From positions 82,584,001 to 82,648,000 of the forward strand of contig NC_091474.1 of NCBI RefSeq assembly GCF_036971445.1: a stretch of DNA of 64,000 nt. Direction: 5' to 3'. Each line of letters begins with the position of its first letter. Position 1 is the stretch's first letter. The notes beneath the pieces were generated by a model that searched no databases, was not told the origin of the DNA, and saw only the letters and a list, made by a program, of their open reading frames with translations. Origin of the DNA: Narcine bancroftii (Eukaryota). Both the position numbers and the translations under genes were made by a program. Below are positions 1 to 64,000 of this stretch, piece after piece.

Positions 1-528
1 GGAAATGTTCACCAGGTCAAAGAGAAACATGTTGGGTCCAGGGTCTGAAACATTGTCTTTCCATAGTCTGATCTGTTGAGAGATTCCCCATAAACTGGTC
101 TGTTTGAGACTTCTGAATTTCTGCTATCAATAAGATAAGAAATTCTAAAGCTGCTATCATTTTCCTGGTGCAATGAAGGAAAAGACCTTCTCTGGTGGAG
201 TAACACCAAAATCTCCCAGGTGGCAAATCCCATTGGCTGATGCAGCCACAGTCTCTGGAGGGCACCTGTGACAGGGAACACATACAGTTGCCAAGGCTGG
301 GAAGAGGCAGGCAGATCTTTCAGCCTGTACTCATCTGAACTGGATCTCACCTTCAAGGAGTGCCAGTCATTTTCATAATACAGAGGTGAGAATTAAGCCC
401 ATCAAGCTGCATTGTCATTCAAATCATGGCTATATTTTCCATTCAACCCATTATCCTGCCTTTTCCCCATCATGCCCATACTAGTACATCTCAGAGACAT
501 GGGGTTTGGTAGGTTTCAATGTACTGTA

Positions 529-3231
529 CTCTTCTTTGGCTTGGCTTCGCGGACGAAGATTTATGGAGGGGGTAAAAAGTCCACGTCAGCTGCAGGCTCG
601 TTTGTGGCTGACCAGTCCGATGCGGGACAGGCAGACACGATTGCAGCGGTTGCAAGGGAAAATTGGTTGGTTGGGGTTGGGTGTTGGGTTTTTCCTCCTT
701 TGCCTTTTGTCAGTGAGGTGGGCTCTGCGGTCTTCTTCAAAGGAGGCTGCTGCCCGCCAAACTGTGAGGCGCCAAGATGCACGGTTTGAGGCGTTATCAG
801 CCCACTGGCGGTGGTCAATGTGGCAGGCACCAAGAGATTTCTTTAGGCAGTCCTTGTACCTTTTCTTTGGTGCACCTCTGTCACGGTGGCCAGTGGAGAG
901 CTCGCCATATAATACGATCTTGGGAAGGCGATGGTCCTCCATTCTGGAGACGTGACCCATCCAGCGCAGCTGGATCTTCAGCAGCGTGGACTCGATGCTG
1001 TCGACCTCTGCCATCTCGAGTACCTCGACGTTAGGGGTGTGAGCGCTCCAATGGATGTTGAGGATGGAGCGGAGACAACGCTGGTGGAAGCGTTCTAGGA
1101 GCCGTAGGTGGTGCCGGTAGAGGACCCATGATTCGGAGCCGAACAGGAGTGTGGGTATGACAACGGCTCTGTATACGCTTATCTTTGTGAGGTTTTTCAG
1201 TTGGTTGTTTTTCCAGACTCTTTTGTGTAGTCTTCCAAAGGCGCTATTTGCCTTGGCGAGTCTGTTGTCTATCTCATTGTCGATCCTTGCATCTGATGAA
1301 ATGGTGCAGCCGAGATAGGTAAACTGGTTGACCGTTTTGAGTTTTGTGTGCCCGATGGAGATGTGGGGGGGCTGGTAGTCATGGTGGGGAGCTGGCTGAT
1401 GGAGGACCTCAGTTTTCTTCAGGCTGACTTCCAGGCCAAACATTTTGGCAGTTTCCGCAAAGCAGGACGTCAAGCGCTGAAGAGCTGGCTCTGAATGGGC
1501 AACTAAAGCGGCATCATCTGCAAAGAGTAGTTCACGGACAAGTTTCTCTTGTGTCTTGGTGTGAGCTTGCAGGCGCCTCAGATTGAAGAGACTGCCATCC
1601 GTGCGGTACCGGATGTAAACAGCGTCTTCATTGTTGGGGTCTTTCATGGCTTGGTTCAGCATCATGCTGAAGAAGATTGAAAAGAGGGTTGGTGCGAGAA
1701 CACAGCCTTGCTTCACGCCATTGTTAATGGAGAAGGGTTCAGAGAGCTCATTGCTGTATCTGACCCGACCTTGTTGGTTTTCGTGCAGTTGGATAATCAT
1801 GTTGAGGAACTTTGGGGGACATCCGATGCGCTCTAGTATTTGCCAAAGCCCTTTCCTGCTCACGGTGTCGAAGGCTTTGGTGAGGTCAACAAAGGTGATG
1901 TAGAGTCCTTTGTTTTGTTCTCTGCACTTTTCTTGGAGCTGTCTGAGGGCAAAGACCATGTCAGTGGTTCCTCTGTTTGCGCGAAAGCCGCACTGTGATT
2001 CTGGGAGAATATTCTCGGCGACACTAGGTATTATTCTATTTAGTAGAATCCTAGCGAAGATTTTGCCTGCAATGGAGAGCAACGTGATTCCCCTGTAGTT
2101 TGAGCAGTCTGATTTCTCGCCTTTGTTTTTGTACAGGGTGATGATGATGGCATCACGAAGATCCTGAGGCAGTTTACCTTGGTCCCAACAAAGCTTGAAA
2201 AACTCATGCAGTTTGGCATGCAGAGTTTTGCCGCCAGCCTTCCAGACTTCTGGGGGGATTCCATCCATACCTGCTGCTTTGCCACTTTTCAGTTGTTCGA
2301 TTGCCTTATATGTCTCATCCAGGGTGGGAACCTCATCCAGCTCTAGCCTTAGGGGCTGTTGAGGGAGCTGGAGCAGGGCGGAATCTTGGACTGAGCGGTT
2401 GGTACTGAAAAGAGATTGGAAGTGTTCTGACCATCGGTTGAGGATGGAGATCTTGTCGCTGAGGAGGACTTTGCCGTCTGAGCTGCGCAGCGGGCTTTGG
2501 ACTTGGGGTGAGGGGCCGTACACAGCCTTTAGAGCCTCGTAGAAACCCCTGAAGTCGCCAATGTCCGCGCTGAGCTGTGTTCATTTGGCGAGGCTAGTCC
2601 ACCACTCATTTTGGATCTCCCGGAGTTTGCGCTGAAGATGGCTGCATGCGCGACGGAAGGCTTGTTTTTTCTCTGGACAGGACGGCTTTGTAAGGTGAGC
2701 CTGGTGGGCAGCTCGCTTCTTTGCCAGCAGCTCCTGGATTTCCTGGCTGTTTTCGTCAAACCAGTCCTTGTTTTTCCTGGAGGAGAAGCCCAGTACCTCT
2801 TCAGTGGATTGCAGTATGGTAGTCTTCAACTGATCCCAGAGGGTTTCAGGGGACGGGTCCGGGAGGCGGGTTGCAACGTCGAGCTTTGCTTTGAGGTTTG
2901 CCTGGAAGTTTCCTCTCGCTTCGTCTGACTGCAGTTTTCCAACATTGAACCTCTTTCTGGGGGCTTTATTGTTCCTGGGCTTTGGCTTGAAGTGAAGGTT
3001 GAGCTTGCAGCGAACCAGCCGGTGGTCAGTGTGGCATTCCGCGCTAGGCATGACCCTGGTGTGGAGCACATCTTGTTTGTCACTTTCTCGCACCAGGATG
3101 TAGTCCAGGAGGTGCCAGTGTTTGGATCGGGGATGCATCCAGGTGGTCTTAAGGCTGTCCCTCTGCTGAAAAAGGGTGTTTGTAATGACAAGCCGCTGTT
3201 CTGCGCAGAGCTCCAACAGGAGGCGCCCATT
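529..3231 (-). mobile_element. RTE-clade LINE, 5'-truncated, young (copy 1)
   Basis: ORFs 2581..3384 and 586..2523 are in the same frame, separated by one TGA at 2581-2583 (likely CGA>TGA). They encode the APE endonuclease C-terminus (TWMHPRSKHWHLLDYIL, TDHRLV), RT (QGCVLAP, LFADD) and a C-terminal CxxC...SRIGLVSHKRAC knuckle. The short 3' UTR ends GCCAAAGAAGAG. Confidence 0.95.
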
Positions 3232-3339
3232 ATATTCCGTCCTGTGTAAAGGGTGACCTCGACCACTACTTTGGGCCAAATATCCTGTATAAAAGTCAAC
3301 CGCTGCCCCCCCGTTTGCCCATCTAAACTTCCAAAGTTC

Positions 3340-3565
3340 CAACCACGAACCCTCGCCTTGGCCACCTGCCCACTGAGCTCCCAATGACCGGACTGCAGAC
3401 CCTCATCCAGATTGCCCGCCCATCCAAGCTCCTGACACCACAAATGTAGACCCTTGTCCTGGCCATTCACCCATCCGAGCTCCCGACACACCACCTAGTT
3501 CTGGCCATCTGAGCTCCTGACATTCCAAACGTAAACTTACCACCCTATCCGAGCACCTGACGTCT
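3340..3565. repeat. Degenerate tandem repeat inside an older DNA-element relic (about 3232-3675)
   Basis: Motif CATCCGAGCTCCTGAC recurs about five times at 35-55 bp spacing. Confidence 0.55.
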
Positions 3566-4045
3566 TGAATGGCACAGGTCAAAAGTGGTATCCATTTAAA
3601 GTTGACCCCCCTGGCCCCCACCAAATTTGATCTGAAAAATTGGTCCAAAAAACTTGACTATTACATAGTATGTACTTAGTTGGCCTCTGTCAACTGTCCC
3701 TGCTGTAGAGGCGAGGGGTAGAATCCAGGGTAAGTTGACAAAAATGTGCAGAGAATAGAAAAAATGTTAGTGTAAATGGATACCTGGAGCTTGGTGTAAT
3801 TTCAGTGGGTTGAAGGGTCTGTTTCAGTATTGTGTCCCTCTGTGACTCAATGCATGGCCACCACAGGTGATTTTCTTGGCACTGCTTCTGCAAAAGCCAG
3901 GCCAATTATCTCCCCTACAGTTTGTGTGACATAGTTGAGGTACAATGAATCTCAAAGCTTTAAAGCAAAAAAAAACCCTGCACTTTAAATGGGATTGTAA
4001 TTTTAAACTTCATCATGAATAAGCAGACCACCAAAACATACTCAC

Positions 4046-4434
4046 GGTGATTCGATTTATTTGGAACAGGGACAAAGTTTGTGCAGATGTATCGGGGTCG
4101 AATTGATAGGTGATCAGGTTCATGTTGTCAGCAGAACGGGCTTGAATCTGAACCACCTCAGTCCCAGTGGCGATGTTCTCCGTGACTGTAGCTTCGTATG
4201 TTGCATTTGTAAACTGTACAGGTTCGTCCAACTCATTTAATAAGGTGACGTACACGGTGCAATGACCCTTGTTGTGAGGTGGTGTCTGGTCCATGGCAGA
4301 GATGTTCATCAGATAACTGGTGCTCGTTTCATAGTCCAGGTAATCTACTGTGGTAATGAGACCTGTACTCTCGTCAATGGAAAACTTGTCTTCTGATCCA
4401 GTTAGAATTGTGTAGGCCACAATACCTCCACCCC
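4046..4434 (-). CDS. CDH23: Cadherin-23 coding exon (equivalent to human exon 32), 389 bp
   Basis: tttccag|GG GGT GGA...ATC ACC|gtgagt translates GGGIVAYTILTGSEDKFSIDESTGLITTVDYLDYETSTSYLMNISAMDQTPPHNKGHCTVYVTLLNELDEPVQF...SLFQINRIT. It contains LDYE and the CDH23-specific atypical linker LLNELDE. Confidence 0.96.
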
Positions 4435-4980
4435 CTGGAAATGAGCACAAAATATTCCATTTCATTTTCTAATTCTCCTGTAAAAAAAGACTAGAAACAC
4501 CATAAATAATAATGCCTTCAAAATCAATATCAGGTCCTGATTCCACACACTAACTCTGATTGCATGAATGTATTTGATAAATATATAAAAGGAAAACGGT
4601 GTCAATCATGTCCCATTTGTTAACATCTTGCCCGAGTCCAAAAAAATGACGGGTTCAAGTCCTATCCAGCTGAAACTAAAATGAATTAGCCAGCACTTCC
4701 TCAATTAAGTTTGAGTGATAAATGCTGAACTTGAAATGGCATCCAGATTCCCATAAATGAATGGAAGAAAAACTAAGATGACGAGCCTTTCTGTGGCTTG
4801 ACTCCGCTTTTCCCAATCAATGTCCGAATCCTTTGACCCACTTTACCCTCAATCAACTCTGTGACTGAACATCACAGACCTGAAATCCATGAATTCACAA
4901 CCCTGAGAGAGGAAATCTCTCCCTGTCTCAATGCTTGAGGAGGTACTACTTTCTGCTCAAGCCCAGGCTGAGGGGGTTAC

Positions 4981-5116
4981 CCGTGTCCCGGTCGGATGCT
5001 CGGACCACGATGACTGACGTGCCAATCCCTGCCGTTTCTCTCAAGCCCAGCCGGTTGTACTGCTGTTGAGTGAAAACAGGCACCTCATCATTCACATCCT
5101 CCACATGCACGATGAC
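4981..5116 (-). CDS. CDH23: Cadherin-23 coding exon (equivalent to human exon 31), 136 bp
   Basis: cttttcttgcctag|GTC ATC GTG CAT...CGG GAC ACG G|gtaac translates VIVHVEDVNDEVPVFTQQQYNRLGLRETAGIGTSVIVVRASDRDT(G). This is nearly identical to human VIVYVEDINDEAPVFTQQQYSRLGLRETAGIGTSVIVVQATDRDS. Confidence 0.96.
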
Positions 5117-5383
5117 CTAGGCAAGAAAAGATCAAGTCAACTATTTGGGAAAGGCAAGTGAAGCAAGTTGCCACAATCACATCAACAATTTAGTTACCCT
5201 ATCAAGGCTCACCAGTAGGGTAACTTAATGTGGTATTTTCTTATAAAAGGTGCAGAGAAAATTAAACTAGGATGGAAAAGATAATGCAGGATCTCAGTGA
5301 GGCAGCAGAGGGTGGTCCTGTGGCTCAGTGTGCAGTACTCCTGCCTTCCAGACCTCAGTTCTTTTCTGTTATTGCACTAATTA

Positions 5384-5941
5384 CGCTAAGCAATGAATAT
5401 TTTGCTTTCCTGAACACTTATGAGTGTATTTTATGGATTTTGAGCTGCTGATCATGAAAGTTACCTTAAATATTTTGATCACGTACCAATTTTTAGATAT
5501 GATCTATTTGTGTGATTTCCTGTCCTATTTTAAGTCTACTTCAAGCATACAAAACCATAAAATTCTGCATTTTCTGCATTTGCACTTGGACTTCTTCCCT
5601 GCTGATCTTGGTGCCGTCAGTGACGGACACGGTGAAAGATTTCACTCGGACATTGTGACTATGGAAAAGCGGTATTGGGGCAAATGGAATCCATCAATGC
5701 TGGCCGACTATTGTTGGACACTGACATGAGAGGCATCAGATGCCGAGTACAAATTAAAATCAGCAGTTGAAGTAATGCATTTAATCAGCATCATTGAGCA
5801 ATTGGACATGCTAAATTCAATAAAAGTTAATTGAATGTTTATTCAACTTCCAACGTGATTCAGCAAATCTGAAATTATCTTTGTGTTCATCTTGAAGTTT
5901 ATTTTTCAGGAAGTAAACATTTTAAAAATTATTTTCCAGTG
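5384..5941 (+). mobile_element. Chapaev3-like DNA transposon derivative
   Basis: TTA flanks at 5381-5383 and 5942-5944, end TTTCCAGTG. Remnant LHLHLDFFPADLGAVSDGHGERFH...MEKRYWGKWNPSMLADYCWTL. Confidence 0.75.
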
Positions 5942-6489
5942 TTATTTATTTTTTAAATCTTGTATTTACAGAGAGTTAAGTAAAAACACAGAACTCAGGC
6001 GGTCTCGCAAAGCCCATAGGAGGTAAAGATATATTACCAATCTTTCGGGCCTGAGGCTTTCTTCAAGGTATAAGTAAAATTATAGAGAGAAGGGAGAAGA
6101 ATAAGAGGGGGAGGAATCCAGACCAATGGGACAAAAGGTGTTAATTGGATGTGATAAGAGGAAAGGTGATTTTGGCTCTGTGAAAGGAGACAGAGGGAAA
6201 AGGGAAGAGAGAGAGTGAGACAGAACAAGGAAAGGAGACAGGGGGGAAGATGGGTGGGGGGGGTAGTTTAATGGAAACTGGAGAAGCCAATGTTAATGCC
6301 ACCCAGTTGGAGGGTGCCCAGACTTCTCCACTTTGCGGGTGGTCTCAATCTGTCAATGCATGAGACCTTGGACAGACATGTCAGCAAGGGATGAGATGCC
6401 AAATTAATTTCATTTCCCTTTTGAATGCTGTGACTGAATTGTTTCCCACATTGTTTCAAGATGTTGTCGAGTGAGATTTTGGCTCTTAC

Positions 6490-6638
6490 TCTGACTGAGC
6501 TCCTCATCCTCCCAAAGTCACCATTGTAAGCCTCCACCTCCAAGACATGGGTGGAGCTGCTCTCTCTGTCCAGCGGTTGGTTTCCTCTGGAGATGAGCCC
6601 AGTGGCCTGCTCCATTTGGAAATTGTCATTGGAGTTCC
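6490..6638 (-). CDS. CDH23: Cadherin-23 coding exon (equivalent to human exon 30), 149 bp
   Basis: ttttttcttctcag|GG AAC TCC...GTC AGA|gtaaga translates (G)NSNDNFQMEQATGLISRGNQPLDRESSSTHVLEVEAYNGDFGRMRSSVR, with the LDRE cadherin motif. It lies within ORF 6268..6717. Confidence 0.95.
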
Positions 6639-7189
6639 CTGAGAAGAAAAAAAATACACACATCAAGCCAAGAATTCTGAAGCTAAAAATATTATCTCCT
6701 TGACCAGCTTTCCTCACAACTGTTAGAACGATAATTTATTTTCTTGTTGACTTCCTACATGGTGCAGGATGCAGCCTGTGATAGCTCCACAATTACTGTG
6801 AAGATGCAGGAAGCCCATGTGGCTGATAAAAAAAGCCTTTATTAGCTATCCCTTGGAGAAATGAGAGGGTAACTCACGCCAGTGACAGTAGTGGTGTCCT
6901 GTTGTTGGTTTGACTTCGGAAGTTGCCACTTATTTCACTTTGGCACTAAACTACTTCACAGCAGTTTAGAGATACCACATGGTAACAGGCCCTTCCAGCC
7001 CACCAGCCTGAGCTGCCCAAACACACCCATGTGACAAATTAGCCCCATCCATCTTTTGAATGTGGGAGGAAACCCATGATGATACAGGGGGAGTGTACAA
7101 ACATTCAGCGCCAGATTCAAACGTGGGTCGTTGGGGCTGTAACAGCGATGTGCTAACCGTTACGCTATCCGTGTCACCTTGCCAAACAC

Positions 7190-7770
7190 TAGTGGTGAAG
7201 AAGGTGAGTGCAACGTTGGCATTCATTTCTGGAGGAATAGCATACAAGAGCAGGGATGTAATGTTGAGGACTCATGTGGAGAAGTGTGTACAGTTTTTAG
7301 TGCCTTATTTGAGTAAAGACATGTTGGCATTGGAAAGGATTCAGAGAAGATTTTCTGGAATGATGCTAGGAATGAATAGCATATGAGGAATGATTGTCGA
7401 CGCTTGGACTATGTACAGAAGGATGGGGGTGGGGGGTCCTCATTGAGGCATTTTGAATGCTGAAAGGCCTGAAGTTGATGTGGCAAGGATGTTTCCCATG
7501 GTATGGCAAGAGGGCCATAATTTCAGGATAAGAAGGCGTCATTTAAAAGAGGCGCAGAAAATTTATTTAGTCAGATGGAATTTGTTGCCATAGGCAACTG
7601 TGGAAGCGAGGTGTATTTAAGGTAGAGATTGACACGCATTTGATTAGTCAAGGCATCAAGGGTTATGGGGAGAAAGCCGGGGAGGGGGCTGAGTGGGAGG
7701 ATGGATCAACTCATGAATACAATGGCGGAACAGACTCCATGCACGTACTTCTGCTCCTATGTCTTGTGTT
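7190..7770 (+). mobile_element. CR1-like LINE 3' fragment
   Basis: LAFISGGIAYKSRDVML...CVQF..PYLSKDMLALERIQRRFSGM, followed by a CR1-type 3' end. Confidence 0.8.
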
Positions 7771-8351
7771 CTTGTGAGTTGAACAGAAGCATGGCATTTA
7801 GCCTTAACTGCATTGACCTGACTGATTTACTCTCTCCACAGAGAGTATTTATTTTATCTTCTTCCAATAATGACTATCTTAAAAAGTGGAATGGCCTAAT
7901 TTTCCAAAGCATCCTCTGTGAATAAACCTCTGGGGAAGGACACTTTTGGAGTCTAATAGTTTCAAGATCCTATTGTAGCTGCCTTCACCACCAATGCCGG
8001 TGGCACATTCCACATACCCACCACTCTTTGTGTCCCCTGTACTTACTCCCAAGCACCTTAAAACTCTGCCCCTTGTGTTAGCCATTTCAGCGCTGGGGGA
8101 AAAAAAACCCTCTGGCCATTCACATGACCACCTTCTGTGATTGACAGTGAATGGAAGACCCCAGCACTCCTGCTGAAAGAGATTCCCTCACTAATGGTAA
8201 TGAAATATTTGTGACCTTTCTGTCTAGCCAGTGCATCTACACAGCCAAACTCCATGGAAAACAGCTGCTTCCAGCGCAAATAGCTCCTTGAATTCGATTG
8301 CAATGCTTCATGCAAAGTCAGCCAGGTGTTGGAGGAGCAGGTTAATGTTAC

Positions 8352-8412
8352 CTGAGAGGATTCTATACCAAATCTTCCCATTATCTCCTTCATCTGCATC
8401 AGTGGCTTCCAC
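8352..8412 (-). CDS. CDH23: Cadherin-23 coding exon (equivalent to human exon 29), 61 bp
   Basis: ttttgctttaatag|GTG GAA GCC ACT GAT GCA GAT GAA GGA...CTC TCA G|gtaac translates VEATDADEGDNGKIWYRILS(G), versus human LKATDADEGEFGRVWYRILH(G). Phases are compatible with both neighbouring exons. Confidence 0.95.
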
Positions 8413-9233
8413 CTATTAAAGCAAAAGGAAAGCCAGATTCAGCAGAAACGCCCACAATGAGCAGCTTCTGAGCTGCACAGGCAGGCTAAATCTCAGAGCC
8501 AGGTTTTCACGCCTCAAAGATACCAAAACTGGAATTGAGGTGCAATCTCTTTTCCCAATCACCAGGACAAAAATTGCTTTTGCAAACATCAACCCTCTCA
8601 GAAACACATCAGAGAGAATCTTCTCACTTATTACTTCACGAGACATGAACAATGAAGTCAGCACTCACAGGCGATGTCAAGATGCCTTTGAGAAAGGAGT
8701 GGTATGTCACTTTTTGTAAGTATTGCAGCTGCTTTGGTAAAGGTGTGCCTGTTGTAAACTGAGACCAAGCATTAATGAAGGAACAGCCAATATTAGAAGG
8801 GTGCGGTGTTAGAGGATAATCTGCAATGTAATGGTGTCCCTTACAGCTATGGCCTCGCAGTAAATGCTGTGGGTTTGGGATGCGCTGTCAAATCAGCCAA
8901 TGTGTGGTTTGCAGCTGGCGTCCACTGCATTTCTAACTTGTGGGTGACAGAAGGAGTGGATCACAAAAACAAGTCAATGTGATTAAACACAAGAACTGCA
9001 GATGCCGGAACCTTGAGCGGACGGAGAAAAGATGGAGGGATACAGAAGGCCAAACAGCAGGTTTTTGGGAGGGAACTGAGAAAACCAACAGGGTCACAGA
9101 GAGACATGCAAACTTCACACAGACAGCACCTGAGGTCAGGATTGAATGCAACAAGCTGATGGAGCTTTAGTTTAACGGAGCCAATCTTGCCATCAGCTCC
9201 ATCGTAAACAGCTTATATTTCATTATATCCACT

Positions 9234-9843
9234 CACTGACAATGAAGATTTTGCTTCCTGGATACTTTTGGGTGTATTTTATAAATTGTGGGCTGCTGAT
9301 CATGAAAATCACCTGACAATTTTCCTATCACGTCTTTCAGATAGAACCTATTTTTGTGATTTCCTGTTGTATTTTAAGTCTACTTCAAGCATACAAAACC
9401 ATGAAGTACCACATGTACCATTGAAAATTAATTTTCTGCATTTGCACTTGGACTTCTTCCCTGCTGATCTTGGTGCCGTCAGTGATGTACATGGTGAAAG
9501 ATTTCACTAGGACATTGTGACCATGGGAAAGCGGTATCGGGGCAAATGGAATCCATCCATGCTGGTCGACTATTGTTGGACACTGACACAAGAGGTATCA
9601 GATGCTGAGTCCAAATGAAAATCAGTGGCAAAACATTATTAGGTCAGTTGAACTAATGCAACATGTCAGCGTCATGACGCGATTAAACATGCTAAATTAA
9701 ATAAAAGTTAATTTAATGTTTCTCCAACTTCATACATGATACAAAAATCTGAAATGATCTTTGTGTTCAGCTTTAAGTTCACTATCAGAATCCCCAATCT
9801 TTTTTCAGGAAGAAAACCCTTTGAAAAAATTTGTTGTTCAGTG
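9234..9843 (+). mobile_element. Chapaev3-like DNA transposon derivative
   Basis: CACTGACAA...TTGTTCAGTG ends and the same transposase remnant (LKINFLHLHLDFFPADLGAVSDVHGERFH). Confidence 0.75.
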
Positions 9844-12800
9844 TTTTTTTTAAATGATATAGAACCAGAGAAGACCCTTCCAGTCTATGAAAGCTGTGCT
9901 GCCCAATTTCACCCAATGAACCCACCAACAATATCGACTTTGGAGAATGACAGGAAACCAGAGCACCCAGAGAAAACCCATGCATGTTACGGGGAGGCAG
10001 CGCTGGATTTGAACGGGGTCGCTGGCGCTGTAATAGCATTGTGCTAACTACTGTGCTAACCCTGCTGCCCAATCACTGAACCCTTCTGTTTCTGGTCATT
10101 CTCGATCACAGGTATGTATAATATTAATCACATTTCTCACACCATCACTTCCTTCATTGAAGTGTGTGTCATCTCCAACTTAAGGTCTTTGATAGCACCT
10201 CCCAAACCCTCATTAACATCTGTAGACAAATAAAAATACTATCACGTGAGAGCAGACCCAATTTTATCCAATTATTTTCTCAATTTATATTTTCCCATTA
10301 GCAAGAACGATCTGGTCCCTCTATTATCTCAATATCAGAACTAAACTATTATTTTGCTGCTATCTGTCTGATTTCATGAAGCCAGGTGAGGCATCAAGAT
10401 AATCATATGAATATTAACAGATAATTCTGAGGCTAAATACATGCAAAAGTTTCACTTTCAAGAGATTCAAGATGTAATAAAACAGGTGTAATATTACACA
10501 AAATTAGCTTTAGTCTACTGGAAGGCAGACAGATTAGCCATCAGCAGAAATTACAGGTGCCTCCTACAATCAGAGTCAGAGAAACAAAGACAGAAGTCCC
10601 CCCCACCCCAGAGTCACTGAGTTTCTGTGGTCTCGCCTCCAGCGCTCCCGCAGCCTCCACAGCTACTCAGGCTCCATTCCAAACCATCGGCAACCTGAGC
10701 TCCAGATCCAAACCGCCGGCACTATCAGGAAGCCTTCAGCGTCCTTGGCACCCTTTTGTATCTCGGTTCTGTTGGATCTTTTAACGAGCATTTTTAATCC
10801 TGTACGGAGCCATCAGCAGTTGGATTGGGCGCTCGACCCTGCGGAAGAGCGCTGTGTCTTCACTCTCCACAGGTCCACACCAGCAGCAGTGCTACCGTTA
10901 CAAGTAGCTCCGGCATTGGACCATTTTTTTTCTAAACACGCATTTTCTAAACAAATTGTTAAAAAATTGATCAAGAGACAATAATAATTTTGGATGTATT
11001 GGTGGTTCCTTCTGAACCTGCAGATGGAGCTCTTCCATTAGGAGCACAAGTCAACACGAATTGATTCAATATTTCATTTTCTGTTTGAAAAAAAGTGAAT
11101 TTGGAGTTAAGCAACGAGAAATTGCGATGTACAGAAATGGATTTAAAAAATTTTGTGTATTCAGAAAAAAAATGTTGCCTAAAGTGGGATTGCAAGTACA
11201 GTTATTATCGCACAAAGAAATTGCTCTGCTAGCAAGGAACAACTCGGACACCATGGCTTAAAAGCATTAACACAGTGTTGAAAGAGTGGTCTGCTGAATG
11301 CCATGCCATCAGAAGCTATAAATTGAAGATTGTCCATCTTCCTCTCCCTGGTCACTCACAATTGGCAGTTACTCACAAGTTTCTATTTTAACAAGGATTG
11401 CACGCAGATTCGAGCAAATGCATTATTCTAAATACAGATCTAACCTGCATTTTCTTGCTAACCGATTATTTTCTCCCTCTCTGAATAGTTATTCCCTTTC
11501 AAAATGTAATGCACTGGACAACCTTTTATGTGCCAGAGGCACTTTAGCCCTTTTACTTGGAAGATGACAACTTTCACAGATCCAAGTTGCACTTAAACCC
11601 CAGGCTCTGTAAAAAAAAAACGCTCCTGGAGACAATATTTGGTTTTTAATCTTCCTTTTTTCCAATTCAAACAAGAGTGTGCTATTGGAACCCCACACAA
11701 ACCTTTTGAAATTTGAAAACTTCTATCTGCAGAGACAGACGAGATCAATACACAAAACTCACGTAATGAGAAAATGGATGTTGGAAGGTTTATCTTAAAA
11801 ATCATCAATAAATGATTTCCAAGTAAACAAAACAATCTTCTTGCATGTGCTTCAATTCTGTCGGTTTTGTCCACTCCCTACATTCTTGTCGGCTTTCCAG
11901 TTGCTAACCTCAGATTTACTGGTTTGTGGAAGGATTCTCAGACTGGAGAAGCAGGAGTTAGTTGGTGACTGTAAATTATCCCTAACACGTGCATGAATAG
12001 AAGAGTCTAGTGGGTGGGGGGGGGGGGGGGGGGGTGAGGGGAAGAAAATTGGATCAGTGTGTGTAAAAAAAAAAATGGATTAGCATGAACCTGAAAGGTC
12101 TGCTTTGGTTCTGTTTAACTCCCAGCCCTTTCCGTTGATAAACATCATTAGCCATGGCAGCTTGGAGCTGAGGAACATGCTGGAAGACTATAGATCTGGT
12201 TATGAGACAGTCTTGGACTCAGTGGCCAAGGCTGACTAACTTTAGCAATCAAATTGGTTTGGGAGGGGACAGGTATATTCCAATCACACAGAAACCATGG
12301 CTATAGTGTAAACTCCACATGAAGTTCAGCTTCTTTTCCTATTTAGCCATAAGTCATTCAAATGCTTGTCTGCAGTCAGGCACCTAAAGATAACATGAAA
12401 CAAAGTGTATTCTTATTGAATGGTGAAACAAGCTCGAGGATCCAATTGGCCTGTTCTTGCTTCTAATTCATATCTATCAGAACCTAATTGAAAATGAGCA
12501 CAATAGTTTTGGAAAAGAGAGGATAAACCATAAGCTCCTGGAGGAATTCAGCAAGTCATACTGTTTCCATGGGTAGAAATGATCAGTCAACATTTTGGGT
12601 CAGGACCCCTCACTGAGACTAACAGAGGAAGAGTAATATCAAGCATGGAAAGAACCTGGGCTGGGGCTATGAGGTGATAGGGGATGGGACAGAAGGTTGG
12701 AGAAACAGGAGGAAGCCACCAGAGAGGATGGGGAAAGGTGTTCAGTTCTGCTCTGTTTGTGGGTCTTGATCTTCCATGAGCCAATCATTTCAGTTCCTTG

Positions 12801-13149
12801 CAGCATTCTCAGAGACATGTCTATCCTATTTTAGGTAACCCCCACCTCTATCTTGTTCCAGTGTTTCCAGCCCTTCTTTACCTTCTGTTCTTACTTTCCT
12901 CTCTAACTTTCCCTCCTCTTAGTGGTTTCTCTGTCTCTCCCACCTTCTGCCTAGTACCCAATCACAGCTCCTCCCCAGCCACTTCCTTCCCTTATATACT
13001 TGATATCACCTCCTCCTACTTTAGTCTCAATGAAAGGTCCTGACACAAAATGTTGAGTAACCATTTCTACTCTCCAGCATATGCAGTACTTGTGTTTATG
13101 GAATGTCTGTCTGCTTCCTTGAACACAAATAATACTCTCCTGCCACTTA

Positions 13150-14010
13150 AGACCATAAGACACAGGAGCAGAAATAGTCTGTTCAGCACACTGAGGGTGC
13201 CCCACTGTTCAATCATGAGCTAATCCATTTTCCCACTCAGTCCCACTGCCCGGCCTTCTCCCCATAACCTTTAATGCCCTGGCTAATGAAGAATCTATCA
13301 CTCTCTGCCTTAAATACACCCAATGACCTGGCCTCCACAACCAGTTGTGGAAACAAATTCCACAGATTTACCACCCTCTGGCTGAAGAAATTCAGCCACA
13401 TCTCTGTTCTAAGCGGACACCTTTTAATACTGAAGTTGTGCCCTCTTGTCCTTGAAACATTCTTAGTGAAACATTCTTTCTACATCGACTCTGTCCATGT
13501 CTTTCAAAAACATTCAAAATGTTTCAATGAGATCATAAGAACATAAGAAATAGGGTCTGTCGACCCTGGTCCTCCATTCAATGAAATCATTGCTGATCTG
13601 ATGATGGGCTCATCTGCACTTACCTGTCTTTCCCCCCATATCCCTTAATTCCCCTACTATATAAAAATCTATCCATCTTTTATTGAGGCCACCTCCACTG
13701 CTTCAATGGGCAGCGAATTCCACAGATTCGGCACCCTCTGGGAAAAGCTGTTCTTCCTCATCTCTGTCTTAAATTTACTACCCTGAATCCTGAGGCTATG
13801 TCCCCTTGTTCTGGTCCCCTCCCCAATCTTATCTATGCCTTTTATTATTTTATATTTTTCGACAAGATCCCCTCTCATTCTCCCAAATTCCAATGAATAC
13901 AGGACAAGAGATGTCAAACGCTCCTCATATGATAACTCTTTATTCCTGGAATCGTCTGAGTGAACCGCTTTTGAACCCTCTCGAATGTCAGCATATCTTT
14001 ACCTAAACGA
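13150..14010 (-). mobile_element. Two adjacent CR1-like 3' fragments
   Basis: ORF 13669..13917 LYSLEFGRMRGDLVE...GTRTRGHSLRIQGSKFKTEMRKNSFSQRV. CATAAGA-type tails at about 13150 and 13535. Confidence 0.8.
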
Positions 14011-17000
14011 GAAGCCCAAAACTGTTTACTTCTGAAAGATGCTACCCTCTCAACCTCTCCATCTCAATCTGAGACCACTGACACTACTTGCTGTCTGCAG
14101 CCGAAAACTCTTGGAGAACTCATTATGTCATTGTGGAGCTTTGACACACTTGAAACCCCAAACTCCAACTCAACATGTCATTGTTGGGCTTCGACACACT
14201 GGAAGCTGCCCACAACTCCACTTCTTGCTACCTTTACAAATTGAAAAGAATGTGGGGGACTGTTCCAGTAAAGGATATGAGGAAAAGGCAGATAGAGGGA
14301 GATTAGCCTATCACCAGATCAGACATGATCTCATTGAATGTCGGAGCAGCCTCGACAGGCTGGATGGCCGACTCCTGCTCTTACTTCATATGAATGATAA
14401 ACAGCCGGTTCGAAAATGGTCTGGTGCAGTTTACAAGAGAAAAAATAGGAGAGGCCATGAATGCATATTTCTTCCTCTCTGGGATAATGTACTTGATTCC
14501 TGCTGCTTTGAACAGAACCCAGCTGACAGAAAATAATGGAGATTCACATACACACCACAAACACAGAATTACACCCATTACACAAAGACCGGGTTCAATT
14601 ACACAGAATAATAAATAATATTTGTTTGAAACTAGATTGTGTCTGGTCTATAAGGTGCGCTGGAACCATGAATGTTCTAAATTCATATTCCAATGCCCTT
14701 TCTCTGTCTTGCTATCGCTTCCTCTGAGCTCATTTATCCACCGATATTTTCTCTTTCACTCTCCTGCTGTAATCACTCTGATTCATTCCTAATTCATTCT
14801 CCGACATTGTCACATTCTCTCTCTTCTGCTGCTCTGTCATCCTCCCTCTCCCACTGATGCCTTCTATTTGCCTGTCATGGCCCTTGCACCAGCTCCCTTT
14901 CTCTGTCTTTGTGGGTTTCACGGACATTCATTATTTATAACACTAAGAATGTGCTCTCTAGGGCAAGAATATTTTAGCTGTCTCATTGATGCTACTGGCA
15001 TCAGGTTGCAGATCATTGGAGAGGTCGACCCATCACACAATCAAACAGCAAAATAAATTATTTCACGTCTTTCTGTTTTTGCTTTACCTGTTATCTATTT
15101 TCTCTTCTCTATATCACTTTTGTTATCTATGCATTTTATTTTATAGATCGTTTATTGTCATGTAATAGTACAGAATATGTAAAATTACATGAAATTGGCT
15201 TCTGCTGTAATGCAGCTAGAGTTGCTAGTTGTGTCATGCACCACCCCTTAAAGAAAGAAAGCAAAGCAAAAGAGAGTCACTGAGTGTCTCACATATTTGC
15301 CTCCAGCGCTCCTGCACAGACTCCTGTTTCATCCATCAGTAACCTGAACTCCAGATTCAAACCGCCGACACAATTAGGATTCAGCGCCCGGGGACCTTGG
15401 GGAGTCCTTCAGAACCACCTGTACCTCCAGCACTTTTGTGTATTGCACTTGACCCCAGCATCTGCAGATTTTCTTGTTTAACTCGATGACTCCACGGTTA
15501 ATCTTTCAGAATGTGGAGAAAACAACGGCTCTGTGTTATTGTAAGCAGAGACAGACATCTCACAGCAACCCCATTAATCCTCTTGTTTCTCTGCAATCTC
15601 TCCTCCCACATTAGTTCCACCTCAATACTCTTCTACTGCTTAGTTACGATGGGAATAATTTAGGACGAGAGGAAATCTGAGTACCCTTGGCAATCCAGGC
15701 AGGGAGGTTGAATGAGGAAGTTCACAGAGCACCGCAGGTCAGGATCGAACTCTGGCTTATCAGTATCAACTGCCGCACTGCAGTTCCAGCAAAAAGTGAC
15801 GGCCCTTGCCCAGTCCTCAAAGGAAGCTGCTCGCAAAGGTCAGGCGACCTCATTAGTTTGGACTTCCCTTCTTTGTTGATGCCATCAGATGTCAATACAA
15901 AAAGATGCTTGGCGTCCAATGACAGTGATTTCTCAGAGCTCGTGATGCTGCCTTCAGGTCAGGGGATAGCATGGCATGAAGATCAACCGCAGCTGACCTC
16001 TCCTGTGCAATCTGGAAGGCTCAGTGTGGGTATACACAGAGAATCCACAGACAGCTGTGCGACACTGGTGACATGAGCTGCACGTGGCAAGAGATCAAGA
16101 CCACCGGGATCACTGTCTGATGAGGGGGCACAAAATTATTGAGGATCCCTTTCACCCTGTACGCAGCATCTTTCAGCTGTTCCTGTTCAGGAGTATCAGA
16201 GCCAGCACCACCAGGCTGAGAAGCAGTTTCTTTACACAGGCAGTAAGAATACTGAACGACCAAAGGAACTGCTCACACTGACCATCCGTGACTCTCTTAT
16301 TTACAAAACAATACTTATGTACGTGTTTATTTGTATATTTGAATACCTGTCTTGCATACATATCATTTGTATATATGCCTGCTATGTCTGGTCGTGTTTT
16401 AAATTTAGACATGCATCACAGTAACAGGCCATTTTGGCCAACAAGTTCATGCTACCCAATTAACCTCCACCCCAAGTACGTTTTGAATGGTGGGAGGAAA
16501 TTGGAGTCCCCAGGGAGAATCTACGCAGAGATGGGGAGAATGCACAAACTCCTTACAGACAGCGCAGGATTCGAACCTCAGTCCCAACTGTTGGTGCTAT
16601 AAAGGCGTTGCGCTAATTGCTACACCAACTGTGCCACCCATGATCTGTGTGTTTTGCACCAAGGACTGGAGAACACTGTTTCACTGGGGTTGTGCCATCA
16701 GATGACAATCAACTTGACTTGATCTCATCTAAGTGGCTGAACAATCAATCCCTTCAAAGAATATGCACAGGTGCCAAATCAGGAAGGAAAATCAACGGTG
16801 TCAAAGCTAATATATTAAACATCACACAGTTAAAAATAAAAACAGGAGCACACATGCTAGATTAAAATAGAAGCTGAAGTGCAAAACATTTTCAAAAATT
16901 AGCAACTATTACAATTTTACACATATTTAAATTAGCGTTATTAAGAGCCCAGAAATGTGGTAATGTAATTATGGCTTGGATCAGCATCAGACAACAAAAC

Positions 17001-17167
17001 ACATGTTTTAGGGGATTTTATGCCATAACAAATTTCAATCATTTATCAAATTTGTCATCAACTCATCAATTTCTGTGACTGGTGGAGGTTGTGAAGAAGC
17101 ACTTGAACAGTTCTAACCACAGAGAGATATCAAACATATTGTGAGTGGAACTCTTGTAGATTCTATC

Positions 17168-17495
17168 GGTGAGGGAACGCTGTCAACTGGCGCCTTCCAG
17201 GCTGCAAGATTACATGCTGAGGGACGTACTGAGGCCTGCTGCAGCCAATGCGAGAGGACTGTGGGAAAGACCACAATCTAGAGTCCTCCTATTACGGGGC
17301 ATTGAGGGACCGAGACCATCAGGAAGACCCTCAAACAGCGGAGTGGGGAGAAGTGACAAGGTGCTACTGTGGTGATAATAGTGTATTTAGAGAACAAATG
17401 TAATAATGTATATTGATAGGGATGAATAGATATGATTGACATTATGGGTGTGAGAAGTCTGAACCATTTTCTTTTTTGTAAATAATTTATTGTGA
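17168..17495 (+). mobile_element. Tx1-like LINE 3' fragment
   Basis: ERCQLAPSRLQDYMLRDVLRPAAANARGLW resembles the ORF2 C-terminus of Tx1-type elements, followed by an AT-rich 3' UTR. Confidence 0.5.
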
Positions 17496-17497
17496 AT

Positions 17498-18193
17498 TGT
17501 TACAGGCTTCTGTTATTCTTTATCTTTATTTTATGTGTTATATTTTAGAAAAGTTACTTTGGGGGTTGGATCAGGGAAGAAACTCTCAGATAACAATCTT
17601 TTTAACAGGGCACCTACTTTAGGTGAGATTGACACTGCTATTGTGTTCTCCTTTTCAATTTGCTGTGGCCATTGTAATGGTCACTTTTGACTGACCTGTA
17701 TCTGGGTCAAGAAAGCAAGATCATTCTTACATTTGGATCATGACCATTTTGATGGTTATTTCATTTATCCTTTGCCTGGGTTCGTGAAAACATGGTGGAG
17801 GTCATAAGTTCCGCAGTCGCTATGCAAAGAAAAGGGGAATTGTGAAAAATCATTCGTATGAAGAAACATTTCTCTGAAAGCCATTTGACAAGAATTTGTG
17901 AGTTTTGAGAAATCTGAGGACTCGGTATCTCATCTACCCCATAATTACTTCTGAATATTAGTTTAAAGATTCTGAGTTTCAACGCAAGATTTTGAAGAGT
18001 GTACTTTGAATTGACTTTTCAGAAATGTGCCAAAGCTGTAATGATTTGGGTAACCACCCCCCACCCCCCCACACATACTTGCCCATAGTTGGGGTTAAGT
18101 TTAGATTTAAATGAGATATTATATTATTAATAGTGATTAATAAAAATTATTGTTTTGAAGATACCATTTTCTTGGTGAATTTCTGTTGTTGCT
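17498..18193 (+). mobile_element. Degenerate LTR-like repeat
   Basis: Begins TGTTACA and has AATAAA near 18139. No clear 3' CA or TSD because it abuts a CR1 fragment. Confidence 0.35.
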
Positions 18194-18198
18194 AGTTT

Positions 18199-18810
18199 AT
18201 GATAGTTAAGAAGGTCTATGGGATGCTGGGCTTCATTAATCAGAGGACTGAGTTCAAGAGTCGAGAGATCATGTTACTGGATAGACCACACTTAGACTAT
18301 TGTGTTCAATTCGGGTCACCTTGTTATAGGAAGCATGCAGAAATTATAGAGAGGGTGCTGAGGAGATTTATCAGGATGTTTCCTGGATTGGAAACGTCTT
18401 ATGAGGTAAGGTTAGCAGAGCTGGGACTTTTCTCTTTGGAGGGAAGAAGGATGAGAGGAGACTTAATAGAGGTCTCCAACATTATGAGAGGCATAGATAG
18501 GGTGGACACCCAGCTCCTTTTTCCCAGGCAAACACCAGAGAACATGTGTACAAAGTGAAGGGAGGGAAGTTTAGGGGAGACATCAGGGTTTTGTTTTTTC
18601 ACACAGAGATTTGTGGGTGCCTGGAAGGCCTTGCTAGGGATTTGGTGCAGGTTGGTGAACATTAGGGGGATTTAGGAAACTCTTTGGAACATGGTTGAAA
18701 GCAAAATCGAGGGTTGTGAGGTAGGGAAGGCTTAGTAATTTTTTTGGTAGGAATATAAAGGGCAACACATCAAGGGCTAAAGGGCCTGCACTAGCTACAA
18801 TGTTCTATAA
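18199..18810 (+). mobile_element. CR1-like LINE 3' fragment
   Basis: MLGFINQRTEFKSREIML..RPHLDYCVQF.SP...ERVLRRFIRMFPGL...LGLFSLEGRRMRGDLIEV. Confidence 0.85.
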
Positions 18811-21800
18811 GCAGCACGCTATAATTTTTTGGACCCAAGCCCTTCCTCGTGGTATTTGTTCAGAAATCCTGATAGTGGGTCATTTGCCCTGTCAGTCTCA
18901 AATATAATTGGGGATACAGAAAGTGTGGGGTATACAGCTGTGGCTGGGGTCGAGGGGGTGTGCTTGATCTCTAGGGGTCAGGAACAAAGGTGGACTTGCA
19001 ACCGGAGGCACGACATGGAGTGCTTGCATGTTCCTTGCTCTCCCTAAACTCACCAGATTTGCTTGAAAATCTATTATGTGACTAACGTGTTTTAAAACAA
19101 AGATGAAAGTGTATTTGGTATAAACAGATGTAACATCCAATCGATTGGAAAATCTGCTAGCATTATTTGTTGCCTGCTTTTGGATTGTCTGAGGAATGAT
19201 CTTGATATTATATTGTGACCTACGCAAACCCAGGCAGACAAAATGACTCTTTATACGCTGACAAGTATTTTGACATCTGACGTGCCAGGGAAGGCAACTG
19301 CCTGTCTGTGTGCATCAGGAGTCCACAGAAAGCAATGATGGCATGACCAGGGTAAACAATAAAATCTGCAGATGCTGGGATCTAGTTCAGCATTTAAAAC
19401 TGCTGGAGAAATGCAGCAGCACACACGCAGCAAACAAAAGGCGAGTTGCCATTTTGGGCCTGAGTGGAGCCAAAGGGGTCGACAAACTCATGCAGCCTGC
19501 AGGCGACTGCGGTCGATGGACTCACACCAGGCTGCAGACTGCAGGAGACTGGCTCGAGTCTGGCTGAAGAAGTAGAGGTATCAGAACTGAGATGTGAAAG
19601 GATGCTGAGGGCTTCCTGATCGTGTCAGAGATTTGGATCTGGCACTTAGATTGTTGATGATTTGGCTGAAAGATTGTTTGGCTGTGGGAATGCTGGAGGC
19701 AAATCCGTGGACACTCAATGATTCTGGGAGAACCCTCTTCTGCTTCTCTTTCTCTGATTGATCAGGGGCACCAAGCAATTTCTGCTGATAGTGAATTTTT
19801 GCCTGACAGTAGACAAAAGGAAATTTTGTGTAATATCACATTCTTATAAATTTTTTAAAAATGTAGACATACAGCATGGTAACGCCGTTTTGGCCCATGA
19901 GTCCATGCTGCCCAATTTACACCCATTTGACCTACATCCATGGTACATTTTGAACGGTGGGAGGAAACCGGAGCACCCAGGGAAAACCCACACAGACACG
20001 GGGAGAATGTACAAACTCCTTACAGAAAGCGCTGTAATGGCATTGCACTAACCACGACACCAACTGTGCTGCCCTCTGTTTTTTTACATGGCAATAAAAG
20101 AATCTTAAATCTTGAACATCCATCCAAGAGGCCGACATAGTCTCAGTGAGAGGACTCAACTGTGCTCCAAGAAATTTGAACAAATGTAACCTGCAGGATG
20201 CTGGGAAGCAGAAGTAACCTACTTGACATAGACCTGATGGGCCAAATGGTCTCCTGGGCTATAAATTTCTCTGATTCCTCAGTACTTCAACCTACGTGAT
20301 ATTGCTCATGTCCTTAGTGTGGGATTTGAACCCCTATACTCAAGATTCAAAAGCCATTATTGAAACTTGACATCAATTACCATAAACTTCAGGAAGAACA
20401 ACATTTATCAATGACTATTAATCAATAAACAATGACAATGAGTTGTTATGAGGAAACAAAATGCTGCTGGGGGAATGGCCTTGATCCAGTGTTGACCATC
20501 CTTTTGCTTTCACAGATGCTTCACCTGAAGAGTTCTTCCAGATGTTTGATTTTCTTTCCTCAAGCATCTATAATATTTTATGCTTTGAAGTGTTAACCTT
20601 TGCCTTGGATGGTGCAAGAGTAACAACCTGAGCCTGGACAAGATGAAAGAGATGATTGTGAACTTCAGTAGGGCCAGGAACGACACCTCAACAACTCTGT
20701 AGTAGAGACAGTGGAGAGTACCAAGTTTCTTTGAGTTCACTTAACTAGTGACCTATCGTCGGCACTTGTCAGGAAAGCTCAACACCGCTTGCACTTCCTG
20801 AGAAGACTGAAGGCTACTGGCATGATCTACTGGGATCGTTGTCTGAAGACAGGATGAAAAATCATTGAGGACCCCTTCCACCTGCACACAGCATCTTTCA
20901 GCTGCTCCCATCGGGAAAGAGATACAGGAGGATCAGAGCCAGCACCACCAGGCAGAGGAACAGCAGAGAGAATGCTAAACACTAACCATCCAAGATGCTC
21001 ATATTCATGAAGCAATATTTATTTATTTAGTTGTATACACGAATACTTGTCCTGCACGTGTTTAGTTTGTCGGTATGTGAATTATGTCTGGTTGTGTGTC
21101 TGCATGTTTTGAACCAAGGTCCAGAGAAAGCTGTTTCGTCAGGTTGCACTTATACAATAAGATAACAATAAACTTGATTTGAAAAGAGATGAAAAGTATT
21201 GGACTTGGTGGGACCAGATGGGATGGGGTTACCTACAGTTGGAAAATTTGATATTTAAGGTGTGTTATTTATTAATTCTCCAGCCTCATCCTCCAGAGGT
21301 TCCACATTAAACTTGGCCACTCTCCCTTTATATTAAATATCCATGGAAACTTTTTGTTTGTTTTGTTATTACATCCGTTTTACATAATATGCACCTTCTT
21401 TATTTGCCTGCCAAAAGAGACAACTCTACACTTTCCCAAATCATAAACCAATTGCCAGATCTTTGCTCACTTGACTCACCTTCTCAGAATCCCTCTGTAA
21501 ACTCTCTACATCCTTTTCAAAACTTGCTTTCCTGAACGATTTTTAGTTTTCAGCAACTTTATCTTTGCTGCCATCACCAAGTTGATCATAAAGCTTTAAA
21601 GAAGTTGAGGCTCCAGCACCAGCCTGTAGCACACTACTCCATACATCGTTCCATCTGGAAAATGACTCATTTATGCTCATTTGCTGTGAAATAGCCAATC
21701 TTCTGTCGACACCAATGTGTCACCCGTTGCACCAAAAACTTTTAAAATCATTATGCATTTAATGCTTACAATGCAGGACATATTTATTTTGCAATGAACC

Positions 21801-22272
21801 TTGCTTGCTCTGAAAGATCCACTCAATCCATCCTAGTCCCTTGCTCTTTCTTGACATTACAACAGAAACTATGCTTTGAAAAGTATTTCATTGACTGTAA
21901 AGTCAGTTAGGACAGCGTGAGATGAGAGAAGGACTGGGAAAATCGGTGTCTTATTCTTCATTGTAAAACAAGCTGACAATTTGTAATCTCTTGTTCTACA
22001 CATTGTACAGAATTCTACTGTCCATCTGATATGCTAGCTTACATGTTTGGTTTCCATATTCATTTTCAAGTATCCAATAAAGATAAATACCAACCAGGAT
22101 GCACTACAAGACTCATAGCCGGGATATTAAACCTTTCTGCCCCCACTAGAACAAATGCAAGGCAGAGGAAATCATAACAGCCTTTGATCAGCCATAATAT
22201 GAATTGATGATGTGATTCTTCATTTATTATCTGGGAGTATTCCAAGAAAGCACAATGCACTGGAGTTAAATA

Positions 22273-22812
22273 CAGGGTTTACTTCTACTTACACCTGTTC
22301 CTTTTCTAATTCCGAAGAACTGGTCGTAACTCGGACTGGACGCAAGTTGGATTCGCCCCACTGCGCAGGGCTTAGTGAGGTCTTGAAGAAATTTAAAAAA
22401 AAGATTTTCAACAAATAAACCTTTAATGAAGAATATATGCATATGTAGAGTACAGTACCTTTAATAAAGATATTCAACATATGAAACTAGTAAATAATAA
22501 AGTAATTGGACTTCAGTGTCGAGCTGTGACTGGGAGCGGGAATCGTCAGTTTACTAAAAAAGTTAATTTGTGTTTTAATTTCAACTGTAATTTCAACCAT
22601 TTATTGAAACCCGATTTAGCACAAACCTGCTTTTATCATGATGTGATTTTTTTGGACCCAAACTATCGTGTTACAACAGGGTTCCACTATATACAGTACT
22701 TTTAATATAAAATATATGTGTACAGTAGTTTTAATAAACATTTTTTTTTAAATTTTGGTCGTTTGTGCATGTGGATGTAACTTGTGTAGGTCAGAAATCG
22801 TGGTCTACCTGT
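22273..22812. mobile_element. Degenerate Tigger/TcMar-like element
   Basis: TA|CAGG... start and ...GTCTACCTG|TA end. A similar terminus lies at about 49190-49212. Confidence 0.35.
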
Positions 22813-23399
22813 AGTCAAAGGCAAATTGGTGACTTATTCTGTTGACAAGTCCACATGCATACAACAAACTTTAAACTCTGATTTCATGCTTGCTTGTGTG
22901 ATCCTTTTCCTTGGGGTTAAGTGCCATAATTATTTGAAAAGCTCAAGTGAGCATCTGCATTATGTCTTTGTTGCACTGAGTAGTTCTTGTTTGCTCATTT
23001 CCCATCAAGATCTGAATTCACAATTACTGACATTTGTTAATGCTTAATGATAATAAATTGGCACATGCAAAGCTTGTGGTAGATTTGCATGATTTTAACC
23101 AAATTCTGATTAACCTGCTGATGGAGGTAAATTAAGTTGCTAATGTGCACTAATGGTGGCCTCTTTGCTTTAAGATTTCACAGCCAATCACCTACTGGAG
23201 ACTTGCCAAGCACTTTGACCTTCAAGTCAGTGCATCGTTCCTGGGTTTGCCACTGTTACAGATATTTGTGTCTTTATTCACACAGAACTACATAGCACAC
23301 AAGGAGGTCATTCAGCACAGCACCTGGATACGCCTCTCAAAAGTTTCTTTTACGCAGAACTTGAAAGCCAGGTTTCATCCACCTTTTGAGTGAAAGAAT

Positions 23400-24375
23400 T
23401 GCATTGGATGCCATCGGTGCTCTGTGGTTAGTAAAAGATAACTTAAGGTGGCAATGTGAGTGGAAAGAAGAAGGTTGAAATCCACTGTCCCAATTCATGA
23501 TTTGCAAAAGGCTAGAATGGAGGTAGAGCAGGACATTAGAAAAGTCAGTAGAAAGTCATCGCTTATTGGTGGGTGAATTGCAGAATATAAAGGAGGTTAT
23601 GCTTCAGGTGGTATATAATCTCAACCTTTTTTCCTGCTCACATACCACCTTAAGTCATTCCTAACTAACCACAGAGCATCTCTGGTGGTAAGTGCCAGAT
23701 TTTGGGGTGGGGGAGGGGTCATCTCATATAAAGGGTATAACTCAAAACCAACATTTTTGGTGGAAATTCCGAGGTCGTCCTATACAATGGCAAATGTGAG
23801 TGGGAAGGGAAGGTTGAGAACCACTGCTCCAGACCCAATCGTTACTGAGATATTTTGCTTGAGAAAAACTGTCATTGGCCCATTTCCTTTGGAGTTATGA
23901 AACCGTACACATAATGAATCAACTAAGTATGATTAAAACAGTGATTTTCAAACTTTTTCTTCCTACTCATCCCACCTGAATCAATCCCTTACTAATCACA
24001 AAGCACCAATGGTGTAGGGATTACATAAGGTGGAATGTGAGTTTTTAAAAAGTTTGCCCACCCCTGCAATTGATAAACATCCTTCTTAAATATATTCATT
24101 TAATTGGTCTCTATTGCCTTTGGAAGTGGAAAATTGTATAGCTTCATAACTTTCTAGGTGAAGTCATTACTTCAGATCTTCTAAACCAGTGACTCTCAAT
24201 CTTTTTCTTACCATTCACATACCATCTTAAGTCATCCCTTACTAACCCCAAAACACCTCTACCCCTACTCGTATCGCCGGCGTCAGCTGACACTGGTGTG
24301 CTATGTCCTGTAGGCACTCTGTGGTTAGTAAGGGATTGCTTAAAGTGGTATGTGAGTAGTTAAAAAAAGTTTTAG
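23400..24375. mobile_element. Cluster of the same hAT MITE family with foreign inserts
   Basis: Repeated CACATACCACCTTAAG / GGTTGAGAACCACTG subunits homologous to 47756-48134. Confidence 0.7.
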
Positions 24376-25054
24376 GTTGGATTAGATTGATGAAAGTGGG
24401 ATCATTCTTGGTGCAAAGATTGAAGTGAGGTAAACAAGATCATGATGGGATCAGGCAGGATAAACTAAGGGCTGTTGCTGTGAACGGATAGTTACAGATT
24501 TAGAGGGAAAAGGATATAAAAGGAATGCAAGGAAAGTTTTTTTTACATGCGACGGTTGATTTGCTTGCTGAACTCATGGGGAAAGCAAGTGTTAATCAGG
24601 ATTTGGAGAAGAGAATTGGACAGGCACTTGAAAAAATAATTGACGTTGCTCAGAGGAAAAAGCAGGGGAAAGATGCTGCACTACAGGAAGCCAGCATGGA
24701 CCCTGCAAACTCGATATCTTCCTCCTGTGCTGAAACCTGTATCATTCTGTTTATTGAATCACCTTGGAAAGATAATAATGAATTTATATTGACCGCTATT
24801 TCAATACAGCTTTTTTAGATAGATCATTGCAACTCACACACAAACAGAATACTAATGCTCTTTCTGGTCCTTTTAATCAACATAAAATCTGTGTCCAATT
24901 AGCAATATCCACACTGCCCCTCTGGAGATGGTCTGTCGCAGTGGGCTGTTTAAATAAGATGAAGAAACTAAAGGCAATTTCACATACAAGCCGCAGAGAG
25001 TCACGTTTATCTCATCCGTCCTTTACTCTTTGCCTGTTGGATATTGACGGTGGA

Positions 25055-25267
25055 TGTGGTAAACCACTGTAACACTGTGATTAGCTGCTATTGACTGGAC
25101 TCGCTCCCCGAGACCAGTTCTAACCATAGCCCCTTGCAGGCAACCCCTTTCCTTTTTCTCTGATCAGACAAGAAGGTGGATTATTGTTTGATAGTGTTCT
25201 GGTCTTTAGGAATAAAAAGTCTGATTGTTTTCAACTCAGCCTTTTGTGAATTATTGCTGTTACATCA
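25055..25267 (+). mobile_element. Short solo LTR (213 bp)
   Basis: TG...CA termini with a perfect 5-bp TSD GTGGA (25050-25054 and 25268-25272), and AATAAA at 25211. Confidence 0.7.
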
Positions 25268-25329
25268 GTGGATTTCCTTGGTCTCATTATCACAGGCTTT
25301 ATTTAAATTCCTATGACCATGAGTTCTGG

Positions 25330-25803
25330 ATTCTAGATGGTGACACTTATGGTCGGATTCAGCCTCGAGGGGTGGCAGACTCTGGGGAAGCAGAGGGCTG
25401 TTGCAGAGCATCAGAAAACAATGACACAACAAGCCCCTCCCCCCCATGTTTGAGAAAAGGAAGCAGGGGAGATATTCCATGCAATGGCGACTACGGTGGC
25501 GGACCAGCTGAGGAACACACAGGCAGTGGGCTGTTGGTGACTCACTGAGGAACCCACTCAGGCTGCGGACTGCTGGGGACTGCCATTGAAGGATTCACAC
25601 CAGGCTATGGACTGCTGGAGACTGGCTCAAAACTAACTGAGGGGTACCAGGACCGGGACACGAGAGGGTACAGAAGGCAATGAAGGGTTCCTAATTGTGT
25701 CAGAGGTTTGGATCTAGAGCTCAGGTTGCCGATGGTTTGGACTGCAGTCTGTGTAGCTGCGGAAGCGCTGGAGGCGAATCCACGGACACTCAGTGACTCG
25801 GGA
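25330..25803 (-). repeat. Unclassified interspersed repeat (copies at about 10460-10775, 15150-15410 and 19440-19845)
   Basis: Shared core GAGTCACTGAGTGTCCGTGGATTCGCCTCCAGCGCT...ACCATCGGCAACCTGAGCTC.AGATCCAAACC. Confidence 0.65.
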
Positions 25804-26137
25804 TCGAGTGGATCCTTCATAATGTGTTCCAACATCCACAATATTTCTTCCTCCCACTGATGCTGCTTGACCCACTGACTTCCTCCAGCAGATGGATTTC
25901 TACTTCAACTTTATCAAATGTTTTGACAAAGATGAATACTGACTGCTGAGCACGTGAATTAAGATAGAGATTTCTGATTTTTAGTGGTTTACAACAAAAG
26001 GAGTGGTGATGTAGATGTTTAAGGTTTAGGCTTGATTTTAGTGGAGAGGTATTAAATCAATCTACCACCTGGAATGTGTTTCTATCAACTTGACATTCAG
26101 ATAAAATCATGGGATTTAGCATTTGGCTTTGGAATTT

Positions 26138-26894
26138 AGCCCCTTTTCCACGGGCATCCTGTCGATTGGCTGTACAGTGTCCCAGGATAGGAAGCCGTTT
26201 GTATTGTTTCCACTGGGCCACTCTTAACTGGGACACAACTGGGGATCGGAGTGGTCTACTTTTAATTGGAAACGGGTGACTTTCTGCTGTCTCTTAACGT
26301 ATATATAACAATTACAGTGTGGAAACAGGCGATCTCGGTCCCTCTAGTCCGCACCAATTTAAGTGAACTCCTCTAGTCCCACCTACCTGCTCCCTGTCCA
26401 TAACCCTCACATCCATGCACTCATCCAACCTTCTCTTAAATGATAAAATTGACCCTGCTGCAACCACCTCTTCTGGAAGGTCATTTCACTCAGCCACCAC
26501 TGTCTGAGTGAAGAAGCTTCCTCTCATGTTACTTCTAAACCTTTTCCCCCTAACCCTTAACTTATGACTCCTCGTTCTAATCTCACCTACCCTCAAGGGG
26601 AAGAGTCTATTCTCCTCTACTCTTTCTATTCCCCTCATAATTTTAAATACCTCTATCAGATTCCCCCTCAACCTTCTACGCTCCAATGAATAAAGACCCA
26701 ATCTACTCAGTCTTATTTTGTATTCTAGATACTGCAATCCAGGCAACATTTTAGTAAATCTTAGATTTACATGCTGATAATTTCCATTGGTTTTATCAGC
26801 TGACACCTGGGATATGAGTAAGGGTAGAGGTGGTTAATCCTGGCGTTCCCTGTCTCAGTTAATTTCTGGGACAAAGAGCAGTGGAAAAGGGGCT
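26138..26894. mobile_element. PIF/Harbinger-like non-autonomous element interrupted by a CR1 fragment
   Basis: Inverted termini AGCCCCTTTTCCAC (26138) and GTGGAAAAGGGGCT (ending about 26894). The superfamily is inferred from TIR style only. Confidence 0.55.
26300..26762 (-). mobile_element. CR1-like LINE 3' fragment
   Basis: ORF 26486..26806 FTKMLPGLQYLEYKIRLSRLGLYSLERRRLRGNLIEVFKIMRG...FFTQTVV is a typical CR1 ORF2 C-terminus. Confidence 0.85.
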
Positions 26895-28539
26895 TCTGGC
26901 TGTAAGAGGCACTGGGCAATTTCTGCTGATGGCAAATATGTCTGCCTTACATAACGATAAAGGATTCTTGATACTTGAATCAACCCCTGGCCCTCTGGAT
27001 TCAGGGCTTGGGACAATTGGTGTTCCAACTATCCAGTGCACAAAGCATTTTACAAAGATGAGGTTTATTTTTGATCAATCAAGACAGAATCATGGAGTCG
27101 CGTGGTATGGAAACAGGCTCCCGTTCACCCCAATCATCCCATTTGAAGTAACCATACATGAATTCGATTTTGTTCACCCCAAACTCCCAACAACTCCGTC
27201 TTTATTAAACCTCTCACATATGCAATTAACCTCACAATCTCGATTTCATGGAGAATGTGGAAGCAAACCGGAGCTGGCAAAGGAAGACCTGTGTGATCAC
27301 AGGGAGATAATGCAAATGACACACAGCTGGGATGCCACCAGAGGTCGGGGTTGAAACCAGGTCACTGGAACTGGGAGTCTTGCCAACATTACACATTGGA
27401 AACACCAAAAAAAAGGGGGTTTTGTTTTTCCCTTTGACAGGTCTCAGTGAAGTTTGGAACAGTGATTTCATTGTTCAGCCATCAAAAGCAGGGTCACAGG
27501 CTGAAGAGCAGCATAATGTCTGAGGGAAGATGGGAGGGAGTTCAACTGCAGGAAAGAACGAGGTAATAAACGACTTCAGTGGAAATCCTGGCACAACCTA
27601 ACAATCAAACTTATCAGTGGGGCGCTCCCCTGCTCCAAACCCACTGCAAGATTTCATCAACTCACTAGTCAACCTCCCAGCAGGGGAATTACCAAGTTCA
27701 GCAACATTTATTTTTGTCTGAGATCATCTGGAAGAAAGTGAGGCCCTGTATCTCTTCCAAGGAGCAGACTGCCTTTCAAATGCAAGGCTCAACAATCCCA
27801 TTGCAGCCTCATGATCAGAATGGCAGCCCCCGGCCTGTTGAACACATCTTGCGTGGCTGACATTCACAGCCACTGAATCAACATTTGCTTGGTAAAAGTA
27901 ATGAAAGGCTTTCACCTCTGTAAAGCCTCACACAATCTCATGGGCATGTTAGAGCCAAACAGTGATGAATGCAACAATGCAGCAGTAGCAAAAATCCTAA
28001 CATAGAGTCCTTTGGCAAGAGCCAACATCACAAAAACATCACAAGATTCAGATTTAATAGAAGACAGAAAAGACTAAAGATACTGGAATCTGGAGCAAGA
28101 AACAACGTGGAGCAGCATCAAGGGGAGAAAAAGAATGGTCGAGTGGATCCTTCATAATGTGTTCCAACATCCACAATACTTCTTCCTCCCACTGACGCTG
28201 CTCGACCCGCTGACTTCCTCCAGCAGATGGATTTCTACTTCAACTTTTGACAAAGATGAATACTGACTGCTGAGCACGTGAATTAAGATAGAGATTTCTG
28301 ATTTTTAGTGGTTTACAACAAAAGGAGTGGTGATGTAGATGTTTAAGGTTTAGGCTTGATTTTAGTGGAGAGATATTAAATCAATCTACCACCTGGAATG
28401 TGTTTCTATCAACTTGACATTCAGATAAAATCATGGGATTTAGCATTTGGCTTTGGAATTGTAGCAGGGATATGAAAGCTTGGATTTAAAAGGAACTCAA
28501 GCCAACAGACAAATGGTTCTTTTTACCCACTGAGAAAGG

Positions 28540-29040
28540 TAAGGTGGAGGTTGGTAAGTTGTTCCTATTGGTCGGGGAGACTAGAACAAGGGGATATAGT
28601 CTCAAGATTCAGGGGAGTAGATTTAGGACAGAGATTTGGAGGAACTGCTTTTCCCACGGAGTGGTGAATCTATGGAATTTGCTGCCCATTGAAGCAGTGG
28701 TGATGACCTCAGTAAATATATTTAATGCAAGGTTGGATAGATTTTTACATAGTCGGGGAATTAATGGATATGGGGAAAAGGCAGGTAGGTGTAGGTGAGC
28801 CTTTCATCAGATCAATCATGATTTCATTGAATAGAGGAGCAGGGTAGAAGGGCCAGATGGCCTACTCCTGCCCCTATTTCTTATGTTCTTGTGATCTCAT
28901 TGAAACATTTTGAATGTTCAAAGACATGGACAGAGTCGATGTTGAAAGGTCGTTTCCCACAGTGGGAGAGTCTAGAGCAAGAGGACTGAAGGGTGTCCGC
29001 TTAAGGCAGAGTGTGGAGGAATTTCCTTAGCCAGAGGGCT
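28540..29040 (+). mobile_element. CR1-like 3' fragments
   Basis: LFLLVGETRTRGYSLKIQGSRFRTEIWRNCFSHGVVNLWN plus a 3' tail, then a second fragment. Confidence 0.8.
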
Positions 29041-30337
29041 GAATATGGCTTTTGAACAATCTTGAGAAGCAGTTGAGGACATGTAGCTGTAAGTAAGTAA
29101 GTTGTTCAAACAGGAAGGGAGCGAGTTCTTTAAAACTGCAGGAATAAATGATGTTTATCTAGTTTTGGATGAACTGAGTGTTGACTAAAGTGAGGAAATA
29201 TTTTTGACCAGTGTTAATCAGTATGAAGCAGTCGATAGGGGACAATTATATTCCCATCCCTGTGAGTTCACTCATCTCAGCCAGGGGAAAAGTTACATTA
29301 ACCCAGATTTAATCTGCCAACACTTCCTTAATTTATTCCCTATATTCTGCCTATATCAGCGGCCAGTTACTCTACTATCCTCGTGTTTGGGGAAACTGGA
29401 GCACCAAGGGGAAATCCCTGTAATCACAGGGAGATTGTGTAAAGTCCACAACATTGGAGGTTGGAATTGAACCTGGAACAGTGGATCAGTGAGGTGGCAG
29501 CTCTTTTCCGTTGCGTCCGACATTGAATACACACATTTTAGTTTTAAAAGGGCACAGGATTTCTTCCTGCACCCCCTCCACCCCAGTTGTTGCTATGGAG
29601 ACAGTTGGTTACTCTAGCACATTTCCAGGGACTTGGCAACACCTCCCCTCAGTTGATCCCACCAACACTTGCTCAGGCCAAAGCTGCAGTTTTGGAATAT
29701 TCCACCCCACAGGTTTCAAGGAGGGAATCCAACTCCTTTAAAGCAGCTGGAGGACAGAGGAAATTTCCACAAACGGTTGCCCCAGGCAGAAGAAAAATCA
29801 GAAAGAAAGTTCATCAAAACCAGAGCTGAGCCTGAGTAGGCCAGTATTGATTGAGAGTTGCAAGGCTGCTGGCACAGAGTACCCACCCACCCCCTTTCCT
29901 GCCAGCTCCAGCCCAATAACATACAGCTCTGCCTGACTAAAGAGGAAAAGCGAGAGGGAGCATTCAGCAGCTTGTCATGAGCTTAAGGTAAAGGCACTCT
30001 TCTATCAACCTGGGTCAGAGTTTGGGGGACTGGGTCAGTCAGGAGAAAGTGACTCTCTGTTTTATACACAATGCCACGCCTGGATATTTTGTGGAATATT
30101 CCGTTCACTGGCAGGATGCACTTTTAATCCTGCAGGATCAAAATTATAAACCTTGCCGATGTTGTGTTGACTGACTGTGATGCTGGTAAATTATAACCGG
30201 CTGCTCTCATCAGTCCCTTGACTTTGCTGTCTGTCCTAAAGGCTAGGAGGGGAAAGGGATGGGGTAGGAAAACTGACAGGAGGTCAAACTGAAGGGAAGG
30301 TTTAAGGTGTACTGGAAACAGGAAAGAGGAAGAGATG

Positions 30338-30560
30338 GGTGGTATGGCTGGTGTAGTGGTTAGCGCAACGCCTTTACAGAGCCAGTGACCAAGACCGGAC
30401 ATGGGATCGAATCCCATGCTGTCTTTAAGGAGTTTGTACTTTCTCCCTTTGTCAGCATGGGTTTTCTCTGGGAGCCCACCATTCAAAATTGTATCAGGGG
30501 TGTTGGTTAATGGGGTGCAAATTGAGTGGCAAGGACTCAATGGGCCAACGGTATATTTAA
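30338..30560 (+). mobile_element. tRNA-derived SINE
   Basis: A-box-like TGGTGTAGTGG and B-box-like GGATCGAATCC, with the core shared by many copies in the window. Confidence 0.7.
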
Positions 30561-32085
30561 AAAAAAATATTTTTAAAAAAGTTCCATTTGTATAGCACCA
30601 GTCACCACACCAGCATTCCACAAGTGCTTTGAAGTATTTCGACCTGCCGTCACCATTACATGGTGGCAACTCATTATTGCAGACCAAGGTCCTGTAACCT
30701 GAATTGTTAGAATTAACAGATAATTTTGTTTTGCTGATGCTATTTGAGGGATCCGTATTTGATGGGATACTGGTGCAAGGCTGTCTGAACTTCTTTAAAA
30801 CCATAGGACCTTTTTCATTCACCCAAGTGCAGACAGGGCAGCAGTTTAACTAACATCTTATCAAAAAAGATAGATGCTCTAAACAGCACTGTAGTATTAG
30901 CCTCTGGACTCCTGAGTGCAAAGATCTTCAGCTGTTTCCAGTCGAAGTTACAATGGGAGACCAGAGAACTCCCAAAGGGTTCCACAGCCATAATTGGTGG
31001 CATCAAATGCAAAGACAAAGATCATGACAGAACCAAACTGATGGGACTGGTTCAGTCATGGATCATTTCAGATATTCTCCTACTTCAGATCGAAGTCTGG
31101 TAGCATTCAATAGATCAGAATAAAACCTGTCCCTGATCATGAACAGTAAAAGTTTTCTAACAATTTAGAGCTTGTAAAATTCCTTCCCAACAATCCATGA
31201 ATCATACCTGCCTCTTGACTCCAAATGGGGTTGTTGGATGCCTGCAGACTCGGTCTGTTGCTTATAGATGGTTTCTGTGAATTCCATCGGTGACATTCCA
31301 AATATTAACCATTGCAGGTCACAGCGCAAAGTCCACCCATTCAGCTGAGAGGGCCTGGTGCTCATCTGGCAATTAGGCTGAGGGGGAGGGATGGCTTGGG
31401 GAAAGGAAGTTGGGTTTGAACCCTGTGGGCATCAATGGGGAAAAAAAGGAAAAACTGCATATATTGGACCTTCCTGAGTAGAAAGGGCTGTGTTGGAGGA
31501 TACTCAACCAGGCCAACTGATATCGGTCCTAATGTGAGTGCAATTATGACTGATATGGTTTGGAAATTACATGAAAGACAAAGAGCAGAAGGGGCATAAT
31601 GATCTTCCATTCAGAGGATACTTATTGGGCCTTGAATATCAATTACACTGAGGAGAGCAGCACGTGAAGTTTGCACTATCATTTTGGGCAATCCTCACCA
31701 GTTACACTGCAGTGGTTAATTCCAGTGACTTCTTGCCGTACAAGGTGCTAGAATGTGAAGTAATGCTGTTGAATACTGCCCATCAAGCAGTGCAATGTGT
31801 TCACCTCACAGAAGTGAAACACGAAAGTCCGCAGATGTTTAGCACGTGCTAAACTATCTAAAATTAATGTATCAGGTCAGGGTTGCTTTCATCAGGAAAC
31901 GTCAGGTGGTTATTGCATGCCAGAACCAGACTGCAGAGCAAAAGTTCTGGGGAGAAGAGAAAGAGGAAATAAGAGTGAGTGTGGAAAATGATGGGCAGCA
32001 AACACAGGCTTGCACAAGGTCCATGCTTGAAAGAAGGAGTGGAGCAAATTAGAGCCCAAAAAGGAATCTTACTGATGAAGCCAGA

Positions 32086-33036
32086 GTGTCCTGTGCATAC
32101 AAGTCCAAATCAAGAATATATCTTAAGAAAGTAGTCAACGATTGACCAATCCCAATGGAATTCCACTATTAGTTTCCCTCCAATCCACAAAACAACTTTT
32201 CTTCACTATTCTCTATCCTGTCAGTTTGAGATCAGAGGAACTTGATGGGGTTTTACTGAAACTGGAAAAGGCTAAAACAGATCAACATCCAGCTTCAGAT
32301 GGGATGCATTCTGCAGAGGCCTTGGCCAAAATTGGTAAATCGGTGGAATTTATTGTTATAGGTGGTTGTGGAGGCCAGGGCATTAAGAGAGGTTCTTGAT
32401 GAGCCGGGACATCAAAGGTTATTGGGAGAAGGCCGGGCAATGGGGCTGAGTGGAAAAATGGATCAGCTCATGGTTGAATGGTGGGATAGACTTGATGGGT
32501 CGAATAGCCTATTTATGCTCCTATGCCTTGCACTCTTATAATCTTTCAAACATGAAAAGGTGAGGAACACTATCTAATATCAAGAAGTAAAATGCGATTG
32601 AGTGAAGTAAGTAAAAACACAGAAATGCTGGAGGACCTCAGCAGGTCTTGCAGCGTCCATTGGAGGTAAAGAGCTATTACCGATATTACCTGCTGAGGTC
32701 CTCCAACCTTGCTGTGTTTTTATAACAATTATTATACTAATTTCAAAAAAGCACATTTGAATAAAGACAACAACTTCAAAGCCTTTCCCTTAAAACTTCG
32801 TGGTGGGGAAAGAACAGGAGTTACAGGACAACTGGAGATTGCAGTGAAAGCAAGCATCAAGACTGACCACAGAATAAAAGCTGATAGCATGGCAAACTGA
32901 CAGGATAGAGAATAGTGAAGAAAAGTTGTTTTGTGGATTGGAGGGAAACTAATAGTGGAATTCCATTGGGATTGATCAAACGTTGACTACTTTCTTAAGA
33001 TATATTTTTTTATTTGGACTTGTATGCACAGGACAC
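32086..33036. repeat. Inverted duplication, arms 32086-32228 and 32893-33036
   Basis: About 143-bp arms are reverse complements with only a few mismatches; spacer 664 bp. Confidence 0.92.
32612..32722. repeat. Short palindromic (hairpin) element
   Basis: TAAAAACACAG..ATG.TGGAGGACCTCAGCAGGT ... ACCTGCTGAGGTCCTCCA...CTGTGTTTTTA. Half and full relatives occur throughout the window. Confidence 0.7.
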
Positions 33037-34369
33037 AAGTTCCAAATTTGTAAACTTGGAGGTGCACCAAACTGGGCGTGAGTAGTGACAGACTGGTGAA
33101 ATGTGGGTTGTTGGAATGTGAAGTGCTGCATGTGGTGAGAAGACTGAGAAAAGGCAATTTAAGCTAAAAAGCACCATTGTGGAACTTGTACGGAACAGTG
33201 AGTAAAAATGCAAAGCTGGAGAAACTCAGCAGATCAAACTGTACTTTATATAGCAAAGATAAGCCATAAAGCTTGAGTGTAGCAGGGATTACAGATGGGG
33301 AGCAGAGAGAGAGATTCCCACAGATGTACTGAACAGAGAGATCTGTGGCATAGATGTGTAGTTGTAAATGGCAGGACAGAGCAGGGAAACAAAGATCGTG
33401 GTCTTTCCAAATAGAAGGGAAGGAGCAATGAAGTCAAGATGAATCATTGGAAAGCACTGGTTTGGTCACAACAGTAGAAACAGAAGCTCTACAGAAACTG
33501 GAGGGATTAAGCAAATCAGGCAGCATCTGCTGATAGAAACGGTCAGTCAATGGTTCACATCAGGATCCTTTGGCAACACGTTGAGTGACCTTTCCCTCTG
33601 TGGATGTTGCCTGATCCACTGAGTCCCTCCAGATTCACTTGGGAATAATTGTATCCTATTCGCTCTGGAGAAATGAAGCAGAAGTTGTGGAGAGGGTGGA
33701 GAAGAGATTTACAATGAGGGATTTTAGTCATGTGGACAGAGGGGAGAAGCTGGGATTGTTTTACGAGAAAAATGGATGGCTGCGGGGAGATCAGAAGGAG
33801 AATTTTTAAATCATGAAGGGTATTGGCAGAGGAAATCTATTCCCATCAATGGAAGGGGCAAGGAGCAGAGGGCACAGAATGTGATTGGCATGAAAATAAA
33901 CTACTTCAGACTGGGGGGGGGGTTCACCCCTGGAATGTAATGTCAGGGATGATTCTGGAGTCAACTTCAAGTGTGGTGTGCAAAAGGGAGCTGGATGACA
34001 TCTGAAGGGTAAGAATTTACAGGGCCATTGGGGGATGGGGTGGGGGTGGGGGGGGGGTGGGAGAAAGATCTGGTGAATTCATCTTACATAGAGCCAGTAC
34101 AAAGTTGAGGGGTAAATGGTCTCCTTTCCTGCTGTAGCCACTCTGCCATTGTTAATTCCTTTCACTGTGATCGCTGTGTGCACCATCTCCAAGGGGCACT
34201 GCTGTTCCTCACTTTGAGAGATGCTCCACAAACCCATTGCCTCCATCACCAATGACAGGATGGCAGGAGTCACAGGAAGAGCTCACCGGTAGGTTGCCTG
34301 AGAGTTATCTGCCACTCCTCATCATTCTAAACGAAATCCTGAAATTCTTTTCAACAGCATTGAGGAAGA

Positions 34370-34848
34370 CTAGGTTTCAGGTTTATTGTCAGACTACAGA
34401 CATGACATCACATACAACCCTGAGATTCTTTTTCCAGTGGCCCAGGTAGAATTACCGTAGTGCAAAAACGGAACTCAACGTACACATAAACAAATAAAGA
34501 AATGTAAACAAACTGATTGTGCGATACAGAGAGAAAAAAATGGGTCCCTGATTGAGTTTGTTCTGGAGGAGTCTGATGGTGGAGGGGGAGCAGGTGTTCC
34601 TGAACCTGGTGGTGCGAACGTATACCTCTTTCCTGATGGTAGTAGTGAGAATATTGTGCGTGCTGGATGGTGAGGGTCTGAGATGATTGTTGCTGCTCTC
34701 TGACAGCAGCGTTCCCTGTAGATGTTCTTGATGGTGGGGAGGGTTTTGACTGTGATATCCAGGGCTGTGTCCACTACCTTTTGCAGGGTTTTATGCTCAG
34801 GGGTTCTGGTGCCCCCATAACCAGACTGTGATGCAGCCGGTCAGCACG
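34370..34848 (-). mobile_element. Rex1/Babar-type LINE 3' fragment
   Basis: DTALDITVKTLPTIKNIYRERCCQRAATIISDPHHPARTIFSLLPSGKRY. Confidence 0.75.
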
Positions 34849-35659
34849 TGATAGTGATTCAAGAGAGCTAATCACTGCCTCTTTCAAGGGTAATTTGGAA
34901 GAAACAATAAATGACTGCCTTGCAAGCAACTCTAACAACCTGCAAATAAATCAAAACTTACTCAAAAACTCTAAGGAAGCATTTGACAGGGAAAACCCTG
35001 GGAAAATCCAATGTAAAAAGCACAGTGAAGCACTGTTAGACCACACAAGACAACCACCTATGAAATAAATGGGAAAAATTCAAGCATTTCACAAGAAAAA
35101 CATTTCCCTCCACAAAAACCACACGTCCGGACGGACCCAGTCATCATTGCAGGTCAATGCCTGGTTGAGTGACAGCAAAGTCAGTTTGTACTAAACCTGA
35201 AAGGTCACGCCAGGTTTACGATAAATAGCAATACGGGGTACATAACAAGACTTTAGATTAATTGAATGTAGCTCCCTCTCCGGAGACCCAAAAACTAGAA
35301 GGAATCTTTTCATAAAACCCAGTCAGAAATAAAGAGTCTGAATAAAAGGCTTTCAACGTTGCATCGTTTTGTGGGCGGCACTGACTGGACAGTGGAAAAT
35401 CTTTGTGGCTGGAAAATATAACGTTCCATGCAACAAAAAGATCAGTGTTCTTGTAAAGTACTTTGTAAATGCCATACTGTAAACACTCTGGTCTTGATCT
35501 TCATTCCTGCAGCAGCTGGACAGCATCACATTTCACATGCAGCATGGAAACAGGCCATTCAGCCCATCAGATCTATGCAGCTAATGGGCCCTGATCCCAC
35601 CTTTCAGTACTTGGAGCATAGGCTTCCATGCATAGGCAATTCAACTGCTCATCTGGAGT

Positions 35660-36570
35660 GAAACACAAAAGTCTGCAGGCGTGATTGTAGTAAAAACACA
35701 CAGAAATGATGGAAGAATCCAGCTGGTCTTGCAGCAACCATAGGAGATATATCACTGACGTTTCAGGCCTGAGCCCTTTTTCAAAGAATAAGCAGAGGAC
35801 AGGAGGGCTCAGAATAAAGACAAAGCAGGCTGGGAGAGGACTCCATTCCAAAAAACGGTGTTACTGTGAAAGAAGACAGAGGGAAAGGGAAAAGAGATAA
35901 AGATAGAGCTGGGGAAAGGTGTCAGAGGGAAGATAAAGAAGGGGTTGGGTTGAATGAAAGTCAGAGAAGCCTATGTTAATGCTCTCTGATTGGAGAGTGC
36001 CCAGATGGAAGACGAGGTATTGTTCCTCCAATCTGCAGATGGTCTCAGTCTGGCAGTGCATGGGACCATGGACAGACATGTCAGCAAGGGAATGGAATGA
36101 ATAATTAAAATGGGTGACCTCTGGGAGATCCACACTATTTCAGTGAACAGAGCCAAGGAGCTCAACAAAGTGATCTCCAAGACAACGCCCAGTCTCTCCG
36201 ACATAGAGGAGACCATAAAGAGAGCATCAGATGCAGTGGACGAACTCTTGTAAATTCACGTGATGTGTTGCCTCCTCAGAAGGACTGTTTGGGGCCCCGA
36301 ATATGGTGAGGGAGGATGTCTGGGCACAAGTGGAAACTACTGCGGTCACAGGGGTAGGTGCCAAGGTGGGGAAGGAGAAGTTAGGAAGAGAGTCACTGAG
36401 GGAGCTGTCCCTGTGGAAGGTGGAGAGGGGAATATGTGTCTGATGGTGGAATTACGGGGTAGGTGGAGGATGATATGTTGGGCATGGAGGCTGGTTGGGT
36501 TGTAGGGATGACAAGCGGAATCCTGTCTTTATTGCACGTCGCGGCAGAAGGGGGTGAGGACAAATGTGTG
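35660..36570 (-). mobile_element. Penelope-like relic (related pieces at about 5980-6405 and 44985-45450)
   Basis: CRLEEQYLVFHLGTLQSESINIGFSDF and NKDRIPLV resemble the Penelope GIY-YIG region. The partial palindromic end is shared with many short copies. Confidence 0.55.
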
Positions 36571-37091
36571 GGTAGATGCAACTGATTATCTGTACACACT
36601 TTTTCAATGCTATCATCAACTCTTGCTTCCACCACCTTCTCAAGTGCTGTTTGACAACAGAGAAAGAGGCCATTCAGCTCACTGTCTATGCTGGCTCAGC
36701 AATCCCATCCATCCCATTCTCCCATTATTTCCTTGTAACCTGTTCTCTCTCACAGGCCCATTAACTTTATTCTTATTATCCTTCCACCCACCTTCACTGG
36801 GGGTAATTTGCAGTGGCCATTAACAGCACGATGCTCTTGAACTTGACTTTCCACAATTTGTGGGGAAATGCAGGTTATTGATTTATTTTCCAGACAAACA
36901 TTGAAATGGCAGAGCAGACAAGACAGAATGGCACCATGTGGATGTGCACAGGAAATCTAAATTTATCATATACTGCTCCTGCCAATCTGAATCTGACATC
37001 AACCCCAAACAGGCCCAGAAACAAAGTTTCAAAGAAAAAAATTAGTTTTCTTTTTTAATAAATTTAGAAATACAGCATGGTAACATGATTC

Positions 37092-39256
37092 TAAAGATGA
37101 TTCTTCAGTGCTATCTCAGAACTTTTGAATTATGAATGGTGCAGGACAAAGCCAAAATGTATGTGCAATATCGTGAAATGTCAATATCTCTGGGTCAGAG
37201 TGATGGAACACCCCAAGTTGTTTTGTTAAATACTATTTTTTCCCTTCCTGCCCACAAGCCTGTACTTCCCAATTACTCCAGTTAACTTACAATGTCCGCA
37301 TGTTTTGAAAGGTGGGAGAAAACCAGAGCACTGGGAGGGAAGGACGTACAAGGTCCTTCCAGACAGTGCCGGATTTGAACCTGAGTTACTGGCGCTGTAA
37401 TGGCATTCTGCTAATCGCTACACTAACTGTGTCACCTCGACTTTTGGCAAAAATTCCCTCCTCAAAATCTCCAATTCTGCAGCTGTTGAGTTTGATCATC
37501 TGTAATTTGTGCTGTTTGCTTAATATGAATGAATATTATATCAGGAAGAGAGAAATGGTGACATGTAAAATAAATTGAAGGCAATGCTTTAGAATGGGAA
37601 GCTTCAGTAAGGTCATAGAGCATGGAGAGGCCCTTTGGCCAACCAAGTCCACGATGACCATCAAACACCTATCACCAGTTAACCAGCCCTCCGTGCCGCA
37701 GCAATTGTGCCATGGTGAGAACCCCTACCTTCACCACATTCTCAGACCTCCCAAAGGATCTGGGCAGAATATACTGTCCAACAGCCTCATTTCATTTCAC
37801 CCTGTTGTTTCTTCACGGCTCAACTGTCCAGTGTGATTCTCCTTTCCTTGGCTCTATCTTCCAGCTGAGTGTGGGTTCTTGTGGACAGCTGTTCAAGCCT
37901 GCCGATCAGACGAAGCCAACTCTGTTGCACGCGCAGAGATTAGAGCTGATCCTTCAATGCTCAGTAGCCCTTGAACCAAAACTGAGACCCGACTGCTCAG
38001 CACCTTTAATTACTTCCCTGCATGTTCTGATGAGTAGAAATTGATGTCACGTAGAGCTGCACTGAAGTCCTGTTTATTAACTTTGAGAGATCAAAATGCA
38101 GCAAAACCCTTGTTGTCTGGAATTTAAATTACCAATAACTTCAAGCAACCAGCAAAAAAAATGGTCTGAAAATATGGTAAAAGATACGGAAGTTTAAAAT
38201 TGGTACACCTCACCGTTAGTTCGCCAATCATATTGCACGCAAACTCAAGCAACCGGAAAATTCACTTATCCGGCATCTTCCAATTCTCATAAGTGCCGGA
38301 TACCCAGGGTTCTGGTGTATCTTCAATTTTCCTGTTTGGTTGAAGTTGATTGGGTGGAGATTCTTGTGGAGTATTAACTAGTCAAGAACAGAAGGACCAA
38401 ATGTTGCAAATTGTGCACATACTTTGAGGGTAGTTTTGACTTGGAACATTCTGTAAAATATTCAATCAGAAAGTTAGACTTTCATTCCCCAATGCAATTA
38501 AACATTGGAAAATTGTATTTAATAGGAACCTAATGGAAGGACAGGAACAAAAATAACAGCAAGAATAGGCCACATTCCTCTGAAACCTGCTCCTCCACTC
38601 AATACAGTCCTCGCTGATCGACTCATTGGTCACAACTCCCTCTTTATCCTGTCACTCTTTAAAGCTCCAAGATGTGCCTGAGTCTTGAATATATTGGATA
38701 CCAGTTCTCTGGACAAGAGAATTATGAGATTCATTACCTTGTAAAGGACTCCTTACCTCAGTTTTAAAAGGATTGTCCCATTATCCTGAGACAATGTCGT
38801 CAATTTTTAGATTCCTTTACCAGTGGGAAACATTCTCTCACCATTTATTCTATCAATCAATGAGAGCACCGATGATGAGATTGGTAGCAGAAAGGTCAAA
38901 AAATTAAATGGCTTCTTTCTCCCAAGTCTGAATGAAGTTGAGTCTCTTTTCAAATGAAGGATCTCCAATTATCCTAGAAGTTGCATCAAATGGATATTGA
39001 GCTTGTAGAAATGGTAAAGAACATTAAACTTTGGACAAGAGAAATAAGTTAAGAAAATGAGAGAAAAAAAACCTTTCATCTTGTAAGAATGGTCATATTG
39101 GGATAAAGATGATTCTTCAGTGCTATCTCAGAACTTTTGAATTATGAATGGTGCAGGACAAAGCCAAAATGTATGTGCAATATCGTGAAATGTCAATATC
39201 TCTGGGTCAGAGTGATGGAACACCCCAAGTTGTTTTGTTAAATACTATTTTTTCCC
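37092..39256 (+). repeat. Direct duplication, 37092-37244 and 39104-39256
   Basis: 153 bp, identical by eye. Confidence 0.93.
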
Positions 39257-40867
39257 CCCCTCAAATAAGGAACAGATTTTCTCCTTCGAAATTCTAATCC
39301 TATATTAGCAAAGATAGAGGTTACATTGAGATTTAAGATTCTTTTATTGTTGTGTAGCAGAACATGTAATGTTACACAAAATTGTCTCCTGCCTGCCGTA
39401 AGGGATTGTCATTCGCCATTAAAAAAAATTGGATTAGTACTGGAGAAGAGCGAGGTGGTGTCAACCTGACCTTGGGTCGACATTTTATCACTGCTATCAT
39501 AGGAGCCAAAGGGCTTCTTATTAATCAATGTGTGACATTCCTCTAAAAGTTGTGGTGTTGGTTATGTGACAGAGAATATGTGATGTAGGGCTACGGTGTC
39601 TGATTAACATCCTACTAGTGAGCTGACAATTCTAAGCTGAGTTATGGCCAATTTCAGTAGGTGAATATAAATCACAGTTGCTCTTGGTAATGTATTCTGT
39701 TTATATTGCACATTAACTAACTCTTCATTTGAGGTCGTTCAATCCTCCCATTGTGTCCCCAGTTCACTTAGATCCAGCGTGACTGCAGCTTGAAGGAGAG
39801 GTGGCAGATCAGCTACCCCTCCTAGAGTCCATTATATTCTAAATTGCCTTTATTACATGTAGAGGAATTGCTCTGGGGTTGATTCCACTCTGATTTTCTA
39901 TCTGTGTCCCTTGAGAAGCCTCTCATCCTGATTTGATTTACATCTCCTTAATGGGCCCAGCTCTCTCGTAGCTGTTAAGAATCTGATTCATGGCTCACAG
40001 TGGAATAAAATTACTGTGATCTGCTGCAACTGAAGAGAACGAGGAAGGTGCGTTGGCCAGGACACCAGGAGTACAAACTTATTCTTCCTTCGTGCCTCAT
40101 GGAATATCGTATCCAGGCTGGACTGTGCTTTACTTCCCGACCAAATCTGGTACTAACTATGGATCACTCCCACGGGGCTTTTACAAAGCATCTCTCTGGA
40201 TGGTGTTGTCAAGACTCAGGTGGGCTTAAACCCAACACCATTTAAGCCAAACTGCCTACTAGAAGAGAGAGAGAAACTTGCGTTTGCATTGTGCCTTCTG
40301 TACACTTACTTCCAATATGTGGCACTTCTGCACTACTGGAAGCGTGGCAGGTAATCTGTGCACATGAAGAATCCAATCAAGCAATAGTGTTGTTATATGG
40401 ATAAATAGTGACCAATGAAATGGAGGGTGGTCATTCTCAAAATTTTATCCGTATAATCCATACCTTTCACAGGATTAGGCAGAATCTCAATGCACTGCTT
40501 TGGCTAACATTGCAGCTCATACAAATTATCGGGCCCTGTATAGTAAACGCAAAACAACCTGGTGACTTGAAATTAGCACAACTGGTGATTGAATCTTGTC
40601 ACACAATTCAATCAAAGTCATGCCATGGAATCTTTTCTGTCTCTCTGGCCAGACAGGATCTTGGTTTTAAACATTGATCAGAACATGACCTCAGATCAGC
40701 CATTCTCAACCTCTTTTTTTTTTGACAATGGCCCTTTTGGACTCTGCTCAAATTTTATGAGCCCCCTTCCCTGTGAAGCAGTCAAGTTTTCTCTCCTATT
40801 GACCACATGAAAAACATAAAAAGTGTTTGTTATGTGAGATCATATGATAACTGAAACCCTGGCAAAT

Positions 40868-41378
40868 TTCAACAGAACGTATGGTGAAAAGTGTGCTGAC
40901 CAGCTGCATCATGGCCTAATATGCGGACACAATGCCCTGAGCATAAAACCCTGCAAAAGGTAGTGGACACAGCCCAGGATATCACAAGTAAAACCCTCCC
41001 CACCATCAAGAACATCTGCAGGGAACGCAACCGTCGGAGAGCAGCAGCGATCATGGAGGATCCCCACCACCCAGCACACACTCTGTTTTCGCTGATGCCA
41101 TTAGGAAAGAGGTGTAGGGGCCACAAGACTCATACCACCAGGTTCAGTAACAGCTGCTCCCCCTCCACCATCAGACTCCTCAATGACAAACCCAATCAGA
41201 GTCTCACTTTGATTTTTTTCTCTCTGTATTGCAGTTTGTTTATATTTCTTTCTTTATTTAATGTGTACAGTTTTTTGCACTCTCAGTAAGTGGTCATTCT
41301 GCCTCACCTGCAGGGAAAAGAATCTCAGGGTTGTATGTGATACTGTATATGTACTCTGACGATAAATCTGAAATCTGA
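40868..41378 (+). mobile_element. Rex1/Babar-type LINE 3' fragment
   Basis: LQKVVDTAQDITSKTLPTIKNI...DPHHPAHTLFSLMPLGKR...TTRFSNS, with tail ATAAATCTGAAATCTGA. It interrupts a small hAT-like element (40697-41458). Confidence 0.75.
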
Positions 41379-41696
41379 GGGGAAAAGAAAACAAGGCTTT
41401 GACTTAAATGTCCTGTGGCCCGAGAGGGGGTCCGAGGGCCCCATTGAAAATGGCTGCCATAGATTTTCTTGATCTACAGCAGAATTCAAACATATACATT
41501 TCCATCTTGATCAAGACTAAATTTACACTGAGTTAAATCAGCATGTTGTGGAAAAGGCAAGAATTACATTTAAATAAAATCATCAGTAGCTCTAACTTTG
41601 TCAACTTATCCTCAAACAATTATTTCTTCAGCACAATGGCAGCAACAAACTTTTCTATAATTGCAGAATACAACTATTTGCATATATTAACCAAGC

Positions 41697-41906
41697 GATG
41701 TAAAACCCCTGTTATCCAGAATCTAGAAGCAACCAGCAGCCTCAGGGAAAAAATTTGCTGAAAATAAATAGGTAAAACATATTGAAATTTAAAATCAGCA
41801 TGCCTCACCATTAGTTCACCAATCATGTAACACACAGTCTCAAGCATCCGGAAAATTTACTTATCTAGCATCTACCAACCCCCATAGGTGCCCGATATCA
41901 GGGGTA
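41697..41906. mobile_element. TcMar-like MITE (relatives at about 38098-38319 and 57075-57252)
   Basis: Imperfect inverted ends GTAAAACCCCTGTTATCC / GATATCAGGGGT, and three homologous copies in the window. Confidence 0.55.
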
Positions 41907-41954
41907 CTTTTCTTGCCAAATGTATGAGGATTGAATATCAATGCACTAAACTAC

Positions 41955-41992
41955 ATTTTCTAACATCTTCTCTTTTACAAACCTAACTACAG
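41955..41992 (+). promoter_or_regulatory. 3' splice acceptor for the C10orf105 coding exon
   Basis: CTAAC branch-like motifs and a pyrimidine tract end in ctacAG at 41991-41992, 5 nt before the ATG. This implies an upstream non-coding exon. Confidence 0.65.
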
Positions 41993-41997
41993 GAACA

Positions 41998-42414
41998 ATG
42001 ACATCAGAGACCAAGAATGGGATGACTGTAATACCCAATGTTCTTAAGCTTCTTCTGACAACCACAGAAGCTCAAGAGAGGACTGAACCATCGCCTGAAT
42101 CCGTGGACCCTTTGCCGATAATCATAGCCTTAATGTGCATCTTCCTGCTCCTGGCAACGTGCGTCAGTTTTGTGGTCTTGTGTAACCCTGCAGGGCTCGA
42201 CAGTTCCCGCCACGACCCTTACGAATGTATGCCCTACCACATTGAGGATGCCAGTGAGCCCCGGTTAAAATTGTGAAAACGTTTGGGGTCCTTGAGGTGG
42301 TCAATAAACAGCTTCAAGCGGAATCGACCCCTCGTCCAACCTCCGCAAACTTCTGCAAGTCAGTCCCAAGGTGACCAAAATGACTCAGACTTTGCAGAGT
42401 CCACAAAAATGTAA
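41998..42414 (+). CDS. C10orf105: C10orf105 orthologue (small single-pass membrane protein) nested antisense in CDH23, with one in-frame TGA at 42274-42276 (possible pseudogene or null allele)
   Basis: Translates ...DPLPIIIALMCIFLLLATCVSFVVLCNPAGLDSSRHDPYECMPYHIEDASEPRLKL*KRLGSLRWSINSFKRNRP...DFAESTKM*. Recalled human: DPLPMLIALACIFLLLATCLLFMTLCKPAALDPS...ECMPHH...SEPQLRLWKRLGSLR...YMESTKM. The human gene is also nested antisense in CDH23. Confidence 0.9.
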
Positions 42415-42659
42415 AGGTCCAGTGACTGAAAAACTTGCTTCGTGATAAGGACCAGGGATTAAAAGTCATTAAAAAAAATTAAAAGCATGGTCGTCCTATT
42501 CAAGGGGTCTATAATTCTTCTCTTGATGATGGAAGTCACAACACTGTCACTATCTTCCTACCAGCAAACTCATTCATGCCCCATTAGTTATTGATGGTCT
42601 CAGCACTCTTCTGCAGAGTCCATCCACCTGGTCCAACTGCTGTCGGCTCTGTATAGGCT

Positions 42660-42665
42660 AATAAA
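42660..42665 (+). terminator. Candidate polyadenylation signal of C10orf105
   Basis: AATAAA about 250 nt after the TAA, followed by T/GT-rich sequence. Alternative hexamers exist nearby. Confidence 0.3.
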
Positions 42666-43205
42666 CGGCCTGTTACAGGAGCTGACAGTGGTTTATTTTA
42701 AAATATCCACATAAAATTTAAACCTTTAAATGATCATTTGTTATTAAAATATTGTGATTTGCTTTCAACAGCATTCACTGGTCAGTGGTAAGTGCCAGAT
42801 TATTTTATTTTGGAGTGGGGGGCGGGGGGGGGGGGGGGGCGGTTGTCTTTTCCAAAGGTTATTGCTCAATATTGAAATTCCAGGGTCATCCAATAGACAA
42901 GTCATCCAAGACAACAGCAAATAAAGGAATTCAGTTTCTCTGAGCTATGAATAAGCAGAGCAGCAAACCAAAAAGCAGGAGTAGGGAATCCAGACCCAGG
43001 CCTATTCCACCATTCAACATGGTCATGGATGATCACCCACTTCAGGACATCCCAACAACATCACATATCTCTTGAATACCTCAGCATTCAATAGTTCAAC
43101 ATCCTTCTTAAATATATTCACTGACTTGGTCACTGCCTTCTGAAGTGGAGAATTCCACAGGTTCATCACTTTAGAGGTGAAGTAATTACTCCAGATCTTC
43201 TAAAC

Positions 43206-43347
43206 CAGTGGCTCTCAACCTTTTTCTTTCCACTCACATACCATCTTAAGTCATCCTTACTAACCGCAGAACACCAATGCCATGGGTGTTCAGAAAGGGA
43301 TTACTCAAGGTGGTTTGTGAGTGGAAAGTAAAAGGTCGAGATCCACT
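43206..43347. mobile_element. Short hAT-type MITE inserted in a CR1 fragment
   Basis: CAGTGGCTCTCAACC...GGTCGAGATCCACTG flanked by TTCTAAAC and TTGTAAAC (8-bp TSD, one mismatch). Confidence 0.75.
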
Positions 43348-46159
43348 GTTGTAAACTATATCCTGAGGCTGTGACCCCAGGGTCTCCAACCATCAGGGAC
43401 ATCCTCCCTCTATCTCCTCCGTTTAGTCTGTGTTGGAGTTTTGTCAGGTTTACACTGCCACAGTTTAGTACAGGTATGCATCGCTTAACGTCCATGATAC
43501 GATCTGTGAAATTGGGAGTAATGAGATGTGGGCGTTGTGTGAACACCATATTACTATATATACTTCGCAAAGCTATATGGGATACTGAACTTACACTAAG
43601 TTAAACTATTTAGTTTTTTTTTTCACTTTTTAAACTTTTGTGCAAACACCTACTTCGCCTAATTTGAATAAAGCCTTCAATCACTGGTCTACAATCTACA
43701 AAAACTGGCCACTTCTTTCATTGTTGTTTGTCATTTTCTATCTCATGTAAAAGCTAAATTTAAGACATCAGGAAATTCTTTCCCATAGAACAAATGAACA
43801 TGAGCTGGATCAGTGTTAGAGGTAAGCCCACGGGAACACATATCCAGAAATAACATCATAATAGGGCTTATTTCAAATGGATGGACAAAGATTGGGAAAA
43901 TGCCTTTCTTTCCCACACCAATGCTTGAAATCTACAATTAGGTAAAATAATAAGCGTGACATGTACTGAATGAAAAGCAACCATTCAAATAATCAATGGC
44001 TACAGAGACCGTGCATAGTTTATCCACCAAATACTCTAACCCACTCAACCACTCAGCACAATTGACAAACCATCCCCATCAACAGCAGGTAACTCACTAT
44101 TCAATGCTCTTGGTCACCAATCCCATTTTACAGACTGCAGTCCTGAAATGCAATAAATTGCCTGTCATCAATGACTGAATTATAATCCCAGAAACAAAAT
44201 GGCACAATCATCTTGGGAGAAATTAAATACTGTATTCACTTTGTTGTGAGGTGCAGGTGAAATTTCAGCTGTTCCATTGAGATGAGTTTGGTAGGCTTGT
44301 GTATCTGATACAGGTACAATAACTACCTGCATTGAAATAAAGCTTAAAGTGTGGGGCACGTTCATAAAAACTTGCAGCCCAAAACAGATTTGATCAAACA
44401 GCAAGCATTCTTGTCAGCTCGCTCGAGGAATGAATCAATTAAGCTGAAAATAGTACTGAAAAGATTCATGAGGATGATTCCAGGACAGGAGGGCTTGAGT
44501 TACAATGATTCTCCCTCTCTGTTATGACCCCCCATTTCAACCTCTTTGTTTCACCCCCTCTGTGGATAGGATGTGGTGTCAGAAACTGAGGGTGAACATA
44601 CAGGGGTATATAAATTCACAAGGGCACAGATAAGATCTATTATCATATTTTTTTTCGCCGAGGTTTGGGGAGTCTAAGACTGGCCATAGATTTAAGGTGA
44701 GAAGGGAAAGATTTAAGAGTCTCAAGTGGCAACTTTTCTCCCCAGAGGAAGTGGTAAAGATGGGTGCCGTTACCACAATTAAAAGACATTTAGAAAGGTA
44801 TATGAATGGGAAAGGTTTAGAGGGATATTAGTCAAACACAGGCACATGGGATGAGATAAGGTGGTTAATTTGGTCAGAGTGGGGTGGAGGGTCTGTTTCT
44901 GTGCTAGGTAACTCGATGATAGGACCTTCCTTCCAAATGCCAACTTCATTCCTGTTTCTGCCAATCAATTAACCCATGTTAGGTTCATAACCCTACGCCG
45001 TTGCCTATCCTCTTCCAGGTGAGGCAGTACTTTGCTTGTGGGACTGTGGGGGTCGTCTGCTGCATCCGGTGCTCCCAATGTGGTTTCTTTGTAGAGACTG
45101 GGCGTAGACTGGGAGATTGCTTGGTTCCATTTGAGCACCCTCCAACCAGATGGCATTTATATTGATTCCTCCAGCTTTCATTAGCACCCCATCACTTATT
45201 CCTCCTTTCCTCTCGCTTTGTTCCTCTTTCCCTTTTCTTCCAGATCTGCACTGACAGAGCATCCCCCTCCTCTGATCCTCCTCCACATTTCCTCTCCTAT
45301 CCTCCTCCACATGCCTTTCCTTCCTTCTCCCCAGCCTTTCAATGCAGGAGCCTGCCCGCATTTTACTCACATCTCGAAGGACTCAGGTTAAACGTTGGTG
45401 ATGTATATCTTTACCTCATATGGATGCTGAGAGACCTGCATTTCTGTGTTCCCACTTTTAGTGAGAGAGTGCTACCACCAGCAGGGGTCAGAGATGGAGT
45501 GTGTGGCGTCTGGGGAATGTTGCATATTGGGAATCTGAGTAAATTCAAAATGGACGCCTTCCCATGACGTCTTCATGCATCTGTTCTGTTTTAGTGCTGT
45601 TTGTTTAGTTAATAAATCTAGTTGTTTTAAAAATAACCCAAGTTTCTTTATTGTAATGAAAGAAACAATACACCACTGGTTATGGATTTTCCATGCTCTG
45701 AGTCAATCTACCTTCTCCTATCTTTACCATTCACAGAATATGAAGTATGAGAAGGATGGCTGCTCATGCATGGGATGGGCAACAACTGAAATGATAGCTC
45801 TTGTTTCAGGAGGAAGGGAAAGCTTGAAGGTGGGGATGATTCAGCAATCTGCTCCAGTTCTGTAACTGAAAGATAAGGTTCTCCAGGTAAATGGCAGTGG
45901 GCAGGTTGCTCAGCAGCTGAATTACAGCCACGTGCTCCATCTTCATTTGAACCAAAGCAATCTAGCATCCTGAAGGTCAGATTTGAGGAAGAATTAATAG
46001 TGAAAACATACAACGTCAATTGACAGCTAATGAGGTGCCTGGGGAAATTTTAAAGGTAGTGAGAAGTTGATGCAGTAAAGGGAATTTGATCATCAACAGT
46101 TGTTCATGCAAAGTGGATTGACATCACTTTCCAAAGCGATCTGGATACACATTTTAAAA

Positions 46160-46395
46160 TTTTAAATTTAGGCATACAGCACAGAAACAGGCCTACGAGC
46201 CAGTGCTGCGCAATGATACCCAATTAACCTACAACTCCCGATACATTTTGAAGGGTGGGAGGAAACCAGAGCACCTGGAGGAAACCAACACAGACATGGG
46301 GAGAACGTACAAACTCCTTACAGACAGCACCGGATTCAAACTTGGCTCGCTGGTGTTGTAATAGTGTTACACTAATTACTATGTTAATCTTACCC
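46160..46395 (-). mobile_element. tRNA-derived SINE (same family at about 6965-7180, 9895-10070, 16400-16640, 19855-20075, 37060-37437 and 62355-62583)
   Basis: Shared GGTGGGAGGAAACCGGAGCACC...GGGAGAACGTACAAACTCCTTACAGACAGC core and reverse B box. Confidence 0.75.
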
Positions 46396-47279
46396 TGGGC
46401 AATAAAAAGGCATAGGTTCTAGTCATAGATATTTGGAAATGTAACTGATGCTTTCAAGAAGTTCCTCAGAATTGACACCATAGTGAGAATGGAATGACAA
46501 CCTTCTTCTGTCAACTGTACTTTGAAAGAGAATTCTATAGAACACCACCAGCACAACATTTTTCTCAATCATTTGCTATGTTGAGCTATGACTCCCAAAC
46601 TAGAAGAAAGCACAGGAACTCAAATCCATGGAAAAAGCACAATCCAACCAAACTGTAATGCTTTTAAATTCCAAGTAAAGTGTCAAACACAAGGGAAAAT
46701 AGATCTGCATTTATATGGCACTGTCCAAGCTATTCTAAAGTGCTTTTAACCAATAAACTCAATTTGAAACGTGGCTTCTATGATAATATTTATATGGTGT
46801 TCAATATCTGCACTGTAAACTCTCACAAAGTGCAAGGTGAGAAGTGTAGCAGGTCAGCTTCATGGTCTTCACAGATGGGTAAATATTAGCTCAAACACAC
46901 AGACATGCTGCAGGAACTCAGCCAGTCTAGCAACGTTCATAGGAGGTGAAGATATATTACCAACGTTTTGGGCCTGCGCACGTCTTCAAGGTAGAAGCAA
47001 AGATCAGGAAAGCGCCAAAATAAAGAGACTGGAGACTGGCCAAGGTCGGAGTCCAGACCACAAAAGGTGTTAATTGGATATGATAAAAGGAGAGGTGAGA
47101 ATTGAGTTTGTCTCTGTGAAAGGAGACAGAGGGAAAGGAGATGAATATTGGCTACCTGGATCCCCCTGAACTTTGAGATGATGTTACGAGGATGACTCCA
47201 CTGGTTTTGGCAGTTTAATCTTGCAACCCATCCAAAAAGTAACAGTTAAGGAGCCATCTAACTTCAGGAAAGATATGAG

Positions 47280-47747
47280 TAAGATTGAAAAATTTACAAG
47301 GCTGTTGCCAGGACTTGAGGCACTGTGTTGCAGGCAATGGTTAAACAGGTTCAGACTTTATTCCCTGTAGTATGGAAGAATGTGGGGAGATTTGATAGTT
47401 ATACAAGATTATGAGTGTATGGATTGAGTACATGTAAGCAGACTGTTTCCACTGAGGCTAGCTGAGGCAATAACTGGAGGACATGGGTTAAAAGTGAAAG
47501 GGGGGATATTTAAAAGGAACATGAGGGGATCTTCTTTACATAGAGAGTGGTTGGAGTGTGGAACAAGCAGTCAGCCTGAAGTGGTGAACATGGGAACCAT
47601 TTTGACATTCAAGAAAAATTTGATTGAGTACATGGATGGGAGGGGCATGGAGGGCTGTGGTCTGGGTTAATGGGACATGGCAGAATAATAATTTGGCATG
47701 GACTTGATGGGCTAAAGGGCTTGTTTCTATACTGTAGTGTTTGATGG
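47280..47747 (+). mobile_element. Degenerate CR1-like 3' fragment (similar relics at about 33640-34020, 44460-44905 and 54860-55200)
   Basis: Nucleotide similarity to the other CR1 3' ends in the window. Confidence 0.65.
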
Positions 47748-47755
47748 TTCTAGTC

Positions 47756-48134
47756 CAGTGGTTCTCAACCTTTTTCTTTCCACTCACATACCACTTTAAG
47801 TCATCCCTGTGCCATCAGTGCTCTGTGATGAGTAACGGATTGCTTAAGGTGGCATGTGGGGGGGGGGGGGGGGTGGGGGGGAGGCAAAGAAAAAGTTTGG
47901 AAACCACCTAATTGACTCTTTATGTGCAGTTTCATAACTCCAAAGGTAATGGGCCAATAAAAATGTTTCTCAAGCAAAATATTTCAGTAACAATTGGGTC
48001 TAGAGCAGTGATTCTCAGCCTTCCCTTCCCAATCACATACCACCTTAAGCAATCTCTTACTCATCACAGGGCACCGAAGGCATAGGGATGACTTAAAGTG
48101 GTATGTGAGTGGAAAAAAAGGTTGAGAACCACTG
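47756..48134. mobile_element. hAT-type MITE
   Basis: TIRs CAGTGGTTCTCAACC / GGTTGAGAACCACTG with a perfect 8-bp TSD TTCTAGTC (47748-47755 and 48135-48142). Internally built from two palindromic subunits. Confidence 0.88.
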
Positions 48135-49254
48135 TTCTAGTCCCTCGATGCCAAGATAAACTTATTTTCCATTCAAACGACAGAATCTGATCAGCCAGAG
48201 GAAGGATTGCTGTCTTCCATACAGTGGCTGGTGTGACAAAATGAAAGGTGGCGAATGGGGTATTTCTCCCACCTTAAATCCAGATCCCTTGAAGTGAAGT
48301 TTGCATTTGGGGCTCGAAGGGGCAAGTTGTGCTGCCAGCACCACTGTCATACATGCAAACCTGCCTGACCGAATTGCATCTATCCTGATTTTTATCTCCT
48401 TTCAAGTTATTGTATATGTCGATGTATTGGACAATCCTCGAAACTTAAAAATGTCACCTCAAAAATCAGTGATCGTCTTATATTCCAAATATAAAATCCA
48501 AACATTGACAGTGAAGTCCCAACACCACTGCTTGCTTTTCGTGCTGTTGTAGTGGAGAATACATTTACAAATGTGTTGGGCTTTTTGATCATTTTCACAG
48601 AAACTGTCTTGATGCCAGTCCAAGACACTGACCTTGTGTAAGATTTCAGATAAACAATTTTCGAGTTAAAATCCCAGTGTGGCACTTATTCATAAATTCT
48701 GGGTCAGTAAGCGAAGGGTTATTTTGTACTGCAGCATGAAAGCAGTGAATGAATGGCACAAAGGTTAATAGAAATGATTTATAAAAACACCAAACTATTA
48801 TCGCAGCAAAGACAAATAATACCCAAGATCTTTTTAGGAAGGTCAGGATCACAATGCTCTTTATGGAAAAAGTATTCCTCTCTAATTCAAGTCTCATTAA
48901 GAAAAGAGAGCGACTTTGACAATGATACTGCCAGAGCAGAATGATCTTAGTTGCCAGAGCTACAATATTGCTGAGCTAGCTGATCATGTATCCATTCATT
49001 GTTTGTGTGCAAAATTCACTGCAAAATTCTCAAGTGGATGTTTCCCCTGGTTAACAAACAGGTAGACCCTGACATCATCAATTGAAATTGGGTGAAACAA
49101 ACGTGAGATTTGCTGGAAAAACACCATGAGATTTTGCCAAAAAATGCAAGAACAAAACCATCGTAACGTTGAAATATTGTACATTGGGACATCGTAAGTA
49201 GGGGTCTATCTGTTCCTAGCTCGTGTTGAAAATGATACCAGGTTTGTCGTCATA

Positions 49255-49757
49255 CCATTATGGTTTGGTATGAGGACACCAATATCCTTGAGCATAAAGC
49301 CCTGCAAAAGGTAGTGGGCACAGCCCAGGACATCACAGGCAAAACCCTCCCCATAATCAAGAACATCTATAGGGAACACTGCTGTTGGAGAGCAGCAGCA
49401 GTCATCAAGGATCCACACCACCCACCACACGCTCTGTTCTCGCTGCTGCCATCAGGAAAAACATATAGGTGCTACAAGACTCGCACCACCAGGTTCAGGA
49501 ACAGCCACTACCCCTTCACCATCAGACTCCTCAGTGACAAACTCAATCAGGGTCTCAATTAAGGAGTCTTACTTTGCACATTATTGATTTCTTTTTATCT
49601 CTGTATTGCACAGATACATTTTTACATTTTTTTCTTTGTATACATGTGCAGGTTGAGCAAGGTTTTGCACAAGTTATAATTCTGCTTTAGCCACAAGGAA
49701 AAGAATCTCAGTGATGTTCAGTCATGTACGTACCCTGACAATAAATCTGAAATCTGA
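49255..49757 (+). mobile_element. Rex1/Babar-type LINE 3' fragment
   Basis: VWY...KALQKVVGTAQDITGKTLPIIKNIYREHC...DPHHPPHALFSLLPSGK, with the same tail as 40868-41378. Confidence 0.75.
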
Positions 49758-50992
49758 TAAACTGTGTCCAGAGTGCATGTGCACCAAAATTCTTACTTGC
49801 TGCAGCGAACAGGTAAAGAAGAACTATAATACCAAACTAACTGGATTAAATTAAGAGACAATAAATACACAGGATAGATAGACAATAAATATTCACATTA
49901 ATCAGAGTTCAAAATAAAGGAACTTGTATTAGTGTGGTCAGCCCTTTAGTGACGTTTGAGCATTTTATTATGTTTTTTACACATTTACTGCTTTCCAGGA
50001 AATTATTCCCAATTTCTCAGAACACAGACTGGGTAAAAAGATTGGAACGGGAATAAGGACTCATTCCCGATCCAACATTTTACCTCCTTGACCCCTAGAT
50101 ATTTTCATAGATTGTCTGCAGTTTAAACTGAAGAGAAGGTGATCCGTGTACAATGGGTTAATGAATCTGATTCCCTACTTCACATTGATCGTTAATTAAA
50201 TGCCCAGATTGTGTCATTTATTTTGAAATTTATCAAATAGAATACTCATTAGAAATGTAAAACTTTTAAAATGATGCAACTCTGAGTTGTTGAACCTTGC
50301 TCCTGTTGCTTCTTCTTTTCTATTTTCTTTCTTTTTATCCCTTTTCTTTTGAATCTGGGGAAGAGGTGCTGGTCGAAGAGGGACTCTCCTTTCCTTTTTT
50401 TTCTGACCTTATGAATGTTTTTCTATGATTTTATATTCAATGTATTATTGTGTTACGATATTAATTGAACCCTATATTCTGTATTCTTAAAACAAATGAA
50501 ATATATAAAAAAATCACGGACTAATGAACAGGACGTCCAGCCTCCTTAAATACTGCACTTCAGGTATTCTGTCTAAACTCCTGTGTAAACGGCCACTCCT
50601 GGAATGTAGAGAGACACTTCAGAAAGGCAAAATCATGCAAGGCCTATGCAAAAAATGTACAAGTTTCAGGATTAAGTGGAGGTCTGATAGCTGGTGGAAA
50701 GAATAAATAAACTGAATGGAGAAATGAGATCATGCCTCAAAGGAATGTCCAAAAGGACAATTCTAATCAATGTTTGAATGTAGCAATCATCGTGATGAGG
50801 TTTTAAAATTTAAATGATTGCAATTTCAAGTAAAGGTAGGACAGGAAGTCTTAAAACAATTGGTAGAGCAGGAATATTAGAGTATAGGTGCAGGAAATGC
50901 CAAGAAGCTACCTGATGGTAAACACCAGTAATTATTTAACTGACCAATTAGAAATTAGTTTTCTGACTGTCAATATTAAGATACACAAATAA

Positions 50993-51115
50993 CGCTGGAC
51001 AATGAAGATTTTGTTTCCTGAACACTTTTGGGTGCATTTTATGGATTTAGGGCTGCTGATCATGTACCTTAGATATTACTTGTTTTTATGATTGCCTGTT
51101 ATATTTTAAGACTAC
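50993..51115 (+). mobile_element. 5' end fragment of the same Chapaev3-like family
   Basis: taa|CGCTGGACAATGAAGATTTTG...GCTGCTGATCATG matches the 5' ends at 5384 and 9234. Confidence 0.65.
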
Positions 51116-51304
51116 TAGGGTATTGCCCACAAAGCAGGCTATTTTTGTCAGTCCAAGCAGGCCGGGGCATGTACTCAGTGCAGGTGCTATGCAAATGTTG
51201 TCTTTGGCCTGGGCATGATTAGTCAGGATAGATGCAGACAGCTCACCTGTACAGATGCTGTGCATTACATTGATGAAGATTGAATTCACGTTGATGCAAA
51301 TGTT

Positions 51305-51881
51305 TGTATTGGGAAAAGTTGTGGCTGTCATGTGACAGCACTGCCCCCCTACCTCGTTGGAGGACACACCAGCTGCCAATCAAGGTTTGGTTCCGCCTCA
51401 CCCATTAGTGCACACCTTGCTGTTGGCCATATGTAAATTACTTGGACTGCACTCTGCAGCCTGCCTGTACTTGGCCTTGGGCCATTGGCTGTTGTAATTA
51501 GATTAACCCTCCTCCCACTGAGCTATTGGCCCCCAGTAAATGATGTGGGCTTGTCCCTCCAGCACTATAAAGGTACCTTGTGCTCTTGGTTCTTTCTCTT
51601 TGCCAGCTCGGGACCACCCTGCTTCACTCCAGGCCTAGAAGGGTTGGGAGCATTTAATTAGTGTCCCTTGTAGCATAGAGCCGTGTCTGCAGAGTCGAGG
51701 GGTGGTGGGGCGTCGTAGTGATTTTTCCCTGATCATTGTATGTACCAGTTCATTGGGTGTGTTATGTGTGTGGGTGTTCTACATCAGTTGCCTTCTGTAA
51801 ATAAAATCCTTCCCCACATCAAAACTGCGTTCAGAGTCCTTGCCTTTGAGACCTACCAAACCTGTTTCCTCACTCACAACA
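51305..51881 (+). mobile_element. Solo LTR (577 bp)
   Basis: Starts TGT, ends ACA, with a perfect 5-bp TSD ATGTT (51300-51304 and 51882-51886). TATAAAA near 51565 and AATAAA near 51800. Confidence 0.8.
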
Positions 51882-53119
51882 ATGTTCTTCAGCCAATAGC
51901 ACATTTCCTCCCAAATGAGAAAGAATTTCAAATGCTCAAGTTTGGACATAATCACTTATAACAGAAAATATAAGCATTGAAAATCATAAAATATTTCAGA
52001 AAAAGTACACAACCTCCCGTCTTCTTGTTTCACTGCCTCATCCATAGATTTCAAGTCCTGGTGCTGTATCTGGCTACTGGATGGCCACCCCCTTTCACTT
52101 TGATGCCCCAGTTGCTCCAGAGTTCATAGAATATAACAGCAGAGTACAGATCATTTGGCCCTTGATGTTGTGCCAACCTCTATAACCCGACTGAACAAAC
52201 TAAACTGACTTCATCACGCCCATAACCCTCTGTTTCTCCTGCATCCATTCTTGGTCTTTTACTTTCAATCAGAATAGAAACATTGGCTGTTTTTTTCTGC
52301 ACAGATGTTGCCCAACCTGCTGAGCATCTTCAGCATTTTCCAATGTTTTATTCCGCATTTCCACCAACTGCAGTTTTTCTTTTGATCTTTTTTTTGAGCA
52401 GTCTGGGATGGGTGAAAGTGCAACAAGAGTGAATGTGTTGCTGAGGAATCTACAGTGGGAGATGGGTTGTGCCACTGACGTCCCGGATCTCTGACTGACA
52501 CCTTTTTGCTCACCAGTAGCATCACTTGGCTCAGAGTGGACCCGTTGCAGAGACCGGACCTGGTGAGGCAAAGTATCCATTTGAAACTGGGGGCACTCTA
52601 TGACAGGGCCATTGATCCACCCCAAAGGGACTCCAAAATTAAGGCCAAGGTCTCCCAGCCTCATACAGCTTCCTGCAACAGGCTTGGAAAAGAATGACTG
52701 TGTTCTTTTAATTTCACTGGCCATCTTGCTGTGCAATCTTGCCACCGACGAAATCCAATCAAGAAACCAGAGGGAACTTCTGTCCAATATTTTATCCTAA
52801 AGTGGCACTTCCACCCCCTGCACCAAAATGTCTGTCCCCATGTGTGCACTCAAGTTCCTAAACCCACAACTTTCTTTCGCAGAGATGAGAGAGTTCCCAC
52901 CAACCCATAGCTGACAGCATGAAAAGGTGATCTGTCTGCACAATAATCTTCAGTCAAGCTTCAATGTCTTTAAGCGACATTAACAGGTGGAATTACCTTG
53001 CATGATGTAATGACCTCATGACCTTTGGTCCAGTCTATCTTGCAGCAACTCAACCGATTCATTATCCAGATTCATGCAGTACAAAGGACTTGTTTGAAAA
53101 ATAGGCAGTTTTACATATA

Positions 53120-54402
53120 TCCTCAACATGATTATCCAACTGCACGAAAACCAACAAGGTCGGGTCAGATACAGCAATGAGCTCTCTGAACCCTTCTCCA
53201 TTAACAATGGCGTGAAGCAAGGCTGTGTTCTCGCACCAACCCTCTTTTCAATCTTCTTCAGCATGATGCTGAACCAAGCCATGAAAGACCCCAACAATGA
53301 AGACGCTGTTTACATCCGGTACCGCACGGATGGCAGTCTCTTCAATCTGAGGCGCCTGCAAGCTCACACCAAGACACAAGAGAAACTTGTCCGTGAACTA
53401 CTCTTTGCAGATGATGCCGCTTTAGTTGCCCATTCAGAGCCAGCTCTTCAGCGCTTGACGTCCTGCTTTGCGGAAACTGCCAAAATGTTTGGCCTGGAAG
53501 TCAGCCTGAAGAAAACTGAGGTCCTCCATCAGCCAGCTCCCCACCATGACTACCAGCCCCCCCACATCTCCATCGGGCACACAAAACTCAAAACGGTCAA
53601 CCAGTTTACCTATCTCGGCTGCACCATTTCATCAGATGCAAGGATCGACAATGAGATAGACAACAGACTCGCCAAGGCAAATAGCGCCTTTGGAAGACTA
53701 CACAAAAGAGTCTGGAAAAACAACCAACTGAAAAACCTCACAAAGATAAGCGTATACAGAGCCGTTGTCATACCCACACTCCTGTTCGGCTCCGAATCAT
53801 GGGTCCTCTACCGGCACCACCTACGGCTCCTAGAACGCTTCCACCAGCGTTGTCTCCGCTCCATCCTCAACATCCATTGGAGCGCTCACACCCCTAACGT
53901 CGAGGTACTCGAGATGGCAGAGGTCGACAGCATCGAGTCCACGCTGCTGAAGATCCAGCTGCGCTGGATGGGTCACGTCTCCAGAATGGAGGACCATCGC
54001 CTTCCCAAGATCGTATTATATGGAGAGCTCTCCACTGGCCACCGTGACAGAGGTGCACCAAAGAAAAGGTACAAGGACTGCCTAAAGAAATCTCTTGGTG
54101 CCTGCCACATTGACCACCGCCAGTGGGCTGATAACGCCTCAAACCGTGCATCTTGGCGCCTCACAGTTTGGCGGGCAGCAGCCTCCTTTGAAGAAGACCG
54201 CAGAGCCCACCTCACTGACAAAAGGCAAAGGAGGAAAAACCCAACACCCAACCCCAACCAACCAATTTTCCCTTGCAACCGCTGCAATCGTGTCTGCCTG
54301 TCCCGCATCGGACTGGTCAGCCACAAACGAGCCTGCAGCTGACGTGGACTTTTTTTACCCCCTCCATAAATCTTCGTCCGCGAAGCCAAGCCAAAGAAAG
54401 AG
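53120..54402 (+). mobile_element. RTE-clade LINE 3' fragment (copy 2), near-identical to copy 1
   Basis: The 404-aa ORF 53128..54342 is identical to the C-terminal part of ORF 586..2523. Same 3' UTR, ending GCCAAAGAAAGAG; 5'-truncated. Confidence 0.95.
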
Positions 54403-57400
54403 CAACTAAATTATTTTATTACTTATGTTCATTTGTGAAATAGCTGAACATTTCTACTTGTATTGAAACTTATCTGATACCAAGAGCCTCAAAATTATTT
54501 GCATAAATGTGAAGTCCAACAGGAGTCATCAAGCAGTTCAATGTAATTAAATTGAACATTTTGTCCATAGTACAAGCTTAGAATCAAATGAATGGCCAAT
54601 TAAAAAGTTTTAGAGATGTTTGTGAAGTAAAGAATACTGGGCAGGAGACTAAGCTCTTTAACCATTTCCTTGGAAGCGTCCACTTGTCCTTCTGAGCAGG
54701 CTGACAGAGCCCTGGGTCTTCATCGGGCCTCTGGTAATGATGGACTCCCTCAGTCCTGAACTGCAATTGCAGATCACCTCAAAACCCCATTATAGGGTTC
54801 TGAACTGGCTCAGAACACTCGTTAGGTCACATAATTTCTTGTCACTGCATTGCAACAAGAATACTGTGGCACATTGGTGAGGGTACAAAAGAGAGTCAGA
54901 AGAATGTTGCTAGAATTGGAAAATTGAAGTTAAGGGTGCAAGGTTGGACTTAATTTCCTTGGAATGAAGTCAATGAAAGTAAAATCTCATGGTGTTTAAA
55001 ATGATGAGAGGACAAGACAAGAAGGATTTATGTTCAACAATGAACGAACACTGATTTAGGTATGAGAGGGAAGTTGAAGACAAATTTTTTTTACCCAAAT
55101 TGGGGGTTGGAACTCCTGCTGAAAAGGATGGTGGAGGCAGTTACCTCGATTACAATTGCACATGGAGATCTGTAACAAGCAGAGCGATGGATCAGCAGCT
55201 GGGGAGTGGAAGCAAACAAACTAACTGGTCTTGACAAGACTTACATAATGACCCCCACAACCTTATTCTATTCAGCAAGTTTATTAATAATTCCAGATAA
55301 AAGTAAAATGAAAAAAAAAATGTTGCCCATTTGTCAGTGGTCTAGGGTTAATTTTAAAAATAAAATGGATTATGGCCTGTTAGTCGCTACCAATAAATTT
55401 CATTGTATGTTCATTGCACTTCTAGGTTTCATTCCTAGATGCTGCTGCCATTTTGAACAACACTAGACTGACCGTTGGAATGTTACTCTTCGATGAAAGC
55501 GTTTATCACAGTTAAAAGATAAATCAGAAGTCAAGGGAAGTGTGTTTGTTTGATTTGCAAGGAATCTGTTAACTTTAAAAGCCTAACTTCATAGCCTATC
55601 AGACAGATTTATACATAGCATCATAATCCTTAATGTGGACACTTGGGCCGTGAACTATATTCACTGAGTTGTGGAGGAATGTTGGAGACGGCCTTGTCCC
55701 TTTCATGATCTTTTCTCCTGTTTTTATTTTGCACGGCTTTTTGAACGAGAGCTTTATTGTATTCATTTAAATTAAATTTAACAGGAGCAGATACAGAAAT
55801 GCCTGCTGTAATCTATGAGCATGTCAATAAACTAAAATAACGTCAAGTTAAACTGTTCAGTAGTGTTGTATAGTGATTTTGATAGAAAATGAATTTTCCA
55901 TGGCACAGGGGTTTTCTGGTCCAATAATATTTTTCTTGCAGTGTAACTGCTTGGAAAACTGCCAGAATTAATATTGTTTGGTCCGTGACTCCTTATATTT
56001 TTCAGTATGTGGGCCACAACCAAAAAGGTTTGTCCACACCTGGTCTAACCCCTCCAACCCTGCGCTCGCTATCCTGGTCATCTCCCCTCTGCACTCGAAA
56101 TCTGAGTGAAGGATTCCAACCCGAAACATTGGCCATTCCTTTTCACCTATTGATGCTGCTTGACCTGCTGTGTTCCCCCATCACTTATCACTTGTAACCT
56201 CTGTCCTTCATTTATTGTTTGAGGATAGTAGGTTGCATTGGTGTAGGAGTCTGCTCAGGACAGGGGCAGCGGGGGTGGGAAGGGAATGTTCCCCTCGAGA
56301 ACACTGAAGCCCCTCGCACTTTCTAATGCTGGGCTATTTCCCTCAATTACTGCTTTTCTGCAAAGATTGGAAATTAGACCTGGAAGATATTACTGTCTCA
56401 TCCCCTCCTGTCTACGACTGAATATTAAGATCTATTTACTTAAACACTCAAAAAGACAACCACTGAATTGCAACTAGATCTAACATGGAGAATAAACATT
56501 TCGCAAGTTGGCAGAAATTAATCACACGTTACAGACAAACTAAATCAGTTAACATATCAACATATTTATTTGCTTTTCACCACACTCCCAACATTTGTGA
56601 AAAGAGATTACTGATAACACCATATGGAACAGTAAAAATCTGAAACAGGCTGTCGTGCAGATTGGAGGAGATGCTTGTGCTCCAAGCAGGAAGAGTGTTT
56701 TTGGGTCCTGAAGTGTTATTTTTCTCTCCATTCAGAGAGGAACCTGTCAATGTTTTACCAAAAGGAGCATCAACAACTCAACCCTGCTAACAGCACGTGT
56801 CTGCAAAATCACTCACAACTTCATGGTGAAGGAGAGAAGAGAAAAGGCAGTATTTATTTGTATATATGAATGCTTGTCCCCTATGTGTATTGTTGTCTGT
56901 GTGTTATGTCTGATTGTGTGTCTGCGTATTTAGCACTGAGGACCTGAGAGTGTTCTTTCATCAGGTTGTACTTGTACAATCAGAAGACAATAAACTTGAC
57001 TTAAAAAAGAAAGAAATCTTCTAATGATTTGGTTGACATGTCTGAAGCCTCAATTAACTTGACGAAACAAGCCTAATGCAGAAATTCAAGCAACTAGCAA
57101 AAAAAAATGTGGAAAATGAACAAGTAAAAAATATGGAAGTTTAAAATTGGTGACTCCCTGGTGATTATTTCGCCAATTCACACAACCCCCAATCTCAAGC
57201 AACTGGAAAATTCACTTATTCACACATGTGCTGGATACTAGGGGTTTTACTGTGTGTGATTTTCTTAGTACTTATCACAGTGTTAGTGCTTCCCAAAACA
57301 TTTTGCAGCCAATTAAGCTATTTTGGTGTCACCCTGATGTAAATGTGGAATATGTGACAGCCAATTTATCAGAGCAAGTTTCTTACAAATTGGAACACAA

Positions 57401-57728
57401 TGTTGCTTCATAATAATCATCTGATTGACAACGAATGAGGGAAAGATATTGGTTTGAGCACTGGCCGAGAATATAGAAGAGTTCAGGAACAGGTCCTTCG
57501 GCTAAACGTGTCTGCAATGGACGCAGTGTCAATCCAACTCATCCCATCTGCCTGAATGTGGTCTGCCCCATTTCAAAATATCTGCGTTCACCCAAAAGAT
57601 GGGACTGGAGTCTAAAAGTGCACTCCCACTGCACGTGTGGGAGAGCGGCCCAGATTGATATGTGCAAGTCTCTAGAGTGTGAGCTGAACCACACTCTGAG
57701 AGTGCTACCCACAGAGCCATGTTGATAA

Positions 57729-58327
57729 CACTGGACAACAAATGTTTTCAAAAGGTTTTGGTTCCAGAACAAAAAATGGGGATTATGATAGACAACTTCA
57801 AGATGAACACAAAAATAATTTCAGATTTGCTGTTTCATAAAGGAAGTTGGAGAAACATTAAATGAACCTTTATTGAATTTAGCATATTTAATCACATAAT
57901 GATGTTGACACTTCGCTTTAGTTCAACTGACCTAAAAATGTTTTTACTCACCATTTGATGCCTCTCGTGTAAATGTCCAATGATAGTCGGCCAGCATTGA
58001 TGGATTCCTGTTGCCCTGATACCGCTTTTCCATGGTCGTGATGTCCTGGTGAAACCTTTCACCATATTCGTCACTGACTACACCAAGATGAGCAGGGAAG
58101 ACGTCCAAGTGCGAATGCAGAAAATGAACTTTCAATGACATATTGGACTTCATGGCTTTGGATGCATGAAGTAGAGTTAAAATGTAACAGGAAATCACAA
58201 AAAAAAGGTTATATCTAAGAAATGGTATGTGATAGGACAATTTTAAGATGATTTTTGTGACCAGCAGTCCAAAATCCAGAAAATACACCCATAAAAGTCC
58301 AGGAGGCATAATCTTCATTGTCCAGTG
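57729..58327 (-). mobile_element. Chapaev3-like (CMC) DNA transposon deletion derivative
   Basis: TIRs CACTGGACAA...TTGTCCAGTG with TAA on both sides (3-bp TWA TSD). It contains the transposase C-terminal remnant MSLKVHFLHSHLDVFPAHLGVVSDEYGERFHQDITTMEKRYQG. Family assignment rests on termini, TSD and motif recognition. Confidence 0.75.
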
Positions 58328-58634
58328 TAATCAAAGTCATGGCTGTAAGGTGACACATGATGAAAAAGCATTCTTGATTGGTGGGACAAGCAGTAAGTGC
58401 ACCTTCCTTTGGAATGGGAATATATTCAAGGATTTTTCGACATCAAATGTGAAAGGCAGTGGAACACAGGATCTGATGAAGGATCTTAGAGCTAGACTAT
58501 TAAGCAAGAATATCCAGCACTGGGGAGCCAGATGATCTTAAAGGAGTGATGATTGAAAATCACATGGATCTTTTCTCTTTTGCATCTGGCTTTTTGTCTC
58601 AAATTGTTCAGACAACAGCATCCGGGCAACTTAC

Positions 58635-58783
58635 CTGCAGCACACGAGTAGACTCTGTAATGTTCTCGGGGACACTGGCCTCATAGGTGTTCTGCAGGAA
58701 GATGGGTCGGTTGTCATTGACATCCATCACTGTGACATACACGGTGGCCGTCCCAGTCCTTCTGCCACCGGCAGGCCCATTAT
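58635..58783 (-). CDS. CDH23: Cadherin-23 coding exon (equivalent to human exon 28), 149 bp
   Basis: Minus strand reads ...tctctgcag|AT AAT GGG CCT...GTG CTG CAG|gtaagt. It translates (D)[49 protein letters not shown], matching recalled human CDH23 [41 protein letters not shown]. DxNDN calcium motif present; canonical AG/GT. Confidence 0.95.
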
Positions 58784-58948
58784 CTGCAGAGATAAGACCA
58801 AGTCATAAATGTGCACCAACCAAAACGATGAGATTCTTTCTCGAGCTCAGAAACGTACTTCAAAACTTTTCTCAGGCATGAAAATCCATGCACAGGGCCA
58901 TGTGAAAGTCAAAGGGGCACTCATCATATGTTCACTTCTACTGTGGGC

Positions 58949-59782
58949 TTACCTCTGCCCTGTCATCATCTCCATCCCGTCCTCACCTCTGCCCCATCAC
59001 CTCCTCAGCCCTGTCCCCACCTCCGTCCTGTCCTCACCTTCTCTGCCCTGCCCCTACCTCCATCTTGTCCTCACCTCCACCCCGTCACCTCCTCTGCCCT
59101 GTCCCCACCTCCGTCCTGTCCTCACCTTCTCTGACCTGCCCCTACCTCCATCCTGTCCTCACCTCCACCCCATCACCTCCTCTGCCCAGTCCCCACCTCC
59201 ATCCTGTCCTCACCTCTGTCTGTCCTCACCTCCGCCCTGTCATCACCTCCATCGTCACCTCCTCTGCCCTGTCTCTACCTCCGCCTGTCCCTACATCCAC
59301 ACTCACCTCTGCCCTGTACTCACATCTGTCCTGTTCCCACCTCTGCCCTGTCCTCACCTCTGCCTGTCCCTACATCCACCCTCACCTCTGCCCTGTACTC
59401 ACCTCTGTCCTGTTCCCATCTCTGCCCTGTCCCCACCTCCATCCTGTCCTCACCTCCACCTGTCCCTACATTCGCCCTCACTCCACCCTGTACTCACCTC
59501 TGCCCTGCCCCACCTCTGCCTGTCCCTACATCCGCCCTCACCTCCGTCCTGTTCCCACCTCTGCCCTGTCCCCACCTCCATTCTGTCCTCACCTCTGCCT
59601 GTCCCTACATCTGCCTCACCTCTGCCCTGTACTCACCTCTGTCCTATTCCCACCTCCACCTGTCCCTACATCCGCCCTCACCTCCATTCTGTCCCCACTT
59701 CTGCCTGTCCCTACATCTGGCCTCACCTCCGCCCTGCACTCACCTCTGTCCTGTTCACCTCTGCTCTGTCTTCACCTCACCC
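58949..59782. repeat. C-rich minisatellite, degenerate unit of about 17 bp (CCTCACCTCTGCCCTGT)
   Basis: Dozens of variant units are directly visible. They produce spurious Pro/Cys/His/Leu-rich ORFs. Confidence 0.92.
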
Positions 59783-60731
59783 ACTCCTTTCAATATTCTC
59801 TTTTCTAAAGCAACCATTCACTTTTAAAAAAGCTCAGGATAAATGCCAATGGAATAAATAAAGAGGACATGTATTATTTAGCAGGGAAATGAAATAGATG
59901 AGAATTATCCTCCTATGTATAACAGGGAGCAGTGAAGTTAGGAAGCTTTCAGAAGATGATGTTGCTCCCCTTTGTGAAGGCCTAAATCACTGGAGAATCA
60001 GCAGGACTTTCAGGGCGGGGGGGAACACACCATTTGACAGGGATGGATCTGATTGGGTAATTACTCTGTCAATTGCTTCTGAAGACCATGATGCTTTGAG
60101 TGACCCCAATTAACTTTTTACAACTCTCTACTTTCATGAGATTTGTTCAGGATAATTACTTTACTTTCAGGTATAGATGTTGTTGTAGGCTGGACATGAA
60201 TGCCACTTGCATTCATGGAGTAAGGTAGCACAGAAAGAGATACCAATCCACTGAGTTCACAATGATCATTACCCACCCAATTATACAAGTCCCACTTTTA
60301 TTATCCCCACATTCCGCTTAATGACCACTCACCAACACATTAGGGCAGGGCTGCACAAACTTTAACTGGCTTTGGCCACATACAAAAAAATAAGGAATGT
60401 GGGCCAAACAATATTAGGCCCAACAGTTTCCTTTAACAGTCTGTTAAAAGTCTGTACAGAGGCAATGGCAATCAGGCTAGGTATTTGAACCCCATTGGAG
60501 AGCGCGGAGGCTTCACTCCCTGCTCTCCATGGGTCTGCACCAGCAGCAGCGCCTGCTGTTACAGCAGCTCTGGCAGTGCCACCATTTTTTATTCTAATGG
60601 TCCACTTAAAATGGGCAATGGGCCAGGGTTGGCCTGTGGAACGTACTTTGGCCACCCCAGCATTAGGGGTACAATTACAGTAATGACCTGATCTACCAAT
60701 GTCTTTGGAAATGTTGTCACAAGAAGGATAT

Positions 60732-61700
60732 CAAGTCAAGTTTATTGTCATCTGATTGTACAAGTACAAGTACAAGAAACTGTGTTCTCCGGTCCTCAGT
60801 GCAAAACATGCAGATGCACCACCAGACATAAAACACCTACCAACAATACATATGCAGGACAAGTAATTCATCTTTAGAAATAAATAATGATTGTTTTGTA
60901 CATATGAGATTCTCCGATGGTCAGTGTGAGCAGTTCATTTTCATGAGCATCCTCGCTGTCCGTGGGAAGAAGCTGTTCCTCACCTGGTGGAGCTGCCTCT
61001 GATCCTCCTGGATCTCTTTCTCATTGAGAGCAGCTGAAAGATGCTGTGTGTGGAATGGAAGGGATCCTCAATGATTTTGCGCGCCCTCTTCTGACAACGA
61101 TTCTGATAGATTGTGTCGATGGGGGGGGAGGGAGGCTCCATTGATCCTCTCTGCCACTCTTTGATCCCGTGGATTTATCTCTTTGCGGCAACCGTGCCAC
61201 ACTGTGATGCAGCTGGCCAGGACGCTCTTGATAGAGCTCCTGCAGAAGGTTAACTTACTGGTGGCTGGTAGACTTGCCCGATTTAGTCTTCTCAGGAAGT
61301 GTAGTCGCTGTTACGCCTTCCGGACAAGTGAGGAGATATTAAGTGTCACTAGTTAGTGAACTCCAAGGACCTTAGTGCTTTCAACTCTCTCTACTACAGA
61401 GTTGTTGATGTATAGGGGAGGTTAGTTGTTCCTGGTCATCCTGAAGTCCACAAGCAGATCCTTCATCGTGTCCACATTGAGACTTGGGTGGTTACGCTCG
61501 CACCATTTCATGAGATTTTCCACCTCTTCTCTGCAGTGCAACTCAATGTTGTTGCTGACGACTGTTGTGTCAACTGCAAACTTGACACTGTTGGAGCTGG
61601 ATCTGCCAATGCTGTAGCATGAACAGGAGCGATTAAGCACACAGCCCTGAGGCGTGCCAGTGCTCGACATTCTGTTTTTGATCCGGACTGCAAAATTCTT
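60732..61700 (-). mobile_element. Second Rex1/Babar-type family fragment (relatives at about 16075-16720, 20605-21180 and 56850-57003)
   Basis: STGTPQGCVL...VKFAVDTTVV...EEVENLMKWCERNHPSLNVDTMKDLLVDFR is a decayed RT. Tail AATAAACTTGACTTGA. Confidence 0.75.
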
Positions 61701-62637
61701 CACACATCAGTACCAGATACTGAATCTGGGACACTGGAGCTGTGAGATAGCAGCTCCACGAGGTGCACCACTGTACCACTCTCCAGGCTCGAGAATGAGC
61801 TCAAGATTAATTAAAGCACATGGGGGTCTATTCTATGGGAATAAGGAACAGTGATCCCAATAGGAAAAAGACGAGTCAAAATGATTAAAACATTGCAAGA
61901 AATCACATCTATAAAGTGTTAAAACTCATTTATTGAATATAATTTCAATGAGTTATTGTTTGCTAAAACACACCAAAGTGAGAAATCTTGTAAAAATGAA
62001 TTAGACAAATGCTCAAGCAAGGAACAATGAAGGAGACCAAGATGGATGAAGGGATGAGAATCAAATCATGGAGATAAGAACTGTGTTAAGCACACTGAAT
62101 CTCCCCATTTCTAACCTCTCATTCCATTCTCACAACTCCAGGATTTCTCATGGTTATGCAGCTCAATTTAAATTTAACTTTTTGAGTAAAATGAATGGCG
62201 TCAGAAATGAACAGACAATGCAACTCTTCAAAATAGTTTTACTGCTGAGAATTTTGGAAGAAATACATTTTCATTGTTTTAAGTAGATTTAATGTAAATT
62301 AACACAAAAATCAGGTTTATTTGAAGAAATGCTCCTTTTTCTATTTAAAAAAAATATTTTGACATACAGCATGGTAACCAGCCCTTCCAGCCCATGAGCC
62401 CATGCTGCCCAAATACCGTAATTAAACTACAACCCTCGTACGTTTTGGAAGGGTGGAAGGAAACCAGAACACCCAGAGGAAACCCATGCAGACATACAAA
62501 ATCCTTACAAACTGCATTGGATTCAAACCCAGGTATCTGGCGCTGTGATAGCATTGCGTTAACTACAATTCTAACTGTGCTAACAATGAGAAGTGGATAT
62601 GTCTAGGTTATATGATCTATTTCTCCCACATAAATAG

Positions 62638-62795
62638 GACGGCACTGTTGGCATAGCAGTTATCGAAATGCTTTTACAGCACCAGCGATCTGGACCCGGG
62701 TTTGAATCCTTGCACATTCTCCCTGTATCTGCCTGGGTTCACTCCAGTTTCCTCCCACCATTCCAAATGCACCGGGGGTATTGGTTAATTGGGTG
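62638..62795 (+). mobile_element. tRNA-derived SINE truncated at the RTE copy 3 junction
   Basis: Head and core (GGGTTTGAATCC; GTTTCCTCCCACC...GGTTAATTGGGTGT) run directly into RTE sequence at 62796. Confidence 0.7.
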
Positions 62796-64000
62796 TCTCC
62801 AACCTCAACCGATGGTCAGAACACTTCCAATCTCTTTTCAGTGCCAACCGCTCAGTCCAAGATTCCGCCCTGCTCCAGCTCCCTCAACAGCCCCTAAGGC
62901 TAGAGCTGGATGTGGTCCTCACCCGGGAAGAGACATATAAGGCAATTAAACAACTGAAAAGTGGCAAAGCAGCAGGTATGGATGGAATCCCCCCAGAGGT
63001 CTGGAAGGCTGGCGGCAAAACTCTGCATGCCAAACTGCATGAGTTTTTCAAGCTTTGTTGGGACCACGGAAAACTGCCTCAGGACCTTCATGATGGCATC
63101 ATCATCACCCTGTACAAAAACAAAGGCGAGAAATCAGACTGCTCAAACTACAGGGGAATCACGCTGCTCTCCATTGCAGGCAAAATCTTCGCTAGGATTC
63201 TCCTAAATAGAATAATACCTAGTGTTGCCGAGAATGTTCTCCCAGAATCACAGTGCGGCTTTCGCGCAAACAGAGGAACTACTGAAGTGGTCTTTGCCCT
63301 CAGACAGCTCCAAGAAAAGTGCAGAGAACAAAACAAAGGACTCTACATCACCTTTGTTGACCTCACCAAAGCCTTCGACACCGTGAGCAGGAAAGGGCTT
63401 TGGCAAATACTAGAGCGCATCTGCACGAAAACTGCACGAAAACCAACAAGGTCGGGTCAGATACAGCAATGAGCTCTCTGAACCCTTCTCCATTAACAAT
63501 GGCGTGAAGCAAGGCTGCGTTCTTGCACCAACCCTCTTTTCAATCTTCTTCAGCATGATGCTGAACCAAGCCATGAAAGACCTCAACAATGAAGACGCTG
63601 TTTACATCCGGTACCGCACGGATGGCAGTCTCTTCAATCTGAGGCGCCTGCAAGCTCACACCAAGACACAAGAGAAACTTGTCCGTGAACTACTCTTTGC
63701 AGACGATGCCGCTTTAGTTGCCCATTCAGAGCCAGCTCTTCAGCGCTTGACATCCTGTTTTGCGGAAACTGCCAAAATGTTTGGCCTGGAAGTCAGCCTG
63801 AAGAAAACTGAGGCCCTCCATCAGCCAGCTCCTCACCATGACTACCAGCCCCCCCACATCTCCATCGGGCACACAAAACTCAAAACGGTCAACCAGTTTA
63901 CCTATCTCGGCTGCACCATTTCATCAGATGCAAGGATCGACAACGAGATAGAAAACAGACTCGCCAAGGCAAATAGCGCCTTTGGAAGACTACACAAAAG
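62796..64000 (+). mobile_element. RTE-clade LINE (copy 3), 5'-truncated, frameshifted, runs off the window end
   Basis: ORF 62789..63472 matches the copy 1 RT N-terminus with several substitutions. There is a deletion-insertion at 63421-63430, after which RT homology continues to 64000. It abuts a truncated SINE. Confidence 0.95.

Follow-up and report, generated by a model that had tools for sequence, protein, structure and literature searches.

C10orf105 is a gene that has been kept for about 500 million years, and in humans it is nested in CDH23. The human protein, which is not in the set of homologues fetched for this analysis, reads LRLWKRLGSLR and ends in ESTKM, and so does the tree shrew homologue (P0059), which is in the set. 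The set extends to hagfish, bony fish and mammals and includes a few probable paralogues; across jawed vertebrates and hagfish the C10orf105/DUF5527 proteins share a full-length profile match, a single transmembrane (TM) helix, the WKRLGS motif and the ESTKM end. The cytoplasmic motif can be written as EP-L-LWKRLGSLR, and 147 of 166 homologues have a C-terminus of the form [ST]-x-hydrophobic, which is that of a class I PDZ ligand. The function of the protein is uncharacterised, and among the papers listed by the literature search none has the gene in its title or abstract. An ESM Atlas search with the sawfish protein (P0002) gave TMIE as the nearest named look-alike (0.92, 164 shared features), along with unnamed arthropod clusters; TMIE is a hair-cell protein, which is curious given CDH23 as the host gene, and the likeness is a lead only. 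Three divergent small membrane proteins (P0259, P0264 and P0270, from sturgeon, turtle and one other species) carry an LT-W-(R/K)LGS motif, in two cases with an IE-TYL end, and judging by these sequences they are a probable paralogous family.

Among described systems in which a stop-bearing gene stays in use, one is the restorative editing of premature stop codons (PSC) in Fusarium, in a paper reportedly by Qi et al. from 2024. According to its accessible text, the stop arose there from TGG by a G-to-A change, as at the locus described below, and an A-to-G change in the RNA restores Trp; those stops are TAG, their editing is ADAR-independent, matched DNA was used and the sites are often shared across species (PMC10776026). 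In the present case, in contrast, an animal gene is interrupted by TGA, a related species lacks the stop, and one animal supplied the DNA and another the RNA. The other likeness is to polymorphic pseudogenes, for which the accessible part of Lopes-Marques et al. 2024 describes, as here, coding and stop-bearing forms in one species with the coding form expressed (PMC11576641); unlike in those cases, the coding allele is known here from a probable RNA contig only, and it comes without an allele frequency. The same text counts 232 human polymorphic pseudogenes, and C10orf105 occurs in none of its seven supplementary files. In one human cohort, according to the accessible part of the source, a person carries in the median 54 predicted loss-of-function variants in the heterozygous and 21 in the homozygous state (PMC9893534), and among the papers listed in a literature search for corresponding counts in sharks there were no shark data.

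The stretch of 64,000 nucleotides from Narcine bancroftii analysed here (the window) contains, at 41998-42414 of the forward strand, the C10orf105/DUF5527 orthologue of a ray. Its reading frame starts with ATG, meets a TGA at codon 93 and then, just as the initial annotation had read it, stays open for 45 codons up to a TAA at 42412-42414 (Table 1). With Trp put at the stop, the Pfam family PF17665/DUF5527 matches residues 2-138 (E 3e-51), i.e. the full length, at 173 bits versus a curated cut-off of 28.5, and the Trp-restored protein is 83% identical to the C10orf105-like protein of sawfish, 75-78% to those of skates and 69-76% to those of sharks. Neither the 92-aa protein nor the read-through protein is present in the protein collection searched. 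Skates, sawfish and sharks are represented among the matches, and no stingray, manta or electric-ray name appears among 61 matches or among the best 120 of 244. In these rays the gene may be unannotated, lost or missing from the database, and we make no claim of gene loss for them.

The exons of CDH23 were placed by tblastn with five CDH23 homologues, discarding matches below 50% identity; besides the two in Table 1 they lie at 6487-6639, 4976-5116 and 4046-4435, and between 8412 and 58617 these five homologues gave no exon at 50% identity or above. Since the exons at 58617-58802 and 8347-8412 are adjacent in the protein, C10orf105 is nested antisense in one 50-kb CDH23 intron, which upholds the earlier assignment of the locus as a nested orthologue. 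A grenadier fish model (P0239) fuses CDH23 exons to C10orf105 sequence, which suggests that the two genes either share a strand in that fish or were wrongly joined in the prediction. High-copy interspersed repeats lie on both sides of the coding exon, at about 41700-41910 and 42575-42800 (summed depth up to 1e5), and long open frames that by eye resemble LINE reverse transcriptases are seen at 589-2580 on the reverse and 53098-54339 on the forward strand.

Table 1. Position and evidence of the features discussed in the text, in coordinates of the window.
Feature	Position	Strand	Evidence
C10orf105 reading frame	41998..42276	+	92 codons plus TGA; ORF, homology, profile match
TGA at invariant Trp93	42274..42276	+	Probable DNA run X4 has A; probable RNA run X5 and organism B run X9 have G
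Open tail, codons 94-138	42277..42414	+	KRLGSLR core motif; ESTKM end at 42397-42411; TAA
Predicted transmembrane helix, residues 38-61	42109..42180	+	AlphaFold2; pLDDT 88-89 over 41-60
Codon 9, Met for Thr (T9M)	42022..42024	+	N-glycosylation sequon lost; window letter common to X4, X5 and X6; not in organism B
Splice acceptor of the coding exon (pyrimidine tract and AG)	41950..41992	+	Sequence; X5 starts at 41993, X6 has 27 unaligned letters 5' of 41991
Candidate poly(A) signals (three ATTAAA hexamers)	42458..42483	+	Pattern scan only
CDH23 exon that precedes the host intron	58617..58802	-	Covered by 4 of 5 homologues, 62-80% identity
Next CDH23 exon, closing the 50-kb host intron	8347..8412	-	Consecutive in the protein with the 58617-58802 exon

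The residue lost to the TGA is kept as Trp in all 71 aligned homologues and in 166/166 of a larger alignment, as the initial annotation had held in calling it conserved, and among the homologues fetched none ends before Trp93. A stop at this conserved Trp is in itself no surprise: of 11 single transitions that would create a stop in the frame, two hit codon 93. The intact protein is predicted by AlphaFold2 to be a single-pass membrane protein; outside the TM helix the model is of low confidence (mean pLDDT 58), including a second helix over residues 91-104, and the TGA cuts at the third residue of that predicted helix. Irregular models are also present among the shark homologues: isoform X2 of the sharpnose sevengill shark protein (P0053) misses the transmembrane segment, apparently by a splice within the coding exon, and residues 106-179 of the whale shark model (P0014) match the tail in the window when it is read in the -1 frame (9/18 and 6/8 residues, counted by eye), so that this model has a frameshift of one base directly behind the core motif. 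Either the tail is disturbed in a second cartilaginous fish, or the assembly is in error.

Of nine runs that contain the stretch, X4, X5, X6 and X9 were compared at the locus. All the compared runs are contigs that give majority letters only, with heterozygous sites collapsed, and depth outside about 41930-42460 was ignored as repeat pile-up. X4 is probable DNA from S1, the probable source animal, and its single contig (41804-42653) agrees with the window at all 850 letters, with A at 42276; the inactivating lesion is thus seen in genomic DNA in the window and in X4. X5 is probable RNA of the same organism from another sample (S2) and another study, and its single 383-nt contig (41993-42375, depth 6.6) differs from the window by one letter, A>G at 42276, which makes the codon TGG and lies 100 letters from the contig end. 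An uninterrupted frame through WKRLGS is absent from the window and X4 and is seen only in this contig; the G is known in the species from this one probable RNA contig of one run, and a genomic G has not been seen. In X6 (sample S3) the contig aligns from 41991, after 27 unaligned 5' letters, is identical to the window at 268/268 letters and stops at 42258, before the site. X9 comes from a related species (organism B) and gives one gap-free contig (41961-42433) with 31 differences from the window, including G at 42276.

The RNA nature of X5 and X6 is an automatic guess together with inference, and no run is on record as RNA. Both contigs are probably spliced mRNA, because the X5 contig sets in directly behind the AG acceptor, X6 carries the unaligned 5' letters and neither covers the unique intron bins at 41600-41681 and 41928-41968; were X5 DNA, polymorphism would be proven outright. 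DNA and RNA come here from different animals, with no sample that has both. The normal stop is followed by the ATTAAA hexamers of Table 1, and the first donor-like site is at 42787, which suggests that the coding exon is the last one; with the stop in the last exon the mRNA would probably escape junction-dependent nonsense-mediated decay. An AATAAA lies within the coding tail (42303-42308), and the X5 contig extends 67 bases beyond it.

Codon counts between the window and organism B, made with 30 of the 31 X9 differences, give 14 synonymous and 15 non-synonymous changes besides the stop and an overall dN/dS of 0.30, with 0.18 for codons 2-92. The gene has therefore been under selection for most of the divergence between the two. 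For codons 94-138 (two synonymous, seven non-synonymous changes) the ratio is 0.99; the initial annotation had proposed dN/dS downstream of the stop as a check, and its contrast with the part before the stop has a Fisher p of 0.11. We do not read this high ratio as decay, given that p value and a tail most of which is variable in all species. When polarised by hand with other cartilaginous fish, ten amino-acid changes, one of them abolishing the sequon described below, fall on this lineage versus four on that of organism B (p 0.18), and the changes suggest a mild relaxation of constraint on this lineage that is not significant. The earlier statement that the frame has no lesion apart from the TGA stands for stops, frameshifts, the start codon and the splice acceptor; it has to be qualified for T9M, which abolishes the sole N-x-S/T sequon before the membrane helix (present in 152/166 homologues), and for A60V and G73D at fairly conserved sites; M9, V60 and D73 each occur in none of the 71 aligned homologues. 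These three letters are common to X5 and X6, so they are not private to S1. Compared with the rest of the C10orf105/DUF5527 proteins, then, this haplotype differs by a stop at Trp93 and the species by the lack of an N-terminal sequon.

On present evidence the stop is real, being neither an artefact nor a species-wide loss, and we consider it very probable that it is a segregating nonsense allele, which would give a 92-aa membrane stub without the core WKRLGS motif. With TGG in the X5 contig and in organism B, the stop would be young and a TGG message would still be present in the species; the 382 neighbouring bases without any other difference likewise point to a young allele. A recent G-to-A mutation in the Trp93 codon would have produced a broken allele that still segregates, and its mRNA, escaping decay, would be translated into a single-pass stub lacking WKRLGSLR and the PDZ-type C-terminus, which would act as a null, judging by the loss of the invariant motif. 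Of the options put forward in the initial annotation, the polymorphic null thus fares best, while the conspecific TGG contig contradicts fixation of the loss throughout the species. In favour of a segregating null are also the human counts given above, by which loss-of-function alleles are frequent in a genome and polymorphic pseudogenes form an established class. Against it counts that losing a gene which hagfish and mammals alike have retained should be costly, yet there is a weak sign, given below, of homozygosity in S1.

If the population, or cryptic species, of the source animal were fixed for the stop, so that the gene there was a unitary pseudogene of very recent origin, and if the animal behind the RNA came from another population with an intact gene, two samples from two studies could differ as they do, and the 0.97 share of sampled words in runs X1-X3 hints weakly at possible homozygosity of S1 for A; we nevertheless regard this as unlikely, with 382/383 and 268/268 letters identical and the organism code the same. 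Near-identical gene copies collapse in contigs, so a TGA copy in the window and a second, TGG copy supplying the mRNA would look much the same, which is very unlikely given a single unbroken contig that spans the gene and an X4 depth of 8.3 over it versus 8.8 for the neighbouring contig, itself a weak comparison. One contig per run stands behind each letter, and X4 comes from the probable source sample, which would leave room for technical error, either an assembly error giving A or an error in the X5 contig giving G over a species-wide loss. This is extremely unlikely: the consensus error suspected earlier is contradicted by X4, which was assembled apart from the window and has A, and the G of X5 lies well inside its contig, at the depth given above, and equals the ancestral base. 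It is just as hard to believe that the TGA allele is functional, whether as a selected 92-aa truncation or because ribosomes read through the stop or insert selenocysteine at it. The tail does keep an open frame and that of the whale shark model is also disturbed, but the stop deletes the most invariant motif among 166 homologues, which makes the truncation considered in the initial annotation unlikely to be useful. UGA-CUAG is a readthrough motif, whereas the context here is UGA-AAA; the homologous residue is Trp and not Cys, and a crude SECIS pattern finds nothing before 43970, so that we reject readthrough and selenocysteine on context and residue.

The remaining alternative supposes that the genome of the species is fixed for TGA and that in most transcripts ADAR turns the UGA into UGI, which is read as Trp; the duplex would form by pairing with antisense CDH23 pre-mRNA or with some distant partner. 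An RNA-versus-DNA A>G at 42276, such as the initial annotation had proposed to look for, is what we see: it is the sole difference between X5 and the window, and it restores the invariant Trp. C10orf105 is antisense to a CDH23 intron, so antisense pre-mRNA is available in principle, and the accessible text of one study describes sense-antisense pairing as a source of ADAR substrates in some animal lineages, with no such editing excess found in humans (PMC9989829). Editing and polymorphism, however, give the same picture when one animal supplies the DNA and another the RNA, and both context and structure weigh against editing, which we hold to be improbable. The earlier remark that a 5' G is disfavoured by ADARs agrees with the accessible part of a study in which 5'-GA sites, UGA stops included, are disfavoured (PMC9638939); this site has a 5' G and a 3' A, and a perfect antisense duplex would place exactly G:C at the 5' G. 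None of the 99 other adenosines in the X5 contig is changed in its majority letters, including 45 whose 5' neighbour is more favourable (12 with a 5' U and 33 with a 5' A). No cis partner was found in the window, where the best inverted matches have E 2.9 or worse; the best duplex of the site within 30000-54000 (-32.9 kcal/mol) is weaker than that of 8/8 control adenosines, and locally the sequence does not fold better than its shuffled versions (z -0.37), with a pairing probability of 0.10 for the A. Nor is the genomic A conserved, as organism B has G and the 166 homologues have Trp. The stop-correcting cases found in print are fungal, at TAG, in the parts of the papers that are accessible (PMC10776026, PMC5558901), and among the papers listed in literature searches with little subscription coverage, natural correction of premature stops by A-to-I editing appears for fungi alone, stop correction of such a kind being otherwise listed for plant organelles and engineered systems.

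If editing were nevertheless true, possibly guided by the antisense CDH23 pre-mRNA, a vertebrate gene would yield full-length protein only because ADAR repairs a premature stop with a 5' G and would owe its survival to that repair, host CDH23 transcription would switch the nested gene on, and there would be a natural vertebrate ADAR repair of UGA in the context that is hardest for therapeutic editing. On the reading of a segregating nonsense allele the significance is small. The lesion, in a known gene family, behaves like a polymorphic pseudogene whose genomic coding allele has not been seen, and it amounts to a natural knockout allele of an uncharacterised, long-kept gene; annotation of this assembly would call the gene lost, though the species appears to express a TGG message.
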